A stretch of 37,825 bases of DNA from Escherichia phage T7. Shown piece by piece: positions 1 through 37,825 of this stretch. The position numbers were made by a program, and so were the translations under genes. Below the pieces are notes generated by a model that worked only from the letters and a program-made list of their open reading frames with translations, was not told where the DNA came from and searched no databases. Each line of letters starts with the position of its first letter. Positions within the stretch are counted from its first letter, which is position 1. The stretch lies in sequence record MZ375271.1. One strand, given 5' to 3'.

Positions 1-141
1 CTCACAGTGTACGGACCTAAAGTTCCCCCATAGGGTGTACCTAAAGCCCAGCCAATCACCTAAAGTCAACCTTCGGTTGACCTTGAGGGTTCCCTAAGGG
101 TTTGTCTTTGGGTGTTACCTTGAGTGTCTCTCTGTGTCCCT
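1..141. repeat. Left terminal repeat (direct terminal redundancy); first base of the repeat lies outside the window
   Basis: Identical copy at 37608..37748; begins ctcacagtgtacgg as in T7-type genome ends. Confidence 0.8.
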
Positions 142-154
142 CTCTGTTACAGTC

Positions 155-322
155 TCCTAAAGTATCCTCCTAAAGTCACCTCCTAACGTCCATCCTAAAG
201 CCAACACCTAAAGCCAACACCTAAAGACCCATCAAGTCAACGCCTATCTTAAAGTTTAAACATAAAGACCAGACCTAAAGACCAGACCTAAAGACACTAC
301 ATAAAGACCAGACCTAAAGACG
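155..322. repeat. Array of short imperfect direct repeats (cctaaag / acctaaagac type) next to the left terminal repeat
   Basis: Reiterated cctaaag-containing units visible by eye; position matches T7 left-end repeat region involved in concatemer processing. Confidence 0.7.
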
Positions 323-368
323 CCTTGTTGTTAGCCATAAAGTGATAACCTTTAATCATTGTCTTTAT

Positions 369-391
369 TAATACAACTCACTATAGGGAGA
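369..391 (+). promoter_or_regulatory. T7 RNAP promoter phiOL
   Basis: taatacaactcactatagggaga, -17..+6, +1 at 386; -11 is A not G. Confidence 0.8.
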
Positions 392-442
392 GACAACTTA
401 AAGAGACTTAAAAGATTAATTTAAAATTTATCAAAAAGAGTA

Positions 443-479
443 TTGACTTAAAGTCTAACCTATAGGATACTTACAGCCA
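443..479 (+). promoter_or_regulatory. E. coli sigma70 early promoter A1
   Basis: -35 ttgact 443..448, 17-nt spacer, -10 gatact 466..471, start near 479. Confidence 0.85.
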
Positions 480-569
480 TCGAGAGGGACACGGCGAATA
501 GCCATCCCAATCGACACCGGGGTCAACCGGATAAGTAGACAGCCTGATAAGTCGCACGAAAAACAGGTA

Positions 570-607
570 TTGACAACATGAAGTAACATGCAGTAAGATA
601 CAAATCG
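570..607 (+). promoter_or_regulatory. E. coli sigma70 early promoter A2
   Basis: -35 ttgaca 570..575, -10 taagat 594..599. Confidence 0.8.
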
Positions 608-694
608 CTAGGTAACACTAGCAGCGTCAACCGGGCGCACAGTGCCTTCTAGGTGACTTAAGCGCACCACGGCACATAAGGTGAAACAAAACGG

Positions 695-731
695 TTGACA
701 ACATGAAGTAAACACGGTACGATGTACCACA
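695..731 (+). promoter_or_regulatory. E. coli sigma70 early promoter A3
   Basis: -35 ttgaca 695..700, -10 tacgat 718..723, start near 731. Confidence 0.8.
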
Positions 732-839
732 TGAAACGACAGTGAGTCACCACACTGAAAGGTGATGCGGTCTAACGAAACCTGACCTAAGACGCTCTTT
801 AACAATCTGGTAAATAGCTCTTGAGTGCATGACTAGCGG

Positions 840-885
840 ATAACTCAAGGGTATCGCAAGGTGCCCTTTATGATATTCACTAATA
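840..885 (+). promoter_or_regulatory. RNase III processing hairpin R0.3
   Basis: aactcaagggtatcgcaaggtgccctttatga; member of the recurring ctcaagg...ggcctttatga hairpin family upstream of gene 0.3. Confidence 0.6.
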
Positions 886-905
886 ACTGCACGAGGTAAC
901 ACAAG

Positions 906-1259
906 ATGGCTATGTCTAACATGACTTACAACAACGTTTTCGACCACGCTTACGAAATGCTGAAAGAAAACATCCGTTATGATGACATCCGTGACACTGA
1001 TGACCTGCACGATGCTATTCACATGGCTGCCGATAATGCAGTTCCGCACTACTACGCTGACATCTTTAGCGTAATGGCAAGTGAGGGCATTGACCTTGAG
1101 TTCGAAGACTCTGGTCTGATGCCTGACACCAAGGACGTAATCCGCATCCTGCAAGCGCGTATCTATGAGCAATTAACGATTGACCTCTGGGAAGACGCAG
1201 AAGACTTGCTCAATGAATACTTGGAGGAAGTCGAGGAGTACGAGGAGGATGAAGAGTAA
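906..1259 (+). CDS. 0.3: Ocr anti-restriction protein (DNA mimic inhibiting type I restriction-modification), 117 aa
   Basis: ORF-track 117 aa [10 protein letters not shown]...; very acidic, C-terminal [11 protein letters not shown]; first gene after A1-A3. Confidence 0.95.
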
Positions 1260-1390
1260 TGTCTACTACCAACGTGCAATACGGTCTGACCGCTCAAACT
1301 GTACTTTTCTATAGCGACATGGGGCGGCGTGGCATAGACGAAAGGAAAAGGTTAAAGCCAAGAAACTCGCCGCACTTGAACAGGCACTAG
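1259..1390 (+). pseudogene. 0.4: Chimeric 43-codon remnant: 5' part of gene 0.4 joined to sequence from just upstream of gene 0.7 (deletion scar)
   Basis: Starts atgtctactaccaacgtgcaatacgg overlapping the 0.3 stop (taATG); reading frame runs into the 0.7 upstream region and stops at tag 1388..1390. Confidence 0.5.
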
Positions 1391-1438
1391 CCAACACACT
1401 GAACGCTATCTCATAACGAACATAAAGGACACAATGCA

Positions 1439-2518
1439 ATGAACATTACCGACATCATGAACGCTATCGACGCAATCAAAGCACTGCCAATCTGTGAACT
1501 TGACAAGCGTCAAGGTATGCTTATCGACTTACTGGTCGAGATGGTCAACAGCGAGACGTGTGATGGCGAGCTAACCGAACTAAATCAGGCACTTGAGCAT
1601 CAAGATTGGTGGACTACCTTGAAGTGTCTCACGGCTGACGCAGGGTTCAAGATGCTCGGTAATGGTCACTTCTCGGCTGCTTATAGTCACCCGCTGCTAC
1701 CTAACAGAGTGATTAAGGTGGGCTTTAAGAAAGAGGATTCAGGCGCAGCCTATACCGCATTCTGCCGCATGTATCAGGGTCGTCCTGGTATCCCTAACGT
1801 CTACGATGTACAGCGCCACGCTGGATGCTATACGGTGGTACTTGACGCACTTAAGGATTGCGAGCGTTTCAACAATGATGCCCATTATAAATACGCTGAG
1901 ATTGCAAGCGACATCATTGATTGCAATTCGGATGAGCATGATGAGTTAACTGGATGGGATGGTGAGTTTGTTGAAACTTGTAAACTAATCCGCAAGTTCT
2001 TTGAGGGCATCGCCTCATTCGACATGCATAGCGGGAACATCATGTTCTCAAATGGAGACGTACCATACATCACCGACCCGGTATCATTCTCGCAGAAGAA
2101 AGACGGTGGCGCATTCAGCATCGACCCTGAGGAACTCATCAAGGAAGTCGAGGAAGTCGCACGACAGAAAGAAATTGACCGCGCTAAGGCCCGTAAAGAA
2201 CGTCACGAGGGGCGCTTAGAGGCACGCAGATTCAAACGTCGCAACCGCAAGGCACGTAAAGCACACAAAGCTAAGCGCGAAAGAATGCTTGCTGCGTGGC
2301 GATGGGCTGAACGTCAAGAACGGCGTAACCATGAGGTAGCTGTAGATGTACTAGGAAGAACCAATAACGCTATGCTCTGGGTCAACATGTTCTCTGGGGA
2401 CTTTAAGGCGCTTGAGGAACGAATCGCGCTGCACTGGCGTAATGCTGACCGGATGGCTATCGCTAATGGTCTTACGCTCAACATTGATAAGCAACTTGAC
2501 GCAATGTTAATGGGCTGA
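1439..2518 (+). CDS. 0.7: Gene 0.7 serine/threonine protein kinase / host transcription shut-off, 359 aa
   Basis: ORF-track 359 aa [14 protein letters not shown]...; basic Arg/Lys-rich segment followed by C-terminal domain. Confidence 0.93.
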
Positions 2519-2521
2519 TAG

Positions 2522-2580
2522 TCTTATCTTACAGGTCATCTGCGGGTGGCCTGAATAGGTACGATTTACTAACTGGAAGA
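2522..2580 (+). promoter_or_regulatory. RNase III processing hairpin R1 upstream of gene 1
   Basis: acaggtcatctgcgggtggcctgaataggtacgattt hairpin between 0.7 stop and gene 1 start. Confidence 0.55.
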
Positions 2581-2588
2581 GGCACTAA

Positions 2589-5240
2589 ATGAACACGATT
2601 AACATCGCTAAGAACGACTTCTCTGACATCGAACTGGCTGCTATCCCGTTCAACACTCTGGCTGACCATTACGGTGAGCGTTTAGCTCGCGAACAGTTGG
2701 CCCTTGAGCATGAGTCTTACGAGATGGGTGAAGCACGCTTCCGCAAGATGTTTGAGCGTCAACTTAAAGCTGGTGAGGTTGCGGATAACGCTGCCGCCAA
2801 GCCTCTCATCACTACCCTACTCCCTAAGATGATTGCACGCATCAACGACTGGTTTGAGGAAGTGAAAGCTAAGCGCGGCAAGCGCCCGACAGCCTTCCAG
2901 TTCCTGCAAGAAATCAAGCCGGAAGCCGTAGCGTACATCACCATTAAGACCACTCTGGCTTGCCTAACCAGTGCTGACAATACAACCGTTCAGGCTGCAG
3001 CAAGCGCAATCGGTCGGGCCATTGAGGACGAGGCTCGCTTCGGTCGTATCCGTGACCTTGAAGCTAAGCACTTCAAGAAAAACGTTGAGGAACAACTCAA
3101 CAAGCGCGTAGGGCACGTCTACAAGAAAGCATTTATGCGAGTTGTCGAGGCTGACATGCTCTCTAAGGGTCTACTCGGTGGCGAGGCGTGGTCTTCGTGG
3201 CATAAGGAAGACTCTATTCATGTAGGAGTACGCTGCATCGAGATGCTCATTGAGTCAACCGGAATGGTTAGCTTACACCGCCAAAATGCTGGCGTAGTAG
3301 GTCAAGACTCTGAGACTATCGAACTCGCACCTGAATACGCTGAGGCTATCGCAACCCGTGCAGGTGCGCTGGCTGGCATCTCTCCGATGTTCCAACCTTG
3401 CGTAGTTCCTCCTAAGCCGTGGACTGGCATTACTGGTGGTGGCTATTGGGCTAACGGTCGTCGTCCTCTGGCGCTGGTGCGTACTCACAGTAAGAAAGCA
3501 CTGATGCGCTACGAAGACGTTTACATGCCTGAGGTGTACAAAGCGATTAACATTGCGCAAAACACCGCATGGAAAATCAACAAGAAAGTCCTAGCGGCCG
3601 CCAACGTAATCACCAAGTGGAAGCATTGTCCGGTCGAGGACATCCCTGCGATTGAGCGTGAAGAACTCCCGATGAAACCGGAAGACATCGACATGAATCC
3701 TGAGGCTCTCACCGCGTGGAAACGTGCTGCCGCTGCTGTGTACCGCAAGGACAAGGCTCGCAAGTCTCGCCGTATCAGCCTTGAGTTCATGCTTGAGCAA
3801 GCCAATAAGTTTGCTAACCATAAGGCCATCTGGTTCCCTTACAACATGGACTGGCGCGGTCGTGTTTACGCTGTGTCAATGTTCAACCCGCAAGGTAACG
3901 ATATGACCAAAGGACTGCTTACGCTGGCGAAAGGTAAACCAATCGGTAAGGAAGGTTACTACTGGCTGAAAATCCACGGTGCAAACTGTGCGGGTGTCGA
4001 TAAGGTTCCGTTCCCTGAGCGCATCAAGTTCATTGAGGAAAACCACGAGAACATCATGGCTTGCGCTAAGTCTCCACTGGAGAACACTTGGTGGGCTGAG
4101 CAAGATTCTCCGTTCTGCTTCCTTGCGTTCTGCTTTGAGTACGCTGGGGTACAGCACCACGGCCTGAGCTATAACTGCTCCCTTCCGCTGGCGTTTGACG
4201 GGTCTTGCTCTGGCATCCAGCACTTCTCCGCGATGCTCCGAGATGAGGTAGGTGGTCGCGCGGTTAACTTGCTTCCTAGTGAAACCGTTCAGGACATCTA
4301 CGGGATTGTTGCTAAGAAAGTCAACGAGATTCTACAAGCAGACGCAATCAATGGGACCGATAACGAAGTAGTTACCGTGACCGATGAGAACACTGGTGAA
4401 ATCTCTGAGAAAGTCAAGCTGGGCACTAAGGCACTGGCTGGTCAATGGCTGGCTTACGGTGTTACTCGCAGTGTGACTAAGCGTTCAGTCATGACGCTGG
4501 CTTACGGGTCCAAAGAGTTCGGCTTCCGTCAACAAGTGCTGGAAGATACCATTCAGCCAGCTATTGATTCCGGCAAGGGTCTGATGTTCACTCAGCCGAA
4601 TCAGGCTGCTGGATACATGGCTAAGCTGATTTGGGAATCTGTGAGCGTGACGGTGGTAGCTGCGGTTGAAGCAATGAACTGGCTTAAGTCTGCTGCTAAG
4701 CTGCTGGCTGCTGAGGTCAAAGATAAGAAGACTGGAGAGATTCTTCGCAAGCGTTGCGCTGTGCATTGGGTAACTCCTGATGGTTTCCCTGTGTGGCAGG
4801 AATACAAGAAGCCTATTCAGACGCGCTTGAACCTGATGTTCCTCGGTCAGTTCCGCTTACAGCCTACCATTAACACCAACAAAGATAGCGAGATTGATGC
4901 ACACAAACAGGAGTCTGGTATCGCTCCTAACTTTGTACACAGCCAAGACGGTAGCCACCTTCGTAAGACTGTAGTGTGGGCACACGAGAAGTACGGAATC
5001 GAATCTTTTGCACTGATTCACGACTCCTTCGGTACCATTCCGGCTGACGCTGCGAACCTGTTCAAAGCAGTGCGCGAAACTATGGTTGACACATATGAGT
5101 CTTGTGATGTACTGGCTGATTTCTACGACCAGTTCGCTGACCAGTTGCACGAGTCTCAATTGGACAAAATGCCAGCACTTCCGGCTAAAGGTAACTTGAA
5201 CCTCCGTGACATCTTAGAGTCGGACTTCGCGTTCGCGTAA
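2589..5240 (+). CDS. 1: T7 RNA polymerase (single-subunit DNA-directed RNA polymerase), 883 aa
   Basis: ORF-track 883 aa MNTINIAKNDFSDIELAAIPFNTLADHYGERLAREQL...ending FAFA; recognised sequence. Confidence 0.98.
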   Translation: MNTINIAKNDFSDIELAAIPFNTLADHYGERLAREQLALEHESYEMGEARFRKMFERQLKAGEVADNAAAKPLITTLLPKMIARINDWFEEVKAKRGKRPTAFQFLQEIKPEAVAYITIKTTLACLTSADNTTVQAAASAIGRAIEDEARFGRIRDLEAKHFKKNVEEQLNKRVGHVYKKAFMRVVEADMLSKGLLGGEAWSSWHKEDSIHVGVRCIEMLIESTGMVSLHRQNAGVVGQDSETIELAPEYAEAIATRAGALAGISPMFQPCVVPPKPWTGITGGGYWANGRRPLALVRTHSKKALMRYEDVYMPEVYKAINIAQNTAWKINKKVLAAANVITKWKHCPVEDIPAIEREELPMKPEDIDMNPEALTAWKRAAAAVYRKDKARKSRRISLEFMLEQANKFANHKAIWFPYNMDWRGRVYAVSMFNPQGNDMTKGLLTLAKGKPIGKEGYYWLKIHGANCAGVDKVPFPERIKFIEENHENIMACAKSPLENTWWAEQDSPFCFLAFCFEYAGVQHHGLSYNCSLPLAFDGSCSGIQHFSAMLRDEVGGRAVNLLPSETVQDIYGIVAKKVNEILQADAINGTDNEVVTVTDENTGEISEKVKLGTKALAGQWLAYGVTRSVTKRSVMTLAYGSKEFGFRQQVLEDTIQPAIDSGKGLMFTQPNQAAGYMAKLIWESVSVTVVAAVEAMNWLKSAAKLLAAEVKDKKTGEILRKRCAVHWVTPDGFPVWQEYKKPIQTRLNLMFLGQFRLQPTINTNKDSEIDAHKQESGIAPNFVHSQDGSHLRKTVVWAHEKYGIESFALIHDSFGTIPADAANLFKAVRETMVDTYESCDVLADFYDQFADQLHESQLDKMPALPAKGNLNLRDILESDFAFA

Positions 5241-5248
5241 CGCCAAAT

Positions 5249-5271
5249 CAATACGACTCACTATAGAGGGA
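5249..5271 (+). promoter_or_regulatory. T7 RNAP promoter phi1.1A
   Basis: caatacgactcactatagaggga, +1 at 5266. Confidence 0.85.
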
Positions 5272-5322
5272 CAAACTCAAGGTCATTCGCAAGAGTGGCC
5301 TTTATGATTGACCTTCTTCCGG
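5268..5322 (+). promoter_or_regulatory. RNase III processing hairpin R1.1
   Basis: aactcaaggtcattcgcaagagtggcctttatgattgaccttc; classic R1.1 substrate sequence. Confidence 0.75.
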
Positions 5323-5323
5323 T

Positions 5324-5346
5324 TAATACGACTCACTATAGGAGAA
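5324..5346 (+). promoter_or_regulatory. T7 RNAP promoter phi1.1B
   Basis: taatacgactcactataggagaa, +1 at 5341. Confidence 0.85.
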
Positions 5347-5424
5347 CCTTAAGGTTTAACTTTAAGACCCTTAAGTGTTAATTAGAGATTTAAATTAAAG
5401 AATTACTAAGAGAGGACTTTAAGT

Positions 5425-5553
5425 ATGCGTAACTTCGAAAAGATGACCAAACGTTCTAACCGTAATGCTCGTGACTTCGAGGCAACCAAAGGTCGCAAGT
5501 TGAATAAGACTAAGCGTGACCGCTCTCACAAGCGTAGCTGGGAGGGTCAGTAA
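5425..5553 (+). CDS. 1.1: Gene 1.1 small basic protein, 42 aa
   Basis: ATG 5425 after RBS agaggac; MRNFEKMTKRSNRNARDFEATKGRKLNKTKRDRSHKRSWEGQ; stop taa 5551..5553. Confidence 0.8.
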   Translation: MRNFEKMTKRSNRNARDFEATKGRKLNKTKRDRSHKRSWEGQ

Positions 5554-5554
5554 G

Positions 5555-5812
5555 ATGGGACGTTTATATAGTGGTAATCTGGCAGCATTCAAGGCAGCAA
5601 CAAACAAGCTGTTCCAGTTAGACTTAGCGGTCATTTATGATGACTGGTATGATGCCTATACAAGAAAAGATTGCATACGGTTACGTATTGAGGACAGGAG
5701 TGGAAACCTGATTGATACTAGCACCTTCTACCACCACGACGAGGACGTTCTGTTCAATATGTGTACTGATTGGTTGAACCATATGTATGACCAGTTGAAG
5801 GACTGGAAGTAA
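5555..5812 (+). CDS. 1.2: Gene 1.2 inhibitor of host dGTP triphosphohydrolase, 85 aa
   Basis: MGRLYSGNLAAFKAATNKLF...; in-frame part of ORF-track 5516..5812. Confidence 0.85.
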   Translation: MGRLYSGNLAAFKAATNKLFQLDLAVIYDDWYDAYTRKDCIRLRIEDRSGNLIDTSTFYHHDEDVLFNMCTDWLNHMYDQLKDWK

Positions 5813-5832
5813 TACGACTCAGTATAGGGACA
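5810..5832 (+). promoter_or_regulatory. T7 RNAP promoter phi1.3
   Basis: taatacgactcagtatagggaca, +1 at 5827; G at -5. Confidence 0.85.
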
Positions 5833-5878
5833 ATGCTTAAGGTCGCTCTCTAGGAGTGGCCTTAGTCATTTAACCAAT
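5830..5878 (+). promoter_or_regulatory. RNase III processing hairpin R1.3
   Basis: caatgcttaaggtcgctctctaggagtggccttagtcatttaacc. Confidence 0.6.
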
Positions 5879-5892
5879 AGGAGATAAACATT

Positions 5893-6972
5893 ATGATGAA
5901 CATTAAGACTAACCCGTTTAAAGCCGTGTCTTTCGTAGAGTCTGCCATTAAGAAGGCTCTGGATAACGCTGGATATCTTATCGCTGAAATCAAGTACGAT
6001 GGTGTACGCGGGAACATCTGCGTAGACAATACTGCTAACAGTTACTGGCTCTCTCGTGTATCTAAAACGATTCCGGCACTGGAGCACTTAAACGGGTTTG
6101 ATGTTCGCTGGAAGCGTCTACTGAACGATGACCGTTGCTTCTACAAAGATGGCTTTATGCTTGATGGGGAACTCATGGTCAAGGGCGTAGACTTTAACAC
6201 AGGGTCCGGCCTACTGCGTACCAAATGGACTGACACGAAGAACCAAGAGTTCCATGAAGAGTTATTCGTTGAACCAATCCGTAAGAAAGATAAAGTTCCC
6301 TTTAAGCTGCACACTGGACACCTTCACATAAAACTGTACGCTATCCTCCCGCTGCACATCGTGGAGTCTGGAGAAGACTGTGATGTCATGACGTTGCTCA
6401 TGCAGGAACACGTTAAGAACATGCTGCCTCTGCTACAGGAATACTTCCCTGAAATCGAATGGCAAGCGGCTGAATCTTACGAGGTCTACGATATGGTAGA
6501 ACTACAGCAACTGTACGAGCAGAAGCGAGCAGAAGGCCATGAGGGTCTCATTGTGAAAGACCCGATGTGTATCTATAAGCGCGGTAAGAAATCTGGCTGG
6601 TGGAAAATGAAACCTGAGAACGAAGCTGACGGTATCATTCAGGGTCTGGTATGGGGTACAAAAGGTCTGGCTAATGAAGGTAAAGTGATTGGTTTTGAGG
6701 TGCTTCTTGAGAGTGGTCGTTTAGTTAACGCCACGAATATCTCTCGCGCCTTAATGGATGAGTTCACTGAGACAGTAAAAGAGGCCACCCTAAGTCAATG
6801 GGGATTCTTTAGCCCATACGGTATTGGCGACAACGATGCTTGTACTATTAACCCTTACGATGGCTGGGCGTGTCAAATTAGCTACATGGAGGAAACACCT
6901 GATGGCTCTTTGCGGCACCCATCGTTCGTAATGTTCCGTGGCACCGAGGACAACCCTCAAGAGAAAATGTAA
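5893..6972 (+). CDS. 1.3: ATP-dependent DNA ligase, 359 aa
   Basis: ORF-track 359 aa; adenylation motif EIKYDGVRG visible. Confidence 0.95.
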   Translation: MMNIKTNPFKAVSFVESAIKKALDNAGYLIAEIKYDGVRGNICVDNTANSYWLSRVSKTIPALEHLNGFDVRWKRLLNDDRCFYKDGFMLDGELMVKGVDFNTGSGLLRTKWTDTKNQEFHEELFVEPIRKKDKVPFKLHTGHLHIKLYAILPLHIVESGEDCDVMTLLMQEHVKNMLPLLQEYFPEIEWQAAESYEVYDMVELQQLYEQKRAEGHEGLIVKDPMCIYKRGKKSGWWKMKPENEADGIIQGLVWGTKGLANEGKVIGFEVLLESGRLVNATNISRALMDEFTETVKEATLSQWGFFSPYGIGDNDACTINPYDGWACQISYMEETPDGSLRHPSFVMFRGTEDNPQEKM

Positions 6973-6979
6973 TCACACT

Positions 6980-7011
6980 GGCTCACCTTCGGGTGGGCCT
7001 TTCTGCGTTTA
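6980..7011 (+). terminator. Early (host RNAP) rho-independent terminator TE
   Basis: GC stem ggctcacc-ttcg-ggtgggcc followed by tttctgcgtttat. Confidence 0.85.
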
Positions 7012-7022
7012 TAAGGAGACAC

Positions 7023-7045
7023 TTTTACGACTCACTAAAGGAGGT
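7023..7045 (+). promoter_or_regulatory. T7 RNAP promoter phi1.5 with non-consensus -17..-15 (ttt instead of taa)
   Basis: ttttacgactcactaaaggaggt, +1 at 7040; -14..+6 match class II promoters. Confidence 0.75.
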
Positions 7046-7052
7046 ACACACC

Positions 7053-7142
7053 ATGATGTACTTAATGCCATTACTCATCGTCATTGTAGGATGCCTTGCG
7101 CTCCACTGTAGCGATGATGATATGCCAGATGGTCACGCTTAA
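7053..7142 (+). CDS. 1.5: Gene 1.5 small protein, 29 aa
   Basis: ATG 7053 after RBS aggaggt; MMYLMPLLIVIVGCLALHCSDDDMPDGHA. Confidence 0.6.
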   Translation: MMYLMPLLIVIVGCLALHCSDDDMPDGHA

Positions 7143-7162
7143 TACGACTCACTAAAGGAGAC
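7140..7162 (+). promoter_or_regulatory. T7 RNAP promoter phi1.6
   Basis: taatacgactcactaaaggagac, +1 at 7157. Confidence 0.85.
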
Positions 7163-7167
7163 ACTAT

Positions 7168-7428
7168 ATGTTTCGACTTCATTACAACAAAAGCGTTAAG
7201 AATTTCACGGTTCGCCGTGCTGACCGTTCAATCGTATGTGCGAGCGAGCGCCGAGCTAAGATACCTCTTATTGGTAACACAGTTCCTTTGGCACCGAGCG
7301 TCCACATCATTATCACCCGTGGTGACTTTGAGAAAGCAATAGACAAGAAACGTCCGGTTCTTAGTGTGGCAGTGACCCGCTTCCCGTTCGTCCGTCTGTT
7401 ACTCAAACGAATCAAGGAGGTGTTCTGA
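7168..7428 (+). CDS. 1.6: Gene 1.6 protein, 86 aa
   Basis: ORF-track 86 aa [17 protein letters not shown]... Confidence 0.8.
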
Positions 7429-8010
7429 TGGGACTGTTAGATGGTGAAGCCTGGGAAAAAGAAAACCCGCCAGTACAAGCAACTGGGTGTATAGCTTGCT
7501 TAGAGAAAGATGACCGTTATCCACACACCTGTAACAAAGGAGCTAACGATATGACCGAACGTGAACAAGAGATGATCATTAAGTTGATAGACAATAATGA
7601 AGGTCGCCCAGATGATTTGAATGGCTGCGGTATTCTCTGCTCCAATGTCCCTTGCCACCTCTGCCCCGCAAATAACGATCAAAAGATAACCTTAGGTGAA
7701 ATCCGAGCGATGGACCCACGTAAACCACATCTGAATAAACCTGAGGTAACTCCTACAGATGACCAGCCTTCCGCTGAGACAATCGAAGGTGTCACTAAGC
7801 CTTCCCACTACATGCTGTTTGACGACATTGAGGCTATCGAAGTGATTGCTCGTTCAATGACCGTTGAGCAGTTCAAGGGATACTGCTTCGGTAACATCTT
7901 AAAGTACAGACTACGTGCTGGTAAGAAGTCAGAGTTAGCGTACTTAGAGAAAGACCTAGCGAAAGCAGACTTCTATAAAGAACTCTTTGAGAAACATAAG
8001 GATAAATGTT

Positions 8011-8018
<8 letters not shown>
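7428..8018 (+). CDS. 1.7: Gene 1.7 nucleotide kinase, 196 aa
   Basis: ORF-track 196 aa [13 protein letters not shown]...; start overlaps 1.6 stop (tgATG). Confidence 0.8.
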
Positions 8019-8351
<333 letters not shown>

Positions 8352-8354
<3 letters not shown>

Positions 8355-8374
8355 TACGACTCACTATTAGGGAA
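8352..8374 (+). promoter_or_regulatory. T7 RNAP promoter phi2.5 (A-initiating)
   Basis: taatacgactcactattagggaa, +1 A at 8369. Confidence 0.85.
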
Positions 8375-8419
8375 GACTCCCTCTGAGAAACCAAACGAAA
8401 CCTAAAGGAGATTAACATT

Positions 8420-9118
8420 ATGGCTAAGAAGATTTTCACCTCTGCGCTGGGTACCGCTGAACCTTACGCTTACATCGCCAAGCCGGACTACGGCAACGAA
8501 GAGCGTGGCTTTGGGAACCCTCGTGGTGTCTATAAAGTTGACCTGACTATTCCCAACAAAGACCCGCGCTGCCAGCGTATGGTCGATGAAATCGTGAAGT
8601 GTCACGAAGAGGCTTATGCTGCTGCCGTTGAGGAATACGAAGCTAATCCACCTGCTGTAGCTCGTGGTAAGAAACCGCTGAAACCGTATGAGGGTGACAT
8701 GCCGTTCTTCGATAACGGTGACGGTACGACTACCTTTAAGTTCAAATGCTACGCGTCTTTCCAAGACAAGAAGACCAAAGAGACCAAGCACATCAATCTG
8801 GTTGTGGTTGACTCAAAAGGTAAGAAGATGGAAGACGTTCCGATTATCGGTGGTGGCTCTAAGCTGAAAGTTAAATATTCTCTGGTTCCATACAAGTGGA
8901 ACACTGCTGTAGGTGCGAGCGTTAAGCTGCAACTGGAATCCGTGATGCTGGTCGAACTGGCTACCTTTGGTGGCGGTGAAGACGATTGGGCTGACGAAGT
9001 TGAAGAGAACGGCTATGTTGCCTCTGGTTCTGCCAAAGCGAGCAAACCACGCGACGAAGAAAGCTGGGACGAAGACGACGAAGAGTCCGAGGAAGCAGAC
9101 GAAGACGGAGACTTCTAA
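8420..9118 (+). CDS. 2.5: Single-stranded DNA-binding protein gp2.5, 232 aa
   Basis: ORF-track 232 aa MAKKIFTSALGTAEPYAYIAKPDYG...; acidic C-terminal tail DEDDEESEEADEDGDF. Confidence 0.95.
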   Translation: MAKKIFTSALGTAEPYAYIAKPDYGNEERGFGNPRGVYKVDLTIPNKDPRCQRMVDEIVKCHEEAYAAAVEEYEANPPAVARGKKPLKPYEGDMPFFDNGDGTTTFKFKCYASFQDKKTKETKHINLVVVDSKGKKMEDVPIIGGGSKLKVKYSLVPYKWNTAVGASVKLQLESVMLVELATFGGGEDDWADEVEENGYVASGSAKASKPRDEESWDEDDEESEEADEDGDF

Positions 9119-9538
9119 GTGGAACTGCGGGAGAAAATCCTTGAGCGAATCAAGGTGACTTCCTCTGGGTGTTGGGAGTGGCAGGGCGCTACGAACAATA
9201 AAGGGTACGGGCAGGTGTGGTGCAGCAATACCGGAAAGGTTGTCTACTGTCATCGCGTAATGTCTAATGCTCCGAAAGGTTCTACCGTCCTGCACTCCTG
9301 TGATAATCCATTATGTTGTAACCCTGAACACCGTTCCATAGGAACTCCAAAAGAGAACTCCACTGACATGGTAAATAAGGGTCGCTCACACAAGGGGTAT
9401 AAACTTTCAGACGAAGACGTAATGGCAATCATGGAGTCCAGCGAGTCCAATGTATCCTTAGCTCGCACCTATGGTGTCTCCCAACAGACTATTTGTGATA
9501 TACGCAAAGGGAGGCGACATGGCAGGTTACGGCGCTAA
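9119..9538 (+). CDS. 2.8: Gene 2.8 HNH endonuclease-like protein, 139 aa
   Basis: ORF-track 139 aa; motif HSCDNPLCCNPEHRSIGTPKENSTDMVNKGR; clear paralogy to gene 7.7 product. Confidence 0.8.
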   Translation: MELREKILERIKVTSSGCWEWQGATNNKGYGQVWCSNTGKVVYCHRVMSNAPKGSTVLHSCDNPLCCNPEHRSIGTPKENSTDMVNKGRSHKGYKLSDEDVMAIMESSESNVSLARTYGVSQQTICDIRKGRRHGRLRR

Positions 9539-9968
9539 AGGAATCCGAAAGGTTGGAGCGTTTCGCTCTGGCCTAGAGGACAAGGTTTCAAAGCAGTTGG
9601 AATCAAAAGGTATTAAATTCGAGTATGAAGAGTGGAAAGTGCCTTATGTAATTCCGGCGAGCAATCACACTTACACTCCAGACTTCTTACTTCCAAACGG
9701 TATATTCGTTGAGACAAAGGGTCTGTGGGAAAGCGATGATAGAAAGAAGCACTTATTAATTAGGGAGCAGCACCCCGAGCTAGACATCCGTATTGTCTTC
9801 TCAAGCTCACGTACTAAGTTATACAAAGGTTCTCCAACGTCTTATGGAGAGTTCTGCGAAAAGCATGGTATTAAGTTCGCTGATAAACTGATACCTGCTG
9901 AGTGGATAAAGGAACCCAAGAAGGAGGTCCCCTTTGATAGATTAAAAAGGAAAGGAGGAAAGAAATAA
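9519..9968 (+). CDS. 3: Endonuclease I (Holliday junction resolvase), 149 aa
   Basis: MAGYGAKGIRKVGAFRSGLEDKVSKQL...KRKGGKK; internal start within ORF-track 9471..9968, overlaps 2.8 3' end. Confidence 0.92.
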   Translation: MAGYGAKGIRKVGAFRSGLEDKVSKQLESKGIKFEYEEWKVPYVIPASNHTYTPDFLLPNGIFVETKGLWESDDRKKHLLIREQHPELDIRIVFSSSRTKLYKGSPTSYGEFCEKHGIKFADKLIPAEWIKEPKKEVPFDRLKRKGGKK

Positions 9969-10423
9969 TGGCTCGTGTACAGTTTAAACAACGTGAATCT
10001 ACTGACGCAATCTTTGTTCACTGCTCGGCTACCAAGCCAAGTCAGAATGTTGGTGTCCGTGAGATTCGCCAGTGGCACAAAGAGCAGGGTTGGCTCGATG
10101 TGGGATACCACTTTATCATCAAGCGAGACGGTACTGTGGAGGCAGGACGAGATGAGATGGCTGTAGGCTCTCACGCTAAGGGTTACAACCACAACTCTAT
10201 CGGCGTCTGCCTTGTTGGTGGTATCGACGATAAAGGTAAGTTCGACGCTAACTTTACGCCAGCCCAAATGCAATCCCTTCGCTCACTGCTTGTCACACTG
10301 CTGGCTAAGTACGAAGGCGCTGTGCTTCGCGCCCATCATGAGGTGGCGCCGAAGGCTTGCCCTTCGTTCGACCTTAAGCGTTGGTGGGAGAAGAACGAAC
10401 TGGTCACTTCTGACCGTGGATAA
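9968..10423 (+). CDS. 3.5: T7 lysozyme (N-acetylmuramoyl-L-alanine amidase, RNAP inhibitor), 151 aa
   Basis: ORF-track 151 aa MARVQFKQRESTDAIFVHCSATKPSQNVGVREIRQWHKEQGW... Confidence 0.95.
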   Translation: MARVQFKQRESTDAIFVHCSATKPSQNVGVREIRQWHKEQGWLDVGYHFIIKRDGTVEAGRDEMAVGSHAKGYNHNSIGVCLVGGIDDKGKFDANFTPAQMQSLRSLLVTLLAKYEGAVLRAHHEVAPKACPSFDLKRWWEKNELVTSDRG

Positions 10424-12293
<1,870 letters not shown>

Positions 12294-12296
<3 letters not shown>

Positions 12297-12316
12297 TACG
12301 ACTCACTAAAGGAGAC
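12294..12316 (+). promoter_or_regulatory. T7 RNAP promoter phi4.3
   Basis: taatacgactcactaaaggagac, +1 at 12311. Confidence 0.85.
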
Positions 12317-12355
12317 ACACCAAATTCTTTGAGTAATCAAACAGGAGAAACCATT

Positions 12356-12625
12356 ATGTCTAACGTAGCTGAAACTATCCGTCTATCCGATACAGCTGAC
12401 CAGTGGAACCGTCGAGTCCACATCAACGTTCGCAACGGTAAGGCGACTATGGTTTACCGCTGGAAGGACTCTAAGTCCTCTAAGAATCACACTCAGCGTA
12501 TGACGTTGACAGATGAGCAAGCACTGCGTCTGGTCAATGCGCTTACCAAAGCTGCCGTGACAGCAATTCATGAAGCTGGTCGCGTCAATGAAGCTATGGC
12601 TATCCTCGACAAGATTGATAACTAA
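12356..12625 (+). CDS. 4.5: Gene 4.5 protein, 89 aa
   Basis: MSNVAETIRLSDTADQWNRRVHINVRNGKATMVYRWKD...; RBS aggaga 7 nt upstream; in frame within ORF-track 12329..12625. Confidence 0.8.
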   Translation: MSNVAETIRLSDTADQWNRRVHINVRNGKATMVYRWKDSKSSKNHTQRMTLTDEQALRLVNALTKAAVTAIHEAGRVNEAMAILDKIDN

Positions 12626-12668
12626 GAGTGGTATCCTCAAGGTCGCCAAAGTGGTGGCCTTCATGAAT
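12626..12668 (+). promoter_or_regulatory. RNase III processing hairpin R4.7
   Basis: gagtggtatcctcaaggtcgccaaagtggtggccttcatga. Confidence 0.6.
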
Positions 12669-12669
12669 A

Positions 12670-12692
12670 CTATTCGACTCACTATAGGAGAT
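12670..12692 (+). promoter_or_regulatory. T7 RNAP promoter phi4.7
   Basis: ctattcgactcactataggagat, +1 at 12687. Confidence 0.8.
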
Positions 12693-12716
12693 ATTACCTC
12701 AATAGGAGAAATCAAT

Positions 12717-14831
12717 ATGATCGTTTCTGACATCGAAGCTAACGCCCTCTTAGAGAGCGTCACTAAGTTCCACTGCGGGGTTATCTACGACTACTCCACC
12801 GCTGAGTACGTAAGCTACCGTCCGAGTGACTTCGGTGCGTATCTGGATGCGCTGGAAGCCGAGGTTGCACGAGGCGGTCTTATTGTGTTCCACAACGGTC
12901 ACAAGTATGACGTTCCTGCATTGACCAAACTGGCAAAGTTGCAATTGAACCGAGAGTTCCACCTTCCTCGTGAGAACTGTATTGACACCCTTGTGTTGTC
13001 ACGTTTGATTCATTCCAACCTCAAGGACACCGATATGGGTCTTCTGCGTTCCGGCAAGTTGCCCGGAAAACGCTTTGGGTCTCACGCTTTGGAGGCGTGG
13101 GGTTATCGCTTAGGCGAGATGAAGGGTGAATACAAAGACGACTTTAAGCGTATGCTTGAAGAGCAGGGTGAAGAATACGTTGACGGAATGGAGTGGTGGA
13201 ACTTCAACGAAGAGATGATGGACTATAACGTTCAGGACGTTGTGGTAACTAAAGCTCTCCTTGAGAAGCTACTCTCTGACAAACATTACTTCCCTCCTGA
13301 GATTGACTTTACGGACGTAGGATACACTACGTTCTGGTCAGAATCCCTTGAGGCCGTTGACATTGAACATCGTGCTGCATGGCTGCTCGCTAAACAAGAG
13401 CGCAACGGGTTCCCGTTTGACACAAAAGCAATCGAAGAGTTGTACGTAGAGTTAGCTGCTCGCCGCTCTGAGTTGCTCCGTAAATTGACCGAAACGTTCG
13501 GCTCGTGGTATCAGCCTAAAGGTGGCACTGAGATGTTCTGCCATCCGCGAACAGGTAAGCCACTACCTAAATACCCTCGCATTAAGACACCTAAAGTTGG
13601 TGGTATCTTTAAGAAGCCTAAGAACAAGGCACAGCGAGAAGGCCGTGAGCCTTGCGAACTTGATACCCGCGAGTACGTTGCTGGTGCTCCTTACACCCCA
13701 GTTGAACATGTTGTGTTTAACCCTTCGTCTCGTGACCACATTCAGAAGAAACTCCAAGAGGCTGGGTGGGTCCCGACCAAGTACACCGATAAGGGTGCTC
13801 CTGTGGTGGACGATGAGGTACTCGAAGGAGTACGTGTAGATGACCCTGAGAAGCAAGCCGCTATCGACCTCATTAAAGAGTACTTGATGATTCAGAAGCG
13901 AATCGGACAGTCTGCTGAGGGAGACACAGCATGGCTTCGTTATGTTGCTGAGGATGGTAAGATTCATGGTTCTGTTAACCCTAATGGAGCAGTTACGGGT
14001 CGTGCGACCCATGCGTTCCCAAACCTTGCGCAAATTCCAGGTGTACGTTCTCCTTATGGAGAGCAGTGTCGCGCTGCTTTTGGCGCTGAGCACCATTTGG
14101 ATGGGATAACTGGTAAGCCTTGGGTTCAGGCTGGCATCGACGCATCCGGTCTTGAGCTACGCTGCTTGGCTCACTTCATGGCTCGCTTTGATAACGGCGA
14201 GTACGCTCACGAGATTCTTAACGGCGACATCCACACTAAGAACCAGATAGCTGCTGAACTACCTACCCGAGATAACGCTAAGACGTTCATCTATGGGTTC
14301 CTCTATGGTGCTGGTGATGAGAAGATTGGACAGATTGTTGGTGCTGGTAAAGAGCGCGGTAAGGAACTCAAGAAGAAATTCCTTGAGAACACCCCCGCGA
14401 TTGCAGCACTCCGCGAGTCTATCCAACAGACACTTGTCGAGTCCTCTCAATGGGTAGCTGGTGAGCAACAAGTCAAGTGGAAACGCCGCTGGATTAAAGG
14501 TCTGGATGGTCGTAAGGTACACGTTCGTAGTCCTCACGCTGCCTTGAATACCCTACTGCAATCTGCTGGTGCTCTCATCTGCAAACTGTGGATTATCAAG
14601 ACCGAAGAGATGCTCGTAGAGAAAGGCTTGAAGCATGGCTGGGATGGGGACTTTGCGTACATGGCATGGGTACATGATGAAATCCAAGTAGGCTGCCGTA
14701 CCGAAGAGATTGCTCAGGTGGTCATTGAGACCGCACAAGAAGCGATGCGCTGGGTTGGAGACCACTGGAACTTCCGGTGTCTTCTGGATACCGAAGGTAA
14801 GATGGGTCCTAATTGGGCGATTTGCCACTGA
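12717..14831 (+). CDS. 5: T7 DNA polymerase (family A, 3'-5' exonuclease proofreading), 704 aa
   Basis: [28 protein letters not shown]...; internal start of ORF-track 12570..14831 with RBS aggagaaa. Confidence 0.97.
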
Positions 14832-14876
14832 TACAGGAGGCTACTCCAAAGGCATAAAACTATAGGAGAAATTATT

Positions 14877-15176
14877 ATGGCTATGACAAAGAAATTTAAA
14901 GTGTCCTTCGACGTTACCGCAAAGATGTCGTCTGACGTTCAGGCAATCTTAGAGAAAGATATGCTGCATCTATGTAAGCAGGTCGGCTCAGGTGCGATTG
15001 TCCCCAATGGTAAACAGAAGGAAATGATTGTCCAGTTCCTGACACACGGTATGGAAGGATTGATGACATTCGTAGTACGTACATCATTTCGTGAGGCCAT
15101 TAAGGACATGCACGAAGAGTATGCAGATAAGGACTCTTTCAAACAATCTCCTGCAACAGTACGGGAGGTGTTCTGA
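14877..15176 (+). CDS. 5.5: Gp5.5 (H-NS-binding protein), 99 aa
   Basis: ORF-track 99 aa MAMTKKFKVSFDVTAKMSSDVQAILEKD... Confidence 0.85.
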   Translation: MAMTKKFKVSFDVTAKMSSDVQAILEKDMLHLCKQVGSGAIVPNGKQKEMIVQFLTHGMEGLMTFVVRTSFREAIKDMHEEYADKDSFKQSPATVREVF

Positions 15177-15385
15177 TGTCTGACTACCTGAAAGTGCTGC
15201 AAGCAATCAAAAGTTGCCCTAAGACTTTCCAGTCCAACTATGTACGGAACAATGCGAGCCTCGTAGCGGAGGCCGCTTCCCGTGGTCACATCTCGTGCCT
15301 GACTACTAGTGGACGTAACGGTGGCGCTTGGGAAATCACTGCTTCCGGTACTCGCTTTCTGAAACGAATGGGAGGATGTGTCTAA
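15176..15385 (+). CDS. 5.7: Gp5.7, 69 aa
   Basis: ORF-track 69 aa MSDYLKVLQAIKSCPKTFQSNYVRNN...; start overlaps 5.5 stop. Confidence 0.75.
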   Translation: MSDYLKVLQAIKSCPKTFQSNYVRNNASLVAEAASRGHISCLTTSGRNGGAWEITASGTRFLKRMGGCV

Positions 15386-15543
15386 TGTCTCGTGACCTTG
15401 TGACTATTCCACGCGATGTGTGGAACGATATACAGGGCTACATCGACTCTCTGGAACGTGAGAACGATAGCCTTAAGAATCAACTAATGGAAGCTGACGA
15501 ATACGTAGCGGAACTAGAGGAGAAACTTAATGGCACTTCTTGA
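15385..15543 (+). CDS. 5.9: Gp5.9 (RecBCD inhibitor), 52 aa
   Basis: ATG 15385; MSRDLVTIPRDVWNDIQGYIDSLERENDSLKNQLMEADEYVAELEEKLNGTS. Confidence 0.7.
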   Translation: MSRDLVTIPRDVWNDIQGYIDSLERENDSLKNQLMEADEYVAELEEKLNGTS

Positions 15544-16432
15544 CCTTAAACAATTCTATGAGTTACGTGAAGGCTGCGACGACAAGGGTATCCTTGTGAT
15601 GGACGGCGACTGGCTGGTCTTCCAAGCTATGAGTGCTGCTGAGTTTGATGCCTCTTGGGAGGAAGAGATTTGGCACCGATGCTGTGACCACGCTAAGGCC
15701 CGTCAGATTCTTGAGGATTCCATTAAGTCCTACGAGACCCGTAAGAAGGCTTGGGCAGGTGCTCCAATTGTCCTTGCGTTCACCGATAGTGTTAACTGGC
15801 GTAAAGAACTGGTTGACCCGAACTATAAGGCTAACCGTAAGGCCGTGAAGAAACCTGTAGGGTACTTTGAGTTCCTTGATGCTCTCTTTGAGCGCGAAGA
15901 GTTCTATTGCATCCGTGAGCCTATGCTTGAGGGTGATGACGTTATGGGAGTTATTGCTTCCAATCCGTCTGCCTTCGGTGCTCGTAAGGCTGTAATCATC
16001 TCTTGCGATAAGGACTTTAAGACCATCCCTAACTGTGACTTCCTGTGGTGTACCACTGGTAACATCCTGACTCAGACCGAAGAGTCCGCTGACTGGTGGC
16101 ACCTCTTCCAGACCATCAAGGGTGACATCACTGATGGTTACTCAGGGATTGCTGGATGGGGTGATACCGCCGAGGACTTCTTGAATAACCCGTTCATAAC
16201 CGAGCCTAAAACGTCTGTGCTTAAGTCCGGTAAGAACAAAGGCCAAGAGGTTACTAAATGGGTTAAACGCGACCCTGAGCCTCATGAGACGCTTTGGGAC
16301 TGCATTAAGTCCATTGGCGCGAAGGCTGGTATGACCGAAGAGGATATTATCAAGCAGGGCCAAATGGCTCGAATCCTACGGTTCAACGAGTACAACTTTA
16401 TTGACAAGGAGATTTACCTGTGGAGACCGTAG
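15530..16432 (+). CDS. 6: 5'-3' exonuclease gp6, 300 aa
   Basis: ORF-track 300 aa MALLDLKQFYELREGCDDKGILVMDGDWLVFQAM... Confidence 0.95.
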   Translation: MALLDLKQFYELREGCDDKGILVMDGDWLVFQAMSAAEFDASWEEEIWHRCCDHAKARQILEDSIKSYETRKKAWAGAPIVLAFTDSVNWRKELVDPNYKANRKAVKKPVGYFEFLDALFEREEFYCIREPMLEGDDVMGVIASNPSAFGARKAVIISCDKDFKTIPNCDFLWCTTGNILTQTEESADWWHLFQTIKGDITDGYSGIAGWGDTAEDFLNNPFITEPKTSVLKSGKNKGQEVTKWVKRDPEPHETLWDCIKSIGAKAGMTEEDIIKQGQMARILRFNEYNFIDKEIYLWRP

Positions 16433-16533
16433 CGTATATTGGTCTGGGTCTTTGTGTTCTCGGAGTGTGCCTCATTTCGTGGGGCCTTTGGGACTTAGCC
16501 AGAATAATCAAGTCGTTACACGACACTAAGTGA
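16420..16533 (+). CDS. 6.3: Gp6.3 small hydrophobic protein, 37 aa, GTG start
   Basis: gtg 16420; VETVAYIGLGLCVLGVCLISWGLWDLARIIKSLHDTK; matches annotated T7 gene position and length. Confidence 0.5.
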   Translation: METVAYIGLGLCVLGVCLISWGLWDLARIIKSLHDTK

Positions 16534-16535
16534 TA

Positions 16536-16605
16536 AACTCAAGGTCCCTAAATTAATACGACTCACTATAGGGAGATAGGGGCCTTTACGATTATTACTT
16601 TAAGA
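16536..16605 (+). promoter_or_regulatory. RNase III processing hairpin R6.5 enclosing the phi6.5 promoter
   Basis: aactcaaggtccc...ggggcctttacgattattac flanking the promoter. Confidence 0.55.
16554..16576 (+). promoter_or_regulatory. T7 RNAP class III promoter phi6.5
   Basis: taatacgactcactatagggaga exact consensus, +1 at 16571. Confidence 0.9.
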
Positions 16606-16630
16606 TTTAACTCTAAGAGGAATCTTTATT

Positions 16631-16885
16631 ATGTTAACACCTATTAACCAATTACTTAAGAACCCTAACGATATTCCAGATGTACCTCGTGCAACCGCTG
16701 AGTATCTACAGGTTCGATTCAACTATGCGTACCTCGAAGCGTCTGGTCATATAGGACTTATGCGTGCTAATGGTTGTAGTGAGGCCCACATCTTGGGTTT
16801 CATTCAGGGCCTACAGTATGCCTCTAACGTCATTGACGAGATTGAGTTACGCAAGGAACAACTAAGAGATGATGGGGAGGATTGA
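16631..16885 (+). CDS. 6.5: Gp6.5, 84 aa
   Basis: ORF-track 84 aa [27 protein letters not shown]... Confidence 0.8.
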
Positions 16886-16889
16886 CACT

Positions 16890-17156
16890 ATGTGTTTCTC
16901 ACCGAAAATTAAAACTCCGAAGATGGATACCAATCAGATTCGAGCCGTTGAGCCAGCGCCTCTGACCCAAGAAGTGTCAAGCGTGGAGTTCGGTGGGTCT
17001 TCTGATGAGACGGATACCGAGGGCACCGAAGTGTCTGGACGCAAAGGCCTCAAGGTCGAACGTGATGATTCCGTAGCGAAGTCTAAAGCCAGCGGCAATG
17101 GCTCCGCTCGTATGAAATCTTCCATCCGTAAGTCCGCATTTGGAGGTAAGAAGTGA
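16890..17156 (+). CDS. 6.7: Gp6.7 virion (ejected head) protein, 88 aa
   Basis: MCFSPKIKTPKMDTNQIRAVEPAPLTQ...; internal start within ORF-track 16869..17156. Confidence 0.8.
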   Translation: MCFSPKIKTPKMDTNQIRAVEPAPLTQEVSSVEFGGSSDETDTEGTEVSGRKGLKVERDDSVAKSKASGNGSARMKSSIRKSAFGGKK

Positions 17157-17557
17157 TGTCTGAGTTCACATGTGTGGAGGCTAAGAGTCGCTTCCGTGCA
17201 ATCCGGTGGACTGTGGAACACCTTGGGTTGCCTAAAGGATTCGAAGGACACTTTGTGGGCTACAGCCTCTACGTAGACGAAGTGATGGACATGTCTGGTT
17301 GCCGTGAAGAGTACATTCTGGACTCTACCGGAAAACATGTAGCGTACTTCGCGTGGTGCGTAAGCTGTGACATTCACCACAAAGGAGACATTCTGGATGT
17401 AACGTCCGTTGTCATTAATCCTGAGGCAGACTCTAAGGGCTTACAGCGATTCCTAGCGAAACGCTTTAAGTACCTTGCGGAACTCCACGATTGCGATTGG
17501 GTGTCTCGTTGTAAGCATGAAGGCGAGACAATGCGTGTATACTTTAAGGAGGTATAA
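17156..17557 (+). CDS. 7: Gp7 virion/host-range protein, 133 aa
   Basis: MSEFTCVEAKSRFRAIRWTVEHLGLPKG...; second ATG of ORF-track 17153..17557. Confidence 0.8.
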   Translation: MSEFTCVEAKSRFRAIRWTVEHLGLPKGFEGHFVGYSLYVDEVMDMSGCREEYILDSTGKHVAYFAWCVSCDIHHKGDILDVTSVVINPEADSKGLQRFLAKRFKYLAELHDCDWVSRCKHEGETMRVYFKEV

Positions 17558-17560
17558 GTT

Positions 17561-17860
17561 ATGGGTAAGAAAGTTAAGAAGGCCGTGAAGAAAGTCCTCA
17601 AGTCCGTTAAGAAAGTCGTTAAGGAAGGGGCTAGTCCGGTTAAACAGGTTGCTGGCGGTCTAGCTGGTCTGGCTGGTGGTACTGGTGAAGCACAGATGGT
17701 GGAAGTACCACAAGCTGCCGCACAGATTGTTGACGTACCTGAGAAAGAGGTTTCCACTGAGGACGAAGCACAGACAGAAAGCGGACGCAAGAAAGCTCGT
17801 GCTGGCGGTAAGAAATCCTTGAGTGTAGCCCGTAGCTCCGGTGGCGGTATCAACATTTAA
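17561..17860 (+). CDS. 7.3: Gp7.3 tail/adsorption protein, 99 aa, Lys-rich N-terminus
   Basis: ORF-track 99 aa MGKKVKKAVKKVLKSVKKVVKEGASPVKQ... Confidence 0.85.
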   Translation: MGKKVKKAVKKVLKSVKKVVKEGASPVKQVAGGLAGLAGGTGEAQMVEVPQAAAQIVDVPEKEVSTEDEAQTESGRKKARAGGKKSLSVARSSGGGINI

Positions 17861-17873
17861 TCAGGAGGTTATC

Positions 17874-18266
17874 GTGGAAGACTGCATTGAATGGACCGGA
17901 GGTGTCAACTCTAAGGGTTATGGTCGTAAGTGGGTTAATGGTAAACTTGTGACTCCACATAGGCACATCTATGAGGAGACATATGGTCCAGTTCCAACAG
18001 GAATTGTGGTGATGCATATCTGCGATAACCCTAGGTGCTATAACATAAAGCACCTTACGCTTGGAACTCCAAAGGATAATTCCGAGGACATGGTTACCAA
18101 AGGTAGACAGGCTAAAGGAGAGGAACTAAGCAAGAAACTTACAGAGTCAGACGTTCTCGCTATACGCTCTTCAACCTTAAGCCACCGCTCCTTAGGAGAA
18201 CTGTATGGAGTCAGTCAATCAACCATAACGCGAATACTACAGCGTAAGACATGGAGACACATTTAA
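17874..18266 (+). CDS. 7.7: Gp7.7 HNH endonuclease-like protein, 130 aa, GTG start
   Basis: EDCIEWTGGVNSKGYGRKW...HICDNPRCYNIKHLTLGTPKDNSEDMVTKGR; in frame within ORF-track 17841..18266; paralogue of 2.8. Confidence 0.8.
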   Translation: MEDCIEWTGGVNSKGYGRKWVNGKLVTPHRHIYEETYGPVPTGIVVMHICDNPRCYNIKHLTLGTPKDNSEDMVTKGRQAKGEELSKKLTESDVLAIRSSTLSHRSLGELYGVSQSTITRILQRKTWRHI

Positions 18267-19876
18267 TGGCTGAGAAACGAACAGGACTTGCGGAGGATGG
18301 CGCAAAGTCTGTCTATGAGCGTTTAAAGAACGACCGTGCTCCCTATGAGACACGCGCTCAGAATTGCGCTCAATATACCATCCCATCATTGTTCCCTAAG
18401 GACTCCGATAACGCCTCTACAGATTATCAAACTCCGTGGCAAGCCGTGGGCGCTCGTGGTCTGAACAATCTAGCCTCTAAGCTCATGCTGGCTCTATTCC
18501 CTATGCAGACTTGGATGCGACTTACTATATCTGAATATGAAGCAAAGCAGTTACTGAGCGACCCCGATGGACTCGCTAAGGTCGATGAGGGCCTCTCGAT
18601 GGTAGAGCGTATCATCATGAACTACATTGAGTCTAACAGTTACCGCGTGACTCTCTTTGAGGCTCTCAAACAGTTAGTCGTAGCTGGTAACGTCCTGCTG
18701 TACCTACCGGAACCGGAAGGGTCAAACTATAATCCCATGAAGCTGTACCGATTGTCTTCTTATGTGGTCCAACGAGACGCATTCGGCAACGTTCTGCAAA
18801 TGGTGACTCGTGACCAGATAGCTTTTGGTGCTCTCCCTGAGGACATCCGTAAGGCTGTAGAAGGTCAAGGTGGTGAGAAGAAAGCTGATGAGACAATCGA
18901 CGTGTACACTCACATCTATCTGGATGAGGACTCAGGTGAATACCTCCGATACGAAGAGGTCGAGGGTATGGAAGTCCAAGGCTCCGATGGGACTTATCCT
19001 AAAGAGGCTTGCCCATACATCCCGATTCGGATGGTCAGACTAGATGGTGAATCCTACGGTCGTTCGTACATTGAGGAATACTTAGGTGACTTACGGTCCC
19101 TTGAAAATCTCCAAGAGGCTATCGTCAAGATGTCCATGATTAGCTCTAAGGTTATCGGCTTAGTGAATCCTGCTGGTATCACCCAGCCACGCCGACTGAC
19201 CAAAGCTCAGACTGGTGACTTCGTTACTGGTCGTCCAGAAGACATCTCGTTCCTCCAACTGGAGAAGCAAGCAGACTTTACTGTAGCTAAAGCCGTAAGT
19301 GACGCTATCGAGGCTCGCCTTTCGTTTGCCTTTATGTTGAACTCTGCGGTTCAGCGTACAGGTGAACGTGTGACCGCCGAAGAGATTCGGTATGTAGCTT
19401 CTGAACTTGAAGATACTTTAGGTGGTGTCTACTCTATCCTTTCTCAAGAATTACAATTGCCTCTGGTACGAGTGCTCTTGAAGCAACTACAAGCCACGCA
19501 ACAGATTCCTGAGTTACCTAAGGAAGCCGTAGAGCCAACCATTAGTACAGGTCTGGAAGCAATTGGTCGAGGACAAGACCTTGATAAGCTGGAGCGGTGT
19601 GTCACTGCGTGGGCTGCACTGGCACCTATGCGGGACGACCCTGATATTAACCTTGCGATGATTAAGTTACGTATTGCCAACGCTATCGGTATTGACACTT
19701 CTGGTATTCTACTCACCGAAGAACAGAAGCAACAGAAGATGGCCCAACAGTCTATGCAAATGGGTATGGATAATGGTGCTGCTGCGCTGGCTCAAGGTAT
19801 GGCTGCACAAGCTACAGCTTCACCTGAGGCTATGGCTGCTGCCGCTGATTCCGTAGGTTTACAGCCGGGAATTTAA
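18266..19876 (+). CDS. 8: Portal (head-tail connector) protein gp8, 536 aa
   Basis: MAEKRTGLAEDGAKSVYERLKNDRAPYETRAQN...; in frame within ORF-track 18251..19876. Confidence 0.95.
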   Translation: MAEKRTGLAEDGAKSVYERLKNDRAPYETRAQNCAQYTIPSLFPKDSDNASTDYQTPWQAVGARGLNNLASKLMLALFPMQTWMRLTISEYEAKQLLSDPDGLAKVDEGLSMVERIIMNYIESNSYRVTLFEALKQLVVAGNVLLYLPEPEGSNYNPMKLYRLSSYVVQRDAFGNVLQMVTRDQIAFGALPEDIRKAVEGQGGEKKADETIDVYTHIYLDEDSGEYLRYEEVEGMEVQGSDGTYPKEACPYIPIRMVRLDGESYGRSYIEEYLGDLRSLENLQEAIVKMSMISSKVIGLVNPAGITQPRRLTKAQTGDFVTGRPEDISFLQLEKQADFTVAKAVSDAIEARLSFAFMLNSAVQRTGERVTAEEIRYVASELEDTLGGVYSILSQELQLPLVRVLLKQLQATQQIPELPKEAVEPTISTGLEAIGRGQDLDKLERCVTAWAALAPMRDDPDINLAMIKLRIANAIGIDTSGILLTEEQKQQKMAQQSMQMGMDNGAAALAQGMAAQATASPEAMAAAADSVGLQPGI

Positions 19877-19896
19877 TACGACTCACTATAGGGAGA
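19874..19896 (+). promoter_or_regulatory. T7 RNAP class III promoter phi9
   Basis: taatacgactcactatagggaga exact consensus, +1 at 19891. Confidence 0.9.
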
Positions 19897-19975
19897 CCTC
19901 ATCTTTGAAATGAGCGATGACAAGAGGTTGGAGTCCTCGGTCTTCCTGTAGTTCAACTTTAAGGAGACAATAATA

Positions 19976-20899
19976 ATGGCTGAATCTAATGCAGACGTAT
20001 ATGCATCTTTTGGCGTGAACTCCGCTGTGATGTCTGGTGGTTCCGTTGAGGAACATGAGCAGAACATGCTGGCTCTTGATGTTGCTGCCCGTGATGGCGA
20101 TGATGCAATCGAGTTAGCGTCAGACGAAGTGGAAACAGAACGTGACCTGTATGACAACTCTGACCCGTTCGGTCAAGAGGATGACGAAGGCCGCATTCAG
20201 GTTCGTATCGGTGATGGCTCTGAGCCGACCGATGTGGACACTGGAGAAGAAGGCGTTGAGGGCACCGAAGGTTCCGAAGAGTTTACCCCACTGGGCGAGA
20301 CTCCAGAAGAACTGGTAGCTGCCTCTGAGCAACTTGGTGAGCACGAAGAGGGCTTCCAAGAGATGATTAACATTGCTGCTGAGCGTGGCATGAGTGTCGA
20401 GACCATTGAGGCTATCCAGCGTGAGTACGAGGAGAACGAAGAGTTGTCCGCCGAGTCCTACGCTAAGCTGGCTGAAATTGGCTACACGAAGGCTTTCATT
20501 GACTCGTATATCCGTGGTCAAGAAGCTCTGGTGGAGCAGTACGTAAACAGTGTCATTGAGTACGCTGGTGGTCGTGAACGTTTTGATGCACTGTATAACC
20601 ACCTTGAGACGCACAACCCTGAGGCTGCACAGTCGCTGGATAATGCGTTGACCAATCGTGACTTAGCGACCGTTAAGGCTATCATCAACTTGGCTGGTGA
20701 GTCTCGCGCTAAGGCGTTCGGTCGTAAGCCAACTCGTAGTGTGACTAATCGTGCTATTCCGGCTAAACCTCAGGCTACCAAGCGTGAAGGCTTTGCGGAC
20801 CGTAGCGAGATGATTAAAGCTATGAGTGACCCTCGGTATCGCACAGATGCCAACTATCGTCGTCAAGTCGAACAGAAAGTAATCGATTCGAACTTCTGA
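19976..20899 (+). CDS. 9: Capsid scaffolding protein gp9, 307 aa
   Basis: ORF-track 307 aa MAESNADVYASFGVNSAVMSGGSVEEHEQNM...; acidic. Confidence 0.95.
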   Translation: MAESNADVYASFGVNSAVMSGGSVEEHEQNMLALDVAARDGDDAIELASDEVETERDLYDNSDPFGQEDDEGRIQVRIGDGSEPTDVDTGEEGVEGTEGSEEFTPLGETPEELVAASEQLGEHEEGFQEMINIAAERGMSVETIEAIQREYEENEELSAESYAKLAEIGYTKAFIDSYIRGQEALVEQYVNSVIEYAGGRERFDALYNHLETHNPEAAQSLDNALTNRDLATVKAIINLAGESRAKAFGRKPTRSVTNRAIPAKPQATKREGFADRSEMIKAMSDPRYRTDANYRRQVEQKVIDSNF

Positions 20900-20912
20900 T
20901 AGACTTCGAAAT

Positions 20913-20935
20913 TAATACGACTCACTATATGGAGA
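20913..20935 (+). promoter_or_regulatory. T7 RNAP class III promoter phi10 with T at +1
   Basis: taatacgactcactataTggaga; -17..-1 consensus, +1 (20930) is t where every other class III promoter in this window has g. Confidence 0.85.
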
Positions 20936-20992
20936 CCACAACGGTTTCCCTCTAGAAATAATTTTGTTTAACTTTAAGAAGGAGATATACAT

Positions 20993-22030
20993 ATGGCTAG
21001 CATGACTGGTGGACAGCAAATGGGTACTAACCAAGGTAAAGGTGTAGTTGCTGCTGGAGATAAACTGGCGTTGTTCTTGAAGGTATTTGGCGGTGAAGTC
21101 CTGACTGCGTTCGCTCGTACCTCCGTGACCACTTCTCGCCACATGGTACGTTCCATCTCCAGCGGTAAATCCGCTCAGTTCCCTGTTCTGGGTCGCACTC
21201 AGGCAGCGTATCTGGCTCCGGGCGAGAACCTCGACGATAAACGTAAGGACATCAAACACACCGAGAAGGTAATCACCATTGACGGTCTCCTGACGGCTGA
21301 CGTTCTGATTTATGATATTGAGGACGCGATGAACCACTACGACGTTCGCTCTGAGTATACCTCTCAGTTGGGTGAATCTCTGGCGATGGCTGCGGATGGT
21401 GCGGTTCTGGCTGAGATTGCCGGTCTGTGTAACGTGGAAAGCAAATATAATGAGAACATCGAGGGCTTAGGTACTGCTACCGTAATTGAGACCACTCAGA
21501 ACAAGGCCGCACTTACCGACCAAGTTGCGCTGGGTAAGGAGATTATTGCGGCTCTGACTAAGGCTCGTGCGGCTCTGACCAAGAACTATGTTCCGGCTGC
21601 TGACCGTGTGTTCTACTGTGACCCAGATAGCTACTCTGCGATTCTGGCAGCACTGATGCCGAACGCAGCAAACTACGCTGCTCTGATTGACCCTGAGAAG
21701 GGTTCTATCCGCAACGTTATGGGCTTTGAGGTTGTAGAAGTTCCGCACCTCACCGCTGGTGGTGCTGGTACCGCTCGTGAGGGCACTACTGGTCAGAAGC
21801 ACGTCTTCCCTGCCAATAAAGGTGAGGGTAATGTCAAGGTTGCTAAGGACAACGTTATCGGCCTGTTCATGCACCGCTCTGCGGTAGGTACTGTTAAGCT
21901 GCGTGACTTGGCTCTGGAGCGCGCTCGCCGTGCTAACTTCCAAGCGGACCAGATTATCGCTAAGTACGCAATGGGCCACGGTGGTCTTCGCCCAGAAGCT
22001 GCTGGTGCAGTGGTTTTCAAAGTGGAGTAA
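20993..22030 (+). CDS. 10A: Major capsid protein gp10A, 345 aa
   Basis: ORF-track 345 aa MASMTGGQQMGTNQGKGVVAAGDKLALFLK...AVVFKVE; RBS aaggag; recognised sequence. Confidence 0.98.
   Translation: MASMTGGQQMGTNQGKGVVAAGDKLALFLKVFGGEVLTAFARTSVTTSRHMVRSISSGKSAQFPVLGRTQAAYLAPGENLDDKRKDIKHTEKVITIDGLLTADVLIYDIEDAMNHYDVRSEYTSQLGESLAMAADGAVLAEIAGLCNVESKYNENIEGLGTATVIETTQNKAALTDQVALGKEIIAALTKARAALTKNYVPAADRVFYCDPDSYSAILAALMPNAANYAALIDPEKGSIRNVMGFEVVEVPHLTAGGAGTAREGTTGQKHVFPANKGEGNVKVAKDNVIGLFMHRSAVGTVKLRDLALERARRANFQADQIIAKYAMGHGGLRPEAAGAVVFKVE
22012..22018 (+). promoter_or_regulatory. Programmed -1 ribosomal frameshift slippery site for capsid 10B
   Basis: ggttttc heptamer 12 nt before the 10A stop; established T7 10A/10B frameshift. 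Confidence 0.6.
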
Positions 22031-22188
22031 TGCTGGGGGTGGCCTCAACGGTCGCTGCTAGTCCCGAAGAGGCGAGTGTTACTTCAACAGAAGAAACCTT
22101 AACGCCAGCACAGGAGGCCGCACGCACCCGCGCTGCTAACAAAGCCCGAAAGGAAGCTGAGTTGGCTGCTGCCACCGCTGAGCAATAA
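22015..22188 (+). other. 10B: Minor capsid 10B C-terminal extension read in -1 frame after frameshift
   Basis: -1 frame is open from the slippery site to taa 22186..22188 just before Tphi. Confidence 0.6.
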
Positions 22189-22196
22189 CTAGCATA

Positions 22197-22236
22197 ACCC
22201 CTTGGGGCCTCTAAACGGGTCTTGAGGGGTTTTTTG
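22197..22236 (+). terminator. T7 RNAP terminator Tphi
   Basis: aaccccttggggcctctaaacgggtcttgaggggttttttg stem-loop plus U-run. Confidence 0.95.
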
Positions 22237-22253
22237 CTGAAAGGAGGAACTAT

Positions 22254-22844
22254 ATGCGCTCATACGATATGAACGTTGAGACTGCCGCTGAGTTATCAGC
22301 TGTGAACGACATTCTGGCGTCTATCGGTGAACCTCCGGTATCAACGCTGGAAGGTGACGCTAACGCAGATGCAGCGAACGCTCGGCGTATTCTCAACAAG
22401 ATTAACCGACAGATTCAATCTCGTGGATGGACGTTCAACATTGAGGAAGGCATAACGCTACTACCTGATGTTTACTCCAACCTGATTGTATACAGTGACG
22501 ACTATTTATCCCTAATGTCTACTTCCGGTCAATCCATCTACGTTAACCGAGGTGGCTATGTGTATGACCGAACGAGTCAATCAGACCGCTTTGACTCTGG
22601 TATTACTGTGAACATTATTCGTCTCCGCGACTACGATGAGATGCCTGAGTGCTTCCGTTACTGGATTGTCACCAAGGCTTCCCGTCAGTTCAACAACCGA
22701 TTCTTTGGGGAACCGGAAGTAGAGGGTGTACTCCAAGAAGAGGAAGATGAGGCTAGACGTCTCTGCATGGAGTATGAGATGGACTACGGTGGGTACAATA
22801 TGCTGGATGGAGATGCGTTCACTTCTGGTCTACTGACTCGCTAA
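22254..22844 (+). CDS. 11: Tail tubular protein gp11, 196 aa
   Basis: ORF-track 196 aa [29 protein letters not shown]...; RBS aaggagg. Confidence 0.93.
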
Positions 22845-22867
22845 CATTAATAAATAAGGAGGCTCTA

Positions 22868-25252
22868 ATGGCACTCATTAGCCAATCAATCAAGAACTTG
22901 AAGGGTGGTATCAGCCAACAGCCTGACATCCTTCGTTATCCAGACCAAGGGTCACGCCAAGTTAACGGTTGGTCTTCGGAGACCGAGGGCCTCCAAAAGC
23001 GTCCACCTCTTGTTTTCTTAAATACACTTGGAGACAACGGTGCGTTAGGTCAAGCTCCGTACATCCACCTGATTAACCGAGATGAGCACGAACAGTATTA
23101 CGCTGTGTTCACTGGTAGCGGAATCCGAGTGTTCGACCTTTCTGGTAACGAGAAGCAAGTTAGGTATCCTAACGGTTCCAACTACATCAAGACCGCTAAT
23201 CCACGTAACGACCTGCGAATGGTTACTGTAGCAGACTATACGTTCATCGTTAACCGTAACGTTGTTGCACAGAAGAACACAAAGTCTGTCAACTTACCGA
23301 ATTACAACCCTAATCAAGACGGATTGATTAACGTTCGTGGTGGTCAGTATGGTAGGGAACTAATTGTACACATTAACGGTAAAGACGTTGCGAAGTATAA
23401 GATACCATATGGTAGTCAACCTGAACACGTAAACAATACGGATGCCCAATGGTTAGCTGAAGAGTTAGCCAAGCAGATGCGCACTAACTTGTCTGATTGG
23501 ACTGTAAATGTAGGGCAAGGGTTCATCCATGTGACCGCACCTAGTGGTCAACAGATTGACTCCTTCACGACTAAAGATGGCTACGCAGACCAGTTGATTA
23601 ACCCTGTGACCCACTACGCTCAGTCGTTCTCTAAGCTGCCACCTAATGCTCCTAACGGCTACATGGTGAAAATCGTAGGGGACGCCTCTAAGTCTGCCGA
23701 CCAGTATTACGTTCGGTATGACGCTGAGCGGAAAGTTTGGACTGAGACTTTAGGTTGGAACACTGAGGACCAAGTTCTATGGGAAACCATGCCACACGCT
23801 CTTGTGCGAGCCGCTGACGGTAATTTCGACTTCAAGTGGCTTGAGTGGTCTCCTAAGTCTTGTGGTGACGTTGACACCAACCCTTGGCCTTCTTTTGTTG
23901 GTTCAAGTATTAACGATGTGTTCTTCTTCCGTAACCGCTTAGGATTCCTTAGTGGGGAGAACATCATATTGAGTCGTACAGCCAAATACTTCAACTTCTA
24001 CCCTGCGTCCATTGCGAACCTTAGTGATGACGACCCTATAGACGCAGCTGTGAGTACCAACCGAATAGCAATCCTTAAGTACGCCGTTCCGTTCTCAGAA
24101 GAGTTACTCATCTGGTCCGATGAAGCACAATTCGTCCTGACTGCCTCGGGTACTCTCACATCTAAGTCGGTTGAGTTGAACCTAACGACCCAGTTTGACG
24201 TACAGGACCGAGCGAGACCTTTTGGGATTGGGCGTAATGTCTACTTTGCTAGTCCGAGGTCCAGCTTCACGTCCATCCACAGGTACTACGCTGTGCAGGA
24301 TGTCAGTTCCGTTAAGAATGCTGAGGACATTACATCACACGTTCCTAACTACATCCCTAATGGTGTGTTCAGTATTTGCGGAAGTGGTACGGAAAACTTC
24401 TGTTCGGTACTATCTCACGGGGACCCTAGTAAAATCTTCATGTACAAATTCCTGTACCTGAACGAAGAGTTAAGGCAACAGTCGTGGTCTCATTGGGACT
24501 TTGGGGAAAACGTACAGGTTCTAGCTTGTCAGAGTATCAGCTCAGATATGTATGTGATTCTTCGCAATGAGTTCAATACGTTCCTAGCTAGAATCTCTTT
24601 CACTAAGAACGCCATTGACTTACAGGGAGAACCCTATCGTGCCTTTATGGACATGAAGATTCGATACACGATTCCTAGTGGAACATACAACGATGACACA
24701 TTCACTACCTCTATTCATATTCCAACAATTTATGGTGCAAACTTCGGGAGGGGCAAAATCACTGTATTGGAGCCTGATGGTAAGATAACCGTGTTTGAGC
24801 AACCTACGGCTGGGTGGAATAGCGACCCTTGGCTGAGACTCAGCGGTAACTTGGAGGGACGCATGGTGTACATTGGGTTCAACATTAACTTCGTATATGA
24901 GTTCTCTAAGTTCCTCATCAAGCAGACTGCCGACGACGGGTCTACCTCCACGGAAGACATTGGGCGCTTACAGTTACGCCGAGCGTGGGTTAACTACGAG
25001 AACTCTGGTACGTTTGACATTTATGTTGAGAACCAATCGTCTAACTGGAAGTACACAATGGCTGGTGCCCGATTAGGCTCTAACACTCTGAGGGCTGGGA
25101 GACTGAACTTAGGGACCGGACAATATCGATTCCCTGTGGTTGGTAACGCCAAGTTCAACACTGTATACATCTTGTCAGATGAGACTACCCCTCTGAACAT
25201 CATTGGGTGTGGCTGGGAAGGTAACTACTTACGGAGAAGTTCCGGTATTTAA
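22868..25252 (+). CDS. 12: Tail tubular protein gp12, 794 aa
   Basis: ORF-track 794 aa MALISQSIKNLKGGISQQPDILRYPDQG... Confidence 0.95.
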   Translation: MALISQSIKNLKGGISQQPDILRYPDQGSRQVNGWSSETEGLQKRPPLVFLNTLGDNGALGQAPYIHLINRDEHEQYYAVFTGSGIRVFDLSGNEKQVRYPNGSNYIKTANPRNDLRMVTVADYTFIVNRNVVAQKNTKSVNLPNYNPNQDGLINVRGGQYGRELIVHINGKDVAKYKIPYGSQPEHVNNTDAQWLAEELAKQMRTNLSDWTVNVGQGFIHVTAPSGQQIDSFTTKDGYADQLINPVTHYAQSFSKLPPNAPNGYMVKIVGDASKSADQYYVRYDAERKVWTETLGWNTEDQVLWETMPHALVRAADGNFDFKWLEWSPKSCGDVDTNPWPSFVGSSINDVFFFRNRLGFLSGENIILSRTAKYFNFYPASIANLSDDDPIDAAVSTNRIAILKYAVPFSEELLIWSDEAQFVLTASGTLTSKSVELNLTTQFDVQDRARPFGIGRNVYFASPRSSFTSIHRYYAVQDVSSVKNAEDITSHVPNYIPNGVFSICGSGTENFCSVLSHGDPSKIFMYKFLYLNEELRQQSWSHWDFGENVQVLACQSISSDMYVILRNEFNTFLARISFTKNAIDLQGEPYRAFMDMKIRYTIPSGTYNDDTFTTSIHIPTIYGANFGRGKITVLEPDGKITVFEQPTAGWNSDPWLRLSGNLEGRMVYIGFNINFVYEFSKFLIKQTADDGSTSTEDIGRLQLRRAWVNYENSGTFDIYVENQSSNWKYTMAGARLGSNTLRAGRLNLGTGQYRFPVVGNAKFNTVYILSDETTPLNIIGCGWEGNYLRRSSGI

Positions 25253-25282
25253 TTAAATATTCTCCCTGTGGTGGCTCGAAAT

Positions 25283-25305
25283 TAATACGACTCACTATAG
25301 GGAGA
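25283..25305 (+). promoter_or_regulatory. T7 RNAP class III promoter phi13
   Basis: taatacgactcactatagggaga exact consensus, +1 at 25300. Confidence 0.9.
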
Positions 25306-25332
25306 ACAATACGACTACGGGAGGGTTTTCTT

Positions 25333-25749
25333 ATGATGACTATAAGACCTACTAAAAGTACAGACTTTGAGGTATTCACTCCGGCTCACCATGACATTCT
25401 TGAAGCTAAGGCTGCTGGTATTGAGCCGAGTTTCCCTGATGCTTCCGAGTGTGTCACGTTGAGCCTCTATGGGTTCCCTCTAGCTATCGGTGGTAACTGC
25501 GGGGACCAGTGCTGGTTCGTTACGAGCGACCAAGTGTGGCGACTTAGTGGAAAGGCTAAGCGAAAGTTCCGTAAGTTAATCATGGAGTATCGCGATAAGA
25601 TGCTTGAGAAGTATGATACTCTTTGGAATTACGTATGGGTAGGCAATACGTCCCACATTCGTTTCCTCAAGACTATCGGTGCGGTATTCCATGAAGAGTA
25701 CACACGAGATGGTCAATTTCAGTTATTTACAATCACGAAAGGAGGATAA
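25333..25749 (+). CDS. 13: Internal virion protein gp13, 138 aa
   Basis: ORF-track 138 aa MMTIRPTKSTDFEVFTPAHHDILEAKAAG... Confidence 0.85.
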   Translation: MMTIRPTKSTDFEVFTPAHHDILEAKAAGIEPSFPDASECVTLSLYGFPLAIGGNCGDQCWFVTSDQVWRLSGKAKRKFRKLIMEYRDKMLEKYDTLWNYVWVGNTSHIRFLKTIGAVFHEEYTRDGQFQLFTITKGG

Positions 25750-25753
25750 CCAT

Positions 25754-26344
25754 ATGTGTTGGGCAGCCGCAATACCTATCGCTATATCTGGCGCTCAGGC
25801 TATCAGTGGTCAGAACGCTCAGGCCAAAATGATTGCCGCTCAGACCGCTGCTGGTCGTCGTCAAGCTATGGAAATCATGAGGCAGACGAACATCCAGAAT
25901 GCTGACCTATCGTTGCAAGCTCGAAGTAAACTTGAGGAAGCGTCCGCCGAGTTGACCTCACAGAACATGCAGAAGGTCCAAGCTATTGGGTCTATCCGAG
26001 CGGCTATCGGAGAGAGTATGCTTGAAGGTTCCTCAATGGACCGCATTAAGCGAGTCACAGAAGGACAGTTCATTCGGGAAGCCAATATGGTAACTGAGAA
26101 CTATCGCCGTGACTACCAAGCAATCTTCGCACAGCAACTTGGTGGTACTCAAAGTGCTGCAAGTCAGATTGACGAAATCTATAAGAGCGAACAGAAACAG
26201 AAGAGTAAGCTACAGATGGTTCTGGACCCACTGGCTATCATGGGGTCTTCCGCTGCGAGTGCTTACGCATCCGGTGCGTTCGACTCTAAGTCCACAACTA
26301 AGGCACCTATTGTTGCCGCTAAAGGAACCAAGACGGGGAGGTAA
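25754..26344 (+). CDS. 14: Internal core protein gp14, 196 aa
   Basis: MCWAAAIPIAISGAQAISGQNAQAKMIAAQ...; ATG 25754 after RBS aaggagga; in frame within ORF-track 25679..26344. Confidence 0.9.
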   Translation: MCWAAAIPIAISGAQAISGQNAQAKMIAAQTAAGRRQAMEIMRQTNIQNADLSLQARSKLEEASAELTSQNMQKVQAIGSIRAAIGESMLEGSSMDRIKRVTEGQFIREANMVTENYRRDYQAIFAQQLGGTQSAASQIDEIYKSEQKQKSKLQMVLDPLAIMGSSAASAYASGAFDSKSTTKAPIVAAKGTKTGR

Positions 26345-26350
26345 TGAGCT

Positions 26351-28594
26351 ATGAGTAAAATTGAATCTGCCCTTCAAGCGGCACAACCGGGACTCTCTCG
26401 GTTACGTGGTGGTGCTGGAGGTATGGGCTATCGTGCAGCAACCACTCAGGCCGAACAGCCAAGGTCAAGCCTATTGGACACCATTGGTCGGTTCGCTAAG
26501 GCTGGTGCCGATATGTATACCGCTAAGGAACAACGAGCACGAGACCTAGCTGATGAACGCTCTAACGAGATTATCCGTAAGCTGACCCCTGAGCAACGTC
26601 GAGAAGCTCTCAACAACGGGACCCTTCTGTATCAGGATGACCCATACGCTATGGAAGCACTCCGAGTCAAGACTGGTCGTAACGCTGCGTATCTTGTGGA
26701 CGATGACGTTATGCAGAAGATAAAAGAGGGTGTCTTCCGTACTCGCGAAGAGATGGAAGAGTATCGCCATAGTCGCCTTCAAGAGGGCGCTAAGGTATAC
26801 GCTGAGCAGTTCGGCATCGACCCTGAGGACGTTGATTATCAGCGTGGTTTCAACGGGGACATTACCGAGCGTAACATCTCGCTGTATGGTGCGCATGATA
26901 ACTTCTTGAGCCAGCAAGCTCAGAAGGGCGCTATCATGAACAGCCGAGTGGAACTCAACGGTGTCCTTCAAGACCCTGATATGCTGCGTCGTCCAGACTC
27001 TGCTGACTTCTTTGAGAAGTATATCGACAACGGTCTGGTTACTGGCGCAATCCCATCTGATGCTCAAGCCACACAGCTTATAAGCCAAGCGTTCAGTGAC
27101 GCTTCTAGCCGTGCTGGTGGTGCTGACTTCCTGATGCGAGTCGGTGACAAGAAGGTAACACTTAACGGAGCCACTACGACTTACCGAGAGTTGATTGGTG
27201 AGGAACAGTGGAACGCTCTCATGGTCACAGCACAACGTTCTCAGTTTGAGACTGACGCGAAGCTGAACGAGCAGTATCGCTTGAAGATTAACTCTGCGCT
27301 GAACCAAGAGGACCCAAGGACAGCTTGGGAGATGCTTCAAGGTATCAAGGCTGAACTAGATAAGGTCCAACCTGATGAGCAGATGACACCACAACGTGAG
27401 TGGCTAATCTCCGCACAGGAACAAGTTCAGAATCAGATGAACGCATGGACGAAAGCTCAGGCCAAGGCTCTGGACGATTCCATGAAGTCAATGAACAAAC
27501 TTGACGTAATCGACAAGCAATTCCAGAAGCGAATCAACGGTGAGTGGGTCTCAACGGATTTTAAGGATATGCCAGTCAACGAGAACACTGGTGAGTTCAA
27601 GCATAGCGATATGGTTAACTACGCCAATAAGAAGCTCGCTGAGATTGACAGTATGGACATTCCAGACGGTGCCAAGGATGCTATGAAGTTGAAGTACCTT
27701 CAAGCGGACTCTAAGGACGGAGCATTCCGTACAGCCATCGGAACCATGGTCACTGACGCTGGTCAAGAGTGGTCTGCCGCTGTGATTAACGGTAAGTTAC
27801 CAGAACGAACCCCAGCTATGGATGCTCTGCGCAGAATCCGCAATGCTGACCCTCAGTTGATTGCTGCGCTATACCCAGACCAAGCTGAGCTATTCCTGAC
27901 GATGGACATGATGGACAAGCAGGGTATTGACCCTCAGGTTATTCTTGATGCCGACCGACTGACTGTTAAGCGGTCCAAAGAGCAACGCTTTGAGGATGAT
28001 AAAGCATTCGAGTCTGCACTGAATGCATCTAAGGCTCCTGAGATTGCCCGTATGCCAGCGTCACTGCGCGAATCTGCACGTAAGATTTATGACTCCGTTA
28101 AGTATCGCTCGGGGAACGAAAGCATGGCTATGGAGCAGATGACCAAGTTCCTTAAGGAATCTACCTACACGTTCACTGGTGATGATGTTGACGGTGATAC
28201 CGTTGGTGTGATTCCTAAGAATATGATGCAGGTTAACTCTGACCCGAAATCATGGGAGCAAGGTCGGGATATTCTGGAGGAAGCACGTAAGGGAATCATT
28301 GCGAGCAACCCTTGGATAACCAATAAGCAACTGACCATGTATTCTCAAGGTGACTCCATTTACCTTATGGACACCACAGGTCAAGTCAGAGTCCGATACG
28401 ACAAAGAGTTACTCTCGAAGGTCTGGAGTGAGAACCAGAAGAAACTCGAAGAGAAAGCTCGTGAGAAGGCTCTGGCTGATGTGAACAAGCGAGCACCTAT
28501 AGTTGCCGCTACGAAGGCCCGTGAAGCTGCTGCTAAACGAGTCCGAGAGAAACGTAAACAGACTCCTAAGTTCATCTACGGACGTAAGGAGTAA
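26351..28594 (+). CDS. 15: Internal core protein gp15, 747 aa
   Basis: ORF-track 747 aa MSKIESALQAAQPGLSRLRGGAGGMGYRAATTQ... Confidence 0.95.
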   Translation: MSKIESALQAAQPGLSRLRGGAGGMGYRAATTQAEQPRSSLLDTIGRFAKAGADMYTAKEQRARDLADERSNEIIRKLTPEQRREALNNGTLLYQDDPYAMEALRVKTGRNAAYLVDDDVMQKIKEGVFRTREEMEEYRHSRLQEGAKVYAEQFGIDPEDVDYQRGFNGDITERNISLYGAHDNFLSQQAQKGAIMNSRVELNGVLQDPDMLRRPDSADFFEKYIDNGLVTGAIPSDAQATQLISQAFSDASSRAGGADFLMRVGDKKVTLNGATTTYRELIGEEQWNALMVTAQRSQFETDAKLNEQYRLKINSALNQEDPRTAWEMLQGIKAELDKVQPDEQMTPQREWLISAQEQVQNQMNAWTKAQAKALDDSMKSMNKLDVIDKQFQKRINGEWVSTDFKDMPVNENTGEFKHSDMVNYANKKLAEIDSMDIPDGAKDAMKLKYLQADSKDGAFRTAIGTMVTDAGQEWSAAVINGKLPERTPAMDALRRIRNADPQLIAALYPDQAELFLTMDMMDKQGIDPQVILDADRLTVKRSKEQRFEDDKAFESALNASKAPEIARMPASLRESARKIYDSVKYRSGNESMAMEQMTKFLKESTYTFTGDDVDGDTVGVIPKNMMQVNSDPKSWEQGRDILEEARKGIIASNPWITNKQLTMYSQGDSIYLMDTTGQVRVRYDKELLSKVWSENQKKLEEKAREKALADVNKRAPIVAATKAREAAAKRVREKRKQTPKFIYGRKE

Positions 28595-28620
28595 CTAAAG
28601 GCTACATAAGGAGGCCCTAA

Positions 28621-31600
28621 ATGGATAAGTACGATAAGAACGTACCAAGTGATTATGATGGTCTGTTCCAAAAGGCTGCTGATGCCAACGGGGTCTCTTA
28701 TGACCTTTTACGTAAAGTCGCTTGGACAGAATCACGATTTGTGCCTACAGCAAAATCTAAGACTGGACCATTAGGCATGATGCAATTTACCAAGGCAACC
28801 GCTAAGGCCCTCGGTCTGCGAGTTACCGATGGTCCAGACGACGACCGACTGAACCCTGAGTTAGCTATTAATGCTGCCGCTAAGCAACTTGCAGGTCTGG
28901 TAGGGAAGTTTGATGGCGATGAACTCAAAGCTGCCCTTGCGTACAACCAAGGCGAGGGACGCTTGGGTAATCCACAACTTGAGGCGTACTCTAAGGGAGA
29001 CTTCGCATCAATCTCTGAGGAGGGACGTAACTACATGCGTAACCTTCTGGATGTTGCTAAGTCACCTATGGCTGGACAGTTGGAAACTTTTGGTGGCATA
29101 ACCCCAAAGGGTAAAGGCATTCCGGCTGAGGTAGGATTGGCTGGAATTGGTCACAAGCAGAAAGTAACACAGGAACTTCCTGAGTCCACAAGTTTTGACG
29201 TTAAGGGTATCGAACAGGAGGCTACGGCGAAACCATTCGCCAAGGACTTTTGGGAGACCCACGGAGAAACACTTGACGAGTACAACAGTCGTTCAACCTT
29301 CTTCGGATTCAAAAATGCTGCCGAAGCTGAACTCTCCAACTCAGTCGCTGGGATGGCTTTCCGTGCTGGTCGTCTCGATAATGGTTTTGATGTGTTTAAA
29401 GACACCATTACGCCGACTCGCTGGAACTCTCACATCTGGACTCCAGAGGAGTTAGAGAAGATTCGAACAGAGGTTAAGAACCCTGCGTACATCAACGTTG
29501 TAACTGGTGGTTCCCCTGAGAACCTCGATGACCTCATTAAATTGGCTAACGAGAACTTTGAGAATGGCTCCCGCGCTGCCGAGGCTGGCCTAGGTGCCAA
29601 ACTGAGTGCTGGTATTATTGGTGCTGGTGTGGACCCGCTTAGCTATGTTCCTATGGTCGGTGTCACTGGTAAGGGCTTTAAGTTAATCAATAAGGCTCTT
29701 GTAGTTGGTGCCGAAAGTGCTGCTCTGAACGTTGCATCCGAAGGTCTCCGTACCTCCGTAGCTGGTGGTGACGCAGACTATGCGGGTGCTGCCTTAGGTG
29801 GCTTTGTGTTTGGCGCAGGCATGTCTGCAATCAGTGACGCTGTAGCTGCTGGACTGAAACGCAGTAAACCAGAAGCTGAGTTCGACAATGAGTTCATCGG
29901 TCCTATGATGCGATTGGAAGCCCGTGAGACAGCACGAAACGCCAACTCTGCGGACCTCTCTCGGATGAACACTGAGAACATGAAGTTTGAAGGTGAACAT
30001 AATGGTGTCCCTTATGAGGACTTACCAACAGAGAGAGGTGCCGTGGTGTTACATGATGGCTCCGTTCTAAGTGCAAGCAACCCAATCAACCCTAAGACTC
30101 TAAAAGAGTTCTCCGAGGTTGACCCTGAGAAGGCTGCGCGAGGAATCAAACTGGCTGGGTTCACCGAGATTGGCTTGAAGACCTTGGGGTCTGACGATGC
30201 TGACATCCGTAGAGTGGCTATCGACCTCGTTCGCTCTCCTACTGGTATGCAGTCTGGTGCCTCAGGTAAGTTCGGTGCAACAGCTTCTGACATCCATGAG
30301 AGACTTCATGGTACTGACCAGCGTACTTATAATGACTTGTACAAAGCAATGTCTGACGCTATGAAAGACCCTGAGTTCTCTACTGGCGGCGCTAAGATGT
30401 CCCGTGAAGAAACTCGATACACTATCTACCGTAGAGCGGCACTAGCTATTGAGCGTCCAGAACTACAGAAGGCACTCACTCCGTCTGAGAGAATCGTTAT
30501 GGACATCATTAAGCGTCACTTTGACACCAAGCGTGAACTTATGGAAAACCCAGCAATATTCGGTAACACAAAGGCTGTGAGTATCTTCCCTGAGAGTCGC
30601 CACAAAGGTACTTACGTTCCTCACGTATATGACCGTCATGCCAAGGCGCTGATGATTCAACGCTACGGTGCCGAAGGTTTGCAGGAAGGGATTGCCCGCT
30701 CATGGATGAACAGCTACGTCTCCAGACCTGAGGTCAAGGCCAGAGTCGATGAGATGCTTAAGGAATTACACGGGGTGAAGGAAGTAACACCAGAGATGGT
30801 AGAGAAGTACGCTATGGATAAGGCTTATGGTATCTCCCACTCAGACCAGTTCACCAACAGTTCCATAATAGAAGAGAACATTGAGGGCTTAGTAGGTATC
30901 GAGAATAACTCATTCCTTGAGGCACGTAACTTGTTTGATTCGGACCTATCCATCACTATGCCAGACGGACAGCAATTCTCAGTGAATGACCTAAGGGACT
31001 TCGATATGTTCCGCATCATGCCAGCGTATGACCGCCGTGTCAATAGTGACATCGCCATCATGGGGTCTACTGGTAAAACCACTAAGGAACTTAAGGATGA
31101 GATTTTGGCTCTCAAAGCGAAAGCTGAGGGAGACGGTAAGAAGACTGGCGAGGTACATGCTTTAATGGATACCGTTAAGATTCTTACTGGTCGTGCTAGA
31201 CGCAATCAGGACACTGTGTGGGAAACCTCACTGCGTGCCATCAATGACCTAGGGTTCTTCGCTAAGAACGCCTACATGGGTGCTCAGAACATTACGGAGA
31301 TTGCTGGGATGATTGTCACTGGTAACGTTCGTGCTCTAGGGCATGGTATCCCAATTCTGCGTGATACACTCTACAAGTCTAAACCAGTTTCAGCTAAGGA
31401 ACTCAAGGAACTCCATGCGTCTCTGTTCGGGAAGGAGGTGGACCAGTTGATTCGGCCTAAACGTGCTGACATTGTGCAGCGCCTAAGGGAAGCAACTGAT
31501 ACCGGACCTGCCGTGGCGAACATCGTAGGGACCTTGAAGTATTCAACACAGGAACTGGCTGCTCGCTCTCCGTGGACTAAGCTACTGAACGGAACCACTA

Positions 31601-32577
31601 ACTACCTTCTGGATGCTGCGCGTCAAGGTATGCTTGGGGATGTTATTAGTGCCACCCTAACAGGTAAGACTACCCGCTGGGAGAAAGAAGGCTTCCTTCG
31701 TGGTGCCTCCGTAACTCCTGAGCAGATGGCTGGCATCAAGTCTCTCATCAAGGAACATATGGTACGCGGTGAGGACGGGAAGTTTACCGTTAAGGACAAG
31801 CAAGCGTTCTCTATGGACCCACGGGCTATGGACTTATGGAGACTGGCTGACAAGGTAGCTGATGAGGCAATGCTGCGTCCACATAAGGTGTCCTTACAGG
31901 ATTCCCATGCGTTCGGAGCACTAGGTAAGATGGTTATGCAGTTTAAGTCTTTCACTATCAAGTCCCTTAACTCTAAGTTCCTGCGAACCTTCTATGATGG
32001 ATACAAGAACAACCGAGCGATTGACGCTGCGCTGAGCATCATCACCTCTATGGGTCTCGCTGGTGGTTTCTATGCTATGGCTGCACACGTCAGAGCATAC
32101 GCTCTGCCTAAGGAGAAACGTAAGGAGTACTTGGAGCGTGCACTGGACCCAACCATGATTGCCCACGCTGCGTTATCTCGTAGTTCTCAATTGGGTGTTC
32201 CTTTGGCTATGGTTGACCTAGTTGGTGGTGTTTTAGGGTTCGAGTCCTCCAAGATGGCTCGCTCTACGATTCTACCTAAGGACACCGTGAAGGAACGTGA
32301 CCCAAACAAACCGTACACCTCTAGAGAGGTAATGGGCGCTATGGGTTCAAACCTTCTGGAACAGATGCCTTCGGCTGGCTTTGTGGCTAACGTAGGGGCT
32401 ACCTTAATGAATGCTGCTGGCGTGGTCAACTCACCTAATAAAGCAACCGAGCAGGACTTCATGACTGGTCTTATGAACTCCACAAAAGAGTTAGTACCGA
32501 ACGACCCATTGACTCAACAGCTTGTGTTGAAGATTTATGAGGCGAACGGTGTTAACTTGAGGGAGCGTAGGAAATAA
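28621..32577 (+). CDS. 16: Internal core protein gp16 with N-terminal lytic transglycosylase domain, 1318 aa
   Basis: ORF-track 1318 aa; N-terminal transglycosylase motif WTESRF...GPLGMMQFT. Confidence 0.97.
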   Translation: MDKYDKNVPSDYDGLFQKAADANGVSYDLLRKVAWTESRFVPTAKSKTGPLGMMQFTKATAKALGLRVTDGPDDDRLNPELAINAAAKQLAGLVGKFDGDELKAALAYNQGEGRLGNPQLEAYSKGDFASISEEGRNYMRNLLDVAKSPMAGQLETFGGITPKGKGIPAEVGLAGIGHKQKVTQELPESTSFDVKGIEQEATAKPFAKDFWETHGETLDEYNSRSTFFGFKNAAEAELSNSVAGMAFRAGRLDNGFDVFKDTITPTRWNSHIWTPEELEKIRTEVKNPAYINVVTGGSPENLDDLIKLANENFENGSRAAEAGLGAKLSAGIIGAGVDPLSYVPMVGVTGKGFKLINKALVVGAESAALNVASEGLRTSVAGGDADYAGAALGGFVFGAGMSAISDAVAAGLKRSKPEAEFDNEFIGPMMRLEARETARNANSADLSRMNTENMKFEGEHNGVPYEDLPTERGAVVLHDGSVLSASNPINPKTLKEFSEVDPEKAARGIKLAGFTEIGLKTLGSDDADIRRVAIDLVRSPTGMQSGASGKFGATASDIHERLHGTDQRTYNDLYKAMSDAMKDPEFSTGGAKMSREETRYTIYRRAALAIERPELQKALTPSERIVMDIIKRHFDTKRELMENPAIFGNTKAVSIFPESRHKGTYVPHVYDRHAKALMIQRYGAEGLQEGIARSWMNSYVSRPEVKARVDEMLKELHGVKEVTPEMVEKYAMDKAYGISHSDQFTNSSIIEENIEGLVGIENNSFLEARNLFDSDLSITMPDGQQFSVNDLRDFDMFRIMPAYDRRVNSDIAIMGSTGKTTKELKDEILALKAKAEGDGKKTGEVHALMDTVKILTGRARRNQDTVWETSLRAINDLGFFAKNAYMGAQNITEIAGMIVTGNVRALGHGIPILRDTLYKSKPVSAKELKELHASLFGKEVDQLIRPKRADIVQRLREATDTGPAVANIVGTLKYSTQELAARSPWTKLLNGTTNYLLDAARQGMLGDVISATLTGKTTRWEKEGFLRGASVTPEQMAGIKSLIKEHMVRGEDGKFTVKDKQAFSMDPRAMDLWRLADKVADEAMLRPHKVSLQDSHAFGALGKMVMQFKSFTIKSLNSKFLRTFYDGYKNNRAIDAALSIITSMGLAGGFYAMAAHVRAYALPKEKRKEYLERALDPTMIAHAALSRSSQLGVPLAMVDLVGGVLGFESSKMARSTILPKDTVKERDPNKPYTSREVMGAMGSNLLEQMPSAGFVANVGATLMNAAGVVNSPNKATEQDFMTGLMNSTKELVPNDPLTQQLVLKIYEANGVNLRERRK

Positions 32578-32597
32578 TACGACTCACTATAGGGAGA
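32575..32597 (+). promoter_or_regulatory. T7 RNAP class III promoter phi17
   Basis: taatacgactcactatagggaga exact consensus, +1 at 32592. Confidence 0.9.
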
Positions 32598-32649
32598 GGC
32601 GAAATAATCTTCTCCCTGTAGTCTCTTAGATTTACTTTAAGGAGGTCAA

Positions 32650-34311
32650 ATGGCTAACGTAATTAAAACCGTTTTGACTTACCAGTTAGATGGCTCCAAT
32701 CGTGATTTTAATATCCCGTTTGAGTATCTAGCCCGTAAGTTCGTAGTGGTAACTCTTATTGGTGTAGACCGAAAGGTCCTTACGATTAATACAGACTATC
32801 GCTTTGCTACACGTACTACTATCTCTCTGACAAAGGCTTGGGGTCCAGCCGATGGCTACACGACCATCGAGTTACGTCGAGTAACCTCCACTACCGACCG
32901 ATTGGTTGACTTTACGGATGGTTCAATCCTCCGCGCGTATGACCTTAACGTCGCTCAGATTCAAACGATGCACGTAGCGGAAGAGGCCCGTGACCTCACT
33001 ACGGATACTATCGGTGTCAATAACGATGGTCACTTGGATGCTCGTGGTCGTCGAATTGTGAACCTAGCGAACGCCGTGGATGACCGCGATGCTGTTCCGT
33101 TTGGTCAACTAAAGACCATGAACCAGAACTCATGGCAAGCACGTAATGAAGCCTTACAGTTCCGTAATGAGGCTGAGACTTTCAGAAACCAAGCGGAGGG
33201 CTTTAAGAACGAGTCCAGTACCAACGCTACGAACACAAAGCAGTGGCGCGATGAGACCAAGGGTTTCCGAGACGAAGCCAAGCGGTTCGAGAATACGGCT
33301 GGTCAATACGCTACATCTGCTGGGAACTCTGCTTCCGCTGCGCATCAATCTGAGGTAAACGCTGAGAACTCTGCCACAGCATCCGCTAACTCTGCTCATT
33401 TGGCAGAACAGCAAGCAGACCGTGCGGAACGTGAGGCAGACAAGCTGGAAAATTACAATGGATTGGCTGGTGCAATTGATAAGGTAGATGGAACCAATGT
33501 GTACTGGAAAGGAAATATTCACGCTAACGGGCGCCTTTACATGACCACAAACGGTTTTGACTGTGGCCAGTATCAACAGTTCTTTGGTGGTGTCACTAAT
33601 CGTTACTCTGTCATGGAGTGGGGAGATGAGAACGGATGGCTGATGTATGTTCAACGTAGAGAGTGGACAACAGCGATAGGCGGTAACATCCAGTTAGTAG
33701 TAAACGGACAGATCATCACCCAAGGTGGAGCCATGACCGGTCAGCTAAAATTGCAGAATGGGCATGTTCTTCAATTAGAGTCCGCATCCGACAAGGCGCA
33801 CTATATTCTATCTAAAGATGGTAACAGGAATAACTGGTACATTGGTAGAGGGTCAGATAACAACAATGACTGTACCTTCCACTCCTATGTACATGGTACG
33901 ACCTTAACACTCAAGCAGGACTATGCAGTAGTTAACAAACACTTCCACGTAGGTCAGGCCGTTGTGGCCACTGATGGTAATATTCAAGGTACTAAGTGGG
34001 GAGGTAAATGGCTGGATGCTTACCTACGTGACAGCTTCGTTGCGAAGTCCAAGGCGTGGACTCAGGTGTGGTCTGGTAGTGCTGGCGGTGGGGTAAGTGT
34101 GACTGTTTCACAGGATCTCCGCTTCCGCAATATCTGGATTAAGTGTGCCAACAACTCTTGGAACTTCTTCCGTACTGGCCCCGATGGAATCTACTTCATA
34201 GCCTCTGATGGTGGATGGTTACGATTCCAAATACACTCCAACGGTCTCGGATTCAAGAATATTGCATACAGTCGTTCAGTACCTAATGCAATCATGGTGG
34301 AGAACGAGTAA
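32650..34311 (+). CDS. 17: Tail fibre protein gp17, 553 aa
   Basis: ORF-track 553 aa MANVIKTVLTYQLDGSNRDFNIPFEYLARKFVVVTLIG... Confidence 0.97.
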   Translation: MANVIKTVLTYQLDGSNRDFNIPFEYLARKFVVVTLIGVDRKVLTINTDYRFATRTTISLTKAWGPADGYTTIELRRVTSTTDRLVDFTDGSILRAYDLNVAQIQTMHVAEEARDLTTDTIGVNNDGHLDARGRRIVNLANAVDDRDAVPFGQLKTMNQNSWQARNEALQFRNEAETFRNQAEGFKNESSTNATNTKQWRDETKGFRDEAKRFENTAGQYATSAGNSASAAHQSEVNAENSATASANSAHLAEQQADRAEREADKLENYNGLAGAIDKVDGTNVYWKGNIHANGRLYMTTNGFDCGQYQQFFGGVTNRYSVMEWGDENGWLMYVQRREWTTAIGGNIQLVVNGQIITQGGAMTGQLKLQNGHVLQLESASDKAHYILSKDGNRNNWYIGRGSDNNNDCTFHSYVHGTTLTLKQDYAVVNKHFHVGQAVVATDGNIQGTKWGGKWLDAYLRDSFVAKSKAWTQVWSGSAGGGVSVTVSQDLRFRNIWIKCANNSWNFFRTGPDGIYFIASDGGWLRFQIHSNGLGFKNIAYSRSVPNAIMVENE

Positions 34312-34369
34312 TTGGTAAATCACAAGGAAAGACGTGTAGTCCACGGATGGACTCTCAAGGAGGTACAAG

Positions 34370-34573
34370 GTGCTATCATTAGACTTTAACAACGAATTGA
34401 TTAAGGCTGCTCCAATTGTTGGGACGGGTGTAGCAGATGTTAGTGCTCGACTGTTCTTTGGGTTAAGCCTTAACGAATGGTTCTACGTTGCTGCTATCGC
34501 CTACACAGTGGTTCAGATTGGTGCCAAGGCAGTCGATAAGATGATTGACTGGAAGAAAGCCAATAAGGAGTGA
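34370..34573 (+). CDS. 17.5: Holin gp17.5, 67 aa, GTG start
   Basis: ORF-track 67 aa; hydrophobic segment WFYVAAIAYTVVQIGAKAV then charged C-terminus. Confidence 0.9.
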   Translation: MLSLDFNNELIKAAPIVGTGVADVSARLFFGLSLNEWFYVAAIAYTVVQIGAKAVDKMIDWKKANKE

Positions 34574-34578
34574 TATGT

Positions 34579-34848
34579 ATGGAAAAGGATAAGAGCCTTA
34601 TTACATTCTTAGAGATGTTGGACACTGCGATGGCTCAGCGTATGCTTGCGGACCTTTCGGACCATGAGCGTCGCTCTCCGCAGCTCTATAATGCTATTAA
34701 CAAACTGTTAGACCGCCACAAGTTCCAGATTGGTAAGTTGCAGCCGGATGTTCACATCTTAGGTGGCCTTGCTGGTGCTCTTGAAGAGTACAAAGAGAAA
34801 GTCGGTGATAACGGTCTTACGGATGATGATATTTACACATTACAGTGA
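34579..34848 (+). CDS. 18: Terminase small subunit / DNA maturation protein gp18, 89 aa
   Basis: MEKDKSLITFLEMLDTAMAQRMLADLSDHERRSPQ...; in frame within ORF-track 34570..34848. Confidence 0.9.
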   Translation: MEKDKSLITFLEMLDTAMAQRMLADLSDHERRSPQLYNAINKLLDRHKFQIGKLQPDVHILGGLAGALEEYKEKVGDNGLTDDDIYTLQ

Positions 34849-34910
34849 TATACTCAAGGCCACTACAGATAGTGGTCTTTATGGATGTCATTGTCTATAC
34901 GAGATGCTCC
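34849..34910 (+). promoter_or_regulatory. RNase III processing hairpin R18.5
   Basis: tatactcaaggccactacagatagtggtctttatggatgtc. Confidence 0.6.
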
Positions 34911-34942
34911 TACGTGAAATCTGAAAGTTAACGGGAGGCATT

Positions 34943-35374
34943 ATGCTAGAATTTTTACGTAAGCTAATCCCTTGGGTTCTCGCTGGGATGCTATTCGGGT
35001 TAGGATGGCATCTAGGGTCAGACTCAATGGACGCTAAATGGAAACAGGAGGTACACAATGAGTACGTTAAGAGAGTTGAGGCTGCGAAGAGCACTCAAAG
35101 AGCAATCGATGCGGTATCTGCTAAGTATCAAGAAGACCTTGCCGCGCTGGAAGGGAGCACTGATAGGATTATTTCTGATTTGCGTAGCGACAATAAGCGG
35201 TTGCGCGTCAGAGTCAAAACTACCGGAACCTCCGATGGTCAGTGTGGATTCGAGCCTGATGATCGAGCCGAACTTGACGACCGAGATGCTAAACGTATTC
35301 TCGCAGTGACCCAGAAGGGTGACGCATGGATTCGTGCGTTACAGGATACTATTCGTGAACTGCAACGTAAGTAG
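34943..35374 (+). CDS. 18.5: Rz-like i-spanin gp18.5, 143 aa
   Basis: ORF-track 143 aa; N-terminal TM segment WVLAGMLFGLGW then coiled-coil-like periplasmic domain. Confidence 0.9.
   Translation: MLEFLRKLIPWVLAGMLFGLGWHLGSDSMDAKWKQEVHNEYVKRVEAAKSTQRAIDAVSAKYQEDLAALEGSTDRIISDLRSDNKRLRVRVKTTGTSDGQCGFEPDDRAELDDRDAKRILAVTQKGDAWIRALQDTIRELQRK
35058..35309 (+). CDS. 18.7: Rz1-like o-spanin gp18.7, 83 aa, embedded in +1 frame inside 18.5
   Basis: ORF-track 83 aa; lipoprotein signal LIGLFLICVATISGCAS with lipobox Cys. Confidence 0.85.
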   Translation: MSTLRELRLRRALKEQSMRYLLSIKKTLPRWKGALIGLFLICVATISGCASESKLPEPPMVSVDSSLMIEPNLTTEMLNVFSQ

Positions 35375-35395
35375 GAAATCAAGTAAGGAGGCAAT

Positions 35396-37156
35396 GTGTC
35401 TACTCAATCCAATCGTAATGCGCTCGTAGTGGCGCAACTGAAAGGAGACTTCGTGGCGTTCCTATTCGTCTTATGGAAGGCGCTACACCTACCGGTGCCC
35501 ACTAAGTGTCAGATTGACATGGCTAAGGTGCTGGCGAATGGAGACAACAAGAAGTTCATCTTACAGGCTTTCCGTGGTATCGGTAAGTCGTTCATCACAT
35601 GTGCGTTCGTTGTGTGGTCCTTATGGAGAGACCCTCAGTTGAAGATACTTATCGTATCAGCCTCTAAGGAGCGTGCAGACGCTAACTCCATCTTTATTAA
35701 GAACATCATTGACCTGCTGCCATTCCTATCTGAGTTAAAGCCAAGACCCGGACAGCGTGACTCGGTAATCAGCTTTGATGTAGGCCCAGCCAATCCTGAC
35801 CACTCTCCTAGTGTGAAATCAGTAGGTATCACTGGTCAGTTAACTGGTAGCCGTGCTGACATTATCATTGCGGATGACGTTGAGATTCCGTCTAACAGCG
35901 CAACTATGGGTGCCCGTGAGAAGCTATGGACTCTGGTTCAGGAGTTCGCTGCGTTACTTAAACCGCTGCCTTCCTCTCGCGTTATCTACCTTGGTACACC
36001 TCAGACAGAGATGACTCTCTATAAGGAACTTGAGGATAACCGTGGGTACACAACCATTATCTGGCCTGCTCTGTACCCAAGGACACGTGAAGAGAACCTC
36101 TATTACTCACAGCGTCTTGCTCCTATGTTACGCGCTGAGTACGATGAGAACCCTGAGGCACTTGCTGGGACTCCAACAGACCCAGTGCGCTTTGACCGTG
36201 ATGACCTGCGCGAGCGTGAGTTGGAATACGGTAAGGCTGGCTTTACGCTACAGTTCATGCTTAACCCTAACCTTAGTGATGCCGAGAAGTACCCGCTGAG
36301 GCTTCGTGACGCTATCGTAGCGGCCTTAGACTTAGAGAAGGCCCCAATGCATTACCAGTGGCTTCCGAACCGTCAGAACATCATTGAGGACCTTCCTAAC
36401 GTTGGCCTTAAGGGTGATGACCTGCATACGTACCACGATTGTTCCAACAACTCAGGTCAGTACCAACAGAAGATTCTGGTCATTGACCCTAGTGGTCGCG
36501 GTAAGGACGAAACAGGTTACGCTGTGCTGTACACACTGAACGGTTACATCTACCTTATGGAAGCTGGAGGTTTCCGTGATGGCTACTCCGATAAGACCCT
36601 TGAGTTACTCGCTAAGAAGGCAAAGCAATGGGGAGTCCAGACGGTTGTCTACGAGAGTAACTTCGGTGACGGTATGTTCGGTAAGGTATTCAGTCCTATC
36701 CTTCTTAAACACCACAACTGTGCGATGGAAGAGATTCGTGCCCGTGGTATGAAAGAGATGCGTATTTGCGATACCCTTGAGCCAGTCATGCAGACTCACC
36801 GCCTTGTAATTCGTGATGAGGTCATTAGGGCCGACTACCAGTCCGCTCGTGACGTAGACGGTAAGCATGACGTTAAGTACTCGTTGTTCTACCAGATGAC
36901 CCGTATCACTCGTGAGAAAGGCGCTCTGGCTCATGATGACCGATTGGATGCCCTTGCGTTAGGCATTGAGTATCTCCGTGAGTCCATGCAGTTGGATTCC
37001 GTTAAGGTCGAGGGTGAAGTACTTGCTGACTTCCTTGAGGAACACATGATGCGTCCTACGGTTGCTGCTACGCATATCATTGAGATGTCTGTGGGAGGAG
37101 TTGATGTGTACTCTGAGGACGATGAGGGTTACGGTACGTCTTTCATTGAGTGGTGA
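35396..37156 (+). CDS. 19: Terminase large subunit / DNA packaging ATPase gp19, 586 aa, GTG start
   Basis: ORF-track 586 aa [24 protein letters not shown]...; Walker A-like GIGKS; RBS taaggagg. Confidence 0.95.
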
Positions 37157-37237
37157 TTTATGCATTAGGACTGCATAGGGATGCACTATAGACCACGGAT
37201 GGTCAGTTCTTTAAGTTACTGAAAAGACACGATAAAT

Positions 37238-37260
37238 TAATACGACTCACTATAGGGAGA
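37238..37260 (+). promoter_or_regulatory. T7 RNAP promoter phiOR
   Basis: taatacgactcactatagggaga exact consensus, +1 at 37255. Confidence 0.9.
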
Positions 37261-37414
37261 GGAGGGACGAAAGGTTACTATATAGATACTGAATGAATAC
37301 TTATAGAGTGCATAAAGTATGCATAATGGTGTACCTAGAGTGACCTCTAAGAATGGTGATTATATTGTATTAGTATCACCTTAACTTAAGGACCAACATA
37401 AAGGGAGGAGACTC

Positions 37415-37462
37415 ATGTTCCGCTTATTGTTGAACCTACTGCGGCATAGAGTCAAGTCCTAA
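37415..37462 (+). pseudogene. 19.5: Truncated gene 19.5 remnant, 15 codons (canonical product is about 49 aa)
   Basis: ATG 37415 after RBS agggaggag; MFRLLLNLLRHRVKS then taa; N-terminus matches gp19.5. Confidence 0.45.
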
Positions 37463-37527
37463 GGTATACCCATAAAGAGCCTCTAATGGTCTATACTAAG
37501 GTCTATACCTAAAGATAGGCCAGTGTC
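37448..37527. repeat. Right-end short direct repeats (cctaaag / ctaaggt type) preceding the right terminal repeat
   Basis: cctaaggtatacccataaagag...ctaaggtctatacctaaagatagg...cacctaaagagg visible by eye. Confidence 0.6.
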
Positions 37528-37606
37528 ACCTAAAGAGGGTCTTAGAGAGGGCCTATGGAGTTCCTATAGGGTCCTTTAAAATATACCATAAAAATCTGAG
37601 TGACTA

Positions 37607-37748
37607 TCTCACAGTGTACGGACCTAAAGTTCCCCCATAGGGTGTACCTAAAGCCCAGCCAATCACCTAAAGTCAACCTTCGGTTGACCTTGAGGGTTCC
37701 CTAAGGGTTTGTCTTTGGGTGTTACCTTGAGTGTCTCTCTGTGTCCCT
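37607..37748. repeat. Right terminal repeat
   Basis: tctcacagtgtacgg...ctgtgtccct; 37608..37748 identical to 1..141. Confidence 0.8.
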
Positions 37749-37825
37749 CTCTGTTACAGTCTCCTAAAGTATCCTCCTAAAGTCACCTCCTAACGTCCAT
37801 CCTAAAGCCAACACCTAAAGCCAAC

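Follow-up and report, generated by a model that had tools for sequence, protein, structure and literature searches.

Deletion between direct repeats in bacteriophage T7 is reportedly stimulated by double-strand breaks, as in the system that Kong and Masker described in 1994. Deletions in the interval between genes 0.3 and 0.7 were called classic in laboratory T7 by the initial annotation of the DNA studied here, and the literature backs this statement (Studier et al. 1979; Cunningham et al. 1997; PMC6042481; PMC8923235). Early-region deletions arise and spread without CRISPR pressure (PMC6042481, PMC8923235), and a recurrent deletion of about 1.4 kb running from 0.3 to 0.7 has been reported in unrelated T7 evolution lines (PMC8923235). 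For the classical deletions, a shorter early region has been argued to speed genome entry and growth (PMC6042481).

The study that bears most directly on the present DNA is CiPGr, a CRISPR/Cas9-based iterative reduction of the T7 genome (Yuan et al., Nucleic Acids Res 2022; PMC9825161; GenBank MZ375237-MZ375292 and OL964739-41). In that work the host, E. coli MG1655, contained Cas9 together with a library of plasmids, and T7 was taken through 300 transfers on it. Every plasmid combined a guide with a 2 x 50-bp homology template for the removal of either a whole gene (the cassette-gene design) or 100 bp (cassette-100). The targets were non-essential genes, with about six spacers per gene of interest. 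Large and small plaques were sequenced every 10 transfers, the clones being named by transfer number and plaque size, and genomes were assembled de novo with SOAPdenovo (PMC9825161). Loss of 'gp0.3-0.6' is listed there as an undesigned large deletion and breseq detected it in population reads too; CRISPR escape is the authors' explanation for such losses, and their discussion treats ocr as important in the EcoKI-positive host MG1655 (PMC9825161).

Examination of the window, by which we mean the whole analysed stretch of 37,825 nucleotides, revealed a scar in this same interval. We interpret it, with a probability of about 0.85, as the mark of a 563-bp deletion that arose in the non-essential early region of T7 spontaneously and not by design. 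That it descends from the CiPGr lineage as an undesigned deletion associated with a repeat we hold with high confidence. The scar represents no new biological element and no new gene, and it is already known: deposited genomes carry it and the source paper mentions it. Its only mildly novel point is a reciprocal pair of junction alleles.

Extent and junction of the deletion

Alignment of the window with wild-type T7 (V01146, 39,937 bp) by BLAST and MAFFT, the check put forward in the initial annotation, revealed a single clean gap of 563 bp, with ends at reference positions 1341/1342 and 1903/1904 in V01146 numbering. Apart from this gap the window is 99.9% identical to the reference, and the gap is not a chance feature. 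The left flank matches through window position 1322 (reference 1341) and the right flank from the same position (reference 1904). The junction is therefore a shared G1322 between positions 1321 and 1323, in line with the earlier placement near 1321/1322, and the two BLAST segments overlap exactly at 1322-1333. The distance from the 0.3 stop to the 0.7 ATG is 179 nt in the window (1259 to 1439) versus 742 nt in the reference (1279-2020), close to the 180 and about 740 nt first given. Both endpoints fall in the non-essential early region left of gene 1, one in gene 0.4 and the other in the 0.6B extension. The earlier description of a deletion scar carrying a chimeric 0.4 remnant is thus borne out by the alignment to V01146.

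At the endpoints lies an imperfect direct repeat of 12 nt, with a left copy at reference 1341-1352 (GTGCGCTGTGGC, in gene 0.4) and a right copy at 1904-1915 (GGGCGGCGTGGC, in the 0.6B extension). The two copies are identical at 9 of 12 positions, in exact blocks of 1, 3 and 5 nt, and a single hybrid copy is kept at the junction. Each copy is in the frame that is translated (VRCG versus GRRG). In the allele carried by the window, exact homology at the crossover amounts to only 1 nt. Such a repeat is statistically unremarkable: between reference positions 1279 and 2005 there are 141 pairs of 12-mers that agree at 9 or more of 12 positions, where shuffled sequence would be expected to give about 96, and an exact repeat of 10 nt (CAATGGCACA), its copies 453 bp apart, went unused. 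Because the repeat is weak, homology permitted the event but alone fails to explain the endpoints, and the position of the cut and selection must be invoked. The features of the locus are collected in Table 1.

Table 1. Features at and around the deletion junction, in window coordinates
Feature	Position	Strand	Basis
RNase III-type processing hairpin upstream of 0.3 (R0.3), kept	820..899	+	CCTTTATGAT and hairpin at window 865 (reference 884); stem 850-865
Gene 0.3 (ocr, anti-restriction), intact; stop overlaps the start of the chimeric ORF (TAATG)	906..1259	+	ORF list; V01146 925-1278, 0 substitutions
Chimeric 43-codon ORF, gp0.4 residues 1-21 plus last 22 residues of gp0.6B, in frame	1259..1390	+	ORF list and translation comparison
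Deletion junction, one hybrid copy of the imperfect 12-nt direct repeat in its right-hand version (GGGCGGCGTGGC)	1322..1333	none	BLAST overlap and flank comparison
Kept wild-type sequence (reference 1905-2020): end of the 0.6B frame and untouched gene 0.7 leader/ribosome-binding region	1323..1438	+	Perfect match to the right flank of the reference
Gene 0.7 (protein kinase, host transcription shut-off), intact	1439..2518	+	ORF list; V01146 annotation, 0 substitutions

The chimeric open reading frame

The ORF starting at 1259 had been described from the sequence as the N-terminus of gene 0.4 continued into a chimera of 43 codons, and comparison of its translation with V01146 agrees: the first 21 residues are identical to gp0.4. 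The description of the remainder as sequence normally found upstream of 0.7 also stood, and could be refined. The tail, GRRGIDERKRLKPRNSPHLNRH followed by the stop, is the translation of reference 1905-1972 in the 0.6B frame, that is, the in-frame C-terminus of the possible gene 0.6B. The chimera has the start codon native to 0.4 and the stop codon native to 0.6B (window 1390, reference 1972); codon 21/22 of gene 0.4 is joined to a point from which 68 nt of the 0.6B frame remain. The sibling GenBank records leave the ORF unannotated. An exact look-up of the chimeric proteins of both junction alleles among 15 billion proteins found neither.

In wild-type T7, gp0.4 is a two-helix FtsZ inhibitor of 51 residues, and each of the single substitutions V22A, W28A/L, M32A, L35A/P and Y39A abolishes its FtsZ binding or toxicity (PMC13423816). 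The deletion removes residues 22-51, and V22, W28, M32, L35 and Y39 are all absent from the chimera. Since every one of these FtsZ-critical residues is missing, we can safely infer that FtsZ inhibition by gp0.4 is lost in the window phage. The product of gene 0.6 has been reported to target MreB (PMC5624674), and its inhibition of MreB would likewise be lost. The phage is consequently described here as one without the FtsZ inhibitor gp0.4, gp0.5 and the MreB inhibitor gp0.6. The 43-amino acid fusion peptide is probably made but functionless. Annotators of such genomes should mark this ORF as a 0.4::0.6B fusion and not as a new small gene.

Genes and processing signals lost or kept

Lying wholly inside the gap are gene 0.5 (reference 1496-1639), gene 0.6A (1636-1797) and the minor E. 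coli promoter B (1514). The frameshifted 0.6B extension has lost its first part, which is most of it, and keeps the last 68 nt of its frame. Because the chimeric ORF stops at the 0.6B stop codon, gene 0.6B is truncated and not wholly missing. The initial annotation, which had genes 0.5 and 0.6 missing, is therefore right for 0.5 and 0.6A and has to be corrected for 0.6B, whose C-terminal frame was kept. Genes 0.3 and 0.7 and their translation signals are untouched by the deletion, and the start of gene 0.7 is still preceded by 116 nt of native leader.

The deleted segment also contained a strong hairpin (reference 1441-1465, -19 kcal/mol) bearing the signature ACTCAAGG-hairpin-CCTTTATGAT, which is common to the sites upstream of 0.3 and 1.1. 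The reference has three copies of this signature, one upstream of 0.3 (at 884), one at 1462 and one upstream of 1.1 (at 5881), and of these the window lacks only that at 1462. We take the deleted hairpin to be the RNase III site R0.5 of Dunn and Studier (1983), which separates the 0.3 mRNA from the 0.7 mRNA. The loss of an RNase III site, also proposed at the outset, is confirmed in that the R0.5-type hairpin and its signature at reference 1462 are absent from the window. Downstream of R0.3, the next early site identified is the R1.1-type hairpin, with its motif at window 5299; site R1 presumably lies between 0.7 and gene 1. A kept RNase III site directly upstream of gene 0.7 ('R0.7') was considered and rejected, window 1360-1440 folding no better than shuffles (z = +0.8) and the signature being absent there. 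The deleted R0.5-type hairpin was thus the sole RNase III-type site of the interval. A scan of window positions 1-3000 against Rfam gave no family matches. A sigma-70 promoter scan of positions 850-1600 was empty, and so no new promoter was made at the junction. Genes 0.3 and 0.7 would now be carried on one RNase III-processed early mRNA instead of two.

Source of the window and distribution of the junction

The window shares 99.93% identity over its full length with MZ375275.1 ('Mutant Escherichia phage T7 clone T7_220L'), from which it differs by 14 substitutions outside the mis-aligned repeat ends, the ends themselves being trimmed differently. No record of the collection searched matches it byte for byte. 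Two further records, MZ375257 and MZ375259, have deletion sets that differ from that of the window. In the phage collection, 41 records have the contiguous junction, and every one is entitled 'Mutant Escherichia phage T7 clone T7_...' (MZ3752xx, OL96473x-4x), and the clone names and numbers of these siblings match the CiPGr study. The sibling clones are plaque-purified phages (PMC9825161), which together with the unchanged genes 0.3 and 0.7 of the window speaks for viability.

Among natural relatives of T7 no contiguous junction was found; N30, C5, NC-A and YpP-R match in two pieces about 640 bp apart. Searches with the junction in both allelic forms gave 0 matches each in IMG/VR, the JGI metagenomes and the GTDB genomes. 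By the collections searched, this specific 563-bp junction is private to one experiment, and the scar marks the window as an engineered and evolved laboratory T7 and not a natural variant.

Two junction alleles

Two forms of the junction can be distinguished in the 41 records. Allele A, that of the window, retains the right-hand copy of the repeat (GACATGG-GGCGGCGTGGC-ATAGACG, 31 records), and allele B the left-hand copy (GACATGG-TGCGCTGTGGC-ATAGACG, 10 records). Only GGGCGGCGTGGC or GTGCGCTGTGGC occurs at the junction, with no mosaic form among the 41 records. Exactly 563 bp are deleted in both, and each yields a fusion of 43 amino acids. Among the sequenced clones, two per time point, the earliest with allele A is from transfer 30 and the earliest with allele B from transfer 150; allele B is also present on an early-type genome of 38,846 bp (T7_5t1).

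Clones T7_210L (MZ375273.1, left copy) and T7_220L (MZ375275.1, right copy), sampled 10 transfers apart, differ over 37,757 bp only at positions 1324, 1328 and 1329. Since these three bases are their only difference, both alleles circulate on the same background, presumably by way of recombination in the population. The chance that two unguided deletions share their register is roughly 5 in 100,000 (estimated as 12 / (700 x 700 / 2)), and the alleles are therefore mechanistically linked through the repeat. The idea that allele B is an artefact of reference-based deletion coordinates was rejected as the main explanation, the genomes having been assembled de novo.

As to the nature of this link, the simplest reading is that the alleles are the two strands of one annealing heteroduplex, which replication without mismatch repair would turn into exactly such a pair. 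It is possible, if on balance doubtful, that one single-strand-annealing heteroduplex formed across the 12-nt repeat, with its three mismatches, after a Cas9 cut and that replication then separated its strands without mismatch correction. Two separate events guided by the same repeat would yield an identical pair. If the alleles did descend from one heteroduplex, T7 would repair breaks by annealing at homology as poor as 9 of 12 positions, and both products would persist side by side for hundreds of transfers on one genetic background. The pair may accordingly be a record of T7 repairing Cas9 breaks at very weak homology, which is of relevance to the design of phage editing and genome reduction and to the prediction of CRISPR-escape deletions.

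Probable formation and selection of the deletion

Most likely, the deletion formed at the repeat after cutting by Cas9 and was then selected as a CRISPR escape. Cas9 cuts in genes 0.4-0.6 would have produced double-strand breaks, whose ends the recombination machinery of T7 may have resected and annealed at the short repeat, with the loss of 563 bp. Of 60 possible SpCas9 (NGG) sites in the interval, 49 fall within the deleted segment, among them all of those in 0.5 and 0.6A. The product could thus have shed most or all of its targeted protospacers at once and survived as an escape mutant, keeping the ocr that it would need against EcoKI in MG1655. It would then have replaced the larger 0.3::0.7 deletion of transfer 20 and persisted to transfer 300, a replacement that the retention of ocr would explain.

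Two other deletions of the same series in this interval end at short repeats as well. In the early clone T7_20L (MZ375235.1, 1244-1256), 1480 bp are missing at an exact repeat of 13 nt (AGGAAGTCGAGGA), with the result that ocr runs in frame into the C-terminal third of the 0.7 kinase. This deletion answers to what has been described for the recurrent one of about 1.4 kb mentioned above, and it was not seen in the series after about transfer 30. A third deletion, of 676 bp, lies at a repeat matching at 8 of 9 positions (T7_40L, T7_100L.2). Cutting by Cas9 is not strictly required for such events, because early-region deletions also spread without CRISPR. Here too, entry of the genome and growth may be faster with a shorter early region.

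An alternative that departs from this explanation only in the mode of formation is replication slippage (copy-choice) at the short repeat without any double-strand break, the product spreading through faster growth in rich medium and perhaps also through escape from Cas9. The junction of allele B would suit the realignment of a primer, with its exact match of 5 nt (GTGGC) at the 3' end of the repeat. For allele A, however, the nascent 3' end would be mismatched at its second base, which a proofreading polymerase should reject. The emergence of three different deletions in a 740-nt interval within 40 transfers under Cas9 pressure, and the assignment of such losses to CRISPR escape by the authors of the experiment (PMC9825161), also argue against slippage, which we regard as unlikely while giving it some weight.

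Designed and undesigned deletions in the window

Several other deletions of the window are of the designed type. Those of gene 1.4 (reference 7608-7763, 156 bp; window 7025/7026) and gene 4.7 (reference 13927-14334, 408 bp; window 12698/12699) are ORF-exact, as the cassette-gene design predicts, and those in 3.8 (292 bp), 4.3 (198 bp) and 5.3 (338 bp) have an end at or within a few bases of an ORF boundary. With such deletions in the same genome, and with templates of 2 x 50 bp in use, the 563-bp deletion might itself have been templated by the homology cassette of a CiPGr plasmid. Its endpoints, however, lie inside gene 0.4 (codon 21/22) and inside the 0.6B extension, neither of them at a gene boundary, and it comprises neither one whole gene nor 100 bp. 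Moreover, two alleles differing at three bases are not expected from a single synthetic template, and the source paper classes the gp0.3-0.6 loss as an undesigned large fragment (PMC9825161). A designed origin is therefore very unlikely. The unmatched boundaries and the paper's own classification led us to file the scar as a spontaneous deletion selected in the experiment.

Collapse of the sequence between two similar 12-mers by the de novo assembler might also produce such a gap, given that SOAPdenovo was used and that the ends of the window are imperfectly trimmed. An assembly graph would nevertheless not collapse at a repeat as short and imperfect as this one of 12 nt with three mismatches. 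The junction is shared by 41 separately assembled clones, early clones from the same pipeline keep the interval (T7_10L, 39,938 bp), and the loss was seen independently by breseq in population reads, all of which makes an artefact extremely improbable. Finally, an origin from a natural relative of T7 in which genes 0.5 and 0.6 were never present can hardly be credited, even though some T7-like phages (T3, Bas67, Bas68) are without gene 0.4 homologues (PMC13423816), the flanks being identical to T7 and the contiguous junction occurring in no natural phage record, nor in IMG/VR, the JGI metagenomes or the GTDB genomes.

Other differences from the reference

Near the right end, at window 37445/37446 (reference ~39420-39608), a 189-bp deletion removes most of gene 19.5, its flanks overlapping by 9 nt (a short direct repeat). 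Loss of gp19.5 is another undesigned large fragment listed in the source paper, and an 8-bp deletion lies nearby (reference 39684-39691).

Two substitutions fall on promoters. The T7 promoter phiOL has an A>G change at its annotated start (window 386, reference 405); the resulting TAATACAACTCACTATAGGGAGA matches the consensus initiation sequence of strong T7 promoters, and the change may be an up-mutation of this replication and early promoter. The strong late promoter phi10, which precedes the major capsid gene, has G>T at its annotated +1 (window 20930, reference 22904), a change that might lower the initiation of capsid mRNA. Relative to V01146, gene 1 (T7 RNA polymerase) carries the missense changes V137A, Q184R and V337A (window 2998, 3139 and 3598); two of them are common to T7_220L, and position 3598 differs between T7_220L and the window. 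Pairs of adjacent substitutions at window 9333-9334 (gene 2.8, L72R) and 17597-17598 (gene 7.3, T13) may be old errors in the 1983 reference and not mutations.

The same 18-bp deletion is found in both copies of the terminal repeat (window ~100 and ~37704; reference 102-119 and 39876-39893). It is absent in early clones, in which the junction lies at record position 1299, and present in later ones (1281). At the start of the window the first T7 base (T) is missing, and at its end, after the right terminal repeat, positions 37749-37825 hold 77 nt of unique left-end sequence, 37607-37822 matching reference 1-234. These untidy ends are due to de novo assembly wrapping around concatemer-junction reads and are not biology.

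Comparison with described systems

The formation proposed here resembles the system reported by Kong and Masker in 1994 in its sequence of steps, namely a break between direct repeats, resection, annealing and loss of the intervening DNA. It differs in that the break is the presumed work of Cas9 and in that the repeats are natural, 12 nt long and imperfect.

With the gp0.3-0.6 loss of the CiPGr experiment the relation is one of identity: the deletion of the window is the same event, and its junction is identical in 31 deposited clones, including T7_30L, T7_130L, T7_140L and T7_220L. The junction itself, the in-frame 0.4::0.6B fusion and the existence of two junction alleles go undescribed in the main text of that study.

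The classical deletions of Studier et al. (1979) and Cunningham et al. (1997) resemble the present one: they too lie in the non-essential early region, end at short direct repeats, leave the phage viable and recur in laboratory passage. The 563-bp deletion differs from them in sparing both 0.3 and 0.7, in the imperfect and much weaker repeat that it uses and, by the collections searched, in having been seen only under Cas9 selection.

What the first reader, a model, noticed from the sequence alone, without database searches (positions are those of the whole stretch)
6980..7052. Gene 1.4 absent; phi1.5 promoter has lost its native -17 to -15 bases
The TE terminator is followed 11 nt later by phi1.5, whose -17..-15 read ttt rather than taa while -14..+6 are intact (acttttacgactcactaaaggaggt). 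In canonical T7 the small gene 1.4 sits here and its taa stop supplies promoter positions -17..-15, so removing exactly ATG-to-stop of 1.4 would produce this sequence. The upstream promoter positions contact the RNAP AT-rich recognition loop, so phi1.5 may be weakened, affecting 1.5-1.8 expression.
Basis: partly seen in the sequence, partly recalled or inferred. Interest (0 to 1): 0.55.

Follow-up and report, generated by a model that had tools for sequence, protein, structure and literature searches.

The report
Engineered deletion of T7 gene 1.4
The window is a laboratory-made, genome-reduced phage T7 in which the small gene 1.4 was removed exactly from start codon to stop codon, changing two bases at the upstream edge of the next T7 promoter; the construct family is published and the promoter is probably only mildly weakened.

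Summary
Against reference T7 (NC_001604) the window lacks bases 7608-7763, which is gene 1.4 from ATG to TAA. The junction lies between window 7025 and 7026 and has no microhomology. In T7 the TAA stop of gene 1.4 is also positions -17..-15 of promoter phi1.5, so the promoter now reads TTTTACGACTCACTAAAGGAGGT (+1 at window 7040). Only -16 and -15 changed, both A to T; -17 is T either way.

This is not a natural variant. The 44-nt junction occurs in 63 of 50,697 phage records. Every listed one is a "Mutant Escherichia phage T7 clone T7_nnL/S" (MZ3752xx or OL9647xx). That naming matches the CRISPR/Cas9 iterative genome-reduction study of Yuan et al. 2022, whose "cassette-gene" library deletes whole genes. 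Sequenced clones from transfers 10 and 20 keep gene 1.4; it is already gone at transfer 30.

Published promoter-variant data predict a reduced but not abolished phi1.5, roughly 15-50% of normal. Phi1.6 is intact 117 nt downstream and the upstream class II promoters are intact, so little effect on genes 1.6-1.8 is expected. Novelty: already known. One small lesson follows: 7 of 17 T7 promoters share their first three bases with the preceding gene's stop codon, so deleting an open reading frame (ORF) exactly clips the promoter.

The parts
5893..6972 (+). Gene 1.3 (DNA ligase), intact; the last gene before the terminator
   Evidence: 359-aa ORF; corresponds to T7 6475-7554 at offset 582
6980..7010 (+). 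TE, the E. coli RNA polymerase terminator of the T7 early region: hairpin 6980-6999 plus T-tract 7000-7010
   Evidence: T7 annotation places TE at 7588, which is window 7006. RNA fold gives GGCUCACC-UUCG-GGUGGGCC, -18.3 kcal/mol, z = -3.3. The simple terminator scan did not call it because the T-run is interrupted.
7013..7019 (+). Orphaned ribosome-binding site (AAGGAGA) of the deleted gene 1.4; no start codon follows at a usable distance
   Evidence: In T7 this sequence sits 7 nt before the ATG of gene 1.4; in the window it is followed by cacttttacgactc
7025..7026 (.). Deletion junction: T7 7608-7763 (156 bp, gene 1.4 from ATG through TAA) is missing between these two bases
   Evidence: unique placement, 0 nt microhomology; the identical 44-mer occurs in 63 records, all listed ones being CiPGr T7 clones
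7023..7045 (+). Phi1.5 class II T7 promoter variant, -17..+6 = TTTTACGACTCACTAAAGGAGGT (+1 at 7040); -16 and -15 are A to T, and -22..-18 are now gacac instead of actgg
   Evidence: Promoter table, T7 against window; pattern match at 7026-7045
7053..7142 (+). Gene 1.5 (29 aa, MMYLMPLLIVIVGCLALHCSDDDMPDGHA), intact. It is the only gene lying between phi1.5 and phi1.6. The mechanical 49-aa ORF from GTG 6993 is just this frame running on upstream, because the in-frame stop of gene 1.4 was removed.
   Evidence: T7 7791-7880 at offset 738
7140..7162 (+). Phi1.6 promoter, unchanged (TAATACGACTCACTAAAGGAGAC, +1 at 7157); its TAA is the stop codon of gene 1.5
7168..7428 (+). Gene 1.6, intact
   Evidence: T7 7906-8166
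12698..12699 (.). Context: a second ORF-exact deletion, gene 4.7 (T7 13927-14334, 408 bp, 0 microhomology)
14846..14847 (.). Context: deletion of gene 5.3 from its ATG (T7 16483-16820, 338 bp, 0 microhomology)
1322..1333 (.). Context: about 563-bp deletion of genes 0.4-0.6 between two copies of GGGCGGCGTGGC (T7 1341-1352 and 1904-1915). This is the signature of a spontaneous deletion and contrasts with the gene 1.4 junction.
   Evidence: The paper lists gp0.3-0.6 and gp19.5 as undesigned large-fragment losses.

Best explanation
[quoted passage not shown] It is most likely the deposited clone from about transfer 200, and is a sister of T7_220L. Gene 1.4 encodes a 51-aa hydrophobic protein of unknown function. 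I infer that it was removed by recombination with a plasmid-borne template whose two 50-bp arms abut the ORF, while Cas9 cut phages that still carried the gene. In T7 the TAA stop of gene 1.4 also forms positions -17..-15 of promoter phi1.5, so the ORF-exact design replaced TAA with TTT, the last three bases of the gene 1.4 leader. Positions -16 and -15 are therefore A-to-T transversions in the part of the promoter read by the polymerase's AT-rich recognition loop. The specificity region (-12..-5), the unwinding region and the start site are untouched. I infer that phi1.5 still fires at reduced strength, roughly 15-50% of normal. I also infer that this matters little: T7 RNA polymerase coming from phi1.1A, phi1.1B and phi1.3 crosses this region, and phi1.6 lies intact 117 nt downstream. 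Shown here: the deletion, its exact ends, its restriction to the engineered lineage, and its stability. Inferred: the recombination mechanism (from the paper's methods) and the size of the promoter effect.
For: The window is more than 99.9% identical to T7 apart from the deletions. The gene 1.4 deletion is ORF-exact with 0 nt microhomology, like the gene 4.7 deletion and the ATG-anchored gene 5.3 deletion. The two deletions the paper calls undesigned have 12-nt and 9-nt direct repeats. The junction 44-mer occurs in 63 of 50,697 phage records, and every listed one is an MZ3752xx or OL9647xx 'Mutant Escherichia phage T7 clone'. Clone names T7_30S, T7_130L and T7_220L fit the paper's scheme of transfer number plus large or small plaque, as in T7_300L. 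[quoted passage not shown] T7_10L, 10S, 20L and 20S still have gene 1.4, while T7_30L and T7_30S do not. The window shares most point mutations with T7_220L and T7_130L. Promoter strength, from the Komura 2018 supplement: -15 A>T 115.7 and -16 A>T 114.5 against a wild-type mean of 169, about 68% each. The -17/-16 AT double gives 50%, and TAA>AGG gives 0.9%. One variant carrying TT at -16/-15 gave 0.14 of the multiplicative expectation. A preprint reports that replacing TAATA with another A/T sequence had little effect while CGCGG was strongly deleterious. The variant's score against the 17 natural promoters falls from 33.4 to 23.7 bits but stays above natural phi4.7 at 21.6. Phi4.7 naturally has T at -16.
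Against: The exact source record could not be retrieved. The nearest record differs by 14 mismatches and 5 gaps, and MZ375271, the accession expected for T7_200L, is not in the collection. The paper's supplementary tables with cassette designs and accession numbers are not held, so the link between the GenBank series and the paper rests on clone names and matching biology. Position -15 is A in all 17 natural T7 promoters, so the -15 T could cost more in vivo than in the in vitro screen. That screen used the class III consensus on short linear templates, with one barcode per variant and roughly 1.5-fold noise between replicate barcodes. No expression data exist for this promoter variant.
Confidence: 0.9

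Rival explanations
1. This is a natural T7 relative, or a spontaneous deletion mutant, that happens to lack gene 1.4.
For: Gene 1.4 is poorly conserved. tblastn finds it in only 46 phage records, nearly all T7 itself, with about 5 relatives at 60-66% identity, whereas the flanking region matches 195 records. T7 does lose DNA spontaneously, as this genome's 0.4-0.6 and 19.5 deletions show.
Against: Both ends fall exactly on the first base of the ATG and the last base of the TAA, with no repeat at the junction. Every listed record with this junction belongs to one engineered lineage, and earlier clones of that lineage still carry the gene. The spontaneous deletions in the same genome have 9-12-nt direct repeats.
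Confidence: 0.03
2. The TTT substitution effectively kills phi1.5, and the resulting drop in gene 1.5 (and downstream) expression contributes measurably to the phenotype of these clones.
For: Position -15 is A in 17 of 17 natural promoters and -17..-15 is TAA in 13 of 17. One multi-mutant carrying TT at -16/-15 was 7-fold below the multiplicative expectation. T7 CiPGr mutants are generally less fit than wild type. Gp1.5 has a reported host-directed growth-inhibition phenotype when expressed alone.
Against: Single A>T changes at -16 and -15 retain about 68% activity, and A/T-for-A/T swaps in this element are reported as tolerated. Phi1.6 and the three upstream class II promoters are intact. From established T7 knowledge (Dunn and Studier 1983), class II transcripts read through TE towards Tphi. 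There was no reversion or second-site change within 20 nt of the junction in 63 genomes. The many other deletions and point mutations explain the fitness loss more easily.
Confidence: 0.1
3. This is an assembly or sequencing artefact that collapsed 156 bp.
For: The record does contain one assembly oddity: its last 77 nt repeat window 142-218.
Against: Sixty-three separately deposited genomes share the junction. The missing segment is not repetitive, and its ends coincide with ORF boundaries.
Confidence: 0.01

Closest known systems
CiPGr genome-reduced T7 clones (Yuan, Shi, Jiang and Ma, Nucleic Acids Res 2022, PMC9825161), e.g. T7_220L MZ375275 and T7_130L MZ375257
   Same: Identical gene 1.4 junction. 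The same set of deletions as T7_220L (0.4-0.6, 1.4, 3.8, 4.3, 4.7, 5.3, 19.5 and 18 bp in the terminal repeats). Most point mutations are shared, including RNA polymerase V137A and Q184R and phi10 +1 G>T.
   Different: Not identical to any record held. Against T7_220L there are 14 mismatches and 5 gaps, private changes (RNA polymerase V337A, gp16 D316G, an 8-bp deletion at T7 39684-39691) and 77 extra nt at the right end.
Wild-type T7 phi1.5 class II promoter (T7 +1 at 7778)
   Same: Positions -14..+6 are identical (TACGACTCACTAAAGGAGGT). It has the same downstream gene 1.5, whose ribosome-binding site lies in the first transcribed bases.
   Different: -16 and -15 are T instead of A. -22..-18 read gacac instead of actgg. 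The promoter now begins 12 nt after the TE T-tract instead of 168 nt.
Natural T7 promoters with non-consensus upstream edges (phi4.7 CTA, phi1.1A and phi4c CAA at -17..-15)
   Same: They show that T7 RNA polymerase uses promoters that depart from TAA at the upstream edge. Phi4.7 has T at -16, like the variant.
   Different: None has T at -15. The natural variants differ mainly at -17.
Classical spontaneous T7 deletion mutants arising between short direct repeats (Studier's early-region deletions; from my own knowledge, not checked here)
   Same: Loss of non-essential genes while the phage stays viable. This genome's 0.4-0.6 and 19.5 deletions have that signature.
   Different: The gene 1.4 deletion has no repeat at its ends and follows ORF boundaries exactly.

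Membership tests
CiPGr 'cassette-gene' deletion mutant of phage T7 | T7 backbone | tested here: met
   All aligned blocks outside the terminal-repeat and right-end regions are 99.9-100% identical to NC_001604; the left-end block is 98.2% and the right-end blocks are lower
CiPGr 'cassette-gene' deletion mutant of phage T7 | Deletion removes the entire annotated gene, as expected for a designed homologous-recombination template (no repeat-mediated ends) | tested here: met
   T7 7608-7763 is the annotated gene 1.4 coding sequence; 0 nt microhomology. The authors' own records annotate the same ORF as gene 11.
CiPGr 'cassette-gene' deletion mutant of phage T7 | Junction shared with, and restricted to, deposited clones of that study | tested here: met
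   63 records, every listed one MZ3752xx or OL9647xx 'Mutant Escherichia phage T7 clone'; the gene is present at transfers 10 and 20 and absent at transfer 30
CiPGr 'cassette-gene' deletion mutant of phage T7 | Documented provenance: the accession is listed in the paper, and the cassette arms and spacers for gene 1.4 are given | not testable with these tools
   Supplementary Tables S1, S3 and S10 are not held; MZ375271 is not in the collection
T7 RNA polymerase promoter (class II) | Specificity-loop recognition region -12..-5 (CGACTCAC) intact | tested here: met
   Identical to wild-type phi1.5
T7 RNA polymerase promoter (class II) | Unwinding region and initiation site (-4..+6 TAAAGGAGGT) intact | tested here: met
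T7 RNA polymerase promoter (class II) | A/T-rich -17..-13 element for the AT-rich recognition loop | tested here: met
   TTTTA is 5 of 5 A/T, as is the wild-type TAATA. Composition rather than exact sequence is reported to matter.
T7 RNA polymerase promoter (class II) | Consensus bases TAA at -17..-15 | tested here: not met
   TTT. -15 T is seen in 0 of 17 natural promoters and -16 T in 1 of 17.
T7 RNA polymerase promoter (class II) | Initiation by T7 RNA polymerase at the predicted +1 | not testable with these tools
   Needs in vitro transcription or 5'-end RNA mapping
Intrinsic terminator (T7 TE) | G+C-rich hairpin followed by a T-tract | tested here: met
   8-bp stem, UUCG loop, then UUUCUGCGUUU; sequence identical to T7. 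The generic scan missed it.

The most novel reading that the evidence does not exclude
The clipped phi1.5 (TTT at -17..-15) might be essentially silent in vivo. The lineage might have adapted to altered class II transcription through its fixed RNA polymerase substitutions (V137A and Q184R in the N-terminal promoter-binding domain) and through start-site changes at phiOL (+1 A>G) and phi10 (+1 G>T). The clones would then record co-evolution of T7 RNA polymerase with a perturbed promoter set.
Probability: 0.06. Interest if true: 0.35.

Novelty: already known. Interest (0 to 1): 0.1.

Why it matters
It matters mainly as a caution. T7 packs its signals so tightly that 7 of its 17 phage promoters (phi1.3, 1.5, 1.6, 2.5, 4.3, 9 and 17) use the TAA stop codon of the preceding gene as their first three bases. 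Any 'clean' ATG-to-stop deletion of genes 1.2, 1.4, 1.5, 2, 4.2, 8 or 16 therefore also mutates a promoter. The CiPGr authors state that they avoided targeting 'likely regulatory elements', yet the gene 1.4 design clipped phi1.5. Fitness costs assigned to loss of such a gene could partly be promoter effects. For gene 1.4 the effect is probably small. For genome-scan purposes, the finding is explained by known engineering and is not new biology.

Tried and rejected
1. Natural variant: rejected, because the junction is confined to one engineered lineage.
2. Spontaneous repeat-mediated deletion: rejected, 0 nt microhomology against 9-12 nt at the undesigned deletions.
3. A new fused gene from GTG 6993 to 7142 (49 aa): rejected as a mechanical ORF. 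The GTG lies inside the TE hairpin with no ribosome-binding site. The frame is open only because genes 1.4 and 1.5 share a frame and the stop codon was deleted.
4. Structured RNA in 6700-7400: only a sub-threshold chance hit (Noro_CRE, 22.8 bits against a gathering score of 35).
5. Sigma-70 promoter or generic terminator scan of 6800-7300: nothing found. TE is real but has an interrupted T-run.
6. Exact source record: MZ375257 and MZ375259 have the same length (37,825 bp). MZ375257 (T7_130L) has a different deletion pattern, and MZ375259 matched the first 20 kb only in 3 pieces at 98% coverage. MZ375271 is not held.
7. Accession search in the paper library (MZ3752...): only unrelated papers. 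The paper's supplements are not held. Chan, Kosuri and Endy 2005 is not held.
8. The exact TTTTACGACTCACT... variant is not in the held (truncated) part of the Komura data, so only single and neighbouring variants could be used.

Full report
**What is in the sequence**

Window 6980-7052 reads: TE hairpin (ggctcacc-ttcg-ggtgggcc, 6980-6999), T-tract tttctgcgttt (7000-7010), ataaggagacac, then TTT-TACGACTCACTAAAGGAGGT. After that come acacacc and the ATG of a 29-codon ORF at 7053. The hairpin folds at -18.3 kcal/mol, with z = -3.3 against shuffles. The T7-promoter core at 7026-7045 is one of 12 such sites in the window, against 0 expected by chance.

**Comparison with canonical T7**

The region matches phage T7 at 100% identity. 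Wild-type records align in two pieces, whereas a set of 'mutant T7' records align in one piece. The T7 reference annotates the following:
- ligase gene 1.3 at 6475-7554
- TE at 7588
- gene 1.4 at 7608-7763
- phi1.5 with +1 at 7778
- gene 1.5 at 7791-7880
- phi1.6 at 7895

The reference sequence reads gagacacttt-ATG...tgg-TAA-TACGACTCACTAAAGGAGGT. The last codon of gene 1.4 is therefore positions -17..-15 of phi1.5.

A blastn of the whole window against T7 shifts offset from 582 to 738 exactly between window 7025 and 7026. Boundary analysis allows only one placement: T7 7608-7763 is missing, 156 bp, with no shared bases at the two ends. Two details need adjusting. Position -17 is T in both versions, so the real changes are -16 A>T and -15 A>T. 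The five bases upstream of -17 also changed, from actgg to gacac.

**Origin**

The window is T7 starting at reference base 2, and it carries a series of deletions:
- 18 bp in each terminal repeat
- about 563 bp covering genes 0.4-0.6, between two copies of GGGCGGCGTGGC
- gene 1.4, ORF-exact
- 292 bp inside gene 3.8
- 198 bp of gene 4.3
- gene 4.7, ORF-exact
- gene 5.3 from its ATG, 338 bp
- 189 bp at gene 19.5, between two copies of ATAGAGTCA
- 8 bp at T7 39684-39691

A 44-mer centred on the gene 1.4 junction occurs in 63 of 50,697 phage records. Every one of the 60 listed is 'Escherichia phage T7' with accession MZ3752xx or OL9647xx. The records I opened in that series are titled 'Mutant Escherichia phage T7 clone', for example T7_30S, T7_130L and T7_220L.

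This naming (transfer number plus L or S for large or small plaque) matches Yuan et al., Nucleic Acids Res 2022 (PMC9825161), who name T7_300L. [quoted passage not shown] Host cells carry spCas9 and a plasmid library, and each 200-bp cassette holds a spacer and a 2 x 50-bp recombination template. [quoted passage not shown] Plaques were picked every 10 transfers over 300 transfers. The paper also lists gp0.3-0.6, gp4.3-4.7 and gp19.5 as undesigned large-fragment losses. That agrees with the repeat-bounded ends I find at the 0.4-0.6 and 19.5 deletions.

Within the series, T7_10L, 10S, 20L and 20S still carry gene 1.4, while T7_30L and T7_30S lack it. By accession the junction-bearing records then run through the rest of the numbered series. 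The window is nearest to T7_220L, with 14 mismatches and 5 gaps over 37.7 kb, and shares most of its point mutations. The accession numbering predicts T7_200L to be MZ375271, which is the one number absent from the collection. I infer, without proof, that this is the source. The paper's supplementary tables are not held, so the link between paper and records rests on names, design and biology.

**How the junction arose (inferred)**

Recombination with a template whose arms end at T7 7607 and begin at 7764 joined the gene 1.4 leader (ending ...cacttt) directly to TACGACTC. Cas9 removed phages that still carried the protospacers in gene 1.4, which drove the deletion to fixation between transfers 20 and 30. 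Fixation therefore reflects counter-selection against the wild-type allele. It is not evidence that the deletion is beneficial.

**Consequence for phi1.5**

The untouched part, -14..+6, contains everything read by the specificity loop, plus the melting and start regions. The altered part is the upstream edge of the A/T-rich element bound by the AT-rich recognition loop (for the domain assignment). Four lines of evidence bear on its strength.
- **Natural variation:** among the 17 natural T7 promoters, -17..-15 is TAA in 13, CAA in 2 (phi1.1A and phi4c), and CTA in phi4.7. Position -15 is always A.
- **In vitro screen (Komura et al. 2018, supplementary file S2):** the wild-type promoter averaged 169 RNA/DNA reads. 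The measured variants were:

| Variant | Reads | Share of wild type |
|---|---|---|
| -15 A>T | 115.7 | about 68% |
| -16 A>T | 114.5 | about 68% |
| -17 T>A plus -16 A>T | 83.7 | 50% |
| TAA>AGG | 1.5 | 0.9% |

  Multiplying the two single effects predicts about 46%. The one held variant with TT at both positions, which also carries -6 and +2 changes, was at 0.14 of its multiplicative expectation.
- **Preprint 10.1101/619395:** swapping TAATA for another A/T sequence had little effect, while CGCGG nearly abolished the signal.
- **Position-weight score:** a score built from the natural promoters drops from 33.4 to 23.7 bits, which is still above natural phi4.7 at 21.6.

My estimate is a promoter working at roughly 15-50% of its former strength. 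This is an inference from class III-context in vitro data with about 1.5-fold barcode noise.

**Consequence for gene expression (inferred)**

Phi1.6 is unchanged 117 nt downstream, and phi1.1A, phi1.1B and phi1.3 are unchanged upstream. By established T7 knowledge (Dunn and Studier 1983), TE terminates E. coli RNA polymerase, while class II transcripts made by T7 RNA polymerase continue through it. Only the 29-codon gene 1.5 lies between phi1.5 and phi1.6, and it keeps its own ribosome-binding site, the GGAGGT at +1..+6.

The junction 44-mer is identical in all 63 genomes, with no reversion to TAA and no nearby second-site change. This argues against strong selection on this promoter. Gene 1.4 itself is detectable in only 46 phage records, almost all of them T7, consistent with it being dispensable. 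Gp1.5 has a reported growth-inhibition phenotype linked to the stringent response when expressed alone. Nothing here indicates that its expression is limiting.

**Other checks**

No Rfam family reaches threshold in 6700-7400. No sigma-70-like promoter or generic terminator is called. The 49-aa mechanical ORF from GTG 6993 is only the gene 1.5 frame left open after the in-frame stop of gene 1.4 was removed. The orphaned gene 1.4 ribosome-binding site (7013-7019) has no start codon after it.

**A generalisation**

Seven of the 17 T7 promoters (phi1.3, 1.5, 1.6, 2.5, 4.3, 9 and 17) use the preceding gene's TAA as -17..-15. ORF-exact deletion designs therefore clip promoters systematically in this phage, even though the CiPGr authors state that they did not target likely regulatory elements. 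In this window only the gene 1.4 deletion has that side effect.

**Verdict**

The structural interpretation is confirmed. The functional interpretation is plausible but probably minor. The feature is a by-product of a published engineering design, so it is already known and of low interest, apart from the design caveat.

Noticed in passing
window 20930 (T7 22904): The +1 base of the strong late promoter phi10 is G>T (TATAGGGAGA becomes TATATGGAGA). The same 45-mer is in 34 CiPGr clones, from MZ375255 (T7_120L by the accession numbering) onwards, and also in MT350293 'Enterococcus phage EFA-2', a 39,964-bp record that looks like T7.
   Followed up: partly
window 386 (T7 405): The +1 base of promoter phiOL is A>G, which turns its start region into the class III consensus GGGAGA. 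Shared with T7_220L but absent from T7_130L and T7_10L.
   Followed up: partly
window 2998, 3139, 3598 (gene 1, T7 RNA polymerase): Amino-acid changes V137A and Q184R (shared with T7_130L and T7_220L) and V337A (private to this window). None lies in the AT-rich recognition loop (residues 93-101, from my own knowledge) or the specificity loop (residues 739-770). Whether they relate to the promoter changes is unknown.
   Followed up: no
window 9333-9334 (gene 2.8, L72R) and 17597-17598 (gene 7.3, T13L): Adjacent two-base substitutions that arose during passaging. They may be Cas9-escape mutations at targeted protospacers; this was not tested.
   Followed up: no
window 37749-37825: The last 77 nt duplicate window 142-218. 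The sequence runs past the right terminal repeat into left-end unique DNA, which suggests an assembly overshoot across a concatemer junction.
   Followed up: yes
window 97|98 and 37704|37705 (T7 99-116 and 39876-39893): The same 18-bp unit (GGGTTGGGGATGACCCTT) is missing from both terminal repeats, and both copies carry G>T at T7 37 / 39814. There is also an 8-bp deletion (CATCCTAT, T7 39684-39691) and a C>A change at T7 39658 near the right end.
   Followed up: partly
window 1322-1333 and 37446-37454: The deletions of genes 0.4-0.6 (about 563 bp) and 19.5 (189 bp) are bounded by 12-nt and 9-nt direct repeats. They look spontaneous rather than designed, matching the 'large fragments' the paper says it did not design.
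   Followed up: yes
L002 (T7 reference), promoters phi1.3, 1.5, 1.6, 2.5, 4.3, 9, 17: Seven of the 17 T7 promoters use the TAA stop codon of the preceding gene as promoter positions -17..-15.
   Followed up: yes
window 10512-10515 (T7 11251-11545): The gene 3.8 deletion (292 bp) starts about 26 nt inside the ORF and has a 3-nt TAA overlap, so it is not ORF-exact. T7_130L carries a different gene 3.8 allele, so several alleles coexisted in the population.
   Followed up: no

What the first reader, a model, noticed from the sequence alone, without database searches (positions are those of the whole stretch)
12663..12720. Gene 4.7 missing: phi4.7 promoter now 30 nt upstream of the DNA polymerase start
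phi4.7 (+1 at 12687; ggagatattacc) is followed directly by tcaataggagaaatcaat and the gene 5 ATG (12717). In canonical T7 a 135-codon gene 4.7 lies between them; the missing length (about 408 bp) equals that ORF exactly, so the excision looks codon-precise. This makes DNA polymerase the first gene of the phi4.7 transcript with a very short leader, possibly changing polymerase dosage.
Basis: partly seen in the sequence, partly recalled or inferred. Interest (0 to 1): 0.45.

Follow-up and report, generated by a model that had tools for sequence, protein, structure and literature searches.

The report
Engineered gene 4.7 deletion in T7
The window is a laboratory genome-reduced phage T7 whose dispensable gene 4.7 was removed exactly from start codon to stop codon by CRISPR-assisted recombination, so the short promoter-to-polymerase gap is real but is a published, man-made feature.

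Summary
The phi4.7 start is at 12687, the junction lies after 12698 and the gene 5 ATG is at 12717. The missing DNA is NC_001604 13927-14334, which is the gene 4.7 CDS from ATG to TAA (408 bp), with no microhomology at the breakpoint.

It is not a natural or spontaneous event. The window is a multiply deleted T7 with seven deletions (0.4-0.6, 1.4, 3.8, 4.3, 4.7, 5.3, 19.5). It is 99.93% identical to GenBank "Mutant Escherichia phage T7 clone T7_220L", and twelve clones of that series carry the identical junction. The series fits the CiPGr genome-reduction study (Yuan et al., NAR 2022), whose "cassette-gene" donors delete whole genes and which used gp4.7 as an example.

The dosage idea is untested and probably minor:
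- The promoter (through +12), the R4.7 RNase III hairpin and the gene 5 ribosome-binding site are all intact.
- phi4.7 is one of many weak class II promoters feeding gene 5.
- Sibling clones that lack phi4.7 entirely still form plaques.
- A natural relative, Edwardsiella phage PVN09, has phi4.7 fused to gene 5 with a 12-nt leader.

Verdict: already known, low interest.

The parts
12356..12625 (+). Gene 4.5 (retained). It is now the only small gene between gene 4 and gene 5.
   Evidence: ORF; annotated in sibling T7_120L; 100% identical to the T7 reference 13548-13926 block.
12626..12675 (+). R4.7 RNase III processing hairpin, intact.
   Evidence: Folds at -24.4 kcal/mol, z = -3.35, and 0 of 200 shuffles fold as well. 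R4.7 is named as a T7 RNase cleavage site in PMC6938266. Its exact position (about ref 13892) is from my own knowledge of Dunn and Studier 1983.
12670..12692 (+). T7 class II promoter phi4.7 (-17 to +6), with +1 at 12687.
   Evidence: Core match at 12675-12688. It maps to the annotated phi4.7 +1 at ref 13915.
12687..12698 (+). Residual 12-nt gene 4.7 leader GGAGATATTACC, kept up to the base before the former 4.7 ATG.
   Evidence: Alignment to the wild type.
12698..12699 (.). Deletion junction. Ref 13927-14334 (the gene 4.7 CDS, ATG to TAA, 408 bp) is removed, with zero microhomology.
   Evidence: The identical junction is present in 12 deposited T7_nnL/S clones.
12699..12716 (+). Native 18-nt 4.7/5 intergenic spacer carrying the gene 5 Shine-Dalgarno sequence (AGGAGA, 12704-12709).
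   Evidence: Identical to ref 14335-14352.
12684..12709 (+). Two copies of the octamer ATAGGAGA (12684-12691 and 12702-12709). In wild-type T7 they flank gene 4.7. They are the apparent recombination point in the natural 4.7-less phage PVN09.
   Evidence: window 12684 and 12702; ref 13912 and 14338.
12717..14831 (+). Gene 5 DNA polymerase (704 codons). It carries K404T (13927) and a synonymous P441 change (14039).
   Evidence: K404T is shared by 35 lab clones whatever their 4.7 status.
7025..7026 (.). Companion designed deletion: gene 1.4 removed exactly from ATG to TAA (ref 7608-7763).
10515..10516 (.). Companion designed deletion inside gene 3.8 (ref 11254-11545, 292 bp). The part that overlaps gene 4A is kept.
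12322..12323 (.). Companion designed deletion of gene 4.3 (ref 13353-13550, 198 bp). The phi4.3 promoter and the gene 4.5 ribosome-binding site are kept.
14846..14847 (.). Companion designed deletion of gene 5.3, starting exactly at its ATG (ref 16483-16820, 338 bp). The gene 5.5 ribosome-binding site is kept.
1322..1334 (.). Undesigned deletion of genes 0.4-0.6 (about 563 bp, ref about 1353-1915), with the junction inside an imperfect repeat.
   Evidence: The paper lists gp0.3-0.6 among its undesigned large-fragment losses.
37446..37455 (.). Undesigned deletion in gene 19.5 (ref 39429-39617, 189 bp) with the 9-bp microhomology ATAGAGTCA.
   Evidence: The paper lists gp19.5 among its undesigned losses.

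Best explanation
The window is a laboratory genome-reduced derivative of phage T7, from or closely related to the CiPGr serial-transfer lineage of Yuan et al. 2022. Gene 4.7 was removed by Cas9 cutting within the gene, followed by repair from a plasmid donor whose two 50-bp arms abut the CDS. The result is a scarless ATG-to-TAA deletion. The design leaves the phi4.7 promoter through +12, the upstream R4.7 RNase III site and the 18-nt spacer with the gene 5 ribosome-binding site. Gene 5 therefore becomes the first cistron, both of phi4.7-initiated RNA (30-nt leader) and of RNA processed at R4.7. Shown here: the anatomy, the CDS-exact boundaries, the identity of the junction with deposited lab clones, and the dispensability of gene 4.7 and of phi4.7. 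Inferred: the link between the window and that particular paper, and the expectation that polymerase expression changes little. If it does change, a decrease is more likely than an increase.
For: Origin of the deletion:
- The deletion equals the annotated CDS 13927-14334 exactly, with 0 bp of microhomology.
- The same 241-bp junction matches 12 GenBank records at 100% in one piece, all named 'Mutant Escherichia phage T7 clone T7_nnL/S'.
- The window is 99.93% identical over its full length to T7_220L.
- Other deletions in the window also follow gene boundaries: 1.4 is removed ATG to TAA, 5.3 from its ATG, and 3.8 and 4.3 are trimmed so that overlapping or downstream signals survive.
- The CiPGr paper describes 'cassette-gene' donors with 50-bp arms that delete entire genes. 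It picked large (L) and small (S) plaques every 10 transfers, sequenced 60 T7 mutants, uses clone names such as T7_300L, and used gp4.7 and gp5.3 as PCR-tracked examples.
- Accession numbers track transfer number: 233 = 10L, 245 = 70L, 255 = 120L, 259 = 140L, 275 = 220L, 284 = 260S.

Dispensability of gene 4.7:
- It has low essentiality across hosts in PhageMaP.
- It is lost spontaneously under heat selection.
- It has no Pfam domain and belongs to a PHROG of unknown function.

Expression signals and context:
- The promoter, the R4.7 hairpin and the RBS are intact, and the new leader has no significant structure (z = 0.03).
- The computed energy to open the RBS for phi4.7-initiated RNA is 7.3 kcal/mol, within the wild-type range of 6.3-7.3.
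- phi4.7 is modelled as a weak class II promoter, 0.01 of phi10, and no terminator lies between genes 3.8 and 6.5 (annotation).
Against: The accession-to-paper link could not be verified. Supplementary Table S10 is not held, and a full-text search for the accession found nothing. The window is not identical to any record in the searched collection: it has private SNPs and a 77-base overrun at its right end. By the numbering pattern it may be the one accession absent from the collection, MZ375271, which would be T7_200L, but that is a guess. Expression neutrality is not shown. For read-through RNA and R4.7-processed RNA the computed RBS opening energy rises to 10.9 and 9.1 kcal/mol, against 6.3-7.3 in the wild type. 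The directional-degradation model of PMC6938266 also predicts lower abundance for the gene immediately after an RNase site.
Confidence: 0.93

Rival explanations
1. Spontaneous deletion by slippage or illegitimate recombination between short direct repeats, as in classic T7 deletion mutants and heat-selected lines.
For: T7 readily loses the 4.3-4.7 region spontaneously. Cole et al. list 769-1019 bp deletions with 7-8 bp homologies. Sibling clones T7_140L and T7_260S carry the TTCTTGA deletion. Two other deletions in this window are of this type: 19.5, with 9-bp homology, and 0.4-0.6.
Against: The 4.7 junction has zero microhomology and coincides with both CDS ends. An 8-bp repeat, ATAGGAGA, flanks the gene, and a spontaneous event could have used it, but both copies are retained. 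Twelve clones share the identical junction, including T7_70L, which still has 3.8, 4.3 and 5.3.
Confidence: 0.03
2. A natural T7-like phage that never had gene 4.7, or lost it in the wild.
For: Natural relatives without 4.7 exist. Edwardsiella phage PVN09 has phi4.7 fused to gene 5, and Klebsiella phage Kpn-11mx goes from the gene 4.5 homologue straight to the polymerase gene. gp4.7 homologues are found in only 559 phage records.
Against: The flanks are 100% identical to laboratory T7. The junction differs from the natural one: PVN09 joins inside ATAGGAGA and has a 12-nt leader. The whole genome is 99.9% identical to lab clones and carries six further deletions typical of that experiment.
Confidence: 0.02
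3. The deletion was retained because it beneficially retunes DNA polymerase dosage, with gene 5 K404T as a linked compensatory change.
For: The gp4.7 deletion rose in frequency during the transfers. The window carries gene 5 K404T. The gene 5 RBS is predicted to be less accessible in read-through RNA.
Against: In CiPGr, deletions are enriched because they escape Cas9 cutting, not because they raise fitness, and the paper reports that gene loss in T7 is mostly detrimental. K404T occurs in 35 clones, including ones that keep 4.7 (MZ375249, 250, 258, 262, 293) and ones that lack phi4.7 (MZ375284). It is absent from the delta-4.7 clones T7_70L, MZ375264, 267 and 270. It is therefore a lineage marker and not specific to delta-4.7.
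Confidence: 0.02

Closest known systems
CiPGr 'cassette-gene' T7 mutants (Yuan, Shi, Jiang, Ma; Nucleic Acids Res 2022; GenBank MZ375233-MZ375294, clones T7_10L to T7_300S)
   Same: The delta-4.7 junction is identical in 12 clones. The companion deletions (1.4, 3.8, 4.3, 5.3, 0.4-0.6, 19.5) are the same. The lineage SNPs, including gene 5 K404T, are shared. Overall identity to T7_220L is 99.93%.
   Different: The window is not byte-identical to any record held. It has private changes: phi10 +1 G>T, gene 1 V337A, gene 5 P441 synonymous and gene 16 D316G. It also has 77 extra bases at the right end.
Edwardsiella phage PVN09 (MZ220766), a natural Teseptimavirus without gene 4.7
   Same: The R4.7-like hairpin and the phi4.7 promoter lie directly upstream of the DNA polymerase gene, so the polymerase is the first cistron of that promoter's transcript.
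   Different: The junction lies inside the shared octamer ATAGGAGA, giving a 12-nt leader with a single copy of the repeat. It is 88% identical, a natural isolate, and was not engineered.
Spontaneous T7 4.2/4.3-4.7 deletions (Cole et al. 2021, heat-selected lines; also siblings T7_140L and T7_260S)
   Same: They remove the dispensable gene 4.7 and shorten the distance between upstream genes and gene 5.
   Different: They use 7-8 bp microhomologies, remove 770-1019 bp including gene 4.5 and/or phi4.3, R4.7 and phi4.7, and do not respect CDS boundaries.

Membership tests
Designed CiPGr cassette-gene deletion (CRISPR/Cas9 plus homologous-recombination donor) | Deletion endpoints coincide with the boundaries of the targeted gene (whole-gene deletion). 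| tested here: met
   Deleted interval 13927-14334 equals the annotated gene 4.7 CDS.
Designed CiPGr cassette-gene deletion (CRISPR/Cas9 plus homologous-recombination donor) | Scarless junction, with the 50 bp on each side identical to wild type and no repeat needed at the breakpoint. | tested here: met
   Window 12320-12698 is 100% identical to the reference. The first mismatch to the right of the junction is at 13927. Microhomology is 0 bp.
Designed CiPGr cassette-gene deletion (CRISPR/Cas9 plus homologous-recombination donor) | The same junction recurs in independently picked clones of that experiment. | tested here: met
   Twelve MZ3752xx clones match the 241-bp junction at 100% in one piece. 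The clone names follow the paper's scheme.
Designed CiPGr cassette-gene deletion (CRISPR/Cas9 plus homologous-recombination donor) | The window's own accession and the donor-arm sequences are listed in the paper's supplementary tables. | not testable with these tools
   No supplementary files are held, and the accession search returned 0 papers.
Spontaneous microhomology-mediated T7 deletion | A short direct repeat (about 7-10 bp) at both endpoints, with one copy retained at the junction. | tested here: not met
   There is 0 bp of homology at the 4.7 junction, and both ATAGGAGA copies are retained. The feature is met by the 19.5 deletion (9 bp) in the same window.
T7 class II promoter phi4.7 (functional element retained) | The -17 to +6 promoter sequence and the initially transcribed region are identical to wild-type phi4.7. 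| tested here: met
   Window 12670-12698 is identical to ref 13898-13926, and the core is found at 12675-12688. Promoter activity itself was not measured.
Natural 4.7-less Teseptimavirus architecture (PVN09 type) | Promoter and gene 5 RBS fused through the single shared ATAGGAGA (12-nt leader), in a genome diverged from T7. | tested here: not met
   The window keeps both octamers, has a 30-nt leader, and is about 99.9% identical to lab T7.

The most novel reading that the evidence does not exclude
Placing gene 5 directly behind R4.7 and phi4.7 may measurably lower polymerase output. Two mechanisms could act. Gene 5 would sit at the 5' edge of the RNase III-processed mRNA, where directional decay is strongest. 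In read-through RNA its Shine-Dalgarno sequence can also pair with promoter-derived sequence. This would contribute to the fitness decline of genome-reduced T7, making 'non-essential' gene 4.7 partly a spacer or buffer for gene 5 expression and not only a protein-coding gene.
Probability: 0.12. Interest if true: 0.3.

Novelty: already known. Interest (0 to 1): 0.08.

Why it matters
It matters mainly for bookkeeping. The feature marks the window as an engineered, genome-reduced T7 and not a natural variant, so nothing about its gene content should be read as evolution in the wild. It confirms that gene 4.7 is dispensable in laboratory hosts. It also shows that the T7 polymerase gene tolerates very different upstream contexts: a 438-nt leader, a 30-nt leader, a 12-nt leader in PVN09, and no dedicated promoter at all. 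A residual point of interest is whether a whole-gene deletion in a tightly packed, RNase III-processed operon has polar effects on its neighbour. That is testable but was not addressed in the source study.

Tried and rejected
- A full-text search for accession MZ375233 found no papers, and the supplements of the CiPGr paper are not held. The link from accession to paper therefore rests on clone naming, numbers and design, not on a listing.
- The heat-adaptation paper (PMC8923235) was checked as a possible source and rejected. Its deletions are different, being microhomology-mediated and 769-1019 bp long.
- An Rfam scan of 12200-13000 on both strands at E <= 1 found nothing.
- Pfam gives nothing for gp4.7, and PHROGs gives only an unknown-function family.
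- I tested whether gene 5 K404T is a compensatory change tied to delta-4.7 and rejected the idea, because it occurs irrespective of 4.7 status.
- The minus-strand ORF 12383-12763 and the upstream in-frame extension of gene 5 (12570 onward) were considered and dismissed as mechanical ORFs. T7 has no leftward genes, and the native gene 5 RBS and ATG are intact.
- Folding of the new leader showed no structure beyond chance (z = 0.03).
- Trying to identify the window with a held record failed. MZ375257 and MZ375259 have the same length (37825) but a different structure, the TTCTTGA deletion. MZ375271 is not in the collection.

Full report
**1. What is in the sequence**

The region 12626-12720 reads as follows. 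Gene 4.5 ends with its stop codon at 12623-12625. A strong hairpin follows at 12626-12675. Next comes the T7 promoter phi4.7, with its core CGACTCACTATAGG at 12675-12688 and +1 G at 12687. The leader GGAGATATTACC runs to 12698. It is followed by TCAATAGGAGAAATCAAT (12699-12716) and the gene 5 ATG at 12717.

BLAST of the whole window against NC_001604 puts window 12698 at reference 13926 and window 12699 at reference 14335. The missing interval, 13927-14334, is exactly the annotated gene 4.7 CDS of 135 codons plus TAA, 408 bp. A base-by-base check shows that the junction cannot be slid in either direction, so there is zero microhomology. In wild type, phi4.7 +1 lies 438 nt upstream of the gene 5 ATG. 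Here the distance is 30 nt.

**2.

The window differs from wild-type T7 by seven deletions:
- about 563 bp covering genes 0.4-0.6, with the junction in an imperfect repeat
- gene 1.4, removed exactly from ATG to TAA (7608-7763)
- 292 bp inside gene 3.8, sparing the part that overlaps gene 4A
- 198 bp of gene 4.3, sparing phi4.3 and the gene 4.5 RBS
- gene 4.7, removed exactly
- 338 bp of gene 5.3, starting at its ATG and sparing the gene 5.5 RBS
- 189 bp in gene 19.5, with a 9-bp microhomology

These sizes, an 18-bp loss in each terminal-repeat copy, an 8-bp loss near the right end, one missing first base and a 77-base overrun at the right end add up exactly to 37825.

Five of the seven deletions follow gene boundaries while preserving downstream signals. 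That pattern indicates design, not accident.

**3. Provenance**

The 241-bp junction segment matches twelve GenBank records at 100% in a single piece. All are titled "Mutant Escherichia phage T7 clone T7_nnL/S" (MZ3752xx). Wild-type T7 records match it only in two pieces, 408 bp apart. Over its full length the window is 99.93% identical to T7_220L.

Clone T7_10L is still full length. T7_70L has delta-4.7 but keeps 3.8, 4.3 and 5.3. T7_120L and T7_220L have the same set of deletions as the window. The series is therefore a time course of accumulating modular deletions.

This fits the CiPGr study (Yuan et al., NAR 2022, PMC9825161) on several counts:
- Cas9 spacers and 2 x 50-bp recombination templates were supplied on pooled plasmids.
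- The phage populations were transferred serially 300 times.
- Eight large (L) and eight small (S) plaques were picked every 10 transfers.
- Sixty T7 mutants were sequenced.
- Clones are named in the style of T7_300L.
- gp4.7 and gp5.3 were used as PCR-tracked examples.

The paper also lists gp0.3-0.6, gp4.3-4.7 and gp19.5 as undesigned large-fragment losses. These correspond to the two microhomology-type deletions in the window and to the large deletion in its siblings.

I could not confirm the accession list, because the supplements are not held and an accession text search found nothing. Accession numbers track transfer number. The only number in the range that the collection lacks is MZ375271, which would be T7_200L, so the window may be that record. 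This is a guess.

**4. Spontaneous and natural alternatives**

Spontaneous T7 deletions in this region are well documented, and they use 7-8 bp repeats. Siblings T7_140L and T7_260S carry one of them, the TTCTTGA deletion. It joins the end of gene 4 to the last 41 nt of gene 4.7 and removes phi4.3, 4.3, 4.5, R4.7 and phi4.7.

Gene 4.7 is itself flanked by an 8-bp direct repeat, ATAGGAGA, at reference 13912 and 14338. A spontaneous loss would be expected to collapse this repeat. The window keeps both copies, at 12684 and 12702.

A natural relative shows what the collapsed version looks like. Edwardsiella phage PVN09 reads ...ATTCGACTCACTATAGGAGAAATTAATATG, with phi4.7 fused to gene 5 through one ATAGGAGA and a 12-nt leader. 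Klebsiella phage Kpn-11mx, a Teetrevirus, also goes from the gene 4.5 homologue and the hairpin straight into the polymerase gene. gp4.7 homologues occur in 559 phage records, so the gene is an accessory one.

The window's junction is neither of the spontaneous type nor of the natural type. It is of the designed type.

**5. How it works, and the dosage question**

Shown:
- The promoter is intact from -17 through +12.
- The R4.7 hairpin is intact (-24.4 kcal/mol, z = -3.35).
- The gene 5 Shine-Dalgarno sequence (AGGAGA, 12704-12709) and its spacing are unchanged.
- The 30-nt leader has no structure beyond chance (z = 0.03).

Established knowledge, supported by PMC6938266 and the reference annotation:
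- phi4.7 is one of about ten weak class II promoters.
- There is no terminator between genes 3.8 and 6.5.
- R4.7 is an RNase cleavage site.

Inference: most gene 5 mRNA, from whichever promoter, already has its 5' end near R4.7 or phi4.7. The deletion therefore makes gene 5 the 5'-proximal cistron of all these RNAs, not only of the phi4.7 transcript.

My thermodynamic estimate of the cost of opening the gene 5 initiation region (-15 to +13) is as follows:

| mRNA context | Opening energy (kcal/mol) |
|---|---|
| Wild-type contexts | 6.3-7.3 |
| Mutant, phi4.7-initiated RNA | 7.3 |
| Mutant, R4.7-processed RNA | 9.1 |
| Mutant, long read-through RNA | 10.9 |
| PVN09, 12-nt leader | 5.7 |

The directional-decay model of PMC6938266 predicts the lowest abundance for the gene immediately after an RNase site. 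If there is an effect, both lines point to a modest decrease, not an increase. Both are predictions only.

Three observations argue against any large effect. Clones lacking phi4.7 and R4.7 entirely are viable, and T7_140L was a large-plaque isolate. PVN09 exists in nature. Gene 4.7 also scores as low-essentiality across hosts.

The rise of delta-4.7 during the transfers reflects escape from Cas9 and is not evidence of a benefit. The authors report that gene loss in T7 is mostly detrimental and that wild type outcompetes even their best mutant.

**6. Gene 5 K404T**

The window carries A>C at 13927, giving K404T. The change is found in 35 lab clones. These include clones that keep gene 4.7 and clones with the large deletion that removes phi4.7. 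It is absent from several delta-4.7 clones, such as T7_70L. It is a lineage marker that swept the population after about transfer 70-120, not a change specific to delta-4.7.

**7. Verdict**

The feature is a published, engineered, CDS-exact deletion of a dispensable gene. It is already known and of low interest.

Noticed in passing
window 20930: G>T at +1 of the phi10 promoter, the strongest class III promoter, which drives the major capsid gene. TATAGGGAGA becomes TATATGGAGA. It is not present in T7_10L, T7_70L or T7_220L. T7 RNA polymerase strongly prefers G at +1, so this private mutation could lower or shift capsid transcription.
   Followed up: partly
window 10487-10534: The 292-bp deletion in gene 3.8 puts the 3.8 start codon and its first 9 codons in frame with gene 4A. 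This creates an ORF for a primase/helicase with 16 extra N-terminal residues ([21 protein letters not shown]...). Sibling GenBank records annotate this 582-aa form.
   Followed up: partly
window 12570-12716: Removing the gene 4.7 TAA, which was in frame with gene 5, leaves the gene 5 frame open for 147 nt upstream. The deposited sibling records therefore annotate the DNA polymerase 34 codons too long, starting at a TTG at window 12615 inside the end of gene 4.5. This is probably an annotation artefact.
   Followed up: partly
window 37607-37825: The right end runs through the 160-bp terminal repeat and continues for about 77 bases into sequence that belongs after the left terminal repeat. This indicates assembly across a concatemer junction or a circular overlap, not the true genome end. 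The first base of T7 is also missing at window position 1.
   Followed up: partly
window about 100-105 and about 37705-37710: An 18-bp deletion inside the terminal repeat (ref about 103-120, GGGGATGACCCTTGGGTT) is present in both copies. An 8-bp loss (ATCCTATC) lies near ref 39690. The terminal-repeat deletion is shared with T7_220L.
   Followed up: no
window 13927: Gene 5 K404T is shared by 35 clones of the lab lineage and by no other T7 record. It appears to have swept the evolving population irrespective of 4.7 status. Its functional meaning is unknown.
   Followed up: yes
window 2998-35486 (scattered): There are about 20 further non-synonymous changes, concentrated in gene 1 (V137A, Q184R, V337A), 7.3, 11, 12, 16 (four changes), 17 (K214E, D540Y), 17.5, 18.5 and 19. 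Many are shared with later clones of the series, consistent with adaptation or hitch-hiking during 200 or more transfers on Cas9-expressing MG1655.
   Followed up: partly
L009 / L010 (MZ375259, MZ375284) positions 650-720: The sibling clones' deletion of about 1 kb at TTCTTGA is the same event that Cole et al. reported at position 13,278 in an independent heat-selected T7 line. It appears to be a recurrent deletion hotspot.
   Followed up: partly

Follow-up and report, generated by a model that had tools for sequence, protein, structure and literature searches.

The phi10 promoter is the promoter of T7's most abundant protein and of the pET expression systems, and in the genome considered here it has T instead of G at its first transcribed position. 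The question raised by this locus is whether the T is a real mutation and, if it is, how a replicating phage came to carry it. The window (the whole stretch of DNA analysed, 37,825 nucleotides of Escherichia phage T7, MZ375271.1) reads TAATACGACTCACTATATGGAGA at positions 20913-20935 on the plus strand, which correspond to T7 nt 22887-22909 and to promoter positions -17 to +6. An earlier note on this DNA had taken the element for phi10 and the altered base for +1. Both assignments are confirmed by whole-genome alignment to V01146 and by the annotation of that record: window 20930 is homologous to T7 nt 22904, which is annotated as 'T7 promoter phi10' and lies between gene 9 and gene 10A. The base is T in the window and G in the reference (G22904T), which removes the possibility that the reference phi10 itself has a T. 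It is the only mismatch to the class III consensus. Positions -17 to -1, the polymerase-binding and melting region, match TAATACGACTCACTATA exactly (20913-20929) and positions +2 to +6 read GGAGA as required (20931-20935); the initiating G at +1 is absent.

A scan with the class III consensus, allowing up to three mismatches, found ten T7-type promoter matches in the window compared with 0.00 expected by chance. The perfect-consensus promoters start at 16554 (phi6.5), 19874 (phi9), 25283 (phi13), 32575 (phi17) and 37238 (phiOR), in agreement with the earlier note, which overlooked phiOL. The latter (369-391, plus strand; T7 nt 388-410) now also contains TATAGGGAGA, owing to its own A to G change at +1 (386; T7 nt 405). 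The cognate T7 RNA polymerase is encoded in the same genome by gene 1 (2589-5240, plus strand). The intact phi9 promoter (19874-19896, plus strand) is the upstream source of gene 9-10 read-through transcripts and backs up phi10. Gene 9, encoding the scaffolding protein, is located between the two promoters (19976-20899, plus strand), and gene 10A, encoding the major capsid protein and served by phi10, occupies 20993-22030 on the plus strand, with coordinates taken from the collinear sibling record 220L and the position of the ATG. The coding sequence of 10A is unchanged, with no window substitution between T7 nt 22905 and 24684; the whole interval between T7 nt 19607 and 24685 has no other window substitution than the phi10 T. 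Tphi, the only T7 terminator, is placed after gene 10 (22192-22239, plus strand; T7 nt 24166-24213 minus an offset of 1974 bases).

The claim that G at +1 is the rule is borne out by natural promoters. Among 100 consensus-type sequences in IMG/VR with the pattern TAATACGACTCACTATA-N-GGAGA, the variable position is G in 98 and A in two, and never T or C; both copies with A are phiOL-like. The 17 T7 promoters likewise include none with T, or indeed any pyrimidine, at +1. The substitution in phi10 is therefore untemplated, and gene conversion from another promoter copy is rejected as its source; such conversion could account for the -11 G<->A and phiOL changes described below. Wild-type phi10 has the same locus, the same bases at -17 to -1 and +2 to +6, the same leader, Shine-Dalgarno sequence and downstream gene, and differs in having G, not T, at +1. 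The phi2.5 and wild-type phiOL promoters are functional T7 RNA polymerase promoters that share with the window phi10 a base other than G (A) at the annotated +1, but they start with a purine and the window phi10 with a pyrimidine.

The records nearest to the window form a GenBank run, MZ375233-MZ375294 ('Mutant Escherichia phage T7 clone T7_10L ... T7_300S'), with 210L and 220L as the nearest of all. They stem from the CiPGr experiment on genome reduction (Yuan et al. 2022, NAR 50:13183, PMC9825161), and the window is probably its clone T7_200L. Whole T7 populations were there passaged 300 times, with E. coli MG1655 as a host that contained Cas9, lambda Red and plasmids with a library of guides and deletion templates. 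At each transfer 1 ml of lysate was added to 1e9 cells, and populations were re-expanded whenever the titre fell below 1e5 PFU/ml (PMC9825161). Every ten transfers two clones picked for extreme killing phenotypes were sequenced, one forming large plaques (L) and the other small plaques (S) (PMC9825161); clone counts are thus a crude proxy for allele frequency, since each time point is represented by only two non-randomly chosen clones. In the accession series odd numbers belong to L clones and even numbers to S clones, with two accessions for each ten transfers, as verified for ten records (233, 251, 253, 257, 259, 275, 276, 278, 281 and 291); MZ375271 would by this order be T7_200L. Seven internal deletions separate the window from wild type (genes 0.4-0.6, 1.4, 3.8, 4.3, 4.7 and 5.3 and 180 bp close to the right end), along with about 35 substitutions and small losses within the end repeats.

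The T allele is widespread in this series. Over 20813-21032 (220 bp) no difference separates the window from 31 records, all with T, and 160L, 230S and 250L have T together with another nearby change. This gives phi10 +1T in 35 of the 39 genomes from transfers 120-300 (the window and 34 siblings), the genomes without it being 140L, 150L, 170L and 220S. G was read at T7 nt 22904 in clones 10L, 100L, 100L.2 and 110L, as in the T7 reference, and the other early records, 110S left out, differ from the window at one base in 220, the same as the reference does. All four clones of transfers 120-130 have T. The allele arose de novo during the experiment, between transfers 110 and 120, and the G lineage was still present until at least transfer 220.

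The phi10 substitution is not the only promoter mutation of this lineage. Alignment of 20 genomes (window included) to V01146 gave 128 distinct substitutions. The 17 T7 promoters together cover 391 bp and received six of these (1.35 expected, binomial P=2.5e-3), and all six are found in the strong class III/OL/OR set, a set of 161 bp chosen after seeing the data (expected 0.56, P=2.3e-5). They are phiOL +1 A>G, phiOL -11 A>G, phi9 -6 A>G, phi10 +1 G>T, phi10 -11 G>A and phi13 -11 G>A. The enrichment rests partly on the -11 G<->A changes, which were neutral in two in vitro studies (PMC7948468) and may be gene conversions between promoter copies. The phi6.5, phi17 and phiOR promoters are unmutated in every genome that covers them.

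The phiOL +1 A>G change is missing in 10L and found in all 19 later genomes compared, including every one from transfer 100. Its direction is up, because the reverse change in a consensus promoter, +1 G>A, scores about 40% of wild type (Komura 2018). Clones 150L, 160L and 170L have in addition phiOL -11 A>G (T7 nt 394), resulting in a perfect 23/23 consensus. The phi9 -6 A>G substitution (TAATACGACTCGCTATA; T7 nt 21859, position 19765 in one sibling) was found in 100L.2, 140L, 150L, 170L, T7_5t1 and OL964740, the last two being clones of the authors' screen on a plasmid-free host (PMC9825161). It never occurs together with phi10 +1T and marks a competing lineage. In 250L a phi10 -11 G>A change (position 20297; T7 nt 22893) was added on top of +1T. 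The base before the gene 10 AUG is changed by T22966C (CATATG to CACATG) in 170L, 220S (19802), 230S (20044) and 250L (20370). Clone 220S is the sole aligned genome from transfer 120 on that lacks both phi9 -6G and phi10 +1T; with wild-type phi9 and phi10, it carries T22966C instead, together with phi13 mutations, namely -11 G>A and an inserted G at +7 (24099 and 24116; T7 nt 27263 and 27280). Phi10 +1T is one of several mutations that, in the same experiment, cluster in promoters and leader near genes 9 and 10.

The effect of the substitution on transcription can be judged from synthetic promoters. The earlier note expected lower initiation or a shift of the start to the G at +2, and this agrees with published in vitro data (Komura 2018; PMC7948468). 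In the accessible part of the S2 file of Komura 2018 (double-stranded templates, RNA/DNA read ratio) wild type scores 176-188, with a stated mean of 169, and the +1 G>T variant TAATACGACTCACTATATG comes out at 13.8, roughly 8% of the wild-type value. This variant agrees with the window phi10 over its first 19 bases, and the library primers likewise continue with GGAGA. In the same part of the file -6 A>G scores 46-49 (about 28%) and +1 G>A 68 (about 40%). A scan with a Broccoli reporter found high output for C or T at +1 on hybrid and double-stranded templates alike (PMC7948468), and the loss of phi10 output could therefore be small. PMC7948468, citing Imburgio 2000, explains this high output by a start that C or T at +1 shifts from +1 to +2. 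The two sets of results conflict in magnitude and both fit a polymerase that demands GTP. Because the binding region of phi10 is intact, the effect should fall on initiation. The synthetic variants (Komura 2018; Imburgio 2000 in PMC7948468) resemble phi10 +1T in the altered base and show reduced output and/or a start at +2 on in vitro templates; phi10 +1T differs from them in that it arose spontaneously and was maintained in replicating phage.

The leader RNA would also be altered. The DNA for the 5'-terminal stem-loop of the phi10 transcript (gene 10 leader) lies at 20930-20950 on the plus strand and loses the closing G1-C21 pair. The wild-type stem has 8 bp and -13.4 kcal/mol according to ViennaRNA, and a transcript starting with U at +1 or at +2 has 7 bp and -9.7 kcal/mol. 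No new sigma-70 promoter or terminator resulting from the G to T change was predicted, in either the mutant or the wild-type sequence. The trinucleotide A(-1)T(+1)G(+2) could form an upstream AUG; it would be present in read-through transcripts only, with an open reading frame of eight codons and no Shine-Dalgarno sequence, and was judged insignificant by its sequence. A compensating change in Tphi was considered as well. It was rejected, since Tphi has the reference sequence in the window, as it does in 18 of 19 siblings examined.

A weakened phi10 is expected to be tolerated. Complete knockout of phi10 in T7 gave a non-significant loss of fitness (P=0.0749; Paff et al. 2018, PMC6068830), and costs the phage little because read-through from phi9 also transcribes gene 10. 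Single knockouts of phi9 or phi10 had a similar drop in gene 10A mRNA, and the double knockout alone removed 84-86% of it (PMC6068830). On fast-growing hosts the loss of phi10 from wild-type T7 was mildly costly, not beneficial (PMC6068830), so any benefit of +1T must be specific to the regime. The knockouts and phi10 +1T have in common a reduced transcription specific to the scaffold and capsid genes, for +1T an expected one, in a phage that is viable through read-through. They differ in that 18-23 bp were replaced in the knockouts, abolishing the promoter by design, with mildly deleterious results on fast-growing hosts, while phi10 +1T is a single evolved base that, to judge from the promoter sequence, leaves polymerase binding intact.

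The T is a genuine heritable G to T transversion of phi10. Taken together, these observations make it probable that it is a hypomorphic change with a shifted start, buffered by phi9 and raised by selection for lower transcription from phi9 and phi10. T7 RNA polymerase would bind phi10 normally, since -17 to -5 is intact. With the GTP start at +1 lost, fewer transcripts would be started and/or the start would move one base downstream to the G at +2, as in the in vitro work. The transcript would then begin with GGAGA or UGGAGA, and its protective 5' stem-loop would be one G-C pair shorter. Transcription from the intact phi9, some 1 kb upstream, and from more distant upstream promoters would read through to Tphi and so keep gene 10 well expressed. 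The net result would be a moderate drop, not a loss, of capsid mRNA and of the mRNA of the promoter-less genes 11-12. The allele may have risen because lower transcription driven by phi9 and phi10 was favoured in the regime, that is, in dense overnight MG1655 cultures with Cas9 and lambda Red and in a genome-reduced phage with an altered RNA polymerase, and would then be one of several retunings by T7 of its own promoters. Among the origins that the earlier note had offered without choosing, a real attenuating change fits best.

A passenger origin is a serious alternative and the one that deserves most attention, though we consider it the less likely. The T would here be neutral or mildly deleterious, phi10 being largely redundant through phi9, and would have risen together with a deletion or point mutation that escapes Cas9, or through a bottleneck, and persisted under weak counter-selection. 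The small, non-significant cost of the full phi10 knockout is in accordance with this, and escape from Cas9 is the dominant selection in CiPGr. Re-expansion of a population from below 1e5 PFU/ml could lift a near-neutral allele to high frequency, and the rise was abrupt, from absence in the directly read clones up to transfer 110 to all of those at transfers 120-130. Deleterious changes did accumulate in the experiment, as shown by the burst size of 2.1 compared with 143 for wild type in T7_300L, which carries +1T.

The linkage data argue against a passenger. A substitution tightly linked to phi10 +1T was sought across 19 genomes and none had an r2 above 0.46. This maximum is shared by phi9 -6G, the strongest negative associate (in repulsion), and V137A of gene 1, the strongest positive associate, which is 19 kb away. 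T and G at phi10 +1 are each found with both 26019C and 26243G, which shows recombination within 3 kb. All four combinations of alleles at 22904 and 22966, sites only 62 bp apart, are present as well, implying recombination or recurrent mutation. The haplotype matrix is reticulate and the backgrounds of +1T are recombinant. The long co-existence of the G lineage speaks against a complete bottleneck, and the independent down-mutation in phi9 marks a competing lineage that was never combined with +1T. Promoter substitutions are moreover over-represented. A rise from undetected to about 90% of the clones is unlikely for a neutral allele with no linked driver and with large transfers, which favours direct selection. 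In the smallest-genome mutant, passaged for 12 more transfers on the plain host, one new T7 mutation was reported, gp17 N158D (PMC9825161); no reversion of phi10 +1T is thus reported there, which we count in favour of a selected hypomorph.

Co-adaptation with the RNA polymerase is an improbable explanation. According to this, initiation or the preference among promoters is altered by Q184R and later by V137A, with the phi10 change as compensation, or the other way round. Gene 1 of the window has V137A, Q184R and V337A (T7 nt 3580, 3721 and 4180). Q184R predates the T, being present in every genome compared from transfer 100 on; V137A, found from transfer 160 on, is the strongest positive associate of the T; and V337A was found in the window only, among the genomes compared. 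The phi9/phi10 knockout lines also gained RNA polymerase substitutions. The association is weak, however, as 120L and 120S have the T but not V137A, and 220S has V137A but not the T. Gene 1 is not enriched in substitutions, with 12 of the 128 in about 7% of the genome. To our knowledge neither residue 137 nor residue 184 of T7 RNA polymerase is a promoter or initiating-nucleotide contact, which also counts against co-adaptation.

Escape from a CRISPR guide is more improbable still. A library or off-target guide would have cut near phi10, and the G to T change would destroy the AGG PAM of AAATTAATACGACTCACTAT or cause a mismatch to TCACTATAGGGAGACCACAA (PAM CGG). Position +1 is the second base of the PAM of one of these candidate protospacers and lies 12 nt from the PAM of the other, the phi9 -6 and phi10 -11 changes fall within the seed of equivalent protospacers embedded in promoters, and 23.5% of the T7 point mutations were located in spacer or PAM regions (PMC9825161). 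The guides were designed on genes, however, as indicated by clone deletions that follow standard gene boundaries, and known essential genes were left out of the spacer design (PMC9825161), and the site is intergenic between the essential genes 9 and 10A. The seed of AAATTAATACGACTCACTAT with its PAM is found at eight T7 promoters, yet phi6.5, phi17 and phiOR are pristine where covered, and phiOL moves towards the same consensus and acquires an AGG PAM in that register. The AGG of the candidate becomes ATG, but a TGG PAM persists one base downstream.

An artefact of sequencing or assembly, conceivable because this 23-bp promoter is one of several identical copies in the genome, or the base-call error suggested in the earlier note, is refuted and has practically no probability, since the same T was obtained in 34 siblings that were isolated and sequenced independently (35 genomes with the window), is absent in the early clones and segregates with recombinant haplotypes.

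Selection of a weakened, phi9-buffered phi10 can be placed in a wider frame. A broader reading, tentative and somewhat short of probable, is that T7 repeatedly retuned its hierarchy of polymerase and promoters by selection under Cas9 and lambda Red: first by weakening the promoters of the scaffold and capsid genes through the mutually exclusive alleles phi9 -6G and phi10 +1T, later through phi10 -11A with the change next to the gene 10 AUG, and at phiOL stepwise towards the consensus. If this is true, wild-type capsid transcription lies above the optimum in this regime, and the pyrimidine start is an adaptive hypomorph and not damage. Part of the 70-fold loss in burst size would then be due to regulatory point mutations and not to gene deletions. 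The authors ascribe the fall from 143 to 2.1 in T7_300L to gene loss (PMC9825161). This clone carries phi10 +1T, gene 2.5 E193* and RNA polymerase changes, and no individual discussion of its regulatory or nonsense point mutations was found in the accessible part of the main text of PMC9825161. Regulatory point mutations may contribute to the losses of fitness and burst size in CiPGr. The 'minimal' T7 genomes of that experiment are not pure deletion derivatives, as they also have point mutations in promoters, in the gene 10 leader and in the RNA polymerase.

The kind of promoter and the qualitative effect of changes at +1 are already known. That +1T persisted in a phage that replicates, and that several promoters were hit in parallel, appears to be unreported so far; in the main text of PMC9825161 the word 'promoter' refers to the guide cassette or stands in a cited title, and is found nowhere else. 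A literature search for T7 position 22904 gave unrelated matches only. A pyrimidine start was kept for about 180 serial transfers in a promoter of this importance, which suggests slack from the redundant arrangement of phi9 and phi10. The apparent parallel hits in these two promoters offer a testable case for capsid-gene transcription tuned by selection in this regime.

Some further changes in these genomes are of a different kind. The window has an 18-bp deletion near the left end (at 98; T7 nt 99-116) and an 8-bp deletion near the right end (at 37521; T7 nt 39684-39691), and neither matches a targeted gene. In clone T7_300L, alone among the clones, the C-run in the 5' arm of the Tphi hairpin is one C longer (about position 21700; T7 nt 24172), possibly through a homopolymer sequencing error; abortive G-rich phi10 transcripts have been reported to anneal to this C+U stretch (PMC2952870). 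Gene 7.3 has three substitutions within 37 bp, at window 17597, 17598 and 17633 (T7 nt 19571, 19572 and 19607; T13P/T13I and R25S), two of which are found in every genome compared from transfer 100 on; this cluster looks like CRISPR escape in a gene that was targeted and is undeletable. The nonsense mutation E193* in gene 2.5 (T7 nt 9734), found in 250L and 300L, cuts the acidic C-terminal tail of the single-stranded DNA-binding protein, and is surprising since this tail is considered important for interactions in the replisome.
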